This document shows, piece after piece, positions 1-64,000 of a DNA stretch of 64,000 bases. The translations under genes were made by a program, and so were the position numbers. The DNA comes from an uncultured virus (IMG/VR IMGVR_UViG_3300046534_001004) (lineage: Duplodnaviria > Heunggongvirae > Uroviricota > Caudoviricetes), in the IMG/VR virus record IMGVR_UViG_3300046534_001004. One strand, written 5' to 3'. Numbering within the stretch: position 1 is the first letter of the stretch; the number at the start of each line of letters is the position of its first letter. Below the pieces are notes generated by a model. That model ran no database searches, was not told the origin of the DNA, and saw nothing but the letters and a program-made list of their open reading frames with translations.

Positions 1-126
1 TCCAGCTCTGGGTACGCGAGAGCCTGTACCAAAAATACCACACCCTGCCCGTTGGTGGGGGCGGGTTGCATAAATGCCACAAAAGGGCAAGGCTTGCGCC
101 CTGCCCCTTGTGCCTTGCCCGTTGCC

Positions 127-525
127 TTACTTGCTAGGTGCCACCAACCAGCTTTGCGCCACGTTGCTAGCCCACGTGGGCATATTGTGCGCGGCCCAAC
201 CACCGCGCGGGGGTGCTATGCTGCTAGCCGCTGCACCCGCTACCAGCGCGGCGCGGTATGCTGCCAAGGTAAAGCCCTTGGGGTGCGCAGTGGTAAGCGT
301 ACGGGCAACGGCCTGTGCATAGCTGCGGTGTGTGCCACCGCGCACAGGTGGCATTGTGCCAGCTACAAAAAGCGGTGCCTGTGGCGCTGCCGCTTGTGCC
401 GCCTTAGTACCTGTGGCGGCTTTGGTGGTTGCAACTGTGGCGCTGCCCGTTGCTGCCGTTGCTTTTGGTGCGGTGCGCTTTGCTACGGTTGCTTTTGGTG
501 CGGTGTTTGTTTTGTTGGTAGCCAT
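127..525 (-). CDS. Small basic Ala/Thr/Lys-rich protein with no Asp or Glu; histone-H1-like TAPKA repeats at the N-terminus
   Basis: 132-aa ORF with ATG start and AAAGGGG RBS-like leader; lies wholly inside the GA/TC-free segment. Confidence 0.75.
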   Translation of the reverse strand: MATNKTNTAPKATVAKRTAPKATAATGSATVATTKAATGTKAAQAAAPQAPLFVAGTMPPVRGGTHRSYAQAVARTLTTAHPKGFTLAAYRAALVAGAAASSIAPPRGGWAAHNMPTWASNVAQSWLVAPSK

Positions 526-637
526 TGTTAAACCCCTTTAAGGTTTGGCGGGCAGTTGCGCCCTAGGCCGTGTGCGTTATTGCTTGGCCTTGCATACACC
601 TTACATATGCGGCCCGCATAAGCCAAGTAAAAACGGA

Positions 638-718
638 GCAACATTATTGCGTTGTTTACCCTGTTGGCGCAACATTAATACGCGCAACATTGTTACCCGT
701 TTGCGCAACATTATTGCG
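638..718. repeat. Four direct repeats of GCAACATT(A/G)(T/A)T upstream of the 127..525 gene
   Basis: Copies at 638, 669, 684 and 705. Confidence 0.85.
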
Positions 719-872
719 GGACCGTGTGGAGACCGAGACCGAGAGAAAGAGAGACGGTTGGAGAGATGGAGATTCCGATGGACGGACTCGGCGAAAACGA
801 CGGACTCGCCGAAAAGAGGAGGAGGATGAAGAATGTATAAGAAGAAAAAGAAGAAGAAATCTAAATAGAGAC

Positions 873-897
873 GCCGAATCAGACTAGCTGACTCGGC
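873..897 (-). terminator. Repeated hairpin CCGAGTCAG-CTAGT-CTGATTCGG followed on the minus strand by a long TC-rich tract (copy 1)
   Basis: Pairs with a G-U on the minus strand; same hairpin at 1305-1327, degenerate copy at 1947-1969; each follows a minus-strand stop codon. Confidence 0.55.
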
Positions 898-911
898 GAA
901 AATCTTTCGTA

Positions 912-1148
912 TTAGGTGCCGTGTTGCACACAGATTTCTGTAAAGAGATCTGGCTCTCCACAAATGCCGCTGAGCACGTCTTCGTAAATGCCAAGCGCAT
1001 CTTTTTCACTCATGGTCCACCGGTCCCAGTCAGTCATGGCCCCTTCGTTAAAGTACCAAGTGATATCGAAGGTTCCTTCTTCATTCTTGGCAACTTCTAT
1101 AACGTCTTTCCCGTGGTTTGGCACTGGGCTTGTTTTGATAATCTGCAT
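912..1148 (-). CDS. Hypothetical early protein
   Basis: GGAG RBS; downstream of promoter/operator site at 1207-1223. Confidence 0.7.
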   Translation of the reverse strand: MQIIKTSPVPNHGKDVIEVAKNEEGTFDITWYFNEGAMTDWDRWTMSEKDALGIYEDVLSGICGEPDLFTEICVQHGT

Positions 1149-1206
1149 TTTATTTCTCCAAGTTGTGTGGTAGCTATACCCTACATTAACTTAAAGACAA
1201 CGCTGT

Positions 1207-1223
1207 GACAACATCTGCTTGTC
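1207..1223 (-). promoter_or_regulatory. Palindromic site GACAA-N7-TTGTC overlapping the -35 of a sigma70-like promoter
   Basis: Minus strand GACAAGCAGATGTTGTC; TTGTCA-17-TAATGT. Confidence 0.7.
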
Positions 1224-1304
1224 TTGGGCTTACGACTGATCTCAGAGATCTCAAATGGCAGGTAGGAAGAGGAGGATGAAGATGAAGACATCCTTATTTC
1301 GACA

Positions 1305-1327
1305 CCGAATCAGACTAGCTGACTCGG
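1305..1327 (-). terminator. Repeated hairpin plus TC-rich tract (copy 2)
   Basis: Same sequence as 874-896. Confidence 0.55.
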
Positions 1328-1340
1328 CGAAATTTGAAGA

Positions 1341-1568
1341 TCAGCTCGCTGTATCTCGGGCGCTGAGAAGCCCAGCAAAGAGGATGACCGCTTCTTCTAC
1401 GGTCTGCATATGTTCGTTGAGTTGGATTTTCTCACCATTGACGGATTGGATCTTGACATATCCATCTTCTACGTCTAAGACATAGTCTGGGGCGTAATCT
1501 TTCATGTCTGCCTTTGGTTTCACCAGCGCCACGTTTGTAGTAGAATCGTACCATGCGAAGAATGTCAT
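1341..1568 (-). CDS. Hypothetical early protein
   Basis: Preceded by AAAGGCTACC leader and promoter site at 1631-1647. Confidence 0.7.
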   Translation of the reverse strand: MTFFAWYDSTTNVALVKPKADMKDYAPDYVLDVEDGYVKIQSVNGEKIQLNEHMQTVEEAVILFAGLLSARDTAS

Positions 1569-1630
1569 TTGGTAGCCTTTCGGTTTGGGTTAACGGGTTA
1601 TGCCCCACCATGCCACGCACGGTAGGGTGT

Positions 1631-1647
1631 GACTAACTCTATTTGTC
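1631..1647 (-). promoter_or_regulatory. GAYAA-N7-T(T/G/A)GTC operator/promoter site
   Basis: Minus strand GACAAATAGAGTTAGTC; TAGTCA-17-CATGGT. Confidence 0.65.
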
Positions 1648-1755
1648 TGCTAGGATACGGATCATCCATCTGTAAAAACCAACTCGTTCTTTCAAGGAAA
1701 CAGATTTCCCTTGGGCAAGCACAAAGTTTCTTGTGGCAAAATCAATTCTAGGCAT
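1639..1755 (-). CDS. 38-aa small protein (MPRIDFATRNFVLAQGKSVSLKERVGFYRWMIRILADK), not in the ORF track
   Basis: GGAG RBS, leader shared with gene 912..1148, own promoter site at 1815-1831. Confidence 0.55.
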   Translation of the reverse strand: MPRIDFATRNFVLAQGKSVSLKERVGFYRWMIRILADK

Positions 1756-1814
1756 GTTGGTATCTCCAAGTTGTGTGGTAGCTATGCTTTACCATGCAAC
1801 AGGCAGTGCGTTGT

Positions 1815-1831
1815 GACCAGTTCTATTTGTC
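1815..1831 (-). promoter_or_regulatory. GAYAA-N7-T(T/G)GTC operator/promoter site
   Basis: Minus strand GACAAATAGAACTGGTC; TGGTCA-17-CATGGT. Confidence 0.65.
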
Positions 1832-1975
1832 TGGGTCATACGACGATCTACGAGATCTCAATGATCTTATGGAAGATGAGGAAGATGAGGAAGATGACGA
1901 TGAAGACATGGAGATCGAGGAGGATGAGGACATACTCCTGCAGACACCGAATCCGACAGACCCACTCGGCGAAAA

Positions 1976-2644
1976 TTAATCTTCGCTGTCTTCATCGGGA
2001 AGCCCAAGAGGAGCAGGAGTTATGTCTGTCGCCGCTCCAAATCTTGTCTCCCAGTCATCGATGCTCGCTGTTTCAGCTGGAGCAACTAGAACTCCACCAG
2101 TGTGGCTCACCGCGATCTCTTGTTTGTCACGGTATCCCTTGTCGTGCTTCTTGAGTTCCAGTTCGATGAGGCGGATAGGATAGATCGTCTCTTTGCCGAC
2201 CAGTCCACCGTTCCTGTCGTACGTCTCTTTAATCGTACCATTGAAGAGGAGGTTCTGGTGATGCCCAATCAGTTTGTCTTTATACTCTTCTTCCTGCATG
2301 TAGAAAGCCTCGGCGAATTCTTCATCTTCTTCCATGTGTCGGCGAACTGTGAGAGTCGATACTCCGGCGGCTGCTGCGCTCTCTCCCATCCGTCCCCATT
2401 TCGCATACTCTAGCAAGAACACTTCTTTCGCCTTCTCATCAAACTTGGTGCGGGACATACGGATCGCTGTTCGCCACTCGCCTGTGACTTGATCTTGAAC
2501 GTCGTACTTGACGACCTTGGATCCTCGGCTGACGAGGGAGCGTGGGCGACGTCTCATCGCAAAGCTCTCGTCGTACTTCTGAGCGTAGTCTGTTTCGTCG
2601 TTGTCTTGATTATCATTGTTCATCTTGTTCATCTTGTTCCTCAC
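1976..2644 (-). CDS. Probable terminase small subunit
   Basis: HTH-like KEVFLLEYAKWGRMGESAAAAGVSTLTVRRH and C-terminal LELKKHDKGYRDKQEIAVSHTGG typical of TerS-like proteins. Confidence 0.6.
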   Translation of the reverse strand: MRNKMNKMNNDNQDNDETDYAQKYDESFAMRRRPRSLVSRGSKVVKYDVQDQVTGEWRTAIRMSRTKFDEKAKEVFLLEYAKWGRMGESAAAAGVSTLTVRRHMEEDEEFAEAFYMQEEEYKDKLIGHHQNLLFNGTIKETYDRNGGLVGKETIYPIRLIELELKKHDKGYRDKQEIAVSHTGGVLVAPAETASIDDWETRFGAATDITPAPLGLPDEDSED

Positions 2645-2729
2645 CAGCCTGCGTACGAGAAAAGATCATGAAGATCTCCCACTTAATTTATAGCTCCCCA
2701 ACCCAAGAAGAGCAAGCACAAACCTCTCA

Positions 2730-2830
2730 GTAGAGTCAAGTAGAGTCAGCCCCGTCCTCCTCACTAACCTCCAAGCTGTTGTTTTTATTAGTATAATCTA
2801 TATTTTTTATATATATAATAATATAATAAT
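2730..2830. other. AT-rich intergenic element with tandem GTAGAGTCA repeats (candidate origin or packaging site)
   Basis: GTAGAGTCAAGTAGAGTCAG at 2730-2749, near-pure A/T run ~2780-2830; related element at 36561-36680. Confidence 0.4.
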
Positions 2831-3017
2831 AGGTACTCCCCTAACTTCCTAGCAAGCTACAGCCGCCGCAGCCCACGGCTTCCTTTTGGGCTCACCCCCT
2901 CTATTATGCGTTAAGACGTTAATCTGGCTTTTTAAGTGTTGCATAACAGACCCTTAACTTATATCGTTTAACACAAGGCAACTCGCCTGACTCCCCTAAC
3001 TACAAAGGACTATTTAT

Positions 3018-3638
3018 ATGGAACGTTTTCACATCTGGAAGCACCAGCCAATAAGAGACAAAGCAAATCAATTTCAATATCGTACTTGGCCCAAAGAAGG
3101 TAGATACATAGTCAGTGCCGTGCCGAACGTTATAGTTCAAACGGGATTATATCGATATTCTTTCACATCAGACTGGTCACCGATGGTTGGAGTAGCTGAT
3201 CTGCATGATTGTTTGTTTGGAGATATTTTCGAGATTTCTAAACGTCATGTCGGAGGCACCATTATAAGATCAGTAGGTTACAATGCTAGAAAGTTGAAAG
3301 GTGCGTTAAAAGACGGGACTAAGGCTGTGCAGACTTATTGCATTACGAACCCTGAAGACCTAAGATATGGACTGGAATGGATGATCTGCGCATGGCTACC
3401 TACATTTTTAAGAGCCACTGTCGCGCAAGAAGAGTTACCTGTTGGGCCTGAAGGATATGCTGAAGAACTAGAGATGATGGTTAATCTTAGCCACGAAGAA
3501 TGGTATGAGAATTTTGTGGAACCCTTGCTCTTGGGCAAAGTAAAGTTGAAAGAACCAGCTTGGGATAAAGTTGATTACCCAAAAGAAGGAATGGGACGAT
3601 CGGTTCCGAAATCACGTTTGCCGAAAGATCTGTCATGA
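3018..3638 (+). CDS. Hypothetical protein; the only substantial plus-strand gene
   Basis: 206 aa, AAAGGA RBS, no overlapping minus-strand gene. Confidence 0.75.
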   Translation: MERFHIWKHQPIRDKANQFQYRTWPKEGRYIVSAVPNVIVQTGLYRYSFTSDWSPMVGVADLHDCLFGDIFEISKRHVGGTIIRSVGYNARKLKGALKDGTKAVQTYCITNPEDLRYGLEWMICAWLPTFLRATVAQEELPVGPEGYAEELEMMVNLSHEEWYENFVEPLLLGKVKLKEPAWDKVDYPKEGMGRSVPKSRLPKDLS

Positions 3639-3770
3639 ATAAAGATCGTAAATCATTGGAACTCGCTGTGGATGCTTTGAATCGTGAGTTGGCGAAATGG
3701 AATCAGCCTCCAACTGTGACTGTTGGTATAGATAAAGAAAGTGGAATACCAAGAGTTTTCGCTTCTAGAT

Positions 3771-3986
3771 TTATTCCACCAGAACCTGAAACTGATGGTC
3801 CTTTCTAACCCTCGGCCTTAAAGGATTAGACCTCTCCTCCGTTATGTGACAATGGAAACTCCACCCTTCCGATACATCGTACTCTGCTATCTTAGCGCCA
3901 CATTCATAGGCGCTGGGGTAGTATCCCAAAGGAACAGCGTAATCACTTTGAGGAAAGAGCGCATAGAGGAGAGTCCAGAACTTCAT
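3771..3986 (-). CDS. Hypothetical protein
   Basis: ATGA overlap with upstream gene. Confidence 0.55.
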   Translation of the reverse strand: MKFWTLLYALFPQSDYAVPLGYYPSAYECGAKIAEYDVSEGWSFHCHITEERSNPLRPRVRKDHQFQVLVE

Positions 3987-4327
3987 TCTATCGGACCCAC
4001 AAGTTCAGCCCAATGAGTAGGTTCTTGCGTGGGGCGAGAAGCCCACCATTTGCCATGTCCTGATTGCCCCTCACCAGGACGCTCGTTGATTTTGAAAACA
4101 GGGTTTTTCTTTTTATCTCCTGGCCAATATGTTTGAACAGATTTGTTATAAGGTGGCATTTCGTCAGCACACTTAATCCAATTGTCTTCTACAATCTCGA
4201 CATCACAGATAGCCTGTGTGTATCCACTGATATAACTAGTCGGACTACCAGATTCAATCACCAGTCTGTTCACGAGAAGCAGTTTCAACCGCTCTTTCAG
4301 TTTTTCTGACAGTTTCAATTCAGACAT
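3983..4327 (-). CDS. DUF551-like phage protein
   Basis: WIKCADEMPP...PTHWAEL motif. Confidence 0.6.
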   Translation of the reverse strand: MSELKLSEKLKERLKLLLVNRLVIESGSPTSYISGYTQAICDVEIVEDNWIKCADEMPPYNKSVQTYWPGDKKKNPVFKINERPGEGQSGHGKWWASRPTQEPTHWAELVGPIE

Positions 4328-4568
4328 CCAACACCGCCTTCAACTTCACGCGCAACAATTGATCTTTATGCAGCGCTTCCGCTTGGGTCATATACAAAGG
4401 AGCGGGTTTGAAATCACCTGTTTTAGCCAATCGCCGCTCAGTAAGAAAAGCAGCCTGTTGCAGAATACGAGCCAGAGAAAGCGTCTTGGCCTGAGCATTC
4501 AGTAACGAAGCTTCGTACCGAGCTTTTTCACGCGGTGACAGACTTGCGTTTAATACAATTTTGATCAT
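4320..4568 (-). CDS. Hypothetical protein
   Basis: Tightly packed in operon. Confidence 0.55.
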   Translation of the reverse strand: MIKIVLNASLSPREKARYEASLLNAQAKTLSLARILQQAAFLTERRLAKTGDFKPAPLYMTQAEALHKDQLLRVKLKAVLDV

Positions 4569-4837
4569 CAGTCTTCCTTTATTTTAATGAAACGAGGTTT
4601 TCCATCTTCATACTTGCCGTTGAAATTTGTCAAAGTGCGAACAAATAAGGTGGGTGTTCCAGAACGATTGTGAAGTACAGACCATTCATCGGTATCACCA
4701 AACCACACTAACTCAGAAACTACGAATAGTCTTTGTGTTTTGGTATGCATGAAAGTACGACCAATCATGCTTTCTAGATTGTCGCTAGCTCGCACCTTTT
4801 TACTGTCTAATTGGCTTTTACGGAAGTTATCTTGCAT
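4568..4837 (-). CDS. Hypothetical protein, DUF1653-like
   Basis: HTKTQRLFVV...LFVRTLTNF...RF pattern. Confidence 0.5.
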   Translation of the reverse strand: MQDNFRKSQLDSKKVRASDNLESMIGRTFMHTKTQRLFVVSELVWFGDTDEWSVLHNRSGTPTLFVRTLTNFNGKYEDGKPRFIKIKED

Positions 4838-4899
4838 TGTTAGGACCTTTCTGGTTAGGTTTAAGGTAGGGCAGGGCGTGCCACGGTAAGCAGCGCGTC

Positions 4900-5136
4900 C
4901 TAAGAGCCGTCTGAGGCGTCCCCGTTTAGCTCAGCAGTTATTTTGTGCACCAAACCAGTGCAAAACATGCGCAGATCTTCCCGCTCGCGCAGTAACTTTT
5001 CATTTCGAACAACCAACTCATCAATATACCGGATTGCTGCTGTGAGAATATCACTTGGTTCTAATATCCCAGTAATGACGAACTCACCATCTCGGATTTT
5101 AGCCAGACCTGCACAGATTATATTATTTTTCTCCAT
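4900..5136 (-). CDS. Hypothetical protein
   Basis: Operon packing with GAGG RBS. Confidence 0.55.
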   Translation of the reverse strand: MEKNNIICAGLAKIRDGEFVITGILEPSDILTAAIRYIDELVVRNEKLLREREDLRMFCTGLVHKITAELNGDASDGS

Positions 5137-5372
5137 CAGCTCTTCCTCTCAACAAACGCCAGCACGTCACCGCGACGAACCTTGCCAAGATATTGAAACT
5201 TCTTGCGAGAAGGCCAGTAATCCAGCTTTTTACCGGCGACGATACGTGACCAATGAAACTCGGTATGTTTTTCCCAGCCTCCATCATCGTTCTCGATCGC
5301 ATCGTTCAAGAACCTTATACAATCAGCTTTGAACTTGCCTTTCGTGTACACTTTGATATCATCGAATTCCAT
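5136..5372 (-). CDS. Hypothetical protein (start moved to MEFDDIK)
   Basis: GGAG RBS upstream of 5372. Confidence 0.6.
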   Translation of the reverse strand: MEFDDIKVYTKGKFKADCIRFLNDAIENDDGGWEKHTEFHWSRIVAGKKLDYWPSRKKFQYLGKVRRGDVLAFVERKS

Positions 5373-5691
5373 TAACTTCTCCTTCCAATCTAAGACACAG
5401 AAACAGAACTTCTGCATCAGTTGAGTAAGCAACAGCCGGACCCAAGTGGATACGCTCTGCATCTGCTGCACCTATTTTCATGTTCAAGCTTTCACTACGA
5501 CCATAAACTGATTTGTACTCTGGGTCGTAGAAACCAGCATTAACCACAGTCCAAAATTCAGTCGGTGTTTGGCTGCGATACTCACGGCAGATACCATGAG
5601 CAACAACACTGTGAACCAACTTTTCATGGAAGAGAACAGGATGCTTCCCTTTCATCTCATCTTCAAGCATTACATATTTCATACGTTCCAA
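5359..5691 (-). CDS. Hypothetical protein
   Basis: Operon packing. Confidence 0.55.
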   Translation of the reverse strand: MERMKYVMLEDEMKGKHPVLFHEKLVHSVVAHGICREYRSQTPTEFWTVVNAGFYDPEYKSVYGRSESLNMKIGAADAERIHLGPAVAYSTDAEVLFLCLRLEGEVNGIR

Positions 5692-5945
5692 CTTTCAATT
5701 ACGATTGGTTTCTGACCTTCTGCAATTATCAACTCGTGCATCAACTCTGCACAAATATAAGACATAGCTGCTGATTGCTCTTTGAAAGTTGGAACCTCTT
5801 GGCTTCTTTCTTCCACGGATCTCTCATCTAGCACGATCCATTTTCCGGGACCTCCACGAAGACGGAACAGTCTTCCTTCCTCACTTCTACCTATATCCCA
5901 ATGACCGGTGTTCCGGTAACGAACTGTGAATCCCATACTACGCAT
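5679..5945 (-). CDS. Hypothetical protein
   Basis: Stop/start overlap, GAGG RBS. Confidence 0.6.
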   Translation of the reverse strand: MRSMGFTVRYRNTGHWDIGRSEEGRLFRLRGGPGKWIVLDERSVEERSQEVPTFKEQSAAMSYICAELMHELIIAEGQKPIVIESWNV

Positions 5946-6316
5946 TAATCCACCTCATGAGGAAAGCGTTCAGTATCAACATCACCAGTACTCACCAACG
6001 TAGTCCACGAAGCGTAAGCCCGAACGTCAGCCAATGAGATCTTAGCACTAAACCAATCAACATGATCTGACCCAAGGAACAGACCCATCCCAACGAAAGC
6101 CATTCCGTTCAGCTTCCAGACAGGGCGTCCAGGCTTGAGAGCTCCCTCTTCATCCACCAGCATGTTGTCGCCGTTGGGCAAAATCAAACCAACCTGCACG
6201 ATACTAACCTCGTGGGCCAACCACGTCATCGTTTTGTAGACTGTGTTGATGTCACCTTTCTTGATGATCACATCTTCAATAGTCTTCATGTACGGATTAA
6301 CTAAGATACCTCTCAT
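5945..6316 (-). CDS. DUF3846-like phage protein
   Basis: MRGILVNP...MLVDEEGALK...FVGMGLFLG pattern. Confidence 0.55.
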   Translation of the reverse strand: MRGILVNPYMKTIEDVIIKKGDINTVYKTMTWLAHEVSIVQVGLILPNGDNMLVDEEGALKPGRPVWKLNGMAFVGMGLFLGSDHVDWFSAKISLADVRAYASWTTLVSTGDVDTERFPHEVD

Positions 6317-6648
6317 GATGTTCTCTCCAATCTATTCATATCGCCGTTGTTCATGTATTCGCAAGCAATAACAGCAGCGCGATCTGCCAAAGCTACGATC
6401 TGATCTGGTGTTAAATCAGTGCAAGAAATAGAGTAGGTTCCACGGCGGTGAAACCAGCAAGTCGCTTGGCAATGAATTACATCATTGACTTTCCAAACGA
6501 TGAACCAGTTAGTTCCGTCTTGGGCTGAAGGTGAGTCAAAAAACACATCTCCATCAATAGCCCACATAACTTTGTTCTTTTCAGCATCATAAGCGCCTAA
6601 CAACTGTGGAGTTTCTGTTGCTGAAGTCGGTAGCCTGTCAATATTCAT
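6313..6648 (-). CDS. Hypothetical early protein
   Basis: AAAGGCTACC leader; promoter site at 6703-6719. Confidence 0.65.
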   Translation of the reverse strand: MNIDRLPTSATETPQLLGAYDAEKNKVMWAIDGDVFFDSPSAQDGTNWFIVWKVNDVIHCQATCWFHRRGTYSISCTDLTPDQIVALADRAAVIACEYMNNGDMNRLERTS

Positions 6649-6702
6649 GTCGGTAGCCTTTTTGTTAACCGTACTCAGAGTATAGTATAACTGGTAGGGC
6701 GA

Positions 6703-6719
6703 GACAAACTCTATTTATC
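6703..6719 (-). promoter_or_regulatory. GAYAA-N7-TTGTC operator/promoter site
   Basis: Minus strand GATAAATAGAGTTTGTC; TTGTCT-17-TATACT. Confidence 0.75.
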
Positions 6720-6731
6720 CCGCCCAGATAG

Positions 6732-7205
6732 TTAGCTGGCGAGACTCACTGGACTCATTCCATACATTTTGGCAAAGTCTTCTTCTTTCTTCTGAATACG
6801 ACTCATCATCACAAGATCGATTGCTTCGCTTTTGCCATGCTGACGACCAGTCAAGACGCGATTTTCAATATTAGACCAATCCATAGTAACCCATCGAGTT
6901 TCAAGTTTAGCACTCACAGCATTATCTGGAACACCACCCTTGAAAAGATCAGCTAGTACCATCGGCTCCATCTTATCGAAATCAGCCATCAAGTTCGTGA
7001 TCTTTTTGTACCGATGTTTGAAATTGCGTTTCGCCGACTTCAGTTCATTCCGATGGCGAATCTTGATCGCCTCGTAAGATTCGGTTCGCTCAACTTCCAG
7101 CCTTGCCATTGCCATGTCGGCTTGATCTACCAATGCATCTTTGATCACGTCGTTGTAACTCGTGAGCAAAGCCAGTCCATTTTTAGCATCTGGTTTATAA
7201 GTCAT
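6732..7205 (-). CDS. Hypothetical coiled-coil protein with short PolA-like motifs at the C-terminus
   Basis: GGAG RBS; contains DWSNIENRVL and FAKMYGMS. Confidence 0.6.
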   Translation of the reverse strand: MTYKPDAKNGLALLTSYNDVIKDALVDQADMAMARLEVERTESYEAIKIRHRNELKSAKRNFKHRYKKITNLMADFDKMEPMVLADLFKGGVPDNAVSAKLETRWVTMDWSNIENRVLTGRQHGKSEAIDLVMMSRIQKKEEDFAKMYGMSPVSLAS

Positions 7206-7459
7206 TTCTTTCTGTCTCCTGGGTTGCGAAATCTATCCATGATTCCTTCTTCGTGTTGATCTTTCAATCGTTTCATTTCCAATTGCAAATCAAGTTGATC
7301 ATCAATTAGTTGGTGGATTTCGGTGCGAAGCTCTTCTTGCTTTTTAGGATCTTCAGATTGGATCGCCACAGCAAACCCATCAAGGGCAAGTTTCGTACGA
7401 TCTGATATCAATGAAGTCAGTTTGATTTTTTTGTAAAGAGCTTCTAAGTGCGGGGCCAT
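7202..7459 (-). CDS. Hypothetical protein
   Basis: AAGGA RBS. Confidence 0.6.
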   Translation of the reverse strand: MAPHLEALYKKIKLTSLISDRTKLALDGFAVAIQSEDPKKQEELRTEIHQLIDDQLDLQLEMKRLKDQHEEGIMDRFRNPGDRKK

Positions 7460-7762
7460 GTTATTTCCTTGCGGTAGCTGCTGTTAAAATTGGTAGGGGG
7501 ACGCAAAAACGCCCCGCCAGACTGTCACCTTGCCGCTGCCGTAGGCTACCACACCAGCCAGCGGCAAGGGACGTCCCAGACCGCTAGTATGCGGTCCGCA
7601 CTAACCGCGTCTCATAACCCATAGGGCATGGTCGCGGCTGTTTCGTAGGCGATAACGTAAAACAATCCACTGTTTTCCAGATCACTGTTTTACCGTTTCG
7701 CAAATACTTCCTCTGTACTTCTCCAGAGGTGAGCAGTCTAACCGTTTTGGTACGGTTATGTC

Positions 7763-8005
7763 TCAAATCATCGCCGCCAAATCAAGGCAAGAGCGAACAG
7801 TACCCGTACCACATTCACTACACCAGTTAGCCCGAGCGTCAGGCTCACATTCTTGGGTTCCTTTGCAAGAAATACAAATCCCAGGAACAACACTGTCATG
7901 AACGTTTTCTTCTATCATTTCAAGTGGATCGCTGTGCCCCTCAGATGAAGCAAGCTCTTGCAACAAATTATAATCTGTATCTGGTATTCCAAATTCGTTT
8001 AGCAT
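7763..8005 (-). CDS. Small Zn-ribbon protein (start moved to MLNEFG)
   Basis: AAGGAGGCTACC-ATG leader; CxxC...CxxC motifs. Confidence 0.7.
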   Translation of the reverse strand: MLNEFGIPDTDYNLLQELASSEGHSDPLEMIEENVHDSVVPGICISCKGTQECEPDARANWCSECGTGTVRSCLDLAAMI

Positions 8006-8056
8006 GGTAGCCTCCTTGTTTAACCTGTAACCACTATGCCCTAAAGACACAGCTAC

Positions 8057-8073
8057 GACCAACTCTATTTATC
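8057..8073 (-). promoter_or_regulatory. GAYAA-N7-TGGTC operator/promoter site
   Basis: Minus strand GATAAATAGAGTTGGTC; TGGTCG-17-CATAGT. Confidence 0.7.
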
Positions 8074-8077
8074 TGGT

Positions 8078-8473
8078 TCAATAATCTTCAAAGTAATCAA
8101 ACATGTACGGATCCATAAAATCAAAATCGTCATACCCATGATAATCATGTTCGAAGAACATTTCATTTTCATATGCCTTGATGCGATCTTCTTCCTCATT
8201 TTGGCACCAACCATTGTAATCATCATAAAATAATTCAGCCATATCTTCATCTTGAGACTGGCAGTATGATGCGTCACACATCTGACCACAGTACCAACAA
8301 GGATCATCATCACCTCGTTGATATTCTAGCAAAGATTGAGCTGTGATCTTGTCTTGCTGGCGACGGTTGATCTTGCGATCACGGCTTTTCCAGTATTTGT
8401 TTTTGGTCAATGATATATGACCACCATTGCGATCACGAGTTGCACGATTGATAATAAAATCTGATTTCTGCAT
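8078..8473 (-). CDS. Hypothetical protein: basic N-terminus, CxxC, very acidic/aromatic C-terminus
   Basis: 131-aa ORF in operon. Confidence 0.6.
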   Translation of the reverse strand: MQKSDFIINRATRDRNGGHISLTKNKYWKSRDRKINRRQQDKITAQSLLEYQRGDDDPCWYCGQMCDASYCQSQDEDMAELFYDDYNGWCQNEEEDRIKAYENEMFFEHDYHGYDDFDFMDPYMFDYFEDY

Positions 8474-8475
8474 TG

Positions 8476-8880
8476 TTACTGCTTTCTATCTGGCTCTGGG
8501 TTATGCGCCCAGTGAAGCAAACCTTGACGCTGACGTAATCTTTTAGTCATATCGCCGTTGCCGTTTTTCAGTACCTGAGCACCGTGACGAGCTCCGAACG
8601 AAGACCATCGTCCTATTTGCCAGTGATCGTATTCAGGTAATCTTCTGCCATTAAAATAACGCATGTACCACTGAAACCAACCGAGCGGATCTCGTTCATC
8701 AATCCAGCCACGAGATTGCCATTCCCAGCGTGAGGCTCCTACTTTAGGAGCATAGAAATTCTCGCCAGCAACGATCATACCTTTCATGTCTTCTGGGCTT
8801 TCGTTGAAATATCCACCGTCAAAGACGCCTATTTCTAGCATCTGCTGAGGTGTGAAAAATGGAGTAAAGGGAGCAGTCAT
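8476..8880 (-). CDS. Conserved hypothetical protein (TP..ML..GVFxGxYF / DPxGWFQWYxRY family)
   Basis: Recognisable conserved motif set; AAAGGCTACC leader. Confidence 0.75.
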   Translation of the reverse strand: MTAPFTPFFTPQQMLEIGVFDGGYFNESPEDMKGMIVAGENFYAPKVGASRWEWQSRGWIDERDPLGWFQWYMRYFNGRRLPEYDHWQIGRWSSFGARHGAQVLKNGNGDMTKRLRQRQGLLHWAHNPEPDRKQ

Positions 8881-8934
8881 AATGGTAGCCTTTTTTGTTT
8901 AACTAAGACTAGCATAAAACAAAGACACAGCCGT

Positions 8935-8951
8935 GACCAACTCTATTTATC
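8935..8951 (-). promoter_or_regulatory. GAYAA-N7-TGGTC operator/promoter site
   Basis: Minus strand GATAAATAGAGTTGGTC; TGGTCA-17-TATGCT. Confidence 0.7.
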
Positions 8952-9240
8952 CGGTAGCTTCCCAGTCTTCGTACTCAAACATCTCTTCGATGTGATTCTC
9001 TAGGATGATAATTGTTTCAAGACGATTGTATTTACCCAAGTCAGGGCGAAAGAGAACTCCCACCCTAAACTTAAGAGTTCCTTCCATGAGCTCTTGCTGA
9101 CCTCGCCATCCAGGAAGTCTATCACCCAAGGTAGGCCCGTTGTAGTGACCGACACAAGTGAAAGGCTTCCTGAACTCTTCTGGGTATTGACTCCAAAAAC
9201 CTACACGAAGTCCAGCTGATATGTTCATGGTGTTAGCCAT
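8947..9240 (-). CDS. Hypothetical protein
   Basis: GAGG RBS before MANTMN. Confidence 0.55.
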   Translation of the reverse strand: MANTMNISAGLRVGFWSQYPEEFRKPFTCVGHYNGPTLGDRLPGWRGQQELMEGTLKFRVGVLFRPDLGKYNRLETIIILENHIEEMFEYEDWEATG

Positions 9241-9740
9241 TCCGGTTCGCCTCTGTTGGTCCAACGAACAGGCATTTTGTCAGTTTCCCACCGTTCACGT
9301 AGATATTCTCGATAGGACACTGGCACTAGAAGATGAGAGCAATCAACTCCTTTACCTGCGTTTCTTGCGCTATTTTGAAACGGTAGCAGTTCACCTGATG
9401 GAAGACAACTTCTCTTTGAAGCGATGTATGGTATTCTATGCCCAGATGCGTGTTCTTTATCAAAACGTAGAACAAACTCTGCAAACAATTCTAGTGCGTG
9501 ATTAAGACACCATTCAAAATTGCTGATGTTTTCACGAACCCAGATAGATACAGGGTGGTTGATGTGAGGTTGACCAGCAGTGAGTAGAGTTGGACCACAT
9601 TCCCAATCTCCGAAAGGATCATGTACTTTAATAGCTAGACTCATCATCTGGTTGCATTCCATGAGAAGTTTACCCACGCGCTTATCATCTAGCGCGTGAG
9701 CTGATTTCACTGGGCATTGATCTGTGACAAACAAATTCAT
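9225..9740 (-). CDS. Pyrimidine-dimer DNA glycosylase / endonuclease V family protein
   Basis: MNLF...SAHALDDKRVGKLLMECNQMMS and HINHPVSIWVRE motifs. Confidence 0.75.
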   Translation of the reverse strand: MNLFVTDQCPVKSAHALDDKRVGKLLMECNQMMSLAIKVHDPFGDWECGPTLLTAGQPHINHPVSIWVRENISNFEWCLNHALELFAEFVLRFDKEHASGHRIPYIASKRSCLPSGELLPFQNSARNAGKGVDCSHLLVPVSYREYLRERWETDKMPVRWTNRGEPEWLTP

Positions 9741-10060
9741 TCGCGTTCTATCTCCTGCTCTGAAGCCCATTCGTAGGCGCTGTTCATCACGTCTTGGCCA
9801 TTCTCAAAGAACGTGGCAAATTCTGTTTCTGAAAGTGTCAGAGCAGGATGCATCAAACTGCGTTCTCTGTCGTAAGGAACATCAATAAGACGCACCTCAT
9901 GAATCTCAAACACTGCTGGCTCTCCTGGCTCACCTGGATCATTCAAAGAAGGCATTATGTCATCTGTCGGTGGTTCAGTCATAACCAAATCTACCTCACA
10001 GAAAACTGATTTGTTCGGCTCTGTGATCCAGAACTCCTCTAACTCAAAAGTTAAATTCAA
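9737..10060 (-). CDS. Acidic hypothetical protein
   Basis: AAGGAG RBS, TTG start, overlap with neighbours. Confidence 0.55.
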   Translation of the reverse strand: MNLTFELEEFWITEPNKSVFCEVDLVMTEPPTDDIMPSLNDPGEPGEPAVFEIHEVRLIDVPYDRERSLMHPALTLSETEFATFFENGQDVMNSAYEWASEQEIERE

Positions 10061-10272
10061 TGGTAATGCTCCTTCAAATGAGCGGTGATGTCTTCAGCTG
10101 CTTGATGTAGATCACTGGTCTTATATTTCTTACCAGTGACATTACCCGCAGCATTAGCAAGAGCTCGCTTGGTGGTGCCACGAATGGTCATGCCCGCGCT
10201 CGCTATTCTGCATTGCCCTCGCAGTTGGGCGATTCCGAAATGCTTGAATTGTGCTTCTGTGGTAATCATCAA
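10057..10272 (-). CDS. Hypothetical protein
   Basis: GGAG RBS, operon packing. Confidence 0.6.
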   Translation of the reverse strand: MMITTEAQFKHFGIAQLRGQCRIASAGMTIRGTTKRALANAAGNVTGKKYKTSDLHQAAEDITAHLKEHYH

Positions 10273-10469
10273 TACTCTCCCAACATAACTTCGTTGTAAA
10301 TAGCTTTCTCGCGACGAGCAGTATCGTCAGGGCTTTCAAGCTGCACAACACGGCTTTCTGGATAGTCTTCGTCAAGCATAGCGTATGCTTCCATACGGGT
10401 ATTTGCTGTAACATCTGCACCGAATTCGCTTCCGCATTCGTCGGTAAGAACTGCGTGAAATTTAATCAT
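10269..10469 (-). CDS. Hypothetical early protein
   Basis: AGGAGGCTACC-ATG leader. Confidence 0.7.
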   Translation of the reverse strand: MIKFHAVLTDECGSEFGADVTANTRMEAYAMLDEDYPESRVVQLESPDDTARREKAIYNEVMLGEY

Positions 10470-10521
10470 GGTAGCCTCCTAATTTGCTGTACCCCTAGTG
10501 TAACCCAAGGACACAGCAAAT

Positions 10522-10538
10522 GACAAGTATTACTTGTC
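10522..10538 (-). promoter_or_regulatory. Perfect palindromic site GACAAG-TAATA-CTTGTC at a promoter -35
   Basis: TTGTCA-18-TACACT on minus strand. Confidence 0.75.
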
Positions 10539-10748
10539 CTGTATAAAACGGGCTATCTCGAAGAACTCGCTGCATGGGCGAGTCCACGTAGTAGTAGACA
10601 TCGGTCCCTCACCTTTGTAAACAACGACAGGGATCATAGTGCGTTCTTCAATAGCGAACGCTAAGATCTCATAACGATTTTTGGTTTTCACGTGCTGCCA
10701 GTAACCGAACTTCGGCACGTATTGTGAACTTGGATCACGAATTGTCAT
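10530..10748 (-). CDS. DUF1653-domain protein
   Basis: YWQHVKTKNRYEILAFA..E.T..PVVVYK...TWTRP..EFF...RF. Confidence 0.7.
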   Translation of the reverse strand: MTIRDPSSQYVPKFGYWQHVKTKNRYEILAFAIEERTMIPVVVYKGEGPMSTTTWTRPCSEFFEIARFIQDK

Positions 10749-10995
10749 TGTTATCCCTTAACATTTTTGCTCTTTCAGTTATGAAGTCACGGTGTAGTTT
10801 CCGTTCATTGCATCCACAACTTTGTGATCTGCATTCCATAAAACCTTCTCGGCATCCTGGATAATCAGCGTTCTTCTGATCTATCTTGGCTTGTTCGATG
10901 AAAGGATCATCTAAGTCATTTCTTTTTCTAGCAGGCAAGAAAACCAGAATACCGATGATCACTAGCGGACCGTAGAATACAAACCATTCCATCAA
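10735..10995 (-). CDS. Small membrane-anchored protein
   Basis: N-terminal hydrophobic segment; GGAGG RBS. Confidence 0.55.
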   Translation of the reverse strand: MMEWFVFYGPLVIIGILVFLPARKRNDLDDPFIEQAKIDQKNADYPGCREGFMECRSQSCGCNERKLHRDFITERAKMLRDNNDNS

Positions 10996-12014
10996 AAAGG
11001 CACCTCCACATCAGGAAGCTGTACGAAAATACTTTTATCAATATCCTCTGTATCTGCATCCATCAATACTTTCGTGAGCCTTGCAATCATAGGCTCAGTC
11101 AACTTCACATCAAGGAACTTCTCTTGGGCATCCTCTTCAACCCGACTTTCATAAAATGACTTCATTCTTTTTGGTAGGTTAGCACCAGAGTGGAACCGAT
11201 AGCCTACCATAGCAACCCAAGTGGATCCTTCATCACCGTATCCTATGTCCCAAGGAAGGTCTCCTTCATAAGTCTCTTCATCAACCCTATCCATGATCAT
11301 ATTTAGTTTATCGATGTCTGTTATAGACTGAAGAGCCTTCATGATATAAATCTGGTCTGAGTAAGTGTACTTAGAAGTCCTATCTTCTGTAAGTGTTACA
11401 CCACCTGTGAGATTGTAAGTGAACATCGTTGGTTTACAATCAGTGACTCTAAGTCCACGGAAAAAGATGTGTTCGGCTGGCTGATTGAAAATTTGAACGT
11501 ATTCATTCTCGCAGATCAACTCCATGTTATCTGGCATGAAGATGACTTGCTCGTTGTAGGCGTTTTCCATTTCTTCACACTCGATGACAATTCTGGTATG
11601 ATCTTTATATCCAACAAAACCAAATTCTACATTATCTTGAACTGTAGACCATCCATCTTCATCTCGTGTGTTGCTCTCCAACTCGCGGACAGCCATCCAT
11701 GGCTCCCAATGTTTGCCGAGCTCTGTCGTGAAAGCCAGCTTCTCATATGACCAGCGTTTTAGCGGGGAGTTCCGCTTTCGCATACGGATCATCCCGAACT
11801 CTTTGCCACGGAAGTCTTCCGCTTTGACATAGAATTCATATTCAACCGTACCCAAGAAAAGGCGAAAGGTGCCACCTAAACGCAGTGTCACTGCAATCGC
11901 ATATTTGAGACCAGTACCAAAGAAACCAATCGGGTTCTGCCCTAGCTTTACATTGATACCAAAAGTAGTCGCGGCTTCTAACGGCATGAGTCCTTCGTTT
12001 TCAAAGATAATCAT
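10992..12014 (-). CDS. GHKL (HATPase-like) ATP-binding protein
   Basis: NPIGFFGTGLKYAIA and AVRELESNTRDE motifs. Confidence 0.65.
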   Translation of the reverse strand: MIIFENEGLMPLEAATTFGINVKLGQNPIGFFGTGLKYAIAVTLRLGGTFRLFLGTVEYEFYVKAEDFRGKEFGMIRMRKRNSPLKRWSYEKLAFTTELGKHWEPWMAVRELESNTRDEDGWSTVQDNVEFGFVGYKDHTRIVIECEEMENAYNEQVIFMPDNMELICENEYVQIFNQPAEHIFFRGLRVTDCKPTMFTYNLTGGVTLTEDRTSKYTYSDQIYIMKALQSITDIDKLNMIMDRVDEETYEGDLPWDIGYGDEGSTWVAMVGYRFHSGANLPKRMKSFYESRVEEDAQEKFLDVKLTEPMIARLTKVLMDADTEDIDKSIFVQLPDVEVPF

Positions 12015-12245
12015 TTATCTTTCCTTCTGATCCTGCTTTTAAGCAGTCTTAGGTTTTTAGTTTTCACGCTCATTTTGTTTTCCCCAAATTTATAATAATC
12101 ACTATTGCCACTACGATTGCTGCGGGCCAGAAAAACAACAGACAGAAGCCAAACAAGATCCAAAGTAAAACTGTCGGATCGTTAACTTTCTTCTTGTTAG
12201 GATTTACTCTAATCCTATTGCGAAGCTCTTCTCTGTGTTTATCTT

Positions 12246-12506
12246 TCATACCGGAACTCCTACGTATCCATGTTCTACAAAACCATCAGCGAATAATGTA
12301 GAGTTAACTTCACCAGAAGTTTTAATTTCGTCGAACCACACGTTAAAGTTCATTATGCTGAAGTGTTTCACAGGTATGATGGGTGTGAACTCTCGAGCAC
12401 AGACTCTCATAACAAGATCTCCACCATTAGTCTTAAACACATCACCATAAAGCCATTCGTTATTGCATATAAGGTGAACATGCGCTCCGGTTTTCAAACA
12501 ATTCAT
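12246..12506 (-). CDS. Hypothetical early protein
   Basis: AGGAGGCTACC leader; promoter site at 12557-12573. Confidence 0.65.
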   Translation of the reverse strand: MNCLKTGAHVHLICNNEWLYGDVFKTNGGDLVMRVCAREFTPIIPVKHFSIMNFNVWFDEIKTSGEVNSTLFADGFVEHGYVGVPV

Positions 12507-12556
12507 TTTGGTAGCCTCCTTAGCTGTAATTAGTATGCGCCATGGAGGCTACCTGT

Positions 12557-12573
12557 GACAAGTTCTACTTATC
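12557..12573 (-). promoter_or_regulatory. GAYAA-N7-TTGTC operator/promoter site
   Basis: Minus strand GATAAGTAGAACTTGTC; TTGTCA-18-CATACT. Confidence 0.7.
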
Positions 12574-12883
12574 GCGTATGTTTCACGGTCTCGAGCATCC
12601 GGTGCTGTTTCACCTTGCGGCGGGCCATGTGACGGAATACCTGACGAGTAGGCTCAATCTCTGGATATTTGATCTTGGCGTTCGCTTTGCGTTTTGCAGT
12701 CAAGCGGTCGATCGCTCGATACAGACCGTTCCGTTCCGGCTCTGGAGAGTTGTTCGAGATGTTCCAGTTGTTCTGAATCAAAATTTCAGCCTCAGTAAAC
12801 CCAGACCGAGAGGTTCCAAAGAAAGTTCCTTTCGTACGGAAACGACGTGCGATTTTCTTTGCGATGCGTGACATCAATGACAT
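12569..12883 (-). CDS. Basic hypothetical protein
   Basis: Stop/start overlap; AAGGA RBS. Confidence 0.6.
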   Translation of the reverse strand: MSLMSRIAKKIARRFRTKGTFFGTSRSGFTEAEILIQNNWNISNNSPEPERNGLYRAIDRLTAKRKANAKIKYPEIEPTRQVFRHMARRKVKQHRMLETVKHTR

Positions 12884-13605
12884 TAGGATATCCTTTTCGT
12901 ATTTGATTGTTGACGTGAGATTGGTCGTTGAAGGTTGACTTTACCACCTGCGGCTTGACCTTGACCATAGGCATCCATGTTCGCTTTCATGCTACGAGAG
13001 TTACTTTTGCGAAGTTTAATGTCTGGCAGCATGGATTCCATTCCTTGCTCTACAAGTGCCATTTTGATTTCCACGAGATCGTTGCCAGTGCTGTCTGATT
13101 GAACCACTCTGCTGTCAATGATTTCTTTGATTTTATCATTAACCCGCTCAGCAAAGCCCATCATGAAGGACCAGTATTGTGTGTGACGGCTCGCGCTTCC
13201 CTTTGGGTTCGTCGCAAGGAACTCTTTCCAGCCCCTATCCATGCTGTCGTGGATAAGCCCAAGAAGGAACTCAGCCATCTCGACATCATTTATCATACCA
13301 AACATCTTGAGATGCTTCTTGGAGTTTGTGGAAGATGTCCAAGGTTTGACATTGCAAAAACGACCGATGGTCACAGCGCAGTATTTCTGAGAAGGGTGAA
13401 TTATCTTCTGCTTCTGGGTAAAAGACCCTTCACGCATATCACGTGAGAATTCTACAGACTTGAGATCAGCCTCGGTAATACCGTGCTTCTCCATCAGCTT
13501 TTCAGCAATGGCCAGCGCAGCTATGGCTTCATCTTCTGTCGCGCCGCGCTCAGGGATTTTAGCCTTGAGCGCGGCAATCTTTGCGATCATGTCGTCATTT
13601 TTCAT
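12883..13605 (-). CDS. DUF2786-domain protein
   Basis: KIAALKAK...GATEDEAIAALAIAEKLMEKHGIT; SFMMGFAERV; AYGQGQAAG.KVNL. Confidence 0.75.
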   Translation of the reverse strand: MKNDDMIAKIAALKAKIPERGATEDEAIAALAIAEKLMEKHGITEADLKSVEFSRDMREGSFTQKQKIIHPSQKYCAVTIGRFCNVKPWTSSTNSKKHLKMFGMINDVEMAEFLLGLIHDSMDRGWKEFLATNPKGSASRHTQYWSFMMGFAERVNDKIKEIIDSRVVQSDSTGNDLVEIKMALVEQGMESMLPDIKLRKSNSRSMKANMDAYGQGQAAGGKVNLQRPISRQQSNTKRIS

Positions 13606-13611
13606 GGTAGC

Positions 13612-13767
13612 CTACTCTTCGTCGGTTGGTGTGAACATGCCCTCTAGGTAGTGATCAGGGGCAATGGTGTATCCAAGTTGGATGAAAGAATCTGCGGCCC
13701 ACGCCCGCAAAAGGTTTAGAAAGTGCGAATCTGCGACCCACGCCCGCAAAAGGTTTAGAAAGTGCAT
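13612..13767 (-). CDS. 51-aa protein with an internal 13-aa duplication, not in the ORF track
   Basis: AAAGGA RBS; first gene after promoter site 13818-13834. Confidence 0.55.
   Translation of the reverse strand: MHFLNLLRAWVADSHFLNLLRAWAADSFIQLGYTIAPDHYLEGMFTPTDEE
13688..13765. repeat. 39-bp tandem direct repeat (2 copies, 1 mismatch)
   Basis: GAATCTGCG(G/A)CCCACGCCCGCAAAAGGTTTAGAAAGTGC at 13688 and 13727. Confidence 0.95.
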
Positions 13768-13817
13768 TGATTAATCCTTTGTTTATACTACTTAATATAA
13801 CCTTAGGACTACCCAAT

Positions 13818-13834
13818 GACAAGTATTACTTATC
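13818..13834 (-). promoter_or_regulatory. GAYAA-N7-TTGTC operator/promoter site
   Basis: Minus strand GATAAGTAATACTTGTC; TTGTCA-17-TATATT. Confidence 0.75.
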
Positions 13835-14066
13835 CTGTCGGAAACAGGTACTTGTCAACAGAGTACGGAGTCAACGCGATCCGCACTTTGTTTGTCTTGT
13901 TTGGACTTTCAGCGTAGGCCACGAATCCACCTGTTGCGATGTTATCAAACGGCCATTCCATATTGATACGGCTCAAAATGAAGCTCTCAGAACATTTTCC
14001 AGGATTGATGATTTTAAGAATTTTCACAACTTGCTGTAGTTCATGTTCGTAAATTTCTGGCAGCAT
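13830..14066 (-). CDS. Hypothetical early protein
   Basis: AGGAGACTACC-ATG leader. Confidence 0.65.
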   Translation of the reverse strand: MLPEIYEHELQQVVKILKIINPGKCSESFILSRINMEWPFDNIATGGFVAYAESPNKTNKVRIALTPYSVDKYLFPTG

Positions 14067-14115
14067 GGTAGTCTCCTAATTGCTATAATTTATAGTAACT
14101 CGGGAATTGGCAAAA

Positions 14116-14132
14116 GACAAGTGCTATTTATC
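14116..14132 (-). promoter_or_regulatory. GAYAA-N7-TTGTC operator/promoter site
   Basis: Minus strand GATAAATAGCACTTGTC; TTGTCT-17-TACTAT. Confidence 0.75.
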
Positions 14133-14139
14133 GCAAAGC

Positions 14140-14494
14140 GGCGGGGCCGACCCAACTACCTATGGATCGACCCCTATTGCTTTGATTAAAAATCAAGTGC
14201 TCATTCAAGAGCAGCACCTATGACTTTCTGACCACTGAGGTTCCGTCAATCTTACCAAATGCGCTCTACCACTGAGCTACCCGCCAGCAGTCCAACGAAA
14301 GGGTGTTGGATGGCGGGGCTGGATTCGAACCAACGACTTCATTGTTTAAGAAACCTCTTGTCTCCAGTCACTTTGTTTCTCACATTGAGGGGCATAAGTC
14401 TCTCAAATATGAGTCACGGGAATTGATTTCCTCCTTAGAGTTTTCCACCCGCATAGTTCAGTCTCAGTCTCAGTCTATCCCCTATGGGATGAGT
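14140..14494 (-). ncRNA. Structured ncRNA containing a circularly permuted tRNA-like domain (YrlA/Y-RNA-like topology)
   Basis: Minus strand order: T arm GTTGG-TTCGAAT-CCAGC (14334-14318), CCCGCCA-T-CCA, closing hairpin, TGGCGGG-TA, D arm GCTC-AGTGGTA-GAGC (14277-14263); long flanking stem 14221-14370; further hairpins; boundaries approximate. Confidence 0.75.
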
Positions 14495-15238
14495 TTAGCC
14501 TTGGATATATCCGAAGATTTCCTTAGCAATGCTTAGATCTTTGACGTCAACAGTGTTCGCTCGTTGGCGAGCCTTCTTGACAGCCGAGATCATTTTGTCA
14601 CACCGAAGCATCATAGCCGATTTCTCATGCGGCGTGATCATGCTCGAAGTGTGCGTTGTTTCAATACGAGCAACGGAAACGTCTTCGTTCCATTTCTCCA
14701 CTTGGGCTGGGTGCTCTTTCGTTGGCTCCACCAGGATTCGTGACTTAAGAGACTTTTCAGTCTTCATTGACACAGTGGCTTCCGAACGATAGGTTCCTTC
14801 ACCAAGATTGGCGTCTGGTGTCCATTTTATAGACATTTCCAGAGTTGGAATGTTAAGGATCATTTCCCGAACAGCTTTGAGGCGGCTCTCCATACCCAAA
14901 AGGAAGGTCGCTGGGACATCTTTGAGGATGATCGCACCATCCACAACGAGGTCTGCTCGAGCACGACCATTGGCTTCTTCAAGTTGCAACAGAGCATCAT
15001 AGTGGCGACCCACGCTTTTGAAAGCGTGATCAAGCTTGTCGGCGACTGTGGTCACCATCTGCTTGTTTTCTACAGTGTTTTCACCTTCGCGGCTGCTTTC
15101 AAAGAAATTCACTGTTTTAGACTGACCACGAAAATGGTCAGGTTTTTTCGCAAACACAGTACTAGTCTCAGTGGTCACAGCTTGGGCTGCGTTGGTGGTG
15201 TCAGCCATTACTGCCAACAACTCATGAAGTTTCGCCAT
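14495..15238 (-). CDS. Conserved uncharacterised 247-aa helical protein (DUF7873-like by recollection)
   Basis: MAKLHELLAV..., ARADLVVDG.IILKDVPATFLLGMESRL, PTKEHPAQVEKWNEDV, VKKARQRAN motifs; GGAG RBS. Confidence 0.75.
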   Translation of the reverse strand: MAKLHELLAVMADTTNAAQAVTTETSTVFAKKPDHFRGQSKTVNFFESSREGENTVENKQMVTTVADKLDHAFKSVGRHYDALLQLEEANGRARADLVVDGAIILKDVPATFLLGMESRLKAVREMILNIPTLEMSIKWTPDANLGEGTYRSEATVSMKTEKSLKSRILVEPTKEHPAQVEKWNEDVSVARIETTHTSSMITPHEKSAMMLRCDKMISAVKKARQRANTVDVKDLSIAKEIFGYIQG

Positions 15239-15277
15239 TATTACTATCTCCGTTATGTTTAATTCTGATAAGGTATA

Positions 15278-15547
15278 TTAACTTTGTGTATTGCCAGTGA
15301 CAAATTCTTTTTGTCTTCCAAAATTCATTATTTTAATGGTAGTTCCTTGAGATCCACCAAGACCGTTATCTACGTCTGGGCAGTCGTACGCCCAAGCGTG
15401 GAACTGTGGAACTTTTATCCAATCATAGTTATACCACCACTCTGTCGCTCGTTCTCTTTGAAATTTACCCCACGACTCCCGAGCAGTTATAGGAGGTTTC
15501 CCGCCCATGCCTTTGAGAAGCTTCTCTTTGAGCTGTTCATGGTTCAT
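15278..15547 (-). CDS. Hypothetical protein
   Basis: ATGA overlap. Confidence 0.55.
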   Translation of the reverse strand: MNHEQLKEKLLKGMGGKPPITARESWGKFQRERATEWWYNYDWIKVPQFHAWAYDCPDVDNGLGGSQGTTIKIMNFGRQKEFVTGNTQS

Positions 15548-15792
15548 GCGTCTACCAGAGCCTTTCTTGTCACTTCAACACCCTCGGCTAAGGCTTTCTT
15601 CGCCCATCTGGTTGCAATATATTTGTGATCGTCGTATGGTCTCGGACAAATCTCTACTATCCAATCTTCGGTTATTTCAATTACCATTCCTTCAAAGATA
15701 CGTCGTCTTGAGGTATCCTCAAACTCACAATCTACTTTAACCCAATCACCAATTTCAGGACAACCTTTATACCGCCAAGGACCCCAACTCAT
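15544..15792 (-). CDS. Hypothetical protein
   Basis: ATGA overlap. Confidence 0.55.
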   Translation of the reverse strand: MSWGPWRYKGCPEIGDWVKVDCEFEDTSRRRIFEGMVIEITEDWIVEICPRPYDDHKYIATRWAKKALAEGVEVTRKALVDA

Positions 15793-16748
15793 TTGAACAT
15801 ATCCAATTGCTCTTCATCCATGTCTAGGTGATCACGAATCCCAAGGAACTGAGGAAAACGTGGCTTATCTTTCACACCGATCTTAAAGTATTTGATCTTT
15901 GCAATTTTACCGACCAACTCATTTCGCCGATCCCAGTAACCTTGTCTGCTTCTTTGGGTAAATCCCTCCCCACCACCAACGCGGCCATCAAAGTCACGAC
16001 CATCCCACAGTTTCCCTGATATCTCAAAGCCACCAAGAGTTCCTTTGCCGAGCAAGTTCTCTTTGTGTCCAGACCGTTGAGTATTCCCAAGAGCATTTGT
16101 CTTAGCTTCGTTGGTATTCTCATTCTCTTCGTAGAAACCTGTGATGAGAACTTCTGTATCTATCCAGCCTCCCTCTTTCATCTTGATGCACTCACACTGC
16201 ACCGGAGAACCTCGGCCAAATTTATAGTAGGAGTCTGGTCTACGTAGAATAATTCCTTCATGCCCAAGAAGGGTCTGCTCTTCATAGAATTCCCACACCT
16301 CCTCCATAGTGTGAAACAGAGTTGTCTCAGCGGGCAAGACTTTGACTTGTCCAACCTTGTTATCAATCCAGAAATTACCACAGATCTCTTCAAAGACTTC
16401 CATTCGTTCTTCGAAGGTTCCTGGTTCATCCCATTTATCAAACACATAAAACCGCATGTCTTCATGAGGTTTATTAAACGACATGACAGCAGAGTCTGTG
16501 CGAGAATAGCATCCTGAAGCATGTGGATCACCGCAGATGATCTCACCATCTAAGCCTCGCAGCATATCTTTGTTATGGGCAAAGAACGATTGAAGCTGCT
16601 CTGATCTGGCAGCTTTCAAAGATCTGGTAGAAGCAATTCCAGAATGGTTCTCGAAAATACGAATTCCATCGTACTTAATCTGTCCGTAAATAGGAAGCTG
16701 CTTTGCAACTTTCTCTTCAAAGAATTTTCCTGCTAATAGTGGTTTCAT
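15789..16748 (-). CDS. ATP-dependent DNA ligase
   Basis: Motifs KYDGIR, LDGEI, FYVFD, EGIILR, KMK, PRFPQF. Confidence 0.93.
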   Translation of the reverse strand: MKPLLAGKFFEEKVAKQLPIYGQIKYDGIRIFENHSGIASTRSLKAARSEQLQSFFAHNKDMLRGLDGEIICGDPHASGCYSRTDSAVMSFNKPHEDMRFYVFDKWDEPGTFEERMEVFEEICGNFWIDNKVGQVKVLPAETTLFHTMEEVWEFYEEQTLLGHEGIILRRPDSYYKFGRGSPVQCECIKMKEGGWIDTEVLITGFYEENENTNEAKTNALGNTQRSGHKENLLGKGTLGGFEISGKLWDGRDFDGRVGGGEGFTQRSRQGYWDRRNELVGKIAKIKYFKIGVKDKPRFPQFLGIRDHLDMDEEQLDMFK

Positions 16749-16917
16749 TATGAAGTTTTCCTTCTTTACAAATTAGAATTTTATCAGGTGACACCCACCC
16801 GCTAGGAAAAGTGGTATTTCGGAAAATAGCATTTTCTGCTATTGAAAGTAAGCCTTTATCGTTTTCATCGACAGGCTCCCAACATTCACCTTCTGACCAT
16901 ACAGCTAAATGTTTCAT
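16717..16917 (-). CDS. Hypothetical protein
   Basis: ATGA overlap. Confidence 0.5.
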   Translation of the reverse strand: MKHLAVWSEGECWEPVDENDKGLLSIAENAIFRNTTFPSGWVSPDKILICKEGKLHNETTISRKIL

Positions 16918-17111
16918 TCAACCCTCGCCCATGTTAGAGGTCCATCGTAGTTAAAATCGTCGCCGTTTGCCAACAGCTTGTCTTGGGTTTCATACCAATC
17001 ATTCCTGTGCTCTTTGAACGTAATGTCAGGAACTGGCTCGTGAAACACATTATTAAACTCGTTAACAAGTGGCAGCAAGGAACATTCTTTGTGGTTTTTG
17101 CAGTTTAGCAT
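16914..17111 (-). CDS. Hypothetical protein (start moved to MLNCKNH)
   Basis: GGAGGCTACC-ATG leader; promoter site 17161-17177. Confidence 0.65.
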   Translation of the reverse strand: MLNCKNHKECSLLPLVNEFNNVFHEPVPDITFKEHRNDWYETQDKLLANGDDFNYDGPLTWARVE

Positions 17112-17160
17112 GGTAGCCTCCAATAAATGAACCTTATTGTAGCACGGTGGCCACCAAGTT

Positions 17161-17177
17161 GACCAAACCTTTGTATC
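17161..17177 (-). promoter_or_regulatory. Degenerate GAYAA-N7-TGGTC operator/promoter site
   Basis: Minus strand GATACAAAGGTTTGGTC; TGGTCA-18-TACAAT. Confidence 0.6.
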
Positions 17178-17270
17178 CCTGCCCCATATGGCGGGGCAGG
17201 GAGGGCCTTGAACGCTGTAAGGGTAGGGTAGGTAGGGCAACAGCCACCAGCACGCCCCTAGAGGTCCTAA

Positions 17271-17474
17271 CTAACGTCCGCCACAATATTCACATGGTTC
17301 ATTTTTGTCAGTTTTAACAAGATCTCCTCCAACCATATCACCTTTGCAATTTACACCACTTTGATTAACATAGTTATTAGTTCCAGAGACAGAAGCGAAC
17401 ATAGTTTTTGAAGTTATTTTTCGTACATACCAACCGATAGCAAATCCTAAGATAAACAACGCTAATTCATTCAT
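17271..17474 (-). CDS. Small membrane protein
   Basis: N-terminal TM segment. Confidence 0.5.
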   Translation of the reverse strand: MNELALFILGFAIGWYVRKITSKTMFASVSGTNNYVNQSGVNCKGDMVGGDLVKTDKNEPCEYCGGR

Positions 17475-17782
17475 TTATTTTTATCCTCATGATGTTCTAT
17501 AAATTCCCAAGAACCGCTAAAATACTCCTTGATATTAGAGGGAGTTTCTTCAACGGCTTCTCCGATCTCAGAAAACGGATCTAGTCCAGTCTTGTATCCA
17601 TTCGCTAACATTTGTATCTGCCCAAAACAGAGATCTTCCTGCTCTGGGCAAATGTGAGGTTCGTGTCCACCGTCCATCGTGTGATGTTTGAATACGAAAT
17701 CGAATATTACAGTGTCGGCGATTTTTAGTTTCTCAGAGTCTCTTAAATAAGGACAATCAAAACATGGTGATGTACAAGCCAT
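17471..17782 (-). CDS. Cys-rich hypothetical protein
   Basis: PCFDCPY motif; GGAGG RBS. Confidence 0.6.
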   Translation of the reverse strand: MACTSPCFDCPYLRDSEKLKIADTVIFDFVFKHHTMDGGHEPHICPEQEDLCFGQIQMLANGYKTGLDPFSEIGEAVEETPSNIKEYFSGSWEFIEHHEDKNK

Positions 17783-20208
17783 TAGAACGGAACCTCCATA
17801 TCTTCTAAATCAAGTTCAACAGGAGAAGGCCAATCACGAACACCATAGACTTTGTCCCATGATATTCGGCATTGTTCTAAACTCCCGAGATCGTAATGGT
17901 ATAGTCTTTTCTTAGTTCTTTGGGTTCCACCTGTCCCTTGATCGTACTCCTCTACAGTAACCCGCTTTTGCATTTTGTTTATGTGAGGAATAACACTTTT
18001 CAGGAAACGACCCAAGAGAGTGGCGTTGCCTCTTCTCGCAAATTTCCATTTGTCAGCGTAATTAGTGTAGTCTTTTTCAAGCAGCTCTGTCTGAACATCA
18101 CGCATCCAGCTATCGTGACCTTCTAACACGTAACCGTCCCAGAGTTTGTGATACCACCATTCTTCTTCAACACCCATGGACATCAGCTTCTGTTCATTAA
18201 GAGCCTCAGTTTGAGGTACGTTACGAACTTCAAAGTCAGTCATGTCTACATTTTGCAGATGGTAGAGTAAAGCTTCATATCCGCCATTGTCCATTTGGTG
18301 GGTTAATGATTTAAAGAATCCTGAGTCTTGTTTACGACCGTCACCCATGTCTAGTACGAAGTAACGGCGCTCGTCCCCTGTGGCCCTGATAACGTGAGGG
18401 TCATTCGAAGCCATGATGAGGTGAACGTAATTAGGATAGGGTTCAGTGTCTATGCCTTTGGCTTCAATTGGAATACTATCTTCTGTGATGAGCATTTTGA
18501 GAACAGATTCATGTCGCTTATCACCTGCGAAAAAGGCTTCGTCTGCGAACAAGCTAATGACGTCTCGAAGGTGAGCGTTGAAATTGCCAACGAGGTGGGA
18601 CGGATTTGCGACATGCAGATGGTGTCTACCGAATAATCGACCAAAGGTTCTTGCGAAATAGCCTTTACCTGTACCTTTTCCTCCCCTGAGAACAATCGCA
18701 ACTTCTCCTGGGCTTGCAGGTGTTTGAACAACTCTTGCCATCCATTTAATGAGGTAATCATAATATCCTTCGTTTCCACTGCATACGTTTTGTTTCAGAT
18801 GCTCCAAATATATAGAACAGTCGCCGGGAATCGGCTCTACATTAAATCCTCTCCACAAATTGTAAACTCCAGGCTGATCACCCTGAGGCATGAATTTCAT
18901 GGTGTCATACTGGCGACGCATCCGGTGATTTATCCAATACTTACCCAAGGGAATATGAACAGGATCACCCTTGTCAGTAGAACCGATTTGAATTTGAATG
19001 TTACCATATCTGTTACGGACATCTTCGAAGCTGGACATTGTGATACGGCTGCGGTGTAGAACATCATCCTCGATCTCCTCGATGACGCGACACTTGCCTC
19101 CAATGTTGCCGATAATTGCGTGTCGGTCGTTCATCATGGTTAGATGAGGATCTTCACTGTACTCTTTAGCCCGCTTGATCTGGCGAATTGCATACTTCTC
19201 AGCGCCACCTTTGAGCTCAACAATGCTGCTCGCAATCCCCCACTCGGGGTCGGTCAAAATTGCAAATATGACACCGTCGGGGACATTACATCTGGCCAGC
19301 GAACATACACAATCAAACAGCCAAGCAGACCGAGAATTATCACCTTCTTTTGGCTGGTCTGGGTGCTGCCCTTGGGCGATAATAACTTTAACCCTATCAG
19401 GAACGTCCCATACGTCCAACTCGCTGAGGTCGGCAATTTTCTCAACATTTCCAGGAATATCAACTTTGATACCGTACTCGCCACCATCATGGCGTCCAGG
19501 ACCTGATGTCTGGACTGCCTGTGCTTTCTTAAAATCTTCTATTGAATAGGAGTTTTTCTTGTCAAATTCTAGCAACTTTGCAAGTTGCTCGGTGCGGCCT
19601 TTTTTGCGTTTCTTTGCATCAGGAACGTTGACTGTCCCAGGAAGACGCATGATCCGGTCTACGTTGTGGCAGTGGTCGCCACCGAACACCTGTTCTAGAC
19701 GTTTGTTGTAGAGTTCAAATTCACTCCATGCTGTTTCAGTTCCATCTATTCGGAAAGGCTTATCTAATTTCCAGAAAGCTTGATATCCGCCACCAGAGAA
19801 TATGATCACTGTCGGTTTTTCTATACCTTTTGGTAAACGATCAGTCAATACACTGAGGATACGCTCTCGTTCCATTTTAATGAAACCGTCCATATCTTTT
19901 TCGTCAGCTGAGGCTTCTGCTGGGTCTATGTCGACATGCAGCCAGTGAGCTTCAAACATATCTTCTTTGTTAGGTTTTTTGACCCCACTTGACTTCAGAA
20001 AAGCGATGTTTGGCTGGTTGACTGTGAAATATATATTGCGATCACCATTGTATTTTTCAAGCCAAAACATGCACTCTTCAATTGACTTTGGCCCAAAAGG
20101 TTTTGTGTCAATAGCTTTGCGGTCTGTTTGAATTGAGGTGAGAAGCCAAGGTCCTTTTGGGTAGAACTTCTGTAGGAAATCTATAGCACGTTGCGACTCA
20201 CCCTTCAT
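17782..20208 (-). CDS. Primase-helicase (RepB/AEP-type primase + SF3 D5-like helicase)
   Basis: WLHVDID, SGGGYQAFW, RIMRLPGT; Walker A GGKGTGKG; FADEA; IMASN. Confidence 0.9.
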   Translation of the reverse strand: MKGESQRAIDFLQKFYPKGPWLLTSIQTDRKAIDTKPFGPKSIEECMFWLEKYNGDRNIYFTVNQPNIAFLKSSGVKKPNKEDMFEAHWLHVDIDPAEASADEKDMDGFIKMERERILSVLTDRLPKGIEKPTVIIFSGGGYQAFWKLDKPFRIDGTETAWSEFELYNKRLEQVFGGDHCHNVDRIMRLPGTVNVPDAKKRKKGRTEQLAKLLEFDKKNSYSIEDFKKAQAVQTSGPGRHDGGEYGIKVDIPGNVEKIADLSELDVWDVPDRVKVIIAQGQHPDQPKEGDNSRSAWLFDCVCSLARCNVPDGVIFAILTDPEWGIASSIVELKGGAEKYAIRQIKRAKEYSEDPHLTMMNDRHAIIGNIGGKCRVIEEIEDDVLHRSRITMSSFEDVRNRYGNIQIQIGSTDKGDPVHIPLGKYWINHRMRRQYDTMKFMPQGDQPGVYNLWRGFNVEPIPGDCSIYLEHLKQNVCSGNEGYYDYLIKWMARVVQTPASPGEVAIVLRGGKGTGKGYFARTFGRLFGRHHLHVANPSHLVGNFNAHLRDVISLFADEAFFAGDKRHESVLKMLITEDSIPIEAKGIDTEPYPNYVHLIMASNDPHVIRATGDERRYFVLDMGDGRKQDSGFFKSLTHQMDNGGYEALLYHLQNVDMTDFEVRNVPQTEALNEQKLMSMGVEEEWWYHKLWDGYVLEGHDSWMRDVQTELLEKDYTNYADKWKFARRGNATLLGRFLKSVIPHINKMQKRVTVEEYDQGTGGTQRTKKRLYHYDLGSLEQCRISWDKVYGVRDWPSPVELDLEDMEVPF

Positions 20209-20593
20209 TCCAGAAAGCCTCCAGATTTATGGAAGGGGCTTTGCCGTTTTCCATAAGGTTGTACCAGTATCGAGTAATCCCCATTGAATCAGCACAATAC
20301 TGCTGTGTGCATCCAGAGCGACGACGCATTATGAGGCACTCTTCAGCTTTAGTTAACGGATGAACAGAAGCTACGATAGCTAAACTATGTGCACCTTGTT
20401 TTTCCATCTCGCTATATTTGCGGCGCTTAACCCCAGAAATAGCTGCCATTTGTTTTTGACTGAAGCCCATACGACGTCGGTAAATTAAGCTGCATTCTCC
20501 TTCAGAAAGTTCAAGAGGCTTTCTGTCTGTAGACCGTTCGGGTAATAGAGCAGGGCTTTTGATATCATTTCTGGTCTCGTCATGTTGTCCCAT
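20198..20593 (-). CDS. Tandem XRE-type HTH DNA-binding protein
   Basis: Two HTH units: RRRMGFSQKQMAAISGV...YSEMEK and RRRSGCTQQYCADSMGITRYWYNLMENGK. Confidence 0.75.
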   Translation of the reverse strand: MGQHDETRNDIKSPALLPERSTDRKPLELSEGECSLIYRRRMGFSQKQMAAISGVKRRKYSEMEKQGAHSLAIVASVHPLTKAEECLIMRRRSGCTQQYCADSMGITRYWYNLMENGKAPSINLEAFWNEG

Positions 20594-20907
20594 AGTTTTT
20601 CTTCCTTAATCTGCTTTCCTGACCAAAAGAACCAAGATTTCTGAACTTGCGCACATACTAGCGCCAGTCCTCCGCGATGTTCTCTTCGCCAAAGCCAGAC
20701 TTGCTGCTCTTTGGATAAAGGGTGACCGAATTTCACTGGTTTTGTATCTGCCGTCTTGGGCCAATATCTCAACCATTTACACTCGATCACCCCACCGATA
20801 AAAAATACGTCCGGAATTCCTAGTCCTGTAGAAGGGCTCTCGATTGACACAGCGTCAAGCGTTTTAAGCCTTTTAACTAAGTTTGAACGTGAGGTAGCTT
20901 CCGACAT
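20485..20907 (-). CDS. VRR-NUC / Holliday-junction-resolvase-like nuclease
   Basis: IES...GIPDV...IECK...LSKEQQVWL PD-(D/E)xK pattern. Confidence 0.7.
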   Translation of the reverse strand: MSEATSRSNLVKRLKTLDAVSIESPSTGLGIPDVFFIGGVIECKWLRYWPKTADTKPVKFGHPLSKEQQVWLWRREHRGGLALVCAQVQKSWFFWSGKQIKEEKLWDNMTRPEMISKALLYYPNGLQTESLLNFLKENAA

Positions 20908-20956
20908 ATCATGAACCTTTATACTAGCTGTTGAGGCGGCAATTGACAACCTCTAG

Positions 20957-21415
20957 TTATCGGGGAATTGTTACCAGTTCTACACCGGATTCACTGAACA
21001 TAGACTTAGATATTTCAATCTGTTCTGCCCATCTTTCAGCGTAATCACTGCTTAGATCTTGAGACACAACTCGCTTGATACCATGCTGAATAATCAACCC
21101 GCAACAGGAACAACAGGGGAATTCAGTGGTGTAGAGAGTGGCATCCTCGAACCCAAGAAGAGGTCGGTTTCGATGCATCATTCTCGCTGCTGCGATCAAA
21201 GCGTCTGCTTCTGCATGGATCACCCTTGGGTATTTTTGGGCACGATCGTTCAGTCGTTCATCGCTTTCTATTACTCCACTAGGAAATTGGTTCCAACCTA
21301 TAGAGAACACAGCACCTTCAAGAACAACCACTGACCCTACTTTAGTAGAAGGATCAGGACTTAATTTACTTGCATAGACAGCGTGATTCATAAACATTTT
21401 ATCATCGATACTCAT
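20957..21415 (-). CDS. dCMP deaminase
   Basis: SPDPSTKVGSV, HAEADAL, PCCSC. Confidence 0.92.
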   Translation of the reverse strand: MSIDDKMFMNHAVYASKLSPDPSTKVGSVVVLEGAVFSIGWNQFPSGVIESDERLNDRAQKYPRVIHAEADALIAAARMMHRNRPLLGFEDATLYTTEFPCCSCCGLIIQHGIKRVVSQDLSSDYAERWAEQIEISKSMFSESGVELVTIPR

Positions 21416-21984
21416 CGTTCAGTTACTCCATCTCTCATCATGTAGGATTTGTAAACACACCGGACCTGATGTTTGCAGTCATCCAGAGCATAGTGGTAAA
21501 TTCCTTTGCGGGGAATAGTCTTGGTGTTGAGACCAGCCATGTCGTAGACAGTTCGCGTGTCGCGGGTATTATAGAACTGCCAAGGTGGTTTGACACCGAC
21601 AAACTTACAAGACGCTTCCCACAAAACGCTATCAAAATTAGATCCTTGAGACCAAACAAACTTGAAGCGGTTTTCTTTCCAGAAATTGTTGAAACCATTG
21701 ACAACAGTTTTCAGGTCCATTTGATTTGGTTCAAGAATTTCTTTAGCGGAGTCACCTTGAGAAGCCCACCATTTGATAGTAGCGGGATCTTTGAAAGCAC
21801 CACAAGCAATCTGATCTTCTTCAGTAATGTTCTTGTAGAACTCTGCGCCCAAACGAGGAGTTCTAGGATCAAAAGCGACAGCACCAATTGAACGGATGAC
21901 GCACCCTGCTGAGGTGCCGTAGGTTTCGAGGTCTATCATTACATGTTTCAAGTTATGTTCCTTCGATATGTTGGTGGGAACCAT
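21412..21984 (-). CDS. 3'-5' exonuclease (DEDDh, RNase AS / ExoVIII-like)
   Basis: HVMIDLET, SNFD, RDTRT, HYALDD. Confidence 0.85.
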   Translation of the reverse strand: MVPTNISKEHNLKHVMIDLETYGTSAGCVIRSIGAVAFDPRTPRLGAEFYKNITEEDQIACGAFKDPATIKWWASQGDSAKEILEPNQMDLKTVVNGFNNFWKENRFKFVWSQGSNFDSVLWEASCKFVGVKPPWQFYNTRDTRTVYDMAGLNTKTIPRKGIYHYALDDCKHQVRCVYKSYMMRDGVTER

Positions 21985-22252
21985 CGGAGGCGATACCCCA
22001 TTCCCGTTTGCGATTTATCACGAGTTTAGCTTCAACCTCTTTCATTAGGTCAAAGCCGTTCTTTTCGCAAATTTGAATTAGGAAAAAAGCCACGTCAGCA
22101 CATTCTTCCCCAATAGATTTCTTTCCCATTCCATTAGAAATAGTTGAAACAAGTTCAGCCATCTCTTTGTTACCGCGGATTGCGATTTTCAATTCAGGAT
22201 TTACTCCGAATTGTTCTTCAGCCCAACCAAGGACCTGTTTCTGTAATGTCAT
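21953..22252 (-). CDS. MazG-like nucleotide pyrophosphohydrolase
   Basis: EMAEL...EECADV...KLVINRKREW. Confidence 0.8.
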   Translation of the reverse strand: MTLQKQVLGWAEEQFGVNPELKIAIRGNKEMAELVSTISNGMGKKSIGEECADVAFFLIQICEKNGFDLMKEVEAKLVINRKREWGIASDGSHQHIEGT

Positions 22253-22315
22253 AACTTTCCCTTTTTGATTCACTAATCCAGATCTAACATGACGCGAGCG
22301 CCGCAAAATTTTGGA

Positions 22316-22513
22316 TTATTGGTATTTATGTTTTAGATCGTGATATTTCTCGAGACCTTGGGAAATTCTCACGTGTTCATCGTATATTTTCTTAGCGGGA
22401 ACAAATACATTTTCATATTCTTCCTGATCTTTAGCTGATCTACAAAAAAGCCAAGCTCTTTTCTCCAGCTCTCTTTTTTCATGTTCTTCTCGCTGTTCAT
22501 CATAATGTCCCAT
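22316..22513 (-). CDS. Hypothetical protein
   Basis: Stop/start overlap with polymerase. Confidence 0.55.
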   Translation of the reverse strand: MGHYDEQREEHEKRELEKRAWLFCRSAKDQEEYENVFVPAKKIYDEHVRISQGLEKYHDLKHKYQ

Positions 22514-24588
22514 TATTTAATGCTTCCCCAGTTTGGTCCAGTTTCTGTGTCTACTTTGAATGGTACGAGAGGTCTGCACCGTTTCAACACACAATCCCTC
22601 ATTATGTCACCGACAGCAACAGCTTCTGCAACTGATCCGTAGCTACCGTCGGTCTCATCGTGAACCTGTAGTTGTAGATAGGCGTCAGTCTTGTCAATCT
22701 CTACCAAGGCAAGTTTAGTTTGATCTGCAGAGGAACCTTGAATAACTCTGTTCAAGGCTTTGTGAGTGTAGTCGTAGGAACCATCGTCTCGTTGTTCAAA
22801 ATGAAGGTGCCTGTTAAATATCGTCTTGACGAAGCCCTTGGCTTCAGCCCTCGCTGACGCAGCTTTAGCCAATGCTCCAACAAAAGGGGCTTCCCTATCG
22901 AACTTATCCAATATCTCTTGTCCCTCTTCACCTGCCATCTCCTTATAATAACCCGTTCCCATATCCATGCGAGCTGACATCGCATCTTCTTTGCTATCGT
23001 GGTATTCAATGCGGCGTTTTTTACCCCATCCTGAGATATGCGCCCAACGAGTAGGTTTGCCGATGTCCATGCAGAGTTTAGCTCCTCCTTCTCCGTAGCA
23101 TAACCCAAGGTAAATAGCCTTAGAGAACCCTCGCTCTAGTTTGAATTGCTTTGGGCTTTGTGACATCCATTTATCGACAATGCTATCACCGTTAACGATA
23201 CGAGTCATCATCTCGTGGTTGTCTGTGCTTGGGTCTTCACGATAACGCTTTGCTGCATCTCTTGCTTTTGGGAAATCCATAAGCGCCGCAAAATGTGTCG
23301 TCCATCTGGGTTCTTGCTGGGAATAGTCATTACAACCCCAAATCGCTCCTTCTTCTGGTATGAAAATCTTCCTCCATTCTCCAGCGATTACAGGGTCTCG
23401 ATCAGGGCTTGGTTGCTGTTGCAAGTTAGGATCGATCGCTGACAATCTACCATACCGAACTCCTTTTTGCTCACCGTTTTCTGTTTCGGCTGCAATCTGC
23501 TTAAACGAACAGTGGATTTTACCTTTCACAGCATACCTACGAATGGATGCAGCGAAAGTTGTCCTGATCTTATTTACTTTGCGGGCATGAAGGATAGCGT
23601 TAGGGACAGGGTGGTCTGAACCTCCGAGCAGAGCTTTATCAATCTGTGGTGCTCCGGTCGTAGTTTTATTGAGACGCATACCAATATCTTCAAGAGCAGG
23701 AGCGATGAGGTTTGGTTTCCAGATGTTGTCCAACCCAATAGAAATACCTGTCTCTCTTTTGACAAGGTCTAACGCTTTCTTCTCTTCATCTAAGGCCCAT
23801 TTCTCAATGGACTCTAGTTTTTCAAAATCAATCCGTACACCACGACGTCGCATTCTTACGAGTACGGGGAGAACGTCTGTCTCAAGGTCCCATATCTCAC
23901 GCAATCCCGCCGCCTCAATCTTCTTTTCTTGCATTCGTAGGATCTCAAGTGGTGAGGTAACATCTTGCTCACCATACGCTCCGACGAAACGGGCGGGTAA
24001 GCGCCATAGCCCTTTCTTTGCGTCAAGTCCGTGGGCTTTCGCAGCTTCAATAAGCAGAGTCTCATCTTTAGCATCGATGCCGTGACGTTTGCCAATGTTA
24101 GCGAGAGAATATGACCACTCAAGTTCATTGATGAGAGGATCTGCGATTTGCACGTCTCTGAATTTAGCATCTCGATGCCATTCAAATCCGTCGTTGTATC
24201 CGTAGTCCACGTCGTATGCCAGATTTGCTCCAACGAATTCCCCTCGGTAATTTTTGATGTTATCTCTAAGGTATCGAAGGACTTCTGTTTCGTCCAGGTT
24301 ATCACCGCCTTCATGTCGGAAAGGGAGATAATGTTTAGGTCCTCCATCAATAGCAAAGGCCCAGCCCACAGTATAACCGTCTCGCATCTGTCCGGTTCCC
24401 AGTCCAGCACTGATTGATGGGTCTCTTGTTTCAGCATCAATAGCTATCCTTTTTGCACCAGCCCAAGAAGGAAGGTCAGAAATGGAAGGAGGTCTCCAGT
24501 CTGCCTTGGGCATAAACATTGACATCTGCAGCGGGGACTCTCCGCTATTCCTAGCTTTGGCTTCTTGTTGTTTAGTCTGTTTTGCCAT
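22513..24588 (-). CDS. Family A DNA polymerase with 3'-5' exonuclease domain
   Basis: IAIDAET, GRLS..DPNLQQQP, DYSQQEPR, K..YLGLCYG, IQGSSADQTK, LQVHDE. Confidence 0.95.
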   Translation of the reverse strand: MAKQTKQQEAKARNSGESPLQMSMFMPKADWRPPSISDLPSWAGAKRIAIDAETRDPSISAGLGTGQMRDGYTVGWAFAIDGGPKHYLPFRHEGGDNLDETEVLRYLRDNIKNYRGEFVGANLAYDVDYGYNDGFEWHRDAKFRDVQIADPLINELEWSYSLANIGKRHGIDAKDETLLIEAAKAHGLDAKKGLWRLPARFVGAYGEQDVTSPLEILRMQEKKIEAAGLREIWDLETDVLPVLVRMRRRGVRIDFEKLESIEKWALDEEKKALDLVKRETGISIGLDNIWKPNLIAPALEDIGMRLNKTTTGAPQIDKALLGGSDHPVPNAILHARKVNKIRTTFAASIRRYAVKGKIHCSFKQIAAETENGEQKGVRYGRLSAIDPNLQQQPSPDRDPVIAGEWRKIFIPEEGAIWGCNDYSQQEPRWTTHFAALMDFPKARDAAKRYREDPSTDNHEMMTRIVNGDSIVDKWMSQSPKQFKLERGFSKAIYLGLCYGEGGAKLCMDIGKPTRWAHISGWGKKRRIEYHDSKEDAMSARMDMGTGYYKEMAGEEGQEILDKFDREAPFVGALAKAASARAEAKGFVKTIFNRHLHFEQRDDGSYDYTHKALNRVIQGSSADQTKLALVEIDKTDAYLQLQVHDETDGSYGSVAEAVAVGDIMRDCVLKRCRPLVPFKVDTETGPNWGSIK

Positions 24589-25169
24589 TAAAGATCACCT
24601 GGACAATAACCAAATAGGAACGGATGGTTAATACCGACGTCTGAGGACGTGCCAGATGCGGTGGGTTGGGTAGTGGTGCCACCAGCACGTCCGCTACCCC
24701 CTGTTTTTTGCCGCTGGGTGGCTGTTAGCGGTGCAAGGGGGCCAAGGGTGCTACCAGCATCTAACCTGCTCTGTACGGCGTCCATATGTGCACTGATTAA
24801 GCCAATCAAAACACTGAGGTCAGTATCTGTTCTCCATTGAGCAATACTTAGGCAGAGTTCGGCTTCTACATCTGGTACTTTTGCACTGTTCACGAAATCA
24901 CAATACATTTCTTCAGCTTTGTCACAAGAGTTTTTGTAAGAATCAACATGAAGACATGTGTTAAGCCATCGACCATTCACATATCCTTCCTTAGCTTTGA
25001 TCAAATAAGACCGAGCCTTATCTAAGTCTTCAAGGCCATTTTTCTTGTACCAGCGAAAAGCATACTTAGAAGCCGCTGCCTCGAAATAACCGAGGTTGAC
25101 GTCCATCGCCCAATCCCAGTGCTGATAAGCTGCGGCGTAGTGATTTCCACCTACTTGTGTAGAGTCCAT
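24588..25169 (-). CDS. DUF3310 (T7 gp1.7-like nucleotide kinase family) protein with low-complexity C-terminal extension
   Basis: QVGGNHY...KYAFRWYKKNGLEDLDKARSYL. Confidence 0.75.
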   Translation of the reverse strand: MDSTQVGGNHYAAAYQHWDWAMDVNLGYFEAAASKYAFRWYKKNGLEDLDKARSYLIKAKEGYVNGRWLNTCLHVDSYKNSCDKAEEMYCDFVNSAKVPDVEAELCLSIAQWRTDTDLSVLIGLISAHMDAVQSRLDAGSTLGPLAPLTATQRQKTGGSGRAGGTTTQPTASGTSSDVGINHPFLFGYCPGDL

Positions 25170-25170
25170 C

Positions 25171-25722
25171 TTAAGCTCCTTCCATATCTGGCATTGAAAA
25201 CCAGTTATCTTCTTTGATCAAGTAAAATGCGTTCACAACTTCAACAGCATACAAGTGAGAGCTCTTCAGTATTGACTCTTCAACTCGTTTCAGCTTAGGA
25301 GAAATTGCCATGTTACCAGACATAACCTCATCTTTGAGATAGCAGTAGTATTCCAGCGTATCTAAGCCTTTGAACCACTTGTAATCTTCATCACTTAGAG
25401 AAACTTCTTCATGAGAACCAAACATCTCTACATTGATTTGGAGTTCAGTGTCTTCTTGAGCGGCGTTGTGCTGGATACCTCTTTTCTTCGCTGGGCTTGG
25501 CATGTCGCCTGTGATGCGCTCTGCAAGGTCGTGCTTGATGCAAGCTAGAATAAGATCACGGGAAGCTTTCGGGTGAAGGATCAACAACATAGTAACCATG
25601 TTGAAGCTGTGAAGCCCAACAGAGTCACAGATATTACCAGAGCTTGAATGTGATCTCACGACGTTAGCTGCTTCCCGAGCAAACTTAATTCGCTTGACGT
25701 TGTCTGAGAAATAGTAATCCAT
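25171..25722 (-). CDS. HD-domain 5'-deoxynucleotidase-like protein
   Basis: V.R.H, SVGLHS, HDLAERITGDMPSP.K, D.LE. Confidence 0.8.
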   Translation of the reverse strand: MDYYFSDNVKRIKFAREAANVVRSHSSSGNICDSVGLHSFNMVTMLLILHPKASRDLILACIKHDLAERITGDMPSPAKKRGIQHNAAQEDTELQINVEMFGSHEEVSLSDEDYKWFKGLDTLEYYCYLKDEVMSGNMAISPKLKRVEESILKSSHLYAVEVVNAFYLIKEDNWFSMPDMEGA

Positions 25723-26750
25723 TATGCCCTCCGCCCCAGCCACTCGATACAAGCCTTCTGCCAATCAGTAGCGGCGATGTTCTCCGCTGATGCGATTGCC
25801 ATTTCAATACGATCAGGATTGCTTTTATCTTTCCACTTCTCCCACGATAGCATCATAGGAACTGCAACTCGCTTGAAGAATGGATCAGTGTAGCCCATCA
25901 CATTTGCCCCATCATCCATGAACATAGATAGTTCACTGAACCATGTATCAATAGGAGAGTTAACAATGTTGAATGGTTTCACGTTATCGAGCTCGTAATC
26001 AGTGAACCCAGCAGACTGAGACAACAAAGGCTCTACTTTTTTCAGTGTTTCGAGATAGGCGTGGAAGTTGGTGCTGATCTGCCAGTAACGCCCAACAGGA
26101 ACACCAATCCAAGAAGCCATAACTTCTTGCATGAACGACATGTGAACAGCGTTGGCCCCATAGGCTCCCCAGATCATATCGTTACTGCGATTGAACACAG
26201 TCATATCAAGATGACCAGCCACGTTGATACGAAACGTGATGATCAAGTTGCAGGGAAAGTCTTTGCCATCAAGACCAAGATCTGCGTGAGCATCCCACAT
26301 TTGCAGAACAGTGCGACGGTCGTCAGGGTTTTTCTTGAGAAGATCAGCGATGGTAGATAGTTGATCCAAAACACCAATTTCTCTGCTGATACCATCAGGC
26401 ATTTGTTCGTATTCCGCAAAATGGTTCCGCCAGCGATAACCGTAGGCTCCATGGAAGTTGACTCCATCGTCAGTATAGTTAGCCATGCCATTGTTGAAGC
26501 GACTGATCCATTCAACGTCGCGACGACCCGCCATCATCCAGAGGCATTCCATGAAGTGGAAGAACGGATTGCAGTCACGTTCAGGAAGGAACATAACTCT
26601 TTCTCTTGGGCGTTCATAGACAGTTGTCACTGGCTCGGGCATCACTTTCACTGGGCCATTACGGCTGTCTCGCTGAACACCAGTTTCATTGATCATATCA
26701 ACGCCCAACAGAAGGGCCTCTTCTACGTTTCTCGCTCTAACAATATGCAT
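25722..26750 (-). CDS. Thymidylate-synthase-family dUMP hydroxymethylase
   Basis: GAYGYRWR, DFPCN, NRSNDMIWGAYGANAVH (Asn at the dUMP/dCMP specificity position), NFHAY; next to 5-hmdU kinase. Confidence 0.85.
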   Translation of the reverse strand: MHIVRARNVEEALLLGVDMINETGVQRDSRNGPVKVMPEPVTTVYERPRERVMFLPERDCNPFFHFMECLWMMAGRRDVEWISRFNNGMANYTDDGVNFHGAYGYRWRNHFAEYEQMPDGISREIGVLDQLSTIADLLKKNPDDRRTVLQMWDAHADLGLDGKDFPCNLIITFRINVAGHLDMTVFNRSNDMIWGAYGANAVHMSFMQEVMASWIGVPVGRYWQISTNFHAYLETLKKVEPLLSQSAGFTDYELDNVKPFNIVNSPIDTWFSELSMFMDDGANVMGYTDPFFKRVAVPMMLSWEKWKDKSNPDRIEMAIASAENIAATDWQKACIEWLGRRA

Positions 26751-28021
26751 TATAGTAGTACTCCAAAGTGGTTAAACAGTTGATCTTCAACTTTTGTTTT
26801 CATTGCTTGCGTCGCAGTTCCCTGGACTGCTTCTGTCTCGCAATTCCCATTTGCAAGATCGATCACACGTTGAGCCACCGTTTTCCGTTCAAACAATGGC
26901 AGAAGTTCTTGGTTCGCCTCTATCATAGGTTGGGCTGTCTTGATAGATTGGTTTCCAGTTTCCAGAACGATTTCAGCATACTCTTGGGCATCAGCATTTT
27001 CTGGAATGGCGATGTAGTGTTCACCAGCTTGGAACAACTCAGAACCCATGCCTTTTTGACGAGCGACAACCACGCAGCCTCGAATCATCGCATCTACAAC
27101 TACGCGGTTAAAGTGACCGCCAACCTTAGAATAATTGTTTGACCAGGATGGATCAACAAGCACTCGAGATTCACCGAGATAATTGTCAACTTCAGTTTTG
27201 TCCCAGTAATCATGGTGGGTCATACCATTGTCGACAGCGGAGTCCCAGAACTTTGTTCCATTATCGTGGAAATAAGCGTCTTTGCACTTTTCCTCGCTGG
27301 TCATGTAGCGATACTCGATGCCCAAGCCAGCGACTTCACGCATCTCATCCGCTTCTTTGCTGGGCATATAGCGGATAGCTTCAACTAGCTCATGAGCATG
27401 TTTCCACGCTTTGAAAGTTTGCATGTTTACAAAACCACGAGATTTCCAATCCCATCTAGCATAAGGACGAACAGGATTTTCTTGTGGGTTTAAGATCAAT
27501 GCTCGTGGGACGTCCGCAAAGGCTGCACCGTTGAGGGCGCAAGGATGAACACAGGCAAGGCCAGAAAGTTTATCCTGAATAGCCAGCAGATGTCCTGCCC
27601 CTTTCACTGCGTTACCGTCGTGAACAAACGCAATTTGTTTGGTGGTAGATGGAAGATCATACAATTCAGGCCAGTCATCGTTACCTAGATTGTCTTGGTT
27701 TTTGCTTGGAACAGGCATGGTCCAGATGATGAGGTCATACCCACTAAGAATTTGTTTCGCACCACTAAGGTGAGCTCCACCGCGATAAGGGATGCGATTT
27801 GTTTTTGAAAAGTTCCAGCCTTTACCTTGATGATGAGGGATACCGCTTGGTCCGAAAGACCAGTCTGCAGTTTTGCGTTGGTCTGGTGCTTGGAACGACC
27901 ATACGAGTTCTTTAAGCTGAACTGTGTGACCTAGTTCTTTAAGACCACCAATCAATTGTTCGGTGTGATCGATAATACCACCGAGGTCCATGCACTTGTG
28001 AAGTGCGACTAATATCTTCAT
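26750..28021 (-). CDS. GT-B fold glycosyltransferase
   Basis: N-terminal MKIL...GGIIDH..QL..GLKELGH.V; FVHD; C-terminal VDPS...HFNRVVVDAMIRGCVVVA; GGAG RBS. Confidence 0.7.
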   Translation of the reverse strand: MKILVALHKCMDLGGIIDHTEQLIGGLKELGHTVQLKELVWSFQAPDQRKTADWSFGPSGIPHHQGKGWNFSKTNRIPYRGGAHLSGAKQILSGYDLIIWTMPVPSKNQDNLGNDDWPELYDLPSTTKQIAFVHDGNAVKGAGHLLAIQDKLSGLACVHPCALNGAAFADVPRALILNPQENPVRPYARWDWKSRGFVNMQTFKAWKHAHELVEAIRYMPSKEADEMREVAGLGIEYRYMTSEEKCKDAYFHDNGTKFWDSAVDNGMTHHDYWDKTEVDNYLGESRVLVDPSWSNNYSKVGGHFNRVVVDAMIRGCVVVARQKGMGSELFQAGEHYIAIPENADAQEYAEIVLETGNQSIKTAQPMIEANQELLPLFERKTVAQRVIDLANGNCETEAVQGTATQAMKTKVEDQLFNHFGVLL

Positions 28022-28076
28022 TTGGGTTGTCTCCAACAGGTTATGTTTAACCACCATAGCGGCAGAGGGCGCAAAA

Positions 28077-28093
28077 GACAAGTGCTAGTTGTC
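28077..28093 (-). promoter_or_regulatory. GACAA-N7-TTGTC operator/promoter upstream of the glycosyltransferase operon
   Basis: Minus strand GACAACTAGCACTTGTC; TTGTCT-17-TATGGT. Confidence 0.7.
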
Positions 28094-28106
28094 GCCCTCT
28101 TCCAGA

Positions 28107-29012
28107 TTATTTAGGTGCTTTGTACCGAGACCTTGGTCGTCCTTGGCCCAAACGGACACGCTCATACTTGTCAAACTCACAAAGTTGGAACTGCACATCG
28201 TGAAGGCACATCTCGATATCTGGAATGAATTTGTCACGCTCAAACCATAGCTTCCAGATAACAGAGAACGCTTGATCTTCTTTCAGAGGTTTAGCAGTTT
28301 CGTCCCCGAGTGCACGAGCCGCACCACGTCTTGCTCCTGGACCAATAGGCGTCCAATCATTCCAGTCAGTTGGGAAAGAGAAACTTCCGTCGGGACCACC
28401 AACATCAGGTTCATTCCAGAAATTAGTGTAAGTAGTATCTAGTAAGATCTCTTTGGTCATGAAGCCAGAGCCACCGAAGCCATTGATCTTCCGCATCTCA
28501 GTGGCAACTTTCTCCCAGCTTTGAGTTTCCTTAGCTATCTGGCACAGGAAAACAGTTTTCTTTTGAAGAGCCTTGAGGAAATAATCAACTACTACTTCTT
28601 GTTTTGGAGCAGAGATACCTTGGTTCGTGATAACATAGGCACCGGTGAAGACTCGCTGTTTGTTTGCTAGCCGGTCTTGAGCAAGTTCTTTGACTTTATC
28701 CCAATGACCTTCGTGCATATCATCGAAGTTTGTCCACCCTACACACTCTGCAAATTCGTATGTTCCAAAATAACGGAACGTCGCAGCATTCATAAGAATA
28801 GTTGCAGGATCAGCATCGAATTTGGAAGTGTAGAACAACCCACGGAGGACGTTGCTGGTTCGGTCATGATGTCTATGAACATTGGTGAATTTGTAATCCC
28901 TCAAGATCTGGTCTTCAGTCCAGGGAAATGGCAAATCCGCCAGCTTTCGCAGGCGGATCTGTTCGCGTTCCTCAACAAAGCTGAAGAACGCTTGTGTCTG
29001 AAATTCAGACAT
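28107..29012 (-). CDS. 5-hmdU DNA kinase, helical type (aGPT-Pplase1 family)
   Basis: EEREQIRLRK...PWTEDQILRDYKFTNVHRHHDRTS; FTGAY; GFMTKEILLD; IGPGARRG; QFQLCEFDKYERV. Confidence 0.85.
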   Translation of the reverse strand: MSEFQTQAFFSFVEEREQIRLRKLADLPFPWTEDQILRDYKFTNVHRHHDRTSNVLRGLFYTSKFDADPATILMNAATFRYFGTYEFAECVGWTNFDDMHEGHWDKVKELAQDRLANKQRVFTGAYVITNQGISAPKQEVVVDYFLKALQKKTVFLCQIAKETQSWEKVATEMRKINGFGGSGFMTKEILLDTTYTNFWNEPDVGGPDGSFSFPTDWNDWTPIGPGARRGAARALGDETAKPLKEDQAFSVIWKLWFERDKFIPDIEMCLHDVQFQLCEFDKYERVRLGQGRPRSRYKAPK

Positions 29013-29734
29013 TATTCAGCAGCAGCTTTCGCAGCTTCTTTTTCAGCTTTCGCATCAGCCTTGGCTTTGACAGCAGCTTCACGCTCGGCGATTTTCGCAA
29101 GTTTCGCAGCTTCGCGTTCTGTTTTCTTGACAGCAGCAGCTTCGTCACGCTCAACTTTCGCTTTTGCTCGTTCGGCAGCAGCTTCAGTTTTCGCCGATTC
29201 AGGATCAGTCAGACCGTGCTTCGTATACCAAGCCGCTTTGCGAGCAATGAACTCTTCCGCAGTTGGTTCGGTGATGGTCATGATGCCTTGTCCAGTCCAG
29301 CTATAGACGTCCCACGGCTCTGTGCCTTCTTTTTCAATGACGTCGACAATAGTCATGCCATCAGTGTAGTTCGGCCAGCGATGCGTCCGCCCCTGAGTGC
29401 CGTCGTGTTCGCCAGTTTTGGTGATGGTTGAAAACATTTTCTGGTTCGGACGTTTGACCGTCTTCGCCTCAGCCGATTTGGCCAGACCGCGCTCTTTGGG
29501 TTCAGCTTTGACTTTCGGCTTTGTTTCTTTCACTTTCGGTGCTTCAGAAGCTTTGTTGTGGCGCAGGAGCGCTTTCCAAGTCTGAGCAGCACCAGCGGCT
29601 TGATCTTTGAAACCTTTGACTTCTGCCACGTTGAGGCTCACAGCCACTTCATTGCGCAGTACCAAAAGGTCTTCAATTGACAGTTGAGCCAAGTCTGCCT
29701 CGGCGTATTCTGTCTCGTTAAAGGTAATGTTCAT
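29012..29734 (-). CDS. Hypothetical protein with Ala/Lys/Glu-rich C-terminus
   Basis: GGAG RBS; start at MNITF. Confidence 0.75.
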   Translation of the reverse strand: MNITFNETEYAEADLAQLSIEDLLVLRNEVAVSLNVAEVKGFKDQAAGAAQTWKALLRHNKASEAPKVKETKPKVKAEPKERGLAKSAEAKTVKRPNQKMFSTITKTGEHDGTQGRTHRWPNYTDGMTIVDVIEKEGTEPWDVYSWTGQGIMTITEPTAEEFIARKAAWYTKHGLTDPESAKTEAAAERAKAKVERDEAAAVKKTEREAAKLAKIAEREAAVKAKADAKAEKEAAKAAAE

Positions 29735-29849
29735 ATCATTTCTCCATTTATCTGATATCAAAAGTTGCCTCAGTTTGGGCATAGTTAAACCTAACTTATT
29801 CCCATATCCGAGGCAACCCTTAATTGTCCAGTAAAGACAAATAGTTTAG

Positions 29850-31715
29850 TTAGTCTGCACAGGCACCAGTTTTTCTGCCGAACTCGTCTAAAGTACAGGA
29901 CCCACCAGTATCTTCAACTTGAACATCCTCATCAGCAGATTTGATAGGCTCGTCGTAGTTACCTGCTGGACGATACGTTGTCAAACCTTTGGCACCATTT
30001 TCCCAAGCAGACATATAGATGTTCTTGAACTCGTCGTATGGGAAGTCAGAAGGAACGTTGCACGTCTTAGAGACTGCGCTGTCGCTCCACTTTTGGGCAG
30101 TACACAGAACGGCTACGTGTTCATCAGCAGTGATGTTTCCATTAGTTACAGTGCGACCCTTATGCCCAAGAACAGCAACGCCGTAGTCAGGTATCTCTAC
30201 TGTCTGAACACCAGATGTCATGATGACATTACGTTTCTGCTTGTAGGCAATAACAGGTTCTACACCAGACGATACGTTGTCAGCGTAAAGCGAGATAGTA
30301 CCAGTCGGCGCAATGCTAGTCAAGTGACTGTTGCGAATACCATGCTTTTTGATGAGATCGATAGTTTCTGGCCAAAGAGTACTGACAAACTTTGAAGCAA
30401 GATAACGAGTCTCATCATATAGTGGGAAAGCACCTTTTTCACCAGCGAGAAGAGCTGATGCCTGATAACAGTGATTCGCAATGAACTCACCAAGACGATC
30501 TTGAAATTCAATGAATCCAGGAGTTCCGTAGGGCATACCCATAGCTTCGAGAGCGTTTGCTAGACCAGTTTGACCGAGACCCATGCGACGTTTCAAGTGA
30601 GCTTCTAGACGTTGCTCAGGAAGAGGGTAGCGGCTCCGATCAATTACGTTATCCATAGCGCGCACAACGTTCGGAATATCTTTTGCAAGAAGTTCCCAAT
30701 CGAAAGCCCATGAACCATCAGGTGTTTTGTAAAGATATTTAACCGCGTTGAATGAACCCAAGAGGCAAGCACCATAGGGAGGAAGAGGTTGTTCACCGCA
30801 TGGGTTAGTCGCTGCAATTTTCTCACAATAGTACAGGTTGTTCATCTCGTTGATGCGATCAATGAACAGGACTCCAGGTTCTGCCCAATCGTAGGTGCCA
30901 CGCATGATCATGTCCCACAAAGCACGAGCATTGACTTCGCGGTAATTAACACCGTTAAATTTCAATGTGAACATACTGTCTGATTTGACAGCTTCCATCA
31001 ATTCGTCAGTTACAGCGACTGATAAGTTGAAACCTCGGAGAGGACGCATATCCCAAGGAATATTTGGATCACTTACCTGTTTTGCACGAATGAACTCTTC
31101 AATATCAGGGTGATCACACCGGATAACCATCATTTGTGCGCCGCGACGATTACCTGCTGATGAAGTGGCTTTGCAGATTGCATCATAGATACCAGCAAAC
31201 ATCATAGGACCATCTGTGGTTGAGTCTACACCCTTGATGATATCACCTGATGGTCGCAATGTTGAGAAATCGTAACCAACCCCACCTCCCTGTCGCATAG
31301 TCGTAGCTGCCAACTTAGCTACGTCCATGATGCTTTCTGGAGCGAAGCCCTTGTGGTTAGAGAATTTGAAAACAGTCATGTCCCCAACAAGAGAGTCGAT
31401 GTATTGTTTGCGCTCTTCACCAGTGGGGCCATCAACGAAGCTGTCATGGATTGTCGGCATGACAAAGCAATTGAACAGAGTTACATTCTTTAGAGAACCT
31501 GCTCCAGCTTGCACTCGACCAGGAGGCCTGAACCGCTGATCCATAGTGCATTCTCGAAATGCCATATAATGTTCGTGATTGTCTTGAAGAAAAGCAGCTA
31601 CTCGATTCGTCGCTTCTCTGTAGTCTTCGTTTTTGCCTCGGTATTTTTCTGCACCGACAGCATCGCAGTGTGGGTTTTGTGGACCAACCATTCGTCGTTT
31701 CTCCTGAGTTCGCAT
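29850..31715 (-). CDS. nrdJ: Class II (B12-dependent) ribonucleotide reductase
   Basis: NCFV, GGGVGYDFS.LRP, RRGAQM, TNPCGEQPL, IAPTGTIS, KGLTTYR; no small subunit gene seen. Confidence 0.9.
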   Translation of the reverse strand: MRTQEKRRMVGPQNPHCDAVGAEKYRGKNEDYREATNRVAAFLQDNHEHYMAFRECTMDQRFRPPGRVQAGAGSLKNVTLFNCFVMPTIHDSFVDGPTGEERKQYIDSLVGDMTVFKFSNHKGFAPESIMDVAKLAATTMRQGGGVGYDFSTLRPSGDIIKGVDSTTDGPMMFAGIYDAICKATSSAGNRRGAQMMVIRCDHPDIEEFIRAKQVSDPNIPWDMRPLRGFNLSVAVTDELMEAVKSDSMFTLKFNGVNYREVNARALWDMIMRGTYDWAEPGVLFIDRINEMNNLYYCEKIAATNPCGEQPLPPYGACLLGSFNAVKYLYKTPDGSWAFDWELLAKDIPNVVRAMDNVIDRSRYPLPEQRLEAHLKRRMGLGQTGLANALEAMGMPYGTPGFIEFQDRLGEFIANHCYQASALLAGEKGAFPLYDETRYLASKFVSTLWPETIDLIKKHGIRNSHLTSIAPTGTISLYADNVSSGVEPVIAYKQKRNVIMTSGVQTVEIPDYGVAVLGHKGRTVTNGNITADEHVAVLCTAQKWSDSAVSKTCNVPSDFPYDEFKNIYMSAWENGAKGLTTYRPAGNYDEPIKSADEDVQVEDTGGSCTLDEFGRKTGACAD

Positions 31716-31718
31716 TTG

Positions 31719-32963
31719 TTACCTTTTCATTCTAACGACAGCTACATCATCTGCTGCTCTGGTTATCGCAGTATAGAGCCACCGCCATTTATCTTTGCGG
31801 AAGCAATTACTCTCGTCGAAGACGCAAACGCTGCGCCATTGTGAACCTTGTGATTTGTGACAAGTCAACCCATATCCATAGGCAAATTCTTGAGCTTCTC
31901 GCTTTTCATACCAAGCGAGTTTTTCTTCTGTTCCTAGGAAATGGTGTTCGTGGGCTGATATCTCTATTGAGGCCATATTGTCTTCTGGGTGCATAGACAT
32001 AAACACTTTTTGGTCTAAGACCGCAGTGACATCAGATACCTCGAAGATAGCCCCGTTTAACAACCCTAGTTCACTATTGTTTCTAAGGCAAACTAATCTG
32101 TCACCGATCACAGGGTATTTATCTTCAATCCCTTTTAGCTGACGAAGTTTGTTGTTAGTGAGACGCCGTGTGGTATTCTTACCTACAAGAATCTGATCAA
32201 AAGAAAGCATTGTTTCAGGCTCTAATTTTGTTCCCTCTGGGTAGACCGCGCAATTATCACCGTAGTCACCGATTGTCAAAGCTATCTGGTTACGAGTCTC
32301 TGTTGCCATACGGATGATAGGGCTTTCACCAGCTTGTCTGTGGATATCTGTAAGCATGACATCTGGCTTTACGTTCTCAGTGAAGAACCCAGCACCGCCG
32401 ACTGGAGGTAGTTGTGCAGGATCGCCCAAAACGAGGACAGGAACACCAAAAGACAGAAGGTCTTTGCCCATGCGCTCATCGACCATAGAGCATTCATCAA
32501 TGATAATAAGGGCGGCTTGACGTATTTCACTTTCAGTGTTCAACACGAAAAATGGTTGTTCTGAATTATCGCTCTCGGCTTTCACATCTGATCGAAGACG
32601 TCGCACTTTTGGGTGATCATCTATGAAATCAGCTTTCAAGTTTGCTGCTGATAATTCTTTGATTAAGTTCTCTAGTTCTAGTTCGAGCTGAACTAATCTT
32701 ACACGACTTTTGTCTCTGCTGTGATAGATCAAGCTGTGGATAGTACAGGCGTTTTCGCAACCTTTTGATCGCAGGACGTGAGCGGCTTTGCCTGTGTAAG
32801 CTGCGAATATAACTTCGCCATCGATTCCTTCGGCTAGGTGTTTTGCAAGTGTGGTCTTACCTGTTCCTGCATACCCAAAGAAGCGGAAAACTTGGGTATC
32901 TCCATAGTTTATCCACTCGTTAACTTTACTTAGAGCATCGTTTTGTTGGTCATCAAATTTCAT
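31719..32963 (-). CDS. RecD/Dda-like SF1 helicase
   Basis: GYAGTGKT, IIDECSMV, GDPAQLPPV, HRQ, TCHKSQGSQW, YTAITRA. Confidence 0.92.
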   Translation of the reverse strand: MKFDDQQNDALSKVNEWINYGDTQVFRFFGYAGTGKTTLAKHLAEGIDGEVIFAAYTGKAAHVLRSKGCENACTIHSLIYHSRDKSRVRLVQLELELENLIKELSAANLKADFIDDHPKVRRLRSDVKAESDNSEQPFFVLNTESEIRQAALIIIDECSMVDERMGKDLLSFGVPVLVLGDPAQLPPVGGAGFFTENVKPDVMLTDIHRQAGESPIIRMATETRNQIALTIGDYGDNCAVYPEGTKLEPETMLSFDQILVGKNTTRRLTNNKLRQLKGIEDKYPVIGDRLVCLRNNSELGLLNGAIFEVSDVTAVLDQKVFMSMHPEDNMASIEISAHEHHFLGTEEKLAWYEKREAQEFAYGYGLTCHKSQGSQWRSVCVFDESNCFRKDKWRWLYTAITRAADDVAVVRMKR

Positions 32964-33042
32964 TGTTGGGCCCCCTAAAGAAGTTCGGAGGGCAGCGTTG
33001 GGAGCGCCACCCTCCAGTGATATACCGTTTAGTCAGCCCGAC

Positions 33043-33903
33043 CTAGAACGGCATATCATCGTCGGTGTCTGCACCCGAGCCACCACTCGAGGAGTCACCC
33101 GACCCCTGATCCGTGACCTTACCTTCAGTTTCAGTGGCCGCTTTGACCAATCCACCTTCGATCATTTCACGGAATTCACGTGCCGCAGTCAGCATCAACA
33201 TACCAGCTTCATCTGGCTTGATAAGAGAACTGATCCAAGTATCTCCAAACGGACGGATCAACAAGTTGAAGAAACTCTTGCCTTTCGCAGTTTGTTTAGT
33301 GGTTGATACTTTTGCACGGTTAGCCATCAAAGGTGGAGCACCCTTGATCGTATACATAGAAGTCCACCAGTCTTTCTGCACTTTGATCTTAGTGCTAGAG
33401 AATGGAAGAACACAATACCCGACGGTCTCTGTTCCAGTTTCATCAAGGATAAGACAATAAACATAGTGTGTTTCTATCAAATCCATACCTTCTGGAGTTT
33501 TGAACGGCATACGTTTTCCATCTGCATCTGCCGGAGGAATTCGTGACCCACCATTTTTCTTGAGCACTGCCAGGACAATAGCAGAACCATCTTCGTGTGA
33601 ATCACCGCGACCACCGCCTTTGGTACGGGGAACCCATTCAGCCCAAAGGTGGTCTTTGTGGATAGGCTGCACGATGAAAGGTTGCTGTACGACTTCACCG
33701 GTCACAGAGTTCACAAGATCACCTGATTTGATGTTGTTGTCCTCGTCCTCAACCAAAACTGAGTTGCTTTGCATAACAGAGATAAACGGAATGGAAAGGT
33801 CTGTGACTTTTACGCCTTCAAAACCTTCGTGTTTTGCATCACCGTAGTCGTAATTGCCGACTGCTTGTGTTTTTTCTTCAGCTTTCGCTACTTCTTTTGC
33901 CAT
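33043..33903 (-). CDS. Putative ssDNA-binding / replication protein
   Basis: DLSIPFISVMQSNS motif and acidic DDDMPF C-terminus. Confidence 0.6.
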   Translation of the reverse strand: MAKEVAKAEEKTQAVGNYDYGDAKHEGFEGVKVTDLSIPFISVMQSNSVLVEDEDNNIKSGDLVNSVTGEVVQQPFIVQPIHKDHLWAEWVPRTKGGGRGDSHEDGSAIVLAVLKKNGGSRIPPADADGKRMPFKTPEGMDLIETHYVYCLILDETGTETVGYCVLPFSSTKIKVQKDWWTSMYTIKGAPPLMANRAKVSTTKQTAKGKSFFNLLIRPFGDTWISSLIKPDEAGMLMLTAAREFREMIEGGLVKAATETEGKVTDQGSGDSSSGGSGADTDDDMPF

Positions 33904-34083
33904 TTGGGCTATTCCTTAGGTCGTTAGAGTTTGATGGGACTTTATATTCTGGCAGTCCCTGGACCAGTAGTATAACTGAGAGGACGATTAGGCCTCCATT
34001 CGTTTCTCACTTAACATGTCAATTCATGTCCGCCTTTTTGATCAGCGCCTTACGCAAGAGAAATTGCATACTTCATGCTCCAG

Positions 34084-34632
34084 TTATTCCTTCACCTTGG
34101 CAACTCGTTGGCGGAAAATACCAAAGGTATCTCTGGGTAATTCTACGCCTTCCCCGAGTTGCTCTTTCACCCATGCGTTGAGAGTTGCATGGTGAACGGT
34201 ATGATTTTCTTTCACAACCAAAGGCAACTTGCGACGCCTTAGATCTGCTGCGAATTTCTTAAATGCTTTGTCTTCTCCTTTAGAAAACTCAACAATAATT
34301 TGACGTTTCGGAAGATTTCCGTATCCGTTTGCATCCAACCAGTTAATAGCAGGAACACGTTTGTCACCAGCGATAGAGGAACGGATGTCTTCTTTAACTT
34401 CGAGTATCCGGCCATCTTTGAGAGTAAGTTTACCGTTCATGCCTTCTGTAGCGGCTGGAATTCGTTGCTCGGCGATATCTTTGCGAGCATCTTTAGCTTT
34501 TTCGAGAGCTGTCTCAAGCTCTAGTATTAACGCATCTGATTCTTGTAGTTCATCTGCGAGTTGCATCAACACAACTTCAAGATTTCCAGGAATAGCATCA
34601 TCTTTGAATGCGGCGTATGGGTCATCTGTCAT
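34084..34632 (-). CDS. Conserved phage replication-region protein
   Basis: WLDANGYGNL.K and VHHATLNAWVKEQ motifs. Confidence 0.7.
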   Translation of the reverse strand: MTDDPYAAFKDDAIPGNLEVVLMQLADELQESDALILELETALEKAKDARKDIAEQRIPAATEGMNGKLTLKDGRILEVKEDIRSSIAGDKRVPAINWLDANGYGNLPKRQIIVEFSKGEDKAFKKFAADLRRRKLPLVVKENHTVHHATLNAWVKEQLGEGVELPRDTFGIFRQRVAKVKE

Positions 34633-34692
34633 GGTTATATCCTTGGGCTGTTAGTTTGCTCAACTTAGCCCAAGTGGCCGCAGGTGACAACA

Positions 34693-35031
34693 TCAAAATA
34701 TCTTTGAGACAATCTCAGTGTACTCTCCATGTCGTCCGCTCCATTGTAAGAACTTCACTCTACCTTCATTGTAATGAGCAGCGACAGCGGTAGATATTCC
34801 TATTAATCCCGGATTACCAATAAGAAGAAGGAAGTCATCGTCGTTGAATCCAGACAGCTTATTGTGGATATTACCGAGAATAAGTTCAGGGTTGAAAGGG
34901 TGAGCAGAAGGAGAGAGGACATAGACAATATTCCCCCACTTTTCGGCTTTGAAAATTGAAGGGAAGCGTGGAACTAACTCACGCTTATCCCCATCAAATT
35001 TCATCTGTTGTTGAATTGCAAATACAGTCAT
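34693..35031 (-). CDS. Conserved hypothetical protein
   Basis: AEKWG.IVYVL...DDFLLLIGNP; start moved to MTVFA. Confidence 0.65.
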   Translation of the reverse strand: MTVFAIQQQMKFDGDKRELVPRFPSIFKAEKWGNIVYVLSPSAHPFNPELILGNIHNKLSGFNDDDFLLLIGNPGLIGISTAVAAHYNEGRVKFLQWSGRHGEYTEIVSKIF

Positions 35032-35035
35032 GAGA

Positions 35036-36505
35036 TTAGATCCATTCTTTCCATTTGTCGCCTTGGATTTCCACTGCGACGTCTCTTTTGTTTCTGAGAT
35101 TGTCAACAATGTGGCTATCAACAGTATCATTGGCTACGATGTCAATATAGTTCACTGGATGCTCGTCCATTCCAGCGCGGTGGCATCGGTCTTCAGATTG
35201 CAGTCTGTCAATCAGGCGGAAGCTGTTAGAGTAGTAGACCATGTTTTTCGCTTGAGTTAGAGTGAGTCCTGGTCCACCCTTCTGGGCTGTTCCAACAAAC
35301 CATTGAGCGTCTCCAGCTTGGAAAGCTAGTTTATTACGCTCGGCAGTATCATCATCAACTGATCCATCGTAACGCACAGCGTCTTTGCCCAAGAGGTCCA
35401 TCAGTTGGTCCACGTCGTGGGTGAACCGCGCCCATACAATAGTCGGTTGAAATGTCTGATCACGGATATCTTCCATGACTGTCAATCGAGGATTCTTTTC
35501 AGAGAACATGTGAACTGGTTCGTCTTCACCGACAGGAACATAGTTACAAGCGATCTGTTGAAGTCGAAGCAGTTTAACGATTGGAAGTTCAGCGGTGATA
35601 ACCTCTTCACCAATTTCAATCATGAGTTCTTCATCAAGTTCTTTGTATGCTGCTTTCTGAGCAGGGCTCATATCAAAATAACGCTTGGAGTATAGTTTCG
35701 GAGGAAGATCAAGCACATCGTCTTTAAGTACGCGATCCGTTATTTCAGTCAACCACTTACGCAGCAGATCAATGTTCTGGTACTCGAGAAGCTTGTCATA
35801 CCCAGGATCGTAACCGTGCAGTTTCTGGCAATCAGCGCGGGTGAACCATCGCCCAAAGAACTGACGAAACTCTACTGATCCGTGGATTCCTTTGTTTTTC
35901 CAGAAGTACTCGTCAAGGAAACGAATTTGACTATAGAGGTCGAATGGTCCGACAGCCACGGGAGTTCCGGTAAGGATACGGCGATAGTCAGCATATTTGC
36001 CAGAAGCGACAACTGACTTGGTACGTTTCGCGTTGGGAGCTTTGACATTGTGGGCTTCGTCAAGGACATACAAGCATTTCCGCTTCTTTAGAAATTTCCA
36101 AACAAAGTCCTTTCCTTCTTTTGTCATGAACGCATTGTAGCTGATGAGAAGAACAGCGAGACCGTCCCATTGAATCAGAGCTTCCATAGATCGCTTGTGA
36201 GCTTTGGTGTTTTTCTTGGCTGTGAGAAATACTGATACCATAGTGTCGAACACATACTCTGGAGGCATATGCTTTGGAATTTCATCTGTGTTCCAGTTGC
36301 GTTCAACCCCAGGAGGAGCAACAACTACTAAAGCATCTATCTTTTTGTTTTCGTACAGAAAGCAAGCTGTGTCAATAATAGGCTTTGTTTTTGCAGTTCC
36401 CTGCTCCCAAAGTAAACCCCATGACTTTTGCTCTACGTGTTCTGCGAGGTGACTGAGTTGATGATCAAACGGCTTGACTGTGTGAGGGTAATCTTTGATA
36501 TCCAT
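35036..36505 (-). CDS. SNF2-family helicase
   Basis: EQGTAKT, VLDEAH, ILTGTP, QSEDRCHRAG. Confidence 0.92.
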   Translation of the reverse strand: MDIKDYPHTVKPFDHQLSHLAEHVEQKSWGLLWEQGTAKTKPIIDTACFLYENKKIDALVVVAPPGVERNWNTDEIPKHMPPEYVFDTMVSVFLTAKKNTKAHKRSMEALIQWDGLAVLLISYNAFMTKEGKDFVWKFLKKRKCLYVLDEAHNVKAPNAKRTKSVVASGKYADYRRILTGTPVAVGPFDLYSQIRFLDEYFWKNKGIHGSVEFRQFFGRWFTRADCQKLHGYDPGYDKLLEYQNIDLLRKWLTEITDRVLKDDVLDLPPKLYSKRYFDMSPAQKAAYKELDEELMIEIGEEVITAELPIVKLLRLQQIACNYVPVGEDEPVHMFSEKNPRLTVMEDIRDQTFQPTIVWARFTHDVDQLMDLLGKDAVRYDGSVDDDTAERNKLAFQAGDAQWFVGTAQKGGPGLTLTQAKNMVYYSNSFRLIDRLQSEDRCHRAGMDEHPVNYIDIVANDTVDSHIVDNLRNKRDVAVEIQGDKWKEWI

Positions 36506-36550
36506 GTTTGCTCCTTTTCTAATTGCACGTTAACCCAAACGGGTAAAGGT

Positions 36551-36567
36551 GACAACATCTTTGACTC
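36551..36567 (-). promoter_or_regulatory. Promoter of the replication operon (half-site of the TTGTC family)
   Basis: TTGTCA-17-TAACGT on minus strand. Confidence 0.55.
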
Positions 36568-36680
36568 TACTGACTTCACTTATGAAACTTCGCTTGACCC
36601 CAAGTGAGGGCATCTCAACCCTTTGTTTTTATTATATTTATTTATCATTGACTCTACTTACTTTACTGACTTTACTAAAA
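36561..36680. other. AT-rich element with TTGACTCTAC / TGACTT repeats (candidate replication origin)
   Basis: TTGACTCTAC at 36561 and 36648, A/T-rich core ~36622-36647. Confidence 0.4.
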
Positions 36681-36823
36681 TATAACCCCAGCTAAACACA
36701 GCAACCCCAGCGGTTTACAAACTAGGGGTGGCAGGGGTGCAAGTAAAGTCAACGATAATCTTTGCAGCAATAACAGCAACATAGAAAACAACGATGACTT
36801 TACTTGGCTTCCCTAATAGTATT

Positions 36824-37330
36824 TTAGCGCAGCATCTCGTAGTGTGGACCATCAATAAAGTCAGGTCCAGGATTACGAATGGTGTACGCACGAACAGCCT
36901 TTTCAATCGCATCAGCGTATTCTTTTGGGCTGCTCAGAGATTTAGGAGCGTACTCGTCAAGCTCTTTGTCCCATACGCCACCCCACCGAAGTTCAAGGTC
37001 CATTTCACGACTCAGCCAAGCCATGCAACCTGCGATTGGGTAAATGAGAGGCCATTCCCAACGTGGATCCCCAACGTATGGAACTAGATCGACAGCTTCA
37101 CCAAAACCACTGGACTGCTTTTGGTGCTTTGACTTACGATTGCGACCATCGAGCTTTGATGCACCTCGTTTGAAAAGTTTCATCTGCATGGAAGCAGTGC
37201 GAAGACCTCCATTGCTCAAGATCGTGAAATCAACCGGTGTGATCTTGATACATTCTTCGACCATCTCTACCAGCTTTGGGTGAACACCCTTGAGATTCTC
37301 TTTTGAACCTTCTCCAAGAAAATACGTCAT
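36824..37330 (-). CDS. Endolysin, M15 L-Ala-D-Glu peptidase family
   Basis: LKGVHPKL, GLRT...Q, SKH...AVDLVP, LRWGGVW, DGPHYE. Confidence 0.9.
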   Translation of the reverse strand: MTYFLGEGSKENLKGVHPKLVEMVEECIKITPVDFTILSNGGLRTASMQMKLFKRGASKLDGRNRKSKHQKQSSGFGEAVDLVPYVGDPRWEWPLIYPIAGCMAWLSREMDLELRWGGVWDKELDEYAPKSLSSPKEYADAIEKAVRAYTIRNPGPDFIDGPHYEMLR

Positions 37331-37331
37331 G

Positions 37332-37610
37332 TTATCTTTTCTCCATTCTTTCAAGAAGTCTGTCAATGCGCGAGGCCAGATTTCCCAATGCTCCGTGAAG
37401 TCGCTCCTCGCTGAGCGCCATTTTTCGTTCCATCGCTACCAACTGAGCAGCCCCGACATACTCTTGGGCTACTTTCAACTTGAATTCAGACAACGCTTCT
37501 GAGTTAGCAATAACTTTTCGCCAGATGTTGTATACCATAGTCAATACAAGACCACCTATTGCGACTAGTAGACCCAATAAAGAAATCAATTCTGGGAGAG
37601 AAAAATTCAT
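37332..37610 (-). CDS. Single-TM lysis-cassette protein (holin/antiholin-like)
   Basis: N-terminal TM plus coiled coil; adjacent to endolysin. Confidence 0.6.
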   Translation of the reverse strand: MNFSLPELISLLGLLVAIGGLVLTMVYNIWRKVIANSEALSEFKLKVAQEYVGAAQLVAMERKMALSEERLHGALGNLASRIDRLLERMEKR

Positions 37611-37867
37611 GTATTAGTTATCCTTGTGTCTCGCTTCACATAGAAGTCGATGAGGGCTTGAAGCTGCAATCCGCAACTGATAAGGTTAGATCGATCGCTT
37701 ATCCAAAAGGCCTCTACCTCTGCTTGAGTCAATGATCGAGAAGGTAACAAAACAGGTCGCTCACAAGCAACAGTAAACCCAAGAGGTGGGTCTGCTAGAA
37801 TTGGTGGTTCAACGGAGCCGATTGAGTCTCCACACGCTGTCGTCACTAATAGCACGGCGATCAGCAT
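37607..37867 (-). CDS. o-spanin (Rz1-like lipoprotein)
   Basis: Lipobox VTTAC, Pro-rich, overlaps the end of the i-spanin. Confidence 0.75.
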   Translation of the reverse strand: MLIAVLLVTTACGDSIGSVEPPILADPPLGFTVACERPVLLPSRSLTQAEVEAFWISDRSNLISCGLQLQALIDFYVKRDTRITNT

Positions 37868-38180
37868 CAGGGTCTTCGGAACCTTCGAGTAACAACTCTT
37901 CAATTTCTGTGTTTCGTTCATCGAGTAATCTCTCAAGTTTCAGTTGTCGCTGCCTCGCTTCTACTAGAGCCTCTTCATTGGCTTCAGATTGACGAGAACG
38001 CTCCTCTTGAATTGCTGTTTGGTATTTGCGTTCTATTGCTTCGACACCACGGTCGTAACCGTTACCATCAACCCACCACAGAGTCAAGAGGACAACCGAC
38101 ACAGCCAAAAGATACGGCAAAAACTTCATCAATGCAACCCCAGCCCGTTTTCCGAGTAGTGAAATTAGAAATGATAACAT
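37809..38180 (-). CDS. i-spanin (Rz-like)
   Basis: N-terminal TM plus coiled coil. Confidence 0.75.
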   Translation of the reverse strand: MLSFLISLLGKRAGVALMKFLPYLLAVSVVLLTLWWVDGNGYDRGVEAIERKYQTAIQEERSRQSEANEEALVEARQRQLKLERLLDERNTEIEELLLEGSEDPDADRRAISDDSVWRLNRLR

Positions 38181-38283
38181 AACTTAGACCTCTGCGGACG
38201 TGTTGGTGTAAAGGCAACGCGCCACAACCCAACCAGCGCCACCAAAACACCGCCCGTTGCGGGCTTGTTTACCTGTTTTGGTG

Positions 38284-38571
38284 TTATGCCCCACCATTAC
38301 CATCAGGCCCCTCTACGGTGTCTTCTACCACTCCACACTTAGTGTCGTTTATTTGGGTTACAGTAGAAGACGTGAAATAGCTTACGATAATAGTCGTACA
38401 CATACCGAACAATGAGCCCAAGAGGAAAGATAGTTTCTCGACACGTTCTGCTGCTGCGTCTTGGGTTGTGCCATAGATCAGCATCCATCCTCCAACGACA
38501 AGCATGAACCAGAAAGAAATCCATGCCATGCGTCGGCGATTATTGAAACGTATGTCAGATTTGATTGCCAC
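38284..38571 (-). CDS. Putative holin (2 TM)
   Basis: NRRRMAW, two TM helices, adjacent to spanins. Confidence 0.6.
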   Translation of the reverse strand: MAIKSDIRFNNRRRMAWISFWFMLVVGGWMLIYGTTQDAAAERVEKLSFLLGSLFGMCTTIIVSYFTSSTVTQINDTKCGVVEDTVEGPDGNGGA

Positions 38572-38573
38572 TT

Positions 38574-38933
38574 TTAATTCCCAAGGGTAAAAGACACACC
38601 GAACACTGCGCCAATGTTCAGATCACCAGCGTTATTGGTCTCAAACGCTGGTGCGACGAACAAATCCACACCGTCGCGTATTTCGTAACCAGCGCGGGCA
38701 TATGGGGACACTGTGATTGACTTGTAACCAGTCACACCGCCAACTTCCAGAAACGCGCGTTCGTACTCGAAGCGATACCCACCGTAAGCGGAGAACGTGC
38801 TTTCACTGTTGAGGTAAGCTCCAGCCACAAAACCGCTGTCGTGCTGCAACTGAAGGTGCGGATGGACAGAGTTATAATTTCCGTCCATTGCTAGGTGCTG
38901 GCTGAACGCCAGTGCTAAAACTACGTCAATCAA
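38574..38933 (-). CDS. Small beta-strand-rich protein, possibly an outer-membrane barrel
   Basis: Alternating hydrophobic strands, GAYLNSE, GGVTGY, terminal VSF. Confidence 0.5.
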   Translation of the reverse strand: MIDVVLALAFSQHLAMDGNYNSVHPHLQLQHDSGFVAGAYLNSESTFSAYGGYRFEYERAFLEVGGVTGYKSITVSPYARAGYEIRDGVDLFVAPAFETNNAGDLNIGAVFGVSFTLGN

Positions 38934-39865
38934 TTTTTTGTCCCATACAGGTGGAAATTGCCACTAACGATTGTGCCAGTGTCCGTAAATATCTTGACAG
39001 AATTATACGTTCCAGACAGGGCAAGTCTTGCTGAAAAATCTGTCTTCATCATGTGTATTGTCCCAGACACTCTGGGGTTATACGCAAAACTACCCCACAT
39101 AAATCCTTGCCCGTCAGGTGCTAGGTTAATTCGCCCTCCATTCAGTCTGCCAAGAGTTAACGCACCATAAATAGGGAGTGGTATCAATTTTATGTGGTCC
39201 GCACTGTTTGAATTGATTTTTGAAGTAGTACCATCACTTCTTAGACCAGTGGTTGCATAAGAATAATCCGTTGTTGAATCGTACCAAATGCTGCCCGAAT
39301 TTGAGGAAAGCCTTATTTGAACTGTAGCTTCCGCTGAAGTTCTAAGATTTGATATGGATATCCATAGCTCATCATAACCACTTGTGGGGTTGTCCAAGAA
39401 GATCACTTCACCCCCTGTAAGCGTTCCAGCGGCTATAACATGGGACGTATTCGCTATGACAGCAGCAATCTTTGCAGGGCTGACTAGCCCCTCTACAGTG
39501 CTAGTCCCCGTCTTCCATACAGATTCGGCCTGTGTTGTTACGTTAATATCTGCCAAGACCTGCGCGGGTGTGCGGAATTCAAACGCATTTTCACCTGCAT
39601 TCACACGCATGTAGCTTAGAGCGTTTCCGGTTTTATCAACATTGATAGAAGCAGCAGATGCCTCTGCTTCATCAGCAGATGTGGCGGCAGCTATCCTGTC
39701 AGTCCCAGTGGTAGTTTCTTGTTTTAGTAAAGTCTTTAAAACTACACCTTCTCTGGTAGTGAAAGTTCCATTTCCATTCAGATCTACAGCGCCGTTGACA
39801 GCTAATGCAAGGTCATCAAGATCCCTTTTTCCATTATCGATGTCTGCTTGAGTGATTGAGGACAT
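38930..39865 (-). CDS. Tail fibre / receptor-binding protein
   Basis: Follows central tail protein; helical N-terminus and beta-rich C-terminus. Confidence 0.65.
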   Translation of the reverse strand: MSSITQADIDNGKRDLDDLALAVNGAVDLNGNGTFTTREGVVLKTLLKQETTTGTDRIAAATSADEAEASAASINVDKTGNALSYMRVNAGENAFEFRTPAQVLADINVTTQAESVWKTGTSTVEGLVSPAKIAAVIANTSHVIAAGTLTGGEVIFLDNPTSGYDELWISISNLRTSAEATVQIRLSSNSGSIWYDSTTDYSYATTGLRSDGTTSKINSNSADHIKLIPLPIYGALTLGRLNGGRINLAPDGQGFMWGSFAYNPRVSGTIHMMKTDFSARLALSGTYNSVKIFTDTGTIVSGNFHLYGTKN

Positions 39866-39918
39866 GATAGCTCCGGTTGTTTTTGTTACACTACATTAAG
39901 AATAGCTTCTAGACAACA

Positions 39919-42477
39919 TTAAACGGCAAACATTTTATCGTTCTCATAATATCGATCATCGTCGTTTATTAAGTCTAATCCATAAACAAAACCATCTTTA
40001 GCTGTTTTCTTACCAACGATCATTCTAGTAGAAGTTCTTGACAACGGTACTGAAACTAAAGAGAAAGTAGATTTTGCGTAAGAACCGTCTGTTGTATTTA
40101 TTGGGTACGCCAAAGGTTCTGAAAGAGTAATAGAAGTAGGTCTTACAGAAGACACTCCAACAGATTGCACAATTCCGTTGTAGAATTGAATCTGACAAGT
40201 GTAAGTTACTCCTACTGGAATTTCTCTGTTTGGGATAACAGAAAGAGTTAGGTTATCTTGTGCCTTAATTTCTCCCGTTATGACATCAGGTCTTGTGTTG
40301 TCAGCTACAATAACAACATCCTTAACCGAGATCAAAGCAGCCTCCTGTAAAGCATCAAAAGAAACTGATAAGTTCTGATATTGCATTTTATTCCAGGCTC
40401 TCCACGCATGGAGTTCAGCGTGTTGAGAACTTCGAAGCCCAAGAAGAGGAACGGTCTTAGGTCTAGCTAACCCAGCGGAAGGAAGTTCTTTGAAGAAAGG
40501 TTCTCCGTTAACATCTCTCCATTCTACTTTCACTCCATCATAATCATTGTTTATTCCGAATCGAACAGTTCTTTTTTCCGTGTTTGGTCTTTTGTTTCTG
40601 TGGTTAAACAGAAGAACTGGAATATCATCTGGAATATCTGCTCTGAACATCAACTGACTACCTCTTCGGTAGGCTTTTATGAAACAAGTTTCACACACTG
40701 AAGATATCATCTCTTCAAGAGAAACATTGACGTCATCAAATGTAGCTCCGTAAATCAATGGAATATCAGTTTCAAAATGGGCTTCTACGTCTGTGCAAGC
40801 TTGATCAAGACTCTCGAAATCAAAACTGGATAGGTCTTGATTTCCAATAACCGGATCTTCAAATATACTAGGCACAATTTCTCTTGGAGAAGAACTAGCT
40901 GCTAAAGACCCAGCAACACCAGCAGAGTTCCGAGAAGGAACTTTTCTGGTGCATAGCATATTCAATTTTCTTTGTTTAAGCGATTGAGCTCCAGCCGTAG
41001 CTAGAGTTCTAGCAATTATATTAGTCACATCTCCATAATCATGGGCGGGATGATCTTTAACTCCAAAACAAGAACCCCACCTAATTTCATCTACCACAGT
41101 TCCATCAAATCCTACATCTGAATCAGAAGTTCTTCTAGCTCTTACATTGTAGTATTTATCTCCTGGAAGACTTCCTATATCTAGAGTTACAGCTCTTTGT
41201 GATGTTAACTGGTTACTTCCTACTATTGTTACTGCATGAACTGCTGGAGTTCCGATATTTGTACCAGAAGAGTCACTCTCTGTTATTTCAACTTCTAAAT
41301 TTATTGAAGTAGAAGTTTGCAAAGAACCATCATCTTTATATAATCCTTGAGGAGCAACGAAGTTACAAACAATACTTGTGGGAGTAATGTATCGACCCAA
41401 AAATAAAGGACCTTCCCATCCTTCAGCAACGATGCCTGTTATAGTTCCACTAGAAACTTCACTTTCGTCTGTTGTGGCGTCTCCTAAATCATTCCAATCA
41501 GAATTAACTGATCCAGGATCTACAAGAGAAATTACAGAACTTGAAGAAGATAGAATTTCGTAAGTCCCAGATAAATTTAAGGTAACTTCACCAGAACTGG
41601 TGGTCGTAACTACAGAGCTCGCAGATAATTGAATAGTATCACCAGAAGAAAAATAGTCTTGAAATTCAATAGTTTCACCAGAAACTCCAGACTCTCTGAT
41701 TCCATCTGGCCACTCAAAAATCAATCTGTTATTACCAACGAAAGTATTTAAGTTCGGGGCTTTTAGCTCTTGACCATTAACCTCATTCATTTTGTGTGCT
41801 GTGAAAACACCATAAGTTATGTCAGTACCCACGGAGAGAACAGGAGAATCTGAGTTTGATATTTTTGTACTCGCACTCGTTCCTGGACCGTAGACTTGAA
41901 TGCTACTTCCCGATATGTTAGCTAACTCTGTTGATCCATCTCTGACATCAGTTATATCGTATTCTCCACGACCTAATACGAGATGAGATATTTCAACTTC
42001 TTTATGATTTTCATACCTAGTGAGAGTTGGACCGACCAGATCTGGAATAACTCTCACTTGTCCATAGCAATCGTTAATTCTAGCCAGAGGTCTTGGACCA
42101 TTACTCCTTGAAACTAAACTATTGGTTGAAGAACCCGGACGAGAGTTTCTACGATTGACTGTTGGTATTGAGGGTATCAAAAGAACTACTGCAACAGCGA
42201 CAGCAACAACTACGGCAATTAGAATAAAAACAGGATTGCCAGGAAAGTTTACGAATATGACTCTAGAGTCTTCAGGCAGTGAATCAAGAACTTGTACCCC
42301 TTCTTTATTCCTTGGGGTTATATCTGTATGATTACTAACTTGACCCAGAAACAGACGAGCTCCATCAGGCATTCTATCATACCTTTTAGACAACTCTTCA
42401 CCGATGCTTTCGCAGTTGACTATTTCCCAATCTGAGACTTGTAGGGGATTGTCACTGATCAATAGTTGAGGCATCAT
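39919..42477 (-). CDS. Central tail tip / host-specificity protein (lambda J-like)
   Basis: RINDCYGQVRVIPDL, LGRGEYDI, YYEND end; synteny. Confidence 0.85.
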   Translation of the reverse strand: MMPQLLISDNPLQVSDWEIVNCESIGEELSKRYDRMPDGARLFLGQVSNHTDITPRNKEGVQVLDSLPEDSRVIFVNFPGNPVFILIAVVVAVAVAVVLLIPSIPTVNRRNSRPGSSTNSLVSRSNGPRPLARINDCYGQVRVIPDLVGPTLTRYENHKEVEISHLVLGRGEYDITDVRDGSTELANISGSSIQVYGPGTSASTKISNSDSPVLSVGTDITYGVFTAHKMNEVNGQELKAPNLNTFVGNNRLIFEWPDGIRESGVSGETIEFQDYFSSGDTIQLSASSVVTTTSSGEVTLNLSGTYEILSSSSSVISLVDPGSVNSDWNDLGDATTDESEVSSGTITGIVAEGWEGPLFLGRYITPTSIVCNFVAPQGLYKDDGSLQTSTSINLEVEITESDSSGTNIGTPAVHAVTIVGSNQLTSQRAVTLDIGSLPGDKYYNVRARRTSDSDVGFDGTVVDEIRWGSCFGVKDHPAHDYGDVTNIIARTLATAGAQSLKQRKLNMLCTRKVPSRNSAGVAGSLAASSSPREIVPSIFEDPVIGNQDLSSFDFESLDQACTDVEAHFETDIPLIYGATFDDVNVSLEEMISSVCETCFIKAYRRGSQLMFRADIPDDIPVLLFNHRNKRPNTEKRTVRFGINNDYDGVKVEWRDVNGEPFFKELPSAGLARPKTVPLLGLRSSQHAELHAWRAWNKMQYQNLSVSFDALQEAALISVKDVVIVADNTRPDVITGEIKAQDNLTLSVIPNREIPVGVTYTCQIQFYNGIVQSVGVSSVRPTSITLSEPLAYPINTTDGSYAKSTFSLVSVPLSRTSTRMIVGKKTAKDGFVYGLDLINDDDRYYENDKMFAV

Positions 42478-42820
42478 AAAATTCCATTTTATTATAAAAC
42501 ATTGAGACTGTTGATTTCTCTTGGGCAGTAGGTCCGTTTTCGTCTAAGTGAAGAATTTTTCCTTTGCAGAACACGCCAACATGAGGATTTCTCTTAGCGT
42601 TAAAAAGAAAAACTATACATGGATCCTTTGGTTTTTCTAGAAGAATTAATCTTTTTCTCTGATTTTTCCAAAATCTCATCTGCTTAGAGAGACCTTCTGG
42701 AAAGTCAGCTTGTAAAGACAAATCAATACCAGTCAGCTCTTTCCAAGCTAGCACCACGAAATCCCAACAAGTGTGACTTCCTTTCTGATATTCCTGCCAG
42801 TATAGAAAATCTAAACTCAC
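42452..42820 (-). CDS. NlpC/P60-like tail assembly protein
   Basis: CWDFV...HVGVF...ILHL. Confidence 0.8.
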   Translation of the reverse strand: MSLDFLYWQEYQKGSHTCWDFVVLAWKELTGIDLSLQADFPEGLSKQMRFWKNQRKRLILLEKPKDPCIVFLFNAKRNPHVGVFCKGKILHLDENGPTAQEKSTVSMFYNKMEFYDASTIDQ

Positions 42821-43317
42821 AAATAACCTCTCAGTCCAGGAAAATTGGTATAATCGAATATTATACCAGTAGACAAATTGTTAAAACTGCGTGCAGAGGC
42901 ATCGAAGCTAGAACCTTTCTTGTTGAAACTAAACTTAGAAACTTCTAATTCAATTGGACCAAAAAGAGGAACAGCTAGATTATCTGATCTGTAAGTTCTG
43001 TATATTACTTTTGGCTTTTCTCCCCATGTACCAGCCGCACTGACTGCGTCTAGCTCTAATGGAATTATTTCACCTAAGTCTCCAAGAGAAATGTTTATTG
43101 ATTGATCTAAAGTTCCAGAACTTCCAAGAGGAGTTATCTTCGCTGGGTAATATTCAAACACTTTGGAGACACTGTTTTCATCAATCACAGTTATTCCACC
43201 TATCGAATTTCTTACGAAACGATAAGTTTCAGTGAAAGAAGAATGACTTAGCTCAAAAGTCTCGAGCTGCACCACAGAACTTGCTGAAGATAAAAAGAAT
43301 TCAGAGTAATCAGACAC
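42817..43317 (-). CDS. DUF1833-like minor tail protein
   Basis: LETFELSHSSF...YRFVRN...YRTYRSD...FPGLRG. Confidence 0.8.
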   Translation of the reverse strand: MSDYSEFFLSSASSVVQLETFELSHSSFTETYRFVRNSIGGITVIDENSVSKVFEYYPAKITPLGSSGTLDQSINISLGDLGEIIPLELDAVSAAGTWGEKPKVIYRTYRSDNLAVPLFGPIELEVSKFSFNKKGSSFDASARSFNNLSTGIIFDYTNFPGLRGYL

Positions 43318-43777
43318 CTAGTCCTCCTTGAGTATTCACGCTAACTAGCTCTCCTAAAGAGAGTAACCACTCATCTATGCCAGCGAACTCTCCTAGACTA
43401 TCTGCGATAGTAAATACAGAAGAATAGTCAACTGAAGGAACAGCAAGGATAGAAGCTTGGACAGTTCTTCTGAGACCAGTGGCATCTGTAAGCCTGACTG
43501 ATCCAGGAACGAATTGAGCTTCGTATAGCTCAGCATCTCCTTGAATTGATATCAAGTTTACAGTAAAAGGAGAGCTCCCTTTAGAAATAGTAGTATGAAA
43601 AAATGTGGAGAACTCTCTGTATTGGTCTAAAGTCATTACCCAAGTGACAGAGAACTCGGTTGGTTCAATCAACTGATCAGTCCTCAGTCTAGGACTAATT
43701 CCATCACTTGATACAATTCCTGTTCCGAAAGTGACTCCGTAACCGTTCACACTTGGTATGCGATCATAATGTTCCAT
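43310..43777 (-). CDS. Distal tail protein-like, paralog 2
   Basis: Follows tape measure; paralog of 43780..44133. Confidence 0.7.
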   Translation of the reverse strand: MEHYDRIPSVNGYGVTFGTGIVSSDGISPRLRTDQLIEPTEFSVTWVMTLDQYREFSTFFHTTISKGSSPFTVNLISIQGDAELYEAQFVPGSVRLTDATGLRRTVQASILAVPSVDYSSVFTIADSLGEFAGIDEWLLSLGELVSVNTQGGLGV

Positions 43778-43779
43778 AA

Positions 43780-44133
43780 CTAAGACACCACAGCAAGGAT
43801 AGAAGCTTGGACAGTTCTTCTGAGACCAGTGGCATCTGTAAGCCTGACTGATCCAGGAACGAATTGAGCGTTGTGTAGCTCAACATTACCTTCGACTGAA
43901 ACCAAATTTAAGGTGAACGAAGAACTACCTTTAGAAATCTTTCTTTGAAAAAAGTAAGAAAACTCTATATACTGTGACACAGTCATAACCCAAGTGACAG
44001 AGAACTCAGTCGGTTCAATTAACTGATCAGCTCTTAGTCTAGGAAGGCCACCGTCCGTATCTATTGACACTAGACCTGTTCCGAAGGTAGCTCCGTAGCC
44101 ACTTACTTCTGGGATGAGATCGTAGTGTTCCAT
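43780..44133 (-). CDS. Distal tail protein-like, paralog 1
   Basis: DGGLPRLRAD motif; directly after tape measure. Confidence 0.7.
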   Translation of the reverse strand: MEHYDLIPEVSGYGATFGTGLVSIDTDGGLPRLRADQLIEPTEFSVTWVMTVSQYIEFSYFFQRKISKGSSSFTLNLVSVEGNVELHNAQFVPGSVRLTDATGLRRTVQASILAVVS

Positions 44134-47100
44134 TATCTTCTTCTTTCGGCAGTTGTGTTTTCGGAGAAAGCTGATGAGATTTGACTGTTAGAGTCAACTA
44201 GCTGACCAGCTACAATTTCTGGAGTTCTCTCTGTTACTTTTTTCTCAGCTTCTTCTCCAGCTATAATCCTTATCTCACCTTCACTTATCTGCTCAACTTT
44301 AACATTTTGTCCTGTATAGTTATGAACAGATACTTTCATTCCACCGGAGGTCACATTTGGTTTATCGCTACTGGACCCAGAGGCGAAAGAAGGTAGAAGT
44401 CTGGATACATCCATACCTGAGTTTATAGCTTTTAGCAACGGAAGATTTTTAGAGGTTGCATCAGCGTTCACAACGAATTCTCTGTTAGAAAGCCAAGCTG
44501 GTATCTTATCTTCTTTCGGGCCTCCAGGTCCTGTGATTAATCCACCTTCTGCAAATCCTCCAGCAGCGGCAAGACCAGTGCTAAGAGCTACAGTTGAGGC
44601 GATTGCAGCAGCGGCGGGAGCAGCGTTTGTTCCCAGAGTCGCTAGAGAAGCTAGAGCAGCGGCAGGAGCCCAAGCAGCGGCAGTCGTGGCGGCAGTCGCT
44701 ACAGAAGCAGCCGTTGCTGCGGCAGCAATTGTCTGCCCAAGAGCTGCGTTCAGCAATGCCTGAATCCCCATCTCTACTAATCCTGAGATCAATGAAGCCA
44801 GTGCATTCTGAGCCACACTTTTCAAAGCCTGACCGAGGTTCTCTGAGAAGACAATAGCTTTACCTACACTATCCGCGAATCCTGTTGTGAGGGAACCAAA
44901 GAAGTCAGAGAATACTTCACCACTAGAAGCAGCAAATGTTCTCACTGCTTCTGTCATTTTTGATATACCCAAAAGGAAACCATCAGCGAAAGATCCATCT
45001 CCTGATTGTGTTACAGTTTCTAGGATAGTTTGATTCAAAGAGGCTAGAGAAACATTGAACGCATCTTGAGATATTCTTCCTGTATCAAGTACGAGATACA
45101 AAGCCTCTAGACTTGTTGTGTAACTATCTAGTGGACCTTTGATTTCTTCGTATATGGAGGCAGACTCTTTCGCAACTTCAAGACTTCTCATAGTAGCAGA
45201 AGCTAAACTAATCTCTTGTTCAGTCAAACTCCTTTTCAGTTCTTCTTCTATTTTCAAGATACCTTGAGCAATTTCTCTCTCTTGACTTGTTAATTTAAGA
45301 AGGTCGAGTTCTTTGTTCATTCCAGAGAGGATATTAGCAAAGTTTTTCTCTATTTCCCCGCCGCCTCCAGCATCTTTATCCGCAGCGTCTCTTCTCGCTC
45401 CAGCGAGTATAGTCTGATAGTTTCTTTCCGCTTCGGCTAGTTGATCAGTACTCGCTCCAGCAGCCATTAAAGCAGCTCTGTGAGTTTCATAGCCTTGAGT
45501 AGCTTGAGCTAAAGTTCTATCGAGACCTGTGAGACTAGCTAAATTAGCTTGGTTGCCATATCTGTCTACTTGATTGTTCAGCCTTTCTAAAGCGTTAGCA
45601 GCATCTTCAGCGTTATCCACAGCTACATCGTTTGTAAGTCTGCTGACTGTTGAGTTATACGCCGCTTCTGCTATGGCTAGATCTCCTAAGCTAGCTCCCG
45701 CACTGACCAAAGTAGATCTTAACGCTTCATATTTTTCAGTTTCCCGAGTTATGGCTTTATCTAAACCAGTTCTAGAGGCTACGTTTGCTTGAGAGACATA
45801 TCTATCTAGTTCTGCGGTAGCATCACGAGTTGCTTCTGCTGAACCATCAATTTCACTAACAGCTTGGCGGTAAAGATCATTAAGATTAGCTTGACGATTT
45901 ATTAGTTCATCAACTGAAATCCCATTGTTATTAAATTGAGAATCTAAATCAGCCATTCCAGATGCCAACTGAGCAGAAGCTTCTTGAAGACCTCCTGCTA
46001 TCTTACTAGCAGCAAGCATAGATGGGATTTTACCAATGAAGAATTCTATCGCTCCAGCAGCGGCACCCGCAGAACTAGAGACAGCATCAAGACCTCCAGC
46101 CATTACTAGAAGAGCAGTCTCAGCTGCCGTTGCTGTTCCATTTAATTCTGCTATAACAGCATCTAAAATTTCAACTTGATCATTTGCTAAATCAACTGAT
46201 TCTATAGAGTCTACTAATCCACGAACAAATTTTGTGAATCTAGTATTATCAACTTCTGAAGCAAGAGAAGCTATTCTATCACTAAATTGAAAAATATCTA
46301 TGCTTCCAGCTTCTAACTCATCTCTAATAGTAACTAATTGATTTATGGCTCTACTAAAATCAAAATCTGCAGTTAGTATAGTTTTAGCATCAGTCCAAAG
46401 AGAGTTGTAACCAATCAACTGATCAGAGACTGCTGCGAGGGCGTTTCTTTGGGCTTCCAGAGCTTCTACTCTTTGAAGTTGAAGTTGGGCTATAGAAATT
46501 CTGTCAAATGTGTCAGCTAGCTCAACCCCTTGATCTTTAGCATCAACCATCGCTGCTCCGACTTGTCTCATCAAATCAGAGGTTTTATCTACTACGACGT
46601 TGACTTCTGCAGAAGCGTCACGAAGATTTGAAAGAGCGAAAACCGCAGATGTAATTGCTATAGCGATAAGACCGATAGGACCCAAAGCTGCTATCAGCCC
46701 ACCTATAGCTCTACCTAGACCAACAACCATTGCGGTTAAAGTTGGAAAAACCCTTGTAAGCGTTGCCGCAACAGTACCAGCCGCCGCTTGTGCCGCTGTT
46801 AGGCGCACGTTAGCCGCTGCCAATGCGTTGGTGGCCCCTGTTTGGGTTGTACGCACTGTGGCAAGCGTTCCAGTAAGTCCTATTTCTGCTTTTTCTACAA
46901 TTGAAAGCTGTGCTGTCACTCTAGCAAGATTAGCTTTTGCTGCTGTCAGGTTAACGAACTGTCCAGTAGCCGCCGTCCGAGCTTTTCCGTTAGCTACTGT
47001 GAACTGAGTATCTAGAACTGTCTGTTGAAGTTGAGTTTTTTGAACAGCTATGAGAGCCAAATTTTGACGAAGTTCTGTTTCTCTTAAAGCGATACCATAT

Positions 47101-48074
47101 GTTCTAGGACCTATCCTACGGATCTCACTCGCTGCTCTCAATTGTTCAATTTCCAACATGCGAGTTGAAGCCACTGAGGCTGCTCTTATACCTACAATGT
47201 AAGCACTTATAGAGGCTAGAACTTTAGTCCCCAACATGCCCAAAAGAACAGCACCGACGACTCCAGCGACAACCGCTAATTCTGTGATATTGTCTGATAT
47301 GAGTATTATAGATTTAGCTACGTTCTCTGAAAGATTGACCGCATCATCTAAAGCATCTAAAAATTCAAGCCAGTTAGTCCCTGCAACAGACAATGCTTGA
47401 CTGATAGTCGGAATCGTATTAGCGAACAGCGTGTCGATTTCTTTTTCAGCTTCACGGAATGCTTTGAGAATAGTCTCAGCTGAAATTTTACCTTCCTCAC
47501 CAAGTATTCTCAACTCACCTCTAGTGACCCCAAGACTCTGAGAAATGATGTCGGCGACATACGGAAGTTGCTCAAGGACAGAACGAAGTTCGTCTCCTCT
47601 AAGAGTGTTGGAGGCCATACCCTGCCCAAGCTGAACAAGGGCAGCATGAGCTTCTCGGGCAGAAGCACCTGATATGATAGTTGCTTTACTGAGGCTTTCT
47701 GAAAATCTTACAGTTTCAGCTTGAGAAATACCAAGCTCTCGCACAGAGAGTGCTGTTCTGCTATAAATTTCAGCGACAGCCTCAAAACCTGTACGGCTGT
47801 CTCGAGCTGTCTGAAACAGACGACGCTGAACTACATCTAGGTTAGATGCACTGGTTGCTGTCAAGCGAAGTCTGTTCTCGTATTCAGTTAGAGTATCAAG
47901 TTGACGTGTTAGTCCACGAAGGATCCCTGCTCCACCCAAGACAAACAGAGCACGTTGCATCAAGAAGATGCCGCGAGTAGCAGAGTTAGCCGCCAAGCCT
48001 ATTTCATCGATCCTGCGCTTGATTACTCTTGCGCCAGTTTCTCGAAATCTGATGTCTACATTTTCAGTAACCAT
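44133..48074 (-). CDS. Tail tape measure protein
   Basis: 1313 aa Ala-rich; tape-measure domain QLGQGMASNTLRGDELRSVLEQ; FAEGGLITGPG. Confidence 0.93.
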   Translation of the reverse strand: MVTENVDIRFRETGARVIKRRIDEIGLAANSATRGIFLMQRALFVLGGAGILRGLTRQLDTLTEYENRLRLTATSASNLDVVQRRLFQTARDSRTGFEAVAEIYSRTALSVRELGISQAETVRFSESLSKATIISGASAREAHAALVQLGQGMASNTLRGDELRSVLEQLPYVADIISQSLGVTRGELRILGEEGKISAETILKAFREAEKEIDTLFANTIPTISQALSVAGTNWLEFLDALDDAVNLSENVAKSIILISDNITELAVVAGVVGAVLLGMLGTKVLASISAYIVGIRAASVASTRMLEIEQLRAASEIRRIGPRTYGIALRETELRQNLALIAVQKTQLQQTVLDTQFTVANGKARTAATGQFVNLTAAKANLARVTAQLSIVEKAEIGLTGTLATVRTTQTGATNALAAANVRLTAAQAAAGTVAATLTRVFPTLTAMVVGLGRAIGGLIAALGPIGLIAIAITSAVFALSNLRDASAEVNVVVDKTSDLMRQVGAAMVDAKDQGVELADTFDRISIAQLQLQRVEALEAQRNALAAVSDQLIGYNSLWTDAKTILTADFDFSRAINQLVTIRDELEAGSIDIFQFSDRIASLASEVDNTRFTKFVRGLVDSIESVDLANDQVEILDAVIAELNGTATAAETALLVMAGGLDAVSSSAGAAAGAIEFFIGKIPSMLAASKIAGGLQEASAQLASGMADLDSQFNNNGISVDELINRQANLNDLYRQAVSEIDGSAEATRDATAELDRYVSQANVASRTGLDKAITRETEKYEALRSTLVSAGASLGDLAIAEAAYNSTVSRLTNDVAVDNAEDAANALERLNNQVDRYGNQANLASLTGLDRTLAQATQGYETHRAALMAAGASTDQLAEAERNYQTILAGARRDAADKDAGGGGEIEKNFANILSGMNKELDLLKLTSQEREIAQGILKIEEELKRSLTEQEISLASATMRSLEVAKESASIYEEIKGPLDSYTTSLEALYLVLDTGRISQDAFNVSLASLNQTILETVTQSGDGSFADGFLLGISKMTEAVRTFAASSGEVFSDFFGSLTTGFADSVGKAIVFSENLGQALKSVAQNALASLISGLVEMGIQALLNAALGQTIAAAATAASVATAATTAAAWAPAAALASLATLGTNAAPAAAAIASTVALSTGLAAAGGFAEGGLITGPGGPKEDKIPAWLSNREFVVNADATSKNLPLLKAINSGMDVSRLLPSFASGSSSDKPNVTSGGMKVSVHNYTGQNVKVEQISEGEIRIIAGEEAEKKVTERTPEIVAGQLVDSNSQISSAFSENTTAERRR

Positions 48075-48526
48075 TAGCGTTCAAACACCCTAAATCCAGC
48101 GAGTTCAGCTTTAGCTTCCAGTAGAGCAGTCTCAATGAAACCAGCAGGAGCTTGTTTAGATGAACCAGAGTTTAATTTCTCTATATAAGAAGCAGCGTTG
48201 CTGATATAAATTGAAGTCTCTAAGCCTCTTGTAGAAGATCGTAACGAGTTTATGCGAGCTCGTCCAGCGTTGATAGCCGCAGAAGCATTTGCGTTCTCAC
48301 CAATACCAAGGTTCTTTCCTGGAGCATAGGCACCGATCACAGCTCGAGTAGGTGCTCCGATACCAACACGCCAGTTAGAACGAGCGACACCTTTATCAGC
48401 AGGTGTGTTCCGAACAAGACTCTTCAGAGAACGCACCGCGACAGCTTTAACAACGCGAGAAGCGGAGTTCTCAACTTGAGAACCCCGCCGCCTGATGTTT
48501 CTAGAGAATTGAGCCAGAGTAGCCAT
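48074..48526 (-). CDS. HK97 gp10-like tail completion protein
   Basis: TPADKGVARSNW, YIEKLNSGSSKQAPAGF. Confidence 0.8.
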   Translation of the reverse strand: MATLAQFSRNIRRRGSQVENSASRVVKAVAVRSLKSLVRNTPADKGVARSNWRVGIGAPTRAVIGAYAPGKNLGIGENANASAAINAGRARINSLRSSTRGLETSIYISNAASYIEKLNSGSSKQAPAGFIETALLEAKAELAGFRVFER

Positions 48527-48856
48527 TCACGTTTTCTTCCCAATTTGCTTAAGATAAGCTAAGTCCATATCTTTCAAATGTATGTGCATCGCCCCTATCT
48601 GTTCTTCGTCACACCCACTTTTTTCGCAGTACTCTTGAATCGTTGTCCACCATATTGGTCCAGCGCTCATACCCATTTGTCTAGAGGCGATAAGATCATG
48701 AAACCCTATATAGTATAACTCAAGGCCAGGAAGAAGACTAGGGGCGTTGGCTATCTTTTCTGGTAGATCCCAACCCGCCCTAGTGCATTGCTCAATAATC
48801 GCTTGTTCAGAAGGTCCCTGTGTTAATTGATAACACAGGAACTCTACGAGTTTTTT
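48527..48856 (-). CDS. Tail assembly chaperone extension (gpT), reached by -1 frameshift
   Basis: Open -1 frame LVEFLCYQL...GPIWW...MDLAYLKQIGKKT* after slippery A AAA AAC at 48856-48850. Confidence 0.8.
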   Translation of the reverse strand, partial: KKLVEFLCYQLTQGPSEQAIIEQCTRAGWDLPEKIANAPSLLPGLELYYIGFHDLIASRQMGMSAGPIWWTTIQEYCEKSGCDEEQIGAMHIHLKDMDLAYLKQIGKKT

Positions 48857-49275
48857 GTATCATTCTCCAACTCTGCCTTGCGGTAGTTGGCAAGAGAAGC
48901 AGCTTGTTCTTGAATATCCGTGAACATTCGTGGAAGAGCTGACAGAGCTTGTTCAACGTTAGCAGAGTTGAAAGGAAGGATCTTCCCGTCTGGGCCTTCA
49001 ATACCAGATTTCATCTCTTTACCCTGCATAGTTTCCCAAGCGAGAATAACGGTCTTGGCGTAGATGTCAGCCATGAGTGCTTGAGAACGATCGTTGCTCA
49101 GAGCTCCAGATTCAAGAGCGCGGCGAACAGGCTTGAGCTTCTTCTCAGCGTACTTGACATAATTCTTGTTACCCTGCCCAGCAGAGGCAAGAAGAACACG
49201 GAAATCCCCGTAATCAATCCAAACGCCTTTAGATTCAAGTTCCGGATCGGTCTCAAAAGTGTCGTACATTCCCAT
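48844..49275 (-). CDS. Tail assembly chaperone (gpG)
   Basis: FETD.ELE.KGVW motif; between major tail and tape measure genes. Confidence 0.85.
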   Translation of the reverse strand: MGMYDTFETDPELESKGVWIDYGDFRVLLASAGQGNKNYVKYAEKKLKPVRRALESGALSNDRSQALMADIYAKTVILAWETMQGKEMKSGIEGPDGKILPFNSANVEQALSALPRMFTDIQEQAASLANYRKAELENDTKNS

Positions 49276-49338
49276 CTTATATTTTCCTTCTTGGGTTATT
49301 GAGGATGCCTCCATCGCGAAGACACCCTCTTGAGTTTA

Positions 49339-50868
49339 TTAAGCCGCTGTTGGAAGATAGTTAAAGTAAGTGACCAACAACGTGTGATTGAGATTTGCAT
49401 CAATGTCTTCACCAGATGCAGCCTCGGTTGACAAAGGCAAGGTAATAGGTTGATCAATTTCAACCGAGAGTCGACCGTCTCCAAGAGAGATAAGAGGTAG
49501 ATCGAATATCATACCTTGATTATCACGAACAAAACCGATATCCAATGAGACATCTGAGTTGTTGCGAACCGCTAGCACAGCAGAAACATTTGAGAAGTAA
49601 GCTGTGAGATTGCCAGAAACAGCAAACGTACCCGCAGTCACATCAAACGCACCAAGAGTACCGACCGCTTTGTTCGGAGTGACGTTGTTGTTGATAGAGA
49701 TCGTGGCTTCTGTAACGAAAGCAAACAAAGCTGTAGGAGCGGCGTCAGTATCGGAGACTGCTGACAACCGGATACGGCTGATGTCACTAGAAGTGTTATA
49801 CTCTTTAGCTACGAACGGGGCGACGACGCTGCTCTGTTTGGGTCCAGTATCAGCATCACGTTGAACGTTATCAGTTGCCATCCATGTGATGTCTGCATTG
49901 AGCAAATCAGCGGACGGTACATTCAATGTGAATTCGTTGGGAACGGCACCAACTAGAACTTCAGTTTGAATGTTGCTAGAACTGTCGTCAGGAGCGCCCA
50001 GAAGACGTTCTACGTTGTAAGACCGACGTTTGATAAGAGCACCAGTTTCGTTACGAAGTACGTCACCGAAGAATAGACGGATATCGAGAGCAGAACCAGT
50101 TTCTGTCACCATAGTAGCGTCTGATTTATCAAATGTCAATCGATTTGCTGCGATTGTTCGAACACGCTTGAAACCGTTATTCGCAGCGTTAACGAATTGA
50201 TCAGCAGCGAGATCACCACCAACAAAAACCCACTGTCCTATGACAATACCCAAGGTAGTAAAATCAAGAGCAGAAGAGGTGATTGCAGGAAGAGTTCCTG
50301 AATTATCAACGTCCAAATCTGCTGTTGCAGCTTCAAAGCCAACCACTCGAATGTTAGCAATAGAAGGAGGAGAAGCTTCGGCAGTCGTAGCTGCGGCTGC
50401 GACTGATGTATCTGACACAATCGCGCTTGCGACTTGCAGAGCGTTGTTTCCTAGGTTGGTGAAGTTCTGACCTTTGATCAAAGAACCGACAAGAAAACCA
50501 GTAGTCGAAGCCACTTCAAAAACTGTTCCAGTCACAGCACTCGGCTCTTCGTAACCTTTTTCCCGCACATCAGCGAACATGACACCTTGCATCATATTGG
50601 TTAGGCTCGAGAATGTCAAGTTGGAGTTGATACCACCAGATGCGTTGAGATCAGTTGTGACACCTTTCCGACGTTGACGAGATGGGTTGATTGGGTTTGG
50701 AGAAACCTTAACAATCTCACCACCAAAATCACTGTAACTGTTTGGAGCAAGTGAACGCCAAACGGGGGTTCCAGATTGACCGTTCTCTCCTGGAAGACTA
50801 CCAAGTACAGCTTCCTCGGCAAATGCGAGGCCTGTGATATTGGAGTCAATTTTATTTTTTTGTGCCAT
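49339..50868 (-). CDS. Major tail tube protein
   Basis: NPINPSRQRRKG.TTDL.ASGG; GTFAVSGNLTAYF; synteny. Confidence 0.85.
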   Translation of the reverse strand: MAQKNKIDSNITGLAFAEEAVLGSLPGENGQSGTPVWRSLAPNSYSDFGGEIVKVSPNPINPSRQRRKGVTTDLNASGGINSNLTFSSLTNMMQGVMFADVREKGYEEPSAVTGTVFEVASTTGFLVGSLIKGQNFTNLGNNALQVASAIVSDTSVAAAATTAEASPPSIANIRVVGFEAATADLDVDNSGTLPAITSSALDFTTLGIVIGQWVFVGGDLAADQFVNAANNGFKRVRTIAANRLTFDKSDATMVTETGSALDIRLFFGDVLRNETGALIKRRSYNVERLLGAPDDSSSNIQTEVLVGAVPNEFTLNVPSADLLNADITWMATDNVQRDADTGPKQSSVVAPFVAKEYNTSSDISRIRLSAVSDTDAAPTALFAFVTEATISINNNVTPNKAVGTLGAFDVTAGTFAVSGNLTAYFSNVSAVLAVRNNSDVSLDIGFVRDNQGMIFDLPLISLGDGRLSVEIDQPITLPLSTEAASGEDIDANLNHTLLVTYFNYLPTAA

Positions 50869-50879
50869 TTAAGGCCTCC

Positions 50880-51296
50880 TTACTTTGTTTCAGTGTACTC
50901 AAAATCCATGAGCACGTTCAACTGACGGAATTGACCCTCGCTGGGTACTTCTTGAATGCGAACATTTTTGAACCACACTCCATTATCAGATGATTTACCT
51001 TCATATGCGTTGGCCACTACTTTAGCCAAGATATAAGAGTCTGACAAGCCATTTCCGGTTGGAGTGAATATAGAAGCGATAGCTGTTCCTGTTCGCTCGA
51101 ACATTCGTTTTCCTGTTCCCCCAAGAGTTTTCTGAGATCCGGTTGCGTGTCTTATAACGAATACAGCCCATGGATTATTTGATTTATCTCTTTCTTTCTG
51201 AACGTCTTCCCAATACAGACTATTATCTGTGGGTGTCCATGCAGCTAACATCATTGCACTTATATCGTCGACAGCTTCTTCATAAGTAAGACTCAT
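50880..51296 (-). CDS. Tail terminator protein
   Basis: Synteny; RTG...IFTPTGNG motif. Confidence 0.7.
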   Translation of the reverse strand: MSLTYEEAVDDISAMMLAAWTPTDNSLYWEDVQKERDKSNNPWAVFVIRHATGSQKTLGGTGKRMFERTGTAIASIFTPTGNGLSDSYILAKVVANAYEGKSSDNGVWFKNVRIQEVPSEGQFRQLNVLMDFEYTETK

Positions 51297-51685
51297 CTAT
51301 GCATCCCCACAAATCCAAGTAATTGAACGTCTCCAGGTTGTAGGATTTGAATGGCTTTGATACCAAATGTTTCTAACCCATCTTGCACTTTGATGAAATT
51401 ACGACAATCAGTTGTTCCAGGAAAGAAAATAGCAAAATACTCAGATGACGCAATCAGATCATTGAATTCAGTACCTTGCCCAAGGGCAGGAAGACCGAAT
51501 TGAGTAATTGAGCCAGGAGGAAGAAACACAGCTTTAGTCGTCAGTACGACGTCTGCTCCTGTTTGGGCTCCCCAAGGTTTAGCTGAATCTACAGGTGTCT
51601 CGGGATTTTGAATAAATGTTATAGTCCGCCCACGAGCAGTAATCAAACGTTCTGAAGTTTCTGCGAGTTTAGAGTAATCAAACAT
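51293..51685 (-). CDS. Head closure protein
   Basis: Synteny; MFDY..L...RLI...GR, KPW. Confidence 0.65.
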   Translation of the reverse strand: MFDYSKLAETSERLITARGRTITFIQNPETPVDSAKPWGAQTGADVVLTTKAVFLPPGSITQFGLPALGQGTEFNDLIASSEYFAIFFPGTTDCRNFIKVQDGLETFGIKAIQILQPGDVQLLGFVGMHR

Positions 51686-52194
51686 TAGCGGATAACGCCT
51701 CCGTTAGAACTTCCAAATGTTATCTGACGCATCAGACCATCAGCTTTGGAGACTATTGGGTATTTACGCCCAACAGAGCCATCACCTGATCCAGAAAACA
51801 CAGTTTTAGTCTCGAGAGGTCCCAGTGTCTCCGTAAGAGAAATGATGCCAGGACCATTGATTACTGTGTTGTTTATGAACAAGGTGTTCGTGAGAGAGTA
51901 ACGAAGATACTCTGCCATAGCTCTCTTAAGTTGAACAGGTAGTGCTACCGGATCAACAATGAAATAGTCTGTTGGATAAGACAAAGATTGAGTTTCAGAA
52001 ATCGTAAGTCCAGGAACTTTATCACCCCAGCGGAGATCAATGTACTCTGTAGTGAGGCGTAGCTGAACTTCAATTTGAGCTTCTGTTTCAGAAATTGTGA
52101 CACCACGATCAGACCAATAAGTGACATAATCAGCATACGAGAGATAACTCTCAGAAGTCGATAGTCCAGTTGCGTCTTCTACGATGATTGCCAT
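51685..52194 (-). CDS. Head-tail adaptor (DnaT-like family)
   Basis: IVEDATGL..SESYLS..., Q.L.YP. Confidence 0.75.
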   Translation of the reverse strand: MAIIVEDATGLSTSESYLSYADYVTYWSDRGVTISETEAQIEVQLRLTTEYIDLRWGDKVPGLTISETQSLSYPTDYFIVDPVALPVQLKRAMAEYLRYSLTNTLFINNTVINGPGIISLTETLGPLETKTVFSGSGDGSVGRKYPIVSKADGLMRQITFGSSNGGVIR

Positions 52195-52203
52195 TATTGC
52201 ACC

Positions 52204-52608
52204 TTAAGAGAATACGAGATCGAGGAAAGCGGTTGGTTCTCGCCACTCGTTCAAGTAATGAATTGTTACAGTCCCTGCTATCTCAGCTCGAATACTCCAA
52301 GATCCAATGTAGACACGACCAAGGAAAGCAACTTCGTCTGCGACTGCTGCTCCGGCGCTCATGATACGTGTTCCTTGGGTGTATGTTACATCACCGGCAT
52401 CAGTATCGACTGAGAAAGACACACCGAAATCAACTGGCTTTCTAGTGTAGAAATCAACATCTACATCAAAGTCTTCGGTCACTGTTCCTGGACCACCGAG
52501 TGAAGTCACGCCAGTGTAAGTGCGCTTGTACCAATCTGACTGTGACTCAGCACGACGTCGCTGTCTTGCATTAAACATTTCACTACGACGTCGCATTAAA
52601 AGTGACAT
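52204..52608 (-). CDS. Putative virion protein
   Basis: In head operon. Confidence 0.55.
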   Translation of the reverse strand: MSLLMRRRSEMFNARQRRRAESQSDWYKRTYTGVTSLGGPGTVTEDFDVDVDFYTRKPVDFGVSFSVDTDAGDVTYTQGTRIMSAGAAVADEVAFLGRVYIGSWSIRAEIAGTVTIHYLNEWREPTAFLDLVFS

Positions 52609-52609
52609 A

Positions 52610-53173
52610 CTACTTCCCCATCAACGGACGAACTTTCTTCTCGCCAGATTTTGATTGATCCAATGGAGACACCGGATGCTGATCAAGCAACAACGATCGA
52701 TTCTTTTGAAAATTTGCAACTCGATTAGCACGAGAAGCGTTAGAAGATGCGATAGTACGCATGATCTCACGTTGGTTGGCTTGAGGATCGACTTTTTGGT
52801 GCATCAGACGAGCCGTTACTTCGGCTAGCGCATCACTGCGTTTTTTCTTCTCTGCTTTGAAATTGGCTTCTGCAGAAACGATTTCATCAAATTCTTCCTG
52901 AGCTTGAACGATATCTGGGTGATCGTAACCCATAGTGTTCAAAGCAGAGATTTCTTCATTTTCAACCAAAGGCTGTTCTTCAACGATGTCTTTAGAAACG
53001 TCGAAGTTACCACGTGAGAATTTTGGTGCGGCGTTGATGATGTCAGCTCGCTTTAGGTTTTCAAAATCACCCAAGGAGGCAACTGCGTCCACTTTTGGAG
53101 CACCGTCAGCAGTCCATTGTTCGTCATCCATGGCGTCCATCAGGCCAAGGGCTTCTATAATTTTATCTTCCAT
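52610..53173 (-). CDS. Conserved head-region protein
   Basis: D..DDEQWTADGAPKV...RADI..AAP.F.R motif. Confidence 0.65.
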   Translation of the reverse strand: MEDKIIEALGLMDAMDDEQWTADGAPKVDAVASLGDFENLKRADIINAAPKFSRGNFDVSKDIVEEQPLVENEEISALNTMGYDHPDIVQAQEEFDEIVSAEANFKAEKKKRSDALAEVTARLMHQKVDPQANQREIMRTIASSNASRANRVANFQKNRSLLLDQHPVSPLDQSKSGEKKVRPLMGK

Positions 53174-53224
53174 GGTATTGACCTTTCAGGAGGAAGGAGA
53201 GCCCAAAGTGAGCTCTCCTGTTTA

Positions 53225-53743
53225 TTAGCTATCTAGCATAGTAACCAAAGTGATTTCCAATACACCGACCGCTGTCAAGATGACTGATTCGTCATCTACG
53301 ATACTTGCTGCGTCGATAAGCACATTGAGGTTCAGTTCAAGGCCACCTCCTGTGTTGTCGAGCACGAAATCGACACCGTCTGCCACAGTGAGCAGAGGAG
53401 ATACTTCTGCAGTAGCAGCACCGAGCGCGGTGCTCGAGATGAAGTCAACGTCAGTGCCAGCGATAGTTGCATCATCTGCAGGTGTAGAACCTACGCCGAA
53501 GTCACCATCAAAAGTAGCAGTAAGGTTTGCATCAGAACCAGAGCCAAAGAACTGGACCTGAATAGCAGCGGCCATGATCTTAAGATGACCTTCTGGAAGA
53601 CCACCTACGACAATTGAACCATAACCAACGGCTGCTCCAACAGAAGTGACTGTGACAGCATCGTTTAGTTCCAACTGGATTTTTGTAACTGCTTGTGTCT
53701 GCGCTTTACCACGAGACAGACTGCGAGGAAGACCCTTAGACAT
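53225..53743 (-). CDS. Virion structural / capsid decoration protein
   Basis: Follows capsid gene; MSKGLPRSL start. Confidence 0.65.
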   Translation of the reverse strand: MSKGLPRSLSRGKAQTQAVTKIQLELNDAVTVTSVGAAVGYGSIVVGGLPEGHLKIMAAAIQVQFFGSGSDANLTATFDGDFGVGSTPADDATIAGTDVDFISSTALGAATAEVSPLLTVADGVDFVLDNTGGGLELNLNVLIDAASIVDDESVILTAVGVLEITLVTMLDS

Positions 53744-53766
53744 AATTCTCTCCTTTCATGAGAGTT

Positions 53767-53788
53767 GGGCGGAACCTAAGTTCCGCCC
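53767..53788. terminator. Hairpin downstream of the capsid gene
   Basis: GGGCGGAAC-CTAA-GTTCCGCCC perfect inverted repeat; no minus-strand U tract. Confidence 0.5.
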
Positions 53789-53797
53789 TGTTTTCAG

Positions 53798-54841
53798 TTA
53801 TGCCTCGCGAGAGATCAGACGAGCCATCTTGATCTGCTTGCGCTCTGGGAACACACGGCTCCAAGAAGCAGCAGTTGCAAGAACCGAGTTGGCTGGACCA
53901 CCTGCTGGAGTAGCACCACCGTAAGCGTGACCTTTAGGGTGGAAACCCCAACGAACGCGGTTGTAGAGGATTTCTTGACCAGCGCCGTTACCTGCTCCTG
54001 GTTGATCGTCAATCGCAGTGGGTTTGTCCGGAGAGCCTTGTGCAAAAACAATCGCACCAGCGCCGAAGACCCAGCTTTCATAGACACCGCCGTTAGCGGG
54101 AAGACCATCGTCAACAATTACTTCGCGGCCCAAAAAGGTGGGAACCGAGATAGCACGACCGTTTACAGCGTCAGAGATGAAGTCGATCAAGTTGTTTTTC
54201 AACATACGAGCGTAGACCACTGAGTGAACCATGATCATCGACAGATCTTCCATGCTGTCACCCATTGTCAACGTAGTGTCGATAAAGGCTTCTGCAGAGA
54301 AGTCAGTCACACCAGCGACATAAGAGCCGCCTTTGATGTCATTGGTCATGTCACCTTGAGTGTGCTCAGAACCAGCAGGAGCGGCAGCGTTATCTGCGAA
54401 GATTCCGTTGACGACGCTGACAAAAGCAACTTGCTGACGACGAACCCAATAGTCTGCGACGCGAGATTGGATAGCAGCGGCAGGGTCATCACCTGACATC
54501 AACTTTGCAAGCTGAGTTGCGGTCCAAGAGTTGTTACGCTCAAGACGAACAGCGACTTCTGTGAGAGTACCGATTTTGTTTGGATCGGGATCAACCACGC
54601 CACCGGTGAAGGTGTTGCGAACGCTTTCGTTAGATACGCGCTCTTCGTCGTTGTCGAGGTCGTCGTAAGACGGCATATTGAAAGTGAGACCGCCACCGTT
54701 GAGCAGAGCCGCCATGTCACTATCAGAGACTACGGCACCAGAACGAATGAGGCGAGATTTTTCTTCAGTTTCCTGCAAAGCATAGGGAGTGAAGATTTCG
54801 GGGACAATGATGTCCGAGATTGAAGTGTGTCCAGAGGCCAT
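53798..54841 (-). CDS. Major capsid protein
   Basis: T.ISDIIVPEIFTPY, VHSVVYARM, TFLGREVIVDD, HPKG, W.RVF.ERKQI. Confidence 0.9.
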   Translation of the reverse strand: MASGHTSISDIIVPEIFTPYALQETEEKSRLIRSGAVVSDSDMAALLNGGGLTFNMPSYDDLDNDEERVSNESVRNTFTGGVVDPDPNKIGTLTEVAVRLERNNSWTATQLAKLMSGDDPAAAIQSRVADYWVRRQQVAFVSVVNGIFADNAAAPAGSEHTQGDMTNDIKGGSYVAGVTDFSAEAFIDTTLTMGDSMEDLSMIMVHSVVYARMLKNNLIDFISDAVNGRAISVPTFLGREVIVDDGLPANGGVYESWVFGAGAIVFAQGSPDKPTAIDDQPGAGNGAGQEILYNRVRWGFHPKGHAYGGATPAGGPANSVLATAASWSRVFPERKQIKMARLISREA

Positions 54842-54979
54842 TGAAGAGGATCCTTTCCTAAGATGTTCATGGCTAGATAAATTGCTAGTCCCATGACCAG
54901 CCGAAGAGAGTTTGTCAAGCACCTCCCATGGAAGCACTTGACAATATATTTACATCACGCTGCAGAAGATTGCAACAGG

Positions 54980-55804
54980 TTATTTGCTCGGAGCCGGACG
55001 AGCACCACCAATAGATGTTCCAGCAGCCGTTGCGAGTTGAACAGCTACTTCTCGGTCTGAATTGATGAGTTGGCCCTGTTGAGTAACGTTCCAGTTATCA
55101 CCAGAGAATGGATTCTTACCACCGTTGACGCCACCCATACCGCCGCCAGCACCACCACCTGTAGATGTAGGCCACCAGTGAGGACGCTGTTTCTGCATCT
55201 CTTGCATGAACTGCTTTACGTCTACTCCAGGAGTAACCCCGTCAGCGTCAGTCTTAACAATCCATTTGCCAGTAGTCTCATCTTTCTCGAGGTAGTCTGC
55301 AGCCACGAGTTCAATATCACGAAGGGCTGTGCCATGGACTTTCATCTCAGATGCAATCTTACGAACAACTTCGTTGCGAGAGCCTGTGGTGATAGTTCCG
55401 TTCAGCTTGTCGTTGTTTGAAGTCAGCTCACCATTCGCTGTTGTGAGTTCTTCGATCTGCCGTTCCAGAGGTGCAGTTTTCTGCTTCATGCGAGACTCAA
55501 CGATCTTGTTGATTGCCTCATCATCCAGCTTGCCACCACTCGCAGCTTCCAATTCTTCGACCCGATCCAAGGTAGCTTGAACTTCTGTAGCGTTCATACC
55601 TTTGAACGGTTTGAAATCAGCTTTCGTTTTGGCGTGGTCTTCACGCTCTTTACGAAGACCTTCTTGAACACGGTCTATGTCCACTTGGGTTTTCATACCC
55701 ACTACGCCTGTCAACACGGCTCTGCCATCTTGCTCAGTGTACAGAAATTTAGCATTCGCAGGAACTTCTGCCATTGTTTCGTAGAATAGTTCGATCGGAT
55801 CCAT
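54980..55804 (-). CDS. Capsid scaffolding protein
   Basis: Coiled coil, GGGAGG, NPF...WNVTQQG; between portal and capsid. Confidence 0.8.
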   Translation of the reverse strand: MDPIELFYETMAEVPANAKFLYTEQDGRAVLTGVVGMKTQVDIDRVQEGLRKEREDHAKTKADFKPFKGMNATEVQATLDRVEELEAASGGKLDDEAINKIVESRMKQKTAPLERQIEELTTANGELTSNNDKLNGTITTGSRNEVVRKIASEMKVHGTALRDIELVAADYLEKDETTGKWIVKTDADGVTPGVDVKQFMQEMQKQRPHWWPTSTGGGAGGGMGGVNGGKNPFSGDNWNVTQQGQLINSDREVAVQLATAAGTSIGGARPAPSK

Positions 55805-55851
55805 GTCCGGTCTCCTTTATAGAACGGCTCCATGGCCGCTGTTATTGGGGA

Positions 55852-57360
55852 TCATTCCCCTGTCTTAGCTTTGTTGCGGGCAGACTTTTTATCGCCTGTG
55901 TCGTCTCCGGCTGAGTTCTGGCTAGGTCCAGCCCTATCTCCAGTCTCTGGTGTCTTGAAAGGATGATCTTCAGCTTCCTCTAGTTTAGAAGCTGCCATTT
56001 CTTCTTCAAAGGTGAGAGCAGTGATTTTGCGCTTGCGAGCAATAGCATGTAGTGAAGAAGCGCTGATTGGGAAGCCCAAGGTGCGAGCAGTTGCCATCTC
56101 TACCATCGTCTGACCTGTGAGTGGTGTCTCGCCGAATTCTTTGTTCGGTGTGACTTTTACTTCTTCTGGGTTTAGACCCATCCATTCAGCACACGTCTTA
56201 AGGATATCTTCAAGCGCCATAGCGCCAGCGTCTGCGACTTGATTGAGGTCTGCTGTGCGGCTGGCAACACGGATACGCATACTGTCACCGCTCTCACGCT
56301 CGCGGCTGGTGCTGTCTAGAGTCTGCGCACCCATAGTACCAGCACGGCTCTCTAGTTTATCAATCGCCTCACGTTGCTCTGTGAGACCTTTACCTTCTAC
56401 TCCAACAAATTCCGCTGTTGCTCCTAACGGAAGATCTAAGCGAGCACCTGTACCAGTCCGGACAGCCTCTCCTTCGTCTAGTTGAGCTCCAGTAGTAACG
56501 AAAGTATCTTGCCCCTGCATGAACAAATTTTGGCGATAATCTGCATCTGACCTAAACAGGGTTAGACAAAGGTTGCTCAAGTCCAAAAGAACTGGATCAT
56601 CAGGCTCAGCAGTGACATCAACGGAGTTTACAATCACAAACGGAATTTTATTGAGTTCTCTACCTTTGTAGGAAGGTCTCTTCAACTCACTCTCATTAAA
56701 TGCGCTGTCGCGGAACAATGCTTGGCTGTATGTTCCGATTTGTTGGTTATCGTCAGGTTCACCGAGAATAAGGACTCTGTGTTGGGTTGTGAGATCCCAC
56801 ATGAAGTTATCTTTGCGAATGTAAGTAGTCTCGTCTAAGATCACCATGTTTAGTGAGTCTTTATTGAGATCAGTAGTACCAACGTCCCAATTGATGATAC
56901 GTTCTGCTCCATATAGAGACAAAATCGGTAAATCTGGTCCAGTGCCAGGAACAAGAGGCAAATCTGCCATAATACCAGTGCGACCAACAAGAAGTTGCTC
57001 TGAGTTGATTCGACGGAGGAAGTCTTCAAGTTTTTCACCCTTACTAGAGCGAATGTCTTCCATTCCTTCGGGTAGCTCTATTTTCGGAGGTTGATTGTGC
57101 ATCATACCAACCGCCATCTGCACAGCTTCGCGAACAAAGTTGTGATAACGAGCTCTTTTCAAATAAGCGGCGTAAGCAGTAGCTCCTGTAGAGTTTGCGT
57201 CTTTTCCATAGCCATCCAAAATGTGAGATGAAGTAGCAGGAAGGTATTGAGTATTTCGAGACTTAACTCGCTTCTCACCTTTGTACGTATCACGCATTTG
57301 CTTCCAGTCTGGAAGGTGTTCCGAGTAAGAAGGGTGATTTTGAGTGAGAGAATTATCCAT
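55852..57360 (-). CDS. Portal protein (DUF4055 family)
   Basis: HP.Y...W..MRD.Y.GE..VK, YLKRA.Y.N; follows TerL. Confidence 0.88.
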   Translation of the reverse strand: MDNSLTQNHPSYSEHLPDWKQMRDTYKGEKRVKSRNTQYLPATSSHILDGYGKDANSTGATAYAAYLKRARYHNFVREAVQMAVGMMHNQPPKIELPEGMEDIRSSKGEKLEDFLRRINSEQLLVGRTGIMADLPLVPGTGPDLPILSLYGAERIINWDVGTTDLNKDSLNMVILDETTYIRKDNFMWDLTTQHRVLILGEPDDNQQIGTYSQALFRDSAFNESELKRPSYKGRELNKIPFVIVNSVDVTAEPDDPVLLDLSNLCLTLFRSDADYRQNLFMQGQDTFVTTGAQLDEGEAVRTGTGARLDLPLGATAEFVGVEGKGLTEQREAIDKLESRAGTMGAQTLDSTSRERESGDSMRIRVASRTADLNQVADAGAMALEDILKTCAEWMGLNPEEVKVTPNKEFGETPLTGQTMVEMATARTLGFPISASSLHAIARKRKITALTFEEEMAASKLEEAEDHPFKTPETGDRAGPSQNSAGDDTGDKKSARNKAKTGE

Positions 57361-57406
57361 AAAGAAGAGCATACCTATATCTAATTGGTTTGACAATCAC
57401 TTTTTG

Positions 57407-58939
57407 TCAATGAGCGCCTGTCGTTGTTCCAGAACTTCCGGTTTGCCCAACAGAGCGGATAAAATAGCGAACCTCGTCAGCGACGTGGTCTTCTGCATCA
57501 GTGTTTATGTCGTCTGGGTTCTTTTCATCACGAGGGAGCACTGGTAAAGTCTCAATAAAAGCTGTGCAGTTAGTAAAAACGAATAAAGCTGGCTTCTCCC
57601 GAGGGAAAATAGCGATAACTTCACCTTTTTCATCTTTCTTCACGTTGGGTCCAGCGTTTCTGATACGCTGTCTCAGCTGAGACCAACCTGTAACACGAGA
57701 TCCAGGACGTTTATCGGCTGCGTTCCACATAATTCCAGGATAAATGTTCCCATCATCCAATCTTACTTTGGCTTTCATGTCCGTGGCGATACAATTTCCG
57801 TTTTCAGCCGCAAATATCTGCGAATCAGCAACACCTGCTTTGACGCGACACCAAGTTGTTCCTCTTTCTCTCCAACCACATTCCATTTCTTTCTTAACGA
57901 TACCTTCGGAGATCTCTGATGCCAGAATATTAAGCCCTTCGTTCGGACGGTTGTCGTGGCATCCATACCATTCTCGAATACGAAATACATCTCCCCGAAT
58001 GGTGCTTCGCCAATTTCCATCCCGTAGCTGTACGTCTTCTCCATTGCTGATTGCCCACCAGCCCACAGAGAAAGGCTTGCTCGCACCCCAGTCAAAGCTC
58101 CTAGTGATCTTCCAGTTATATGGAATATCAAACGGTAAGACAACATTGTACTTAGGATCCCATACATCGTCAAACATTCCTCCAGACACGATATCCCATG
58201 AACCATCTAACCAAGCCTTCTTCTGGGCTTCGTTATCAGCCGATGCAGCAATCTTCTGTTTGTATTCTGGATCTGCTTCAAGTAGTATGAGGTTCTCATC
58301 AATGTGTGATTTTATGCTGAGACGTGGAGGTTCTTTCTCACCATCTTCATCCATAATGTCACGACGAACTATCATGTTTAGGCTCTGCGGTTTGAAACGG
58401 TTCTTTACCCAATTATGACCAGGACCCGAGGGGTTCGTGGTTGCCCGACACATGCGTGGCATACCCTTCACAGAGGAACGGCAGGTAGACATCATTTTCT
58501 TGTAGCCTTTGGCGTTAGGCCAGTTACAGAGTTCTTCCCAGCCAATCCATGGATATTCGTGACCGTGATAGTTATCATAGTCATTTTCTTTTGCGAATTG
58601 TCGCAGAAGAAGCTGCTCACCAGTGGGCCAAGTCCACGTATGTTCGGAGTGGTTGAATTTCGCAGTAGGCCAAATCTGCGGTATCCATTTTTTTGTCTTC
58701 GAGATAACGTCGGTCAATTGCTTGTAGGTCTGACGAAACAGAATTCCTTTCCACCCAGCACCATGTCCTTTACCAACGTGCATACAATAAGACATGAGGA
58801 GAGAATCAGTTTTCCCACCTCCACGTGTCCCCTCAAACAATACCTCAAAGACAGGGGTTGAAGACAAGAACGCTTCTTGCGATCCAGGCATAGGTCTCCA
58901 GACTACATTCTTTGGATATGATTTCGTTTCAGTTTGCAT
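57407..58939 (-). CDS. terL: Terminase large subunit
   Basis: P.PGSQ, EGTRGGGKT, IGWEEL, TTNPSGPGH.WVK, SFDWG, EDHVADE.RY. Confidence 0.93.
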   Translation of the reverse strand: MQTETKSYPKNVVWRPMPGSQEAFLSSTPVFEVLFEGTRGGGKTDSLLMSYCMHVGKGHGAGWKGILFRQTYKQLTDVISKTKKWIPQIWPTAKFNHSEHTWTWPTGEQLLLRQFAKENDYDNYHGHEYPWIGWEELCNWPNAKGYKKMMSTCRSSVKGMPRMCRATTNPSGPGHNWVKNRFKPQSLNMIVRRDIMDEDGEKEPPRLSIKSHIDENLILLEADPEYKQKIAASADNEAQKKAWLDGSWDIVSGGMFDDVWDPKYNVVLPFDIPYNWKITRSFDWGASKPFSVGWWAISNGEDVQLRDGNWRSTIRGDVFRIREWYGCHDNRPNEGLNILASEISEGIVKKEMECGWRERGTTWCRVKAGVADSQIFAAENGNCIATDMKAKVRLDDGNIYPGIMWNAADKRPGSRVTGWSQLRQRIRNAGPNVKKDEKGEVIAIFPREKPALFVFTNCTAFIETLPVLPRDEKNPDDINTDAEDHVADEVRYFIRSVGQTGSSGTTTGAH

Positions 58940-58955
58940 GGTGAATGTTCTTTCC

Positions 58956-59567
58956 TTAGCTTAGGCCAAACCCTGCACGAACATCGACAGCCTGTAATTC
59001 GGTCAGTGTGGTTGCGTTTGCAATTTGCAGATAAAGCCCGCGACGTGCGGCGGTTAGCCCCCCATACATCACTCGGTATTGCGCCCGCAGCCGAAGGATT
59101 TTCTCGGCCATTTCTAAGGCAGTCTCTCCTGTAGGTTCGCGTAGCGTGTCGATCAAATCATTCTGACCGCCTGCAATCACCTCTTTGGAGGCTTCCACCT
59201 GCTCAGCCCAACCTTCGCGTTCTTCAAGAGGGTAGGCTTTGCTTAGAGGTTCCATCGCCTCGGAATAGGTACGGTTGACTTCGTGGTTCAAGGCGGCACG
59301 GATATCCTCAATAGTCATGTCCGAGATGGTCACAGTGCGCAGAACGCGGTCAGCCTCTACCGTGTCAACGCTGGTCGATGTAGTGCGTGCGGTTGTTGAG
59401 TTGTCCACCGTTACTACAACGATAGGAACAAGCTGTTCATCACCATAGACACCAGCGGTAGGGGGTGAAACCGTTTGGCCGTTCCCAAACGTCACGCGAC
59501 CTTTCCCGTCGTGGTAAGTGCCGATCACTTGACCGCCTCTGATGTGTGCAAGCATTTGTCGCGGCAT
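58956..59567 (-). CDS. Tail fibre assembly-like protein
   Basis: YPLEEREGW.EQ..A...IANATTL.EL.AV pattern. Confidence 0.6.
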   Translation of the reverse strand: MPRQMLAHIRGGQVIGTYHDGKGRVTFGNGQTVSPPTAGVYGDEQLVPIVVVTVDNSTTARTTSTSVDTVEADRVLRTVTISDMTIEDIRAALNHEVNRTYSEAMEPLSKAYPLEEREGWAEQVEASKEVIAGGQNDLIDTLREPTGETALEMAEKILRLRAQYRVMYGGLTAARRGLYLQIANATTLTELQAVDVRAGFGLS

Positions 59568-59601
59568 TTGTCGTTCCTTTATGTAACATTTGTTATGCGG
59601 T

Positions 59602-60288
59602 TTAGCCTAAAAGAACAGCTACTTGTGGGGCTTGGGATAAACGGTTGTAACTTGTGGTTATTTTCCCCGATGTGGTCTGACCGTTTTGAACCGCTTGGTA
59701 CGCTACTCCTAGTCTGTTGCTGCCCAAAATTTCCGTGGTTGTTTGATTCCAAAACGGTAAGGAGGTGTTGTATGCCTCAACAGTAATTGTGGTGGACGAG
59801 GAAGACTCAGCATAAATAAACGAACCAGCAACAACCGCCATTTGATCGTCTGCTGTCCCTGTAACTACTGCAAGATCGTGAGCGGTGGGGCTTGTCTGTA
59901 GACTTGTTGCAGCTGATAAAACTGACGGTGATCCCGTGGACTTTCTAAAGGATAGCATTTGACCGAGAAAGCGATTGCTTGATACCTGTCTAAAGTTAAT
60001 TGAAGACCCTAAATCCCCAGCGTCAGCTACTTTTGTGAAAATAATAGTTCTTTGGCTGGTGGAACTAGATTCCTGCCTCTCGACTTGCTTGGTCCATCCC
60101 GTAGGGGTAAGTGTGGTGGATCGTGACATGGTGCTGGCAACAAGTAAATCACCGACAACCGTTCCTGTTGGAACTGAAAGCGCGCAAAATATTGATACGT
60201 CGATACGGTAATTGCCCGCAGCCACAAAAGAAACTGTGCCACCCGCAGCGGCGTACCTTCCGCCTCTCATTGGTAAAATCAGGCTCAC
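59602..60288 (-). CDS. Beta-rich virion/fibre-associated protein
   Basis: VPTGT.VGDLLVA...TPTGWT...KVA..GD pattern. Confidence 0.6.
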   Translation of the reverse strand: MSLILPMRGGRYAAAGGTVSFVAAGNYRIDVSIFCALSVPTGTVVGDLLVASTMSRSTTLTPTGWTKQVERQESSSTSQRTIIFTKVADAGDLGSSINFRQVSSNRFLGQMLSFRKSTGSPSVLSAATSLQTSPTAHDLAVVTGTADDQMAVVAGSFIYAESSSSTTITVEAYNTSLPFWNQTTTEILGSNRLGVAYQAVQNGQTTSGKITTSYNRLSQAPQVAVLLG

Positions 60289-62564
60289 GGTAACGCTTCC
60301 ACATTAACCGTAGAATAGTCCGTTCCACCAATGTTCAAGATCGTCATTCGTAAAATGAATTTATCACCGTCAGTGGTTGTTAGAGAATCGCCAGAAACGT
60401 TATCAATTGCCGTTGTCGTGACTGGCCCCGCGCTGGCGTTGTTTGTCATGAAAATTAAAATGTCTGTTGCAGTGTTTGTCGCTAGTGTAGGGGCCGAAAG
60501 TGGAAACGCTCCACCGTTGACGATCTGTTTATAGTTTGAATCAGTTGGTGTTGCTGTGACGCTTGGTGTGTAGGTTGTGCCACCGCTTTGAGTACCATCA
60601 TCAGGCACAGACGCAGTGAAACCCGCTGTGAGGTTGTCAGGCACGTCAGCTTTCAAAGTGTCCGCGTCATATGCTTGCACGTTAACACCGATTTCAAGAC
60701 CTACGTTTGCCCTAAACAGAACAAAATTCAGAAAATCAGAGCCGTTGTTGCCACGAAGGACACAGCCGGACAATGCACCGTTACTACCACCGGAGAGGCC
60801 GATTGTGTATTCAACAAAGTCGGTCAGGGTGTTGCCACTAGTGTTTGAAGCTGTACTGCTAACGAACCACCACCCAAAGAACGTTGCTTCCTTCAGGACG
60901 GGGTTCAGAACGTATTCTTCTAACTCAACGCCAGCTTTCGCCAGAGTTAAATCAGCATAGTTGCCTTGACCGTACTGCAAAACGAAGTTGCCACTGGTGA
61001 AACGGTAAAGCCTGTGACCTACAAAAGTTCCTGAACCTAAAGATATCAGGCTTCCGGCATTATCCCAGACCAGAGGAAGGTCAGTGTTTCCCCCTGCATC
61101 AGTAGCATCCCGCAAGGCCAAGAAAAATTCAGCATTCGTCACTTGGTTAAAAGGAACTGTGTTTGCGTTAAACACGTTACCTGTTGCGCCAATCTTGACT
61201 ATCGATCCTTCTGTAGCATCAAAACCCATGTCACCAGCGCGACCGGTAATTATTTGACCTTCTTTTAGCGGTACACCGTTAGCCACAAGAACTCGAACGA
61301 TATCTCTTATCGTGTTCGCGTAGTGGCCGATTGTATTACTGGTGTATTCAAAGCTGACAATGGTGGAAGTTGACGTGTCCACAGCGATCCGCATAACGAA
61401 CAGTTTACTCTCCCAGTCTAGGTGGGTCGGAAGGGTAGTCTGTTGCTGCAAGGTGCCTGTGTTATCGACATAAACCCAAGTGGATTCCTTCGTTAAATCT
61501 GCAACGGTAACACCTACAGCACCCGCATAATCTATCCTGAAATAACCTGTAGATGTGTAAATTTCACCTTCAATCACTGGTATAGTGAAAGTTGTCCCAC
61601 CAACCACTACTGATGCCGTGTCAAAATCTTTAGATATCCCTGTACTTCGCGCCTTCAATAATGCGCCATCAACATCATCAAAAAACGTTTGCACATCAGT
61701 GCTGACAGCAACCTTCAGGTTAGTGTCGTCAAGTGTCATGTTTGCAACGTCGAAAGTTGGCGTTGCCCCACTCACTAGGCTTTGGTCCAGCGCCTTCACG
61801 TCAATAATTGACACCAGTTCCGAATCCATCAACGCACCAGCCGCTTCAACGGTTGTGGCGTTAGTCACGTTCGCACCGTCTGCCACATTCAGGGCGGTTA
61901 GAAGTGAACTTTTACTGATAGAACCTGTCAGCCCTACAACAGCTTGAACAGCGTCTGTCTGATCATGCTTAGACCAATTTCCGGTGAACGTGGTGGCTGA
62001 AGCATCGTCTGTTGTCGCAACGATGTTGTCACCGATTGCAAACGCCACACCGTCGACAATGCCAGCAACGGAAACGTAATAGAACCAACCTGTTTGAGCC
62101 AATCCGCTGCCAGCAAAACTTCCTGAAGACGCGTCCCAATCACCCTTGTAGACCATGCCGTTCGCAAGTGCAGCAATGTCAATTTCCATTTGGTCAAGGT
62201 CGACCGCTTGTGAAACAGTGATATAATCTAGCTTAGTTTCATCGCCCAACGTGAAACTTGCTGTCGTATTATCTAAAACGGTTGACCACGCCTGAACGGT
62301 TGACCCAATATCAGCACTTTGCAACGCGCTGTCAGCAAGGGAACCTTGTGAGCTTGAGGCAATGCCAGACAAACCTGAACCGTCACCGTCTATTGCCAGA
62401 CCGCCGATTGTAGCTAGGGCAGTTTCAGGTAAAGGCACGTCAGAAAAGTTGTTGGTGGCAAGTAACGCACCAGCAACACTACCAGAAGGGCCTTGAATTC
62501 CTACTTGAGAAACTACAATAGTAACTGATTCTGGAGAAGTGACAACTATTGTTTTATCTGACAT
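60285..62564 (-). CDS. Large fibre-like virion protein
   Basis: GIQGPSG collagen-like start, YKGDWDAS, IGVNVQAYDA segments. Confidence 0.65.
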   Translation of the reverse strand: MSDKTIVVTSPESVTIVVSQVGIQGPSGSVAGALLATNNFSDVPLPETALATIGGLAIDGDGSGLSGIASSSQGSLADSALQSADIGSTVQAWSTVLDNTTASFTLGDETKLDYITVSQAVDLDQMEIDIAALANGMVYKGDWDASSGSFAGSGLAQTGWFYYVSVAGIVDGVAFAIGDNIVATTDDASATTFTGNWSKHDQTDAVQAVVGLTGSISKSSLLTALNVADGANVTNATTVEAAGALMDSELVSIIDVKALDQSLVSGATPTFDVANMTLDDTNLKVAVSTDVQTFFDDVDGALLKARSTGISKDFDTASVVVGGTTFTIPVIEGEIYTSTGYFRIDYAGAVGVTVADLTKESTWVYVDNTGTLQQQTTLPTHLDWESKLFVMRIAVDTSTSTIVSFEYTSNTIGHYANTIRDIVRVLVANGVPLKEGQIITGRAGDMGFDATEGSIVKIGATGNVFNANTVPFNQVTNAEFFLALRDATDAGGNTDLPLVWDNAGSLISLGSGTFVGHRLYRFTSGNFVLQYGQGNYADLTLAKAGVELEEYVLNPVLKEATFFGWWFVSSTASNTSGNTLTDFVEYTIGLSGGSNGALSGCVLRGNNGSDFLNFVLFRANVGLEIGVNVQAYDADTLKADVPDNLTAGFTASVPDDGTQSGGTTYTPSVTATPTDSNYKQIVNGGAFPLSAPTLATNTATDILIFMTNNASAGPVTTTAIDNVSGDSLTTTDGDKFILRMTILNIGGTDYSTVNVEALP

Positions 62565-62841
62565 GTACCTCGACCCTTTCACTTGCTAAAGAGGTTCCAT
62601 CTGAAAGCTCCACCTGTAATCGTAGATAATACTTCCCGACAGTAACCATAGAAGTACCTTCAATAGTTATTGAGGCTAATCCGTTTGGGCCATCTACGAG
62701 TGTCGTTGTGCATTTTCCGTTGAGATCACCAGAGGCTTCAACTACCACAGGAGAAGTGATTGGAATAGCAGCCTCTGCTTCGTCTTGAAACAAGAATTGC
62801 AGAGTTGCATCTGATCCACTAGTGATAGAAATAATGTCCAT
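62554..62841 (-). CDS. Small Ig/BppU-like virion protein
   Basis: GSDATLQF...GKYYLRLQV; GAGG RBS. Confidence 0.5.
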   Translation of the reverse strand: MDIISITSGSDATLQFLFQDEAEAAIPITSPVVVEASGDLNGKCTTTLVDGPNGLASITIEGTSMVTVGKYYLRLQVELSDGTSLASERVEVHVR

Positions 62842-62903
62842 TTTATCCTCGTTCTGATAAAATTTAACTTAGCATTTCTTGTTCGCACTAGCAAGCCTAA
62901 AAC

Positions 62904-63209
62904 TTATCGAGACCTATCCGTGTTGCAGCCCTGACAGATAATTCTTAGATTGTCAAGATTGTTAGTTCCTCCCTTGGACTTTTCTAAGATATGATCGAGA
63001 CTAGCCATTCTTCTCGCTTGGGCTTTTCTTCCCTCTGGATCTTTGTTCCTCTTTATCTTTTCTTCATGAATTGGAAAGTACATTCTTTCCCCACAGCAAG
63101 GACAGAAGAATTCTTTATGAGCCCAAGCGCGAGCCTTCATGCGGCTTCCCGCTCTCATCGCTGTTTTATGAAAGTCTTTCATAATACGCTCCCATCGTTG
63201 CCGTCCCAA
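62904..63209 (-). CDS. HNH endonuclease
   Basis: CPCCG...SLDHILEKSKGGTNNLDNLRIICQGCN. Confidence 0.85.
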   Translation of the reverse strand: MGRQRWERIMKDFHKTAMRAGSRMKARAWAHKEFFCPCCGERMYFPIHEEKIKRNKDPEGRKAQARRMASLDHILEKSKGGTNNLDNLRIICQGCNTDRSR

Positions 63210-63508
63210 TCGTAGTAGACCATACGACCGTTTTCTCGTTCTACATGTGTAGATACGTGATGCCAGTGTGATTTCATTTCGTTTGTGACCACGGTATCGT
63301 ATTTCACCGGTTCATAGATAATCTTAACCTTAAACAAACCTCGAAAATATTGTCTGTGTCCTGAAACGGTGATGTCGGACACAACTCGTTCACTTTGCAT
63401 CAGTGTTCGATAATCATAAGAGCTCAGCTCGAGAACGTGTTTACCTCCTGTCTTCATGTCTTCTGTTTGCATTGCTTTGTGATATAGATAGTTGATTACT
63501 TGGATCAT
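63179..63508 (-). CDS. Hypothetical protein
   Basis: GGTGG RBS, operon packing. Confidence 0.55.
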   Translation of the reverse strand: MIQVINYLYHKAMQTEDMKTGGKHVLELSSYDYRTLMQSERVVSDITVSGHRQYFRGLFKVKIIYEPVKYDTVVTNEMKSHWHHVSTHVERENGRMVYYDWDGNDGSVL

Positions 63509-63519
63509 TTTATTTCCAC

Positions 63520-63735
63520 CTAAAAAAATTCAGTTAAAACATCTGGGTGTGATGGCAATGGAGCAAAAGGTCGTTCAACTCCCCACGGACCCAAGAACGC
63601 TTTACCATAGCCAAGCGACCACCCATTGTGTGCTTGTGACCACTTCACGTGAACCCACTTGCCGCGATGAAACGCTAAACACTCGACACCATCTTCACGA
63701 TCAGTAAGAGGGACTTCCCAAGGTTTGTCAGTCAT
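63520..63735 (-). CDS. Hypothetical protein
   Basis: ATGA overlap. Confidence 0.55.
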   Translation of the reverse strand: MTDKPWEVPLTDREDGVECLAFHRGKWVHVKWSQAHNGWSLGYGKAFLGPWGVERPFAPLPSHPDVLTEFF

Positions 63736-63998
63736 CTCTCTGCTCCCTTCATATTTATTTCGGTAATCTCAGCAACGACGCACTGAGCTGCACCCTGCAT
63801 AGAGTATCCACCAACCAACCCGACAACCGAGTAAGCTGCGTCCCAGTTTTTGTCTACGTAAGTACACCCGATACCCTGAACTTCTCCGTTTCGAGCTTCT
63901 TGCAGCATCCTTTCTAAAAACTTGATGACTACTTCGTTCGGTTCAGTTACGACAGGTAAACTGTGATATCCCGGTCCTGATATTACGTTGTCACTCAT
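63732..63998 (-). CDS. Hypothetical protein
   Basis: LERMLQEARNGEVQGI motif; at the window edge. Confidence 0.55.
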   Translation of the reverse strand: MSDNVISGPGYHSLPVVTEPNEVVIKFLERMLQEARNGEVQGIGCTYVDKNWDAAYSVVGLVGGYSMQGAAQCVVAEITEINMKGAER

Positions 63999-64000
63999 TT

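Follow-up and report, generated by a model that had tools for sequence, protein, structure and literature searches.

A conserved GA/TC-free island around a small gene in the genome of a phage with predicted thymidine-modification genes

One end of the 64,000-nt stretch of viral DNA analysed here (the window) carries an island of 0.6-0.7 kb in which selection has eliminated the dinucleotide TpC on both strands, and with it the complementary reading GpA. The island encloses a small gene; the purge acts at the level of the DNA and is conserved in relatives, and genes for thymidine modification are present in the same genome. The explanation that we favour, tentatively and at a little short of an even chance, is that the island is kept free of a thymidine hypermodification placed in the TpC context, where the TpC context and the selection for exemption are what we infer.

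The GA/TC-free island and its gene

At the 5′ end of the window, GA or TC steps start at positions 1, 7, 18, 20, 636, 720 and onward. This leaves gaps of 616 bp (20 to 636) and 84 bp (636 to 720), exactly as a sequence-only reading of this DNA had reported. The whole window holds 8,952 GA+TC steps (0.140 per position), its next-longest gaps are 124, 106 and 81 bp, and a gap of at least 616 bp has a probability of 4e-41 at f=0.14. The count in 21-636 is 0, while 21-720 has a single step where its own base composition predicts 84.4. Across six genomes, the longest GA/TC gap of each was 2.9-13 times the rough expected maximum, and in none of them did any of the other nine dinucleotide classes have a gap larger than about 2.3 times its rough expected maximum. 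The flank is dense, with 46 GA/TC in the 200 bp starting at position 701. TG was not avoided in the island, where its share was 0.46, with 0.42 predicted from barring C after T. The island and the smaller patches described below are also depleted of A·T pairs (GC +15 to +20 points), which would lower every kind of T modification there. The features at this end of the window are as follows:

21-636, no strand: core GA/TC-free island, the 616-bp gap, with a GC content of about 60% vs 45% elsewhere in the window
637-720, no strand: second GA/TC-free stretch of 84 bp, holding direct repeats
721-901, no strand: flank that is GA-dense on the plus strand and TC-rich on the coding strand, ending in a hairpin CGCCGA...TCGGCG (872-898)
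127-525, minus strand: gene for a 132-aa Asp/Glu-free protein (open reading frame, homologues, dN/dS, structure model)
533-539, minus strand: RBS-like AAAGGGG, read by eye
598-626, minus strand: candidate sigma-70-type promoter, TTGGCT (621-626), 17-nt spacer and TAAGGT (598-603), weak and read by eye
82-123, no strand: inverted repeat AAAGGGCAAGGC / GCCTTGCCCGTT just past the stop codon, a terminator-like hairpin without a T run
636-645, 667-676, 682-691 and 703-712, minus strand: four direct copies of AATGTTGC(G/T)C, from a repeat search

The island is a self-contained small unit that combines repeats with a weak sigma-70-like promoter, a GA-free RBS, the 132-aa gene and a hairpin. The AAAGGGG motif would be a GA-free substitute for GGAG, in line with the earlier proposal. 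The 17-nt spacer of the candidate promoter holds a GC-rich palindrome; since a consensus scan did not call the TTGGCT-17-TAAGGT arrangement, it is described as a weak candidate only. TTGGCT also occurs upstream of the homologue in genome G008. A terminator scan did not call the hairpin at 82-123. The unit has moron-like features, namely a GC content of about 60% vs 45% and a promoter and hairpin read by eye, neither of which was called by a consensus scan. With at most one mismatch, AATGTTGC(G/T)C had 7 matches in the window, 4 of them in 636-712 together with all 3 exact copies, and these repeats are candidate operator or protein-binding repeats. The direct repeats at 636-712 are AATGTTGCGC repeats. 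A palindromic operator GYAACA-N3-TGTTRC, suggested by the upstream region of G008, had 0 matches in the window, and we therefore describe the direct repeats only.

The gene at 127-525 is real, as judged from a dN/dS of 0.06-0.3 among closer relatives, in which third-position changes dominate. An antisense overlapping gene (plus-strand ORF 52-531) was rejected because the relatives differ at the third positions of the minus-strand frame. Homologues of the 132-aa protein fall into 75 clusters. Residues 1-49 form a disordered basic Ala/Thr/Lys/Pro tail and residues 50-132 a conserved C-terminal domain, modelled with a pLDDT of about 90 over residues 50-130. According to the model, this domain is probably winged-helix-like. 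The best structural matches of residues 55-132 in VIA-align were mostly winged-helix proteins among the 50 matches shown, including JetA (Z 6.0), MukF (5.2), APC2 WHB (5.2), CENP-B (5.1), ORC/Cdc6 (4.5-4.9) and H1.8 (4.2), and Z values of 4-6 fall inside the background range of this tool. In these matches and in its basic disordered N-terminal tail, the phage protein may resemble winged-helix and linker-histone-like proteins with basic Ala/Lys/Pro tails. The protein matched no Pfam, PHROG or PADLOC family, its model had no Foldseek match in the pdb set at E<=0.001, the ESM Atlas gave no usable match and Rfam a single row at chance level (E=0.31). Among deposited phages, nothing matched the island, its protein or two acidic homologues in nucleotide-similarity and protein searches. 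Nor was a second, acid-containing copy of the domain found: an hmmsearch of 487 six-frame ORFs of the 64,000-nt window, outside of which lie 878 bp of the genome, returned only 127-525, the next hit having E=0.66.

Constraint on the DNA and conservation in relatives

No codon of the gene at 127-525 contains GA or TC, its product lacks Asp and Glu, and all 7 Ser codons are AGC, as had been read by eye. The sequence-only reading had placed the constraint on the DNA, and codon-shuffled nulls bear this out, the 0 GA/TC of the gene being far below both of them. Synonymous resampling with genome codon usage gave 27.9 ± 4.0 GA/TC with a minimum of 14 in 20,000 trials. Permuting the gene's own synonymous codons gave a mean of 9.6 and P(0)=5e-5, which indicates that the codon junctions were purged as well. 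A TpC purge bars GAN, TCN, NTC and NGA codons plus G|A and T|C junctions, and it thereby results in a protein without Asp and Glu. Both flanks of the gene are GA/TC-free in the window, again as previously read. Where relatives are leaky, GA and TC appear in similar numbers, as would be expected if the reader acts on double-stranded DNA.

The rest of the genome has a GA/TC observed/expected ratio (o/e) of 1.14-1.16, with 1.15-1.16 in coding vs 0.96-0.97 in intergenic DNA. TC-freeness is not a property of all control DNA in this genome, since intergenic sequence as a whole shows no strong purge. At four-fold sites of bulk genes, T is preferred before C (o/e 1.27-1.58) and G before A (1.20-1.81). 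Controls show this junction preference too (1.0-1.46), and it therefore lends weak support to the modification reading. Among longer words containing TC/GA, such as TTC/GAA, none was depleted in the bulk.

In addition, we identified shorter GA/TC-free patches that are conserved as well, one of them within the tape-measure gene:

46745-46869, minus strand: 124-bp patch in the tape-measure gene, at the homologous place in 7/7 genomes examined
38197-38303, no strand: 106-bp intergenic patch with a terminator-like hairpin
24690-24760, minus strand: 70-bp patch in the low-complexity linker of gene 24588-25169

For the tape-measure patch, own-codon permutation gave P(0) of 0.001-0.23 per genome; this patch has no obvious need to be unmodified, which counts against the modification reading. 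The intergenic patch has a homologous 107-bp counterpart in G003, and homologous patches of 91, 142 and 122 bp correspond to the 70-bp patch in G003, G006 and G008.

Conceivably, all this could be an artefact of composition or mutation bias, either because an Ala/Thr/Pro-rich acid-free protein is written in GC-rich codons or because replication erodes TC. The family protein does consist of 25% Ala and 12% Thr, and the secondary coding patches are Ala-rich linkers. However, the own-codon null preserves amino acids and codon usage and still yields 9.6 GA/TC at P(0)=5e-5, with similar results for relatives. The non-coding flanks are purged too, acid-containing homologues of the same domain exist, and mutation bias is at odds with TC/GA being favoured at bulk synonymous sites. 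We give this possibility next to no credence.

The purge was kept by long-term selection in uncultured relatives. Eleven complete homologous genes were available. Five have 0 GA/TC and four have 2-6 where 11-13 are expected. The remaining two (L005 and L007) have 11, not far from their expectation of 15 (P=0.065 and 0.02); both keep the kinase and the glycosyltransferase described below and so count against the modification reading. The strict state of 0 in the gene, found in 5/11, includes the most divergent homologues, L017 and L057. Synonymous sites among the homologues are near saturation; the window and L006 have 0 GA/TC each despite 55 third-position differences (dS about 0.8). The part that is free in every strict lineage comprises only the coding region and 77-188 nt downstream, not the repeat array, and GA/TC depletion upstream was also seen in L008, L009 and L056. 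Among 41 short distant homologues, 22 are acid-free (0 D/E) and 16 have 3-15% acidic residues, a split which shows that acid-freeness is imposed by the DNA and not by the fold, as does the acid-containing copy of the domain in a McrB-like protein described below. The small acidic homologues sit on short contigs.

The region common to the strict lineages is the transcribed part, ORF plus 3′ flank, and the SD-like GGAG is replaced by AAAGGGG. Both would suit a constraint on the RNA, in which the transcript must lack GA and UC, for instance to resist an endoribonuclease. We nevertheless consider this highly improbable: the purged stretch of the window extends beyond the candidate promoter across the upstream repeat array (637-720), similar upstream depletion occurs in L008, L009 and L056, and the intergenic patches include non-coding DNA. 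Furthermore, the equal avoidance of two unrelated single-strand dinucleotides amounts to one dinucleotide read on both DNA strands.

The position of the island relative to the terminase genes bears on another possibility, that it is a pac or cos-proximal packaging-recognition region, left unmodified for terminase and merely containing the gene:

1976-2644, minus strand: terminase small subunit gene, terS (phrog_4044, E=3.4e-22)
57407-58939: terL (PF03237)

The island lies between these two genes, about 1.4 kb downstream of terS, with an HNH gene between island and terL in the circular map. Moreover, it has four clustered direct repeats, the record starts 20 nt from its edge, one contig starts inside the island and another ends inside the gene. 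However, no two of the four ends of contigs or records found within about 550 nt of the gene share an offset: one is about 544 nt and another 68 nt upstream of the ATG, a third falls in the gene itself, and the last is 126 nt beyond the stop codon. This speaks against a fixed genome end at the island, and further contigs cross the region uninterrupted. Matching DNA was listed in 8 sequencing runs, all of them assembled contigs from ice or marine metagenomes and none of them RNA; unitigs of four of these runs cover the island continuously at ordinary depth and with strain variants, contigs being unable to show ends. Likewise, the always-free part in the strict lineages is the coding region with 77-188 nt downstream and not the repeat array. 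Known terminase sites need far less than 600-700 bp, a length that the island reaches. We regard a packaging role as very unlikely, and the earlier suggestion that terminase acts on the island found no support. The same applies to its companion, that host RNA polymerase reads the island first, for which nothing in our analysis speaks.

Thymidine-modification genes and a possible exemption

The candidate machinery for thymidine modification is encoded in one cluster (25171-29782):

28107-29012, minus strand: 5-hmdU DNA kinase, 301 aa (PF18723 HMUDK_hel, E=1.1e-34 over residues 6-288)
26750-28081, minus strand: GT1-family glycosyltransferase (PF00534, E=1.7e-6), in the modification cluster
25722-26750, minus strand: thymidylate-synthase-family enzyme (PF00303, E=1.3e-22; phrog_5131, E=8e-126)

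A dCMP deaminase (PF00383, E=3.4e-19) and an HD hydrolase are also encoded in the window. The sequence-only reading had credited the phage with hmU synthesis, a kinase and a glycosyltransferase. The latter two genes are present, as are those for the thymidylate-synthase-family enzyme, the deaminase and the hydrolase, while hmU synthesis follows only by presumption from the synthase family. This enzyme is presumed to be a dUMP hydroxymethylase, a function that sequence alone cannot separate from that of a methylase. No aGPT-Pplase-type transferase was matched by Pfam or PHROG in the window. The kinase is flanked by the glycosyltransferase and by a 256-aa protein without a Pfam or PHROG match; an hhalign comparison of the island family profile with the 256-aa gene heading the kinase gave a probability of 0.2%. 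The kinase was found in 6/6 large (85-100% complete) phage records with the island, and the glycosyltransferase and neighbouring 256-aa gene in 5/5 relatives searched (G002-G006). No relative with the island gene but without kinase and glycosyltransferase was found, including in IMG/VR scans with three acidic homologues and an alignment.

[quoted passage not shown] The modified T is thus confined to certain dinucleotides in these panels (PMC6449724, PMC13458397), which provides a precedent for the reading favoured here and makes the 5-hmdU DNA kinase a candidate reader of dinucleotide context. The contexts published in them are TG or TG+TC, whereas the TC-only context proposed here is not described there. 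The gene neighbourhood of kinase, thymidylate-synthase-family enzyme, dCMP deaminase and HD hydrolase is shared with PaMx11 and PhiJL001, but the kinase of the window is only 23-28% identical to those of deposited kinase phages, and its cluster has a GT1 glycosyltransferase instead of a recognisable aGPT-Pplase-type transferase. A dinucleotide-free island was present in 0/5 deposited kinase phages (PaMx11, the first 50 kb of PhiJL001, SH-Ab 15599, Epa5 and Simon), which counts against the modification reading. The TG-modified SH-Ab 15599 has no TG-free stretch, the longest being 43 bp vs about 66 expected, which is uninformative rather than contrary. Our literature search returned no report of genome stretches purged of a modification context.

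According to the favoured explanation, T would be replaced by 5-hmU during replication, and the 5-hmdU kinase, the glycosyltransferase or the two together would then act on this base within the DNA. Phages of this clade would decorate thymine where it stands in TpC, and the island would be a sequence-encoded stretch free of that hypermodification. Our leading guess as to its use is that the island gene has to remain open to reading and binding, and safe from cutting, in any modification state of the remaining genome, and that exemption keeps it so.

Alternatively, the island might avoid a TC/GA-reading activity unrelated to the phage's own modification, so that the gene is kept untargetable. 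Candidates are a TpC-specific host nuclease or deaminase, thymidine ADP-ribosylation in TC-containing motifs, and CRISPR systems whose PAM contains TC, for instance TTC. In favour of this, the purge affects the two strands equally and operates on DNA, and it is leaky and lineage-variable (0 to 11 in the gene), as would be expected with differing host defences. The lack of islands in all five deposited kinase phages points the same way, since a kinase alone does not predict an island. Against such an activity stands the remaining genome, which is TC/GA-rich (o/e 1.14-1.16) and even prefers these steps at synonymous junctions. A defence reading bare TC/GA would destroy that genome, unless TC modification protects the bulk, and this is the favoured explanation again. 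TTC/GAA and other longer words are not specifically avoided in the bulk, and a reader of a longer motif would not need every TC removed. We therefore consider a TC/GA-reading activity of this kind unlikely.

Exemption from the phage's own modification, if correct, has partial parallels. Vertebrate CpG islands are likewise bounded regions at gene control regions with a modification state unlike that of the bulk. In CpG islands, however, the target dinucleotide is kept and protection acts in trans, whereas in the phage island the target would be deleted from the sequence and the exemption hard-wired. Phages also avoid restriction sites, for instance with a first-entering DNA segment that lacks sites for a host enzyme. 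There, too, selection removes a short word and synonymous choices bear the cost. Unlike in such cases, a dinucleotide favoured elsewhere in the genome is wholly removed from a bounded 0.6-0.7 kb, and the purge changes the amino-acid alphabet of the protein.

A link to McrB-like proteins and implications

Profile comparison further places the same protein domain inside a McrB-like restriction ATPase. In G007, residues 584-666 of a 903-aa AAA_5 protein align with the family profile over 83 columns at 53% identity (hhalign probability 99.7%, E=1e-25), and the next gene encodes McrC (PF10117, E=1.2e-73). The domain also occurs in two other long AAA_5 proteins and in two fragments, with hmmsearch E values of 4e-25 to 3e-18 for the three long proteins. 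The McrB-like copy in G007 has normal acidic residues and a normal GA/TC density, whereas the phage protein is stand-alone, acid-free and equipped with a basic tail. Neither a kinase nor an island was found in G007.

McrBC is a type IV, modification-dependent restriction system. The island could be a restriction-proof minigene for an anti-type-IV-restriction protein, acting as decoy or poison subunit against a McrBC-like system, which strikes us as distinctly unlikely. Hosts would attack this clade via modification-dependent systems, one of which carries the same domain in its McrB NTPase. Without a modifiable TpC, the promoter-gene-terminator unit would be neither recognised nor cut by a modification-dependent nuclease, and its expression from incoming DNA would be guaranteed at the price of a protein without Asp, Glu and TCN-encoded Ser. 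In that case, no other DNA of this phage would be decorated as heavily as the neighbouring TC-dense tracts.

If TpC is indeed decorated, a virus can program by sequence alone where its own modification goes, and this programming would have enough force to deprive a protein of two amino acids. The purged dinucleotide would then serve as a sequence-only readout of modification context in uncultured phages, and the island as an unmodified control that nature has built into a modified genome. Should the link to modification be wrong, the conservation of a 0.6-kb stretch from which one dinucleotide is barred would still imply an unknown dinucleotide-reading activity in infected cells. The domain shared with McrB, in turn, suggests that hypermodifying phages and type IV restriction meet in a way yet to be explored.

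Extent and anatomy of the GA/TC-free island

The first GA or TC steps of the window begin at 1, 7, 18, 20, 636 and 720, with dense ones beyond, and these positions bear out both GA/TC-free runs, of 616 bp and 84 bp, that the sequence-only reading had claimed. The window contains 8,952 such steps (0.140 per base), and its next longest gaps measure 124, 106, 81 and 70 bp; at a frequency of 0.14, the probability of a 616-bp gap is 4e-41. Within 21..720, where G+C is 58% versus 45% elsewhere, one GA/TC was seen versus 84 expected from the segment's own base composition. In six related genomes the longest GA/TC gap was 2.9-13 times the rough expected maximum, and for the other nine dinucleotide classes the longest gap stayed within ~2.3 times that maximum. 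TG was enriched in the island (observed/expected ratio, o/e, 1.52), and its share among bases after T (0.46) was close to the 0.42 predicted by barring C after T. Since four runs, each from a different study, and contigs of many samples all contain the stretch, an assembly artefact was ruled out.

The unit is listed in protein orientation, with window coordinates descending:

898-872: hairpin closing the preceding small gene
860-721: tract extremely TC-rich on the coding strand
712-636: four direct copies of AATGTTGC(G/T)C
626-598: candidate promoter TTGGCT-17-TAAGGT, read by eye
AAAGGGG, then ATG at 525 and stop at 127
127..525, minus strand: acid-free ORF, 132 aa, no Asp/Glu
123-82: inverted repeat between the stop and the island end at 21

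Exact copies of AATGTTGC(G/T)C number three in the window, all within 712-636. A consensus promoter scan did not call TTGGCT-17-TAAGGT (626-598); the distant relative G008 has TTGGCT too, preceded by four GTAACA..TGTTAC-like repeats. Nearby, a modular intergenic unit occurs in three copies (841-901, 1272-1332 and 1914-1974), each following a small minus-strand gene and consisting of a GA-rich tract (+ strand), a hairpin CGCCGA..TCGGCG and AAAA; these units look like terminator-plus-TC-tract insulators. In metagenome unitigs around 6500-10500 of contig L010 (window ~2145 to 1 and beyond), several alternative segments take the place of stretches of 57-770 bp, which is strain-level mosaicism near the small genes beside the island.

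A constraint on the DNA, conserved among relatives

As had been proposed, the product was found to have no Asp or Glu; all seven Ser are AGC, and no codon of the gene holds GA or TC internally. Synonymous draws from the phage's own usage gave 27.9 ± 4.0 GA/TC (minimum 14 in 20,000 draws). Even in an own-codon permutation, in which the codons of the gene trade places only between positions of the same amino acid, 9.6 ± 2.4 were expected (P(0)=5e-5), so each G|A or T|C junction between codons is itself avoided. The purge reaches 106 nt beyond the stop and 111 nt ahead of the start, where one GA is followed by another 84 free nt. With many GA/TC predicted by both codon nulls and the flanks purged too, the suggestion of a DNA-level constraint holds. 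A constraint at the RNA level has only a very small chance of being the cause. An Rfam search gave no known RNA family.

Mutation bias was excluded, because at four-fold sites bulk genes favour T ahead of C (o/e 1.27-1.58) and G ahead of A (1.20-1.81); an origin as an artefact of composition or mutation bias is scarcely credible. The same preference reaches 1.0-1.46 in controls and so argues only weakly that TC is beneficial. A longer target motif was rejected, as no 3- or 4-mer holding TC or GA is markedly depleted in bulk (lowest ~0.70-0.75), and an intergenic GA/TC o/e of 0.96-0.97 excluded a general purge of control DNA.

Homologues of the 132-aa protein form 75 protein clusters (55-100% identity), 41 of them D/E-free; overall D is 0.2% and E 0.6%, against 6.7% and 6.6% in the rest of the phage's proteins. 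Among nine complete genes on IMG/VR contigs, dN/dS was 0.06-0.3 between closer relatives and reached 0.8 in comparisons with L017, the most divergent. Differences pile up on third positions (for instance 6, 8 and 55 between the window and contig L006), which rules out a Cys-rich antisense ORF; on sequence comparison, gene 127..525 is judged to be real. It has no GA/TC in the window and in L006, L016, L017 and L057, two in L056, four in L008, five in L009, six in L004 and 11 each in L005 and L007; a twelfth sequence, L014, cut by the contig end, was left out of these counts. Own-codon permutation predicts 8-15 across the 11 genes, with P<=0.004 in nine, 0.02 in L007 and 0.065 in L005. In the strict lineages, those with no GA/TC in the gene, the free span always comprises the ORF plus 77-188 nt downstream and varies upstream from 8 to ~200 nt. 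Leaks in relatives are about equally GA and TC. The 622-bp GA/TC-free island of L017 also spans a second small acid-free ORF (1983-2168, 61 aa), whose hydrophobic stretch suggests a possible membrane peptide.

Further GA/TC-free gaps of at least 75 bp recur at homologous places in relatives. A patch in the tape-measure gene was found in all seven genomes (96-170 bp); P(0) was at most 0.0015 in each of six genomes under the codon-usage null and 0.001 to 0.23 under own-codon permutation. Another occupies a linker of low complexity in the gene that lies upstream of PolA (window, G003, G006 and G008), and others in GC-rich intergenic DNA with hairpins. Throughout the clade, the GA/TC o/e is 0.29-0.49 in those 100-bp windows whose GC exceeds the mean by 15 points or more, and at most two GA/TC occur in 29-62% of these windows. 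In G007, PaMx11, PhiJL001 and SH-Ab 15599, no 100-bp window in any GC bin has two or fewer, and the top occupied GC bin has an o/e of 0.87-1.34; in PaMx11 and PhiJL001, no window exceeds the genome's own mean GC by 15 points or more. Separately, the identical 14-mer GCCGCTTGTGCCGC (+ strand) occurs at 389-402 in the island gene and at 46782-46795 in the tape-measure patch, encoding AAQAA in both, which may be chance.

Thymine modification as a possible cause

Pfam and PHROG matches identify a siphovirus, with structure and packaging genes (tape measure, tail tube, capsid, portal-region domain, TerL), replication genes (PolA, primase-helicase, RNR, ligase) and a thymine-modification neighbourhood of dCMP deaminase, HD hydrolase, TS-family enzyme, GT1 glycosyltransferase, 5-hmdU DNA kinase (PF18723, 1.1e-34) and a 256-aa gene to which Pfam and PHROG assigned no family. 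With its counterparts in Epa5, PaMx11, Ab18, PhiJL001 and others (287 records), the kinase shares 23-28% identity. It was found in all six large records (85-100% complete) with the island, first in 5/5 and then in G008; the glycosyltransferase and the 256-aa gene were each present in 5/5 relatives' records searched. One in-frame stop (TAG or TGA) interrupts each of three otherwise full-length matches, two to the glycosyltransferase (G005:C1:45469-46800, G006:C1:39776-41068) and one to the 256-aa gene (G006:C1:37902-38606); these could be sequencing errors, split genes or recoding. GTAC is absent from the whole contigs of G006 and G008 and CTAG stands at 0.40-0.54 of expectation, which is classic restriction-site avoidance, not related to GA/TC.

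A dinucleotide read on both strands, favoured in bulk and forbidden in patches, with the kinase cluster in all these phages, fits context-specific thymine modification, which we tentatively propose as a quite possible cause of the purge. Published restriction panels point to TG/TC contexts for M6, ViI and PhiW-14 (PMC6449724) and to TG, less TC, for SH-Ab 15599 (PMC13458397). Fewer T also result from the higher G+C of the island and the patches. Against modification stand these panel contexts, a TC-only context not being known from them, the lack of islands in the five deposited kinase phages (first 50 kb scanned for PhiJL001), and two relatives that relaxed the purge yet keep the enzymes. The purge could instead answer to a defence activity not linked to self-modification, which appears unlikely. 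Our literature search found no published description of such islands.

A near-identical contig runs beyond window base 1, giving a circular map of 64,878 bp, 878 bp of it outside the window. On this map the island lies between terS (1976-2644; phrog_4044, 3.4e-22) and terL, a position that might recommend it as a packaging site, which we nevertheless consider very unlikely. About 7 kb separates terS from terL (57407-58939; see also L010 8645-12666), and this interval accommodates the island along with an HNH endonuclease, a 765-aa fibre-like protein and several small genes; in relatives, only ~2.5 kb lies between island and terL.

The encoded protein and an McrB-like homologue

The 132-aa protein has no family match in Pfam, PHROGs or PADLOC and no paralogue within the window. 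An AlphaFold model from a 34-row alignment had a pLDDT of 74.7 overall, rising to ~90 over residues 50-130 and dropping under 50 over residues 1-33. Foldseek against PDB returned nothing at E<=0.001. VIA-align against 48,161 chains gave Z of 4-6, and winged-helix domains (JetA, MukF, APC2/cullin WHB, CENP-B, ORC/Cdc6, MCM, H1.8) made up most of the 50 rows shown; because these Z values fall within the tool's stated background, the predicted winged-helix fold of the C-terminal part is tentative.

A full profile search yielded 49 representatives, of which the 44 new ones were tabulated (41 short, three long). D/E content was zero in 22 of the 41 short ones, 1-2% in three and 3-15% in 16. The absence of acidic residues is thus forced by the DNA and not by the fold. 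Of the long ones, P0078 was spurious, matched via low-complexity repeats, and P0082 and P0092 are AAA_5 proteins in which the domain separates the Walker A region from the Walker B region. Record G007, in which neither kinase nor island was found, encodes a 903-aa AAA_5 protein with the domain at residues 584-666 (53% identity with the consensus of the family; hhalign probability 99.7%, E=1e-25), directly followed by McrC (PF10117, 1.2e-73); acidic residues and GA/TC density are ordinary in this copy. This McrBC-type system (L058 8423-12450), in whose McrB-like protein the phage domain forms an insertion that parts Walker A from Walker B, lies on a 64% GC 'viral' contig, with long unannotated ORFs on both strands nearby.

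A preprint (PMC12191111) describes host nucleases that act against T-hypermodified Pseudomonas phages at an early stage of infection, along with phage inhibitors of these nucleases. Together with the homology to the McrB insertion, this suggests that the island gene might be an anti-type-IV gene written in unmodifiable DNA, a reading we regard as rather improbable.
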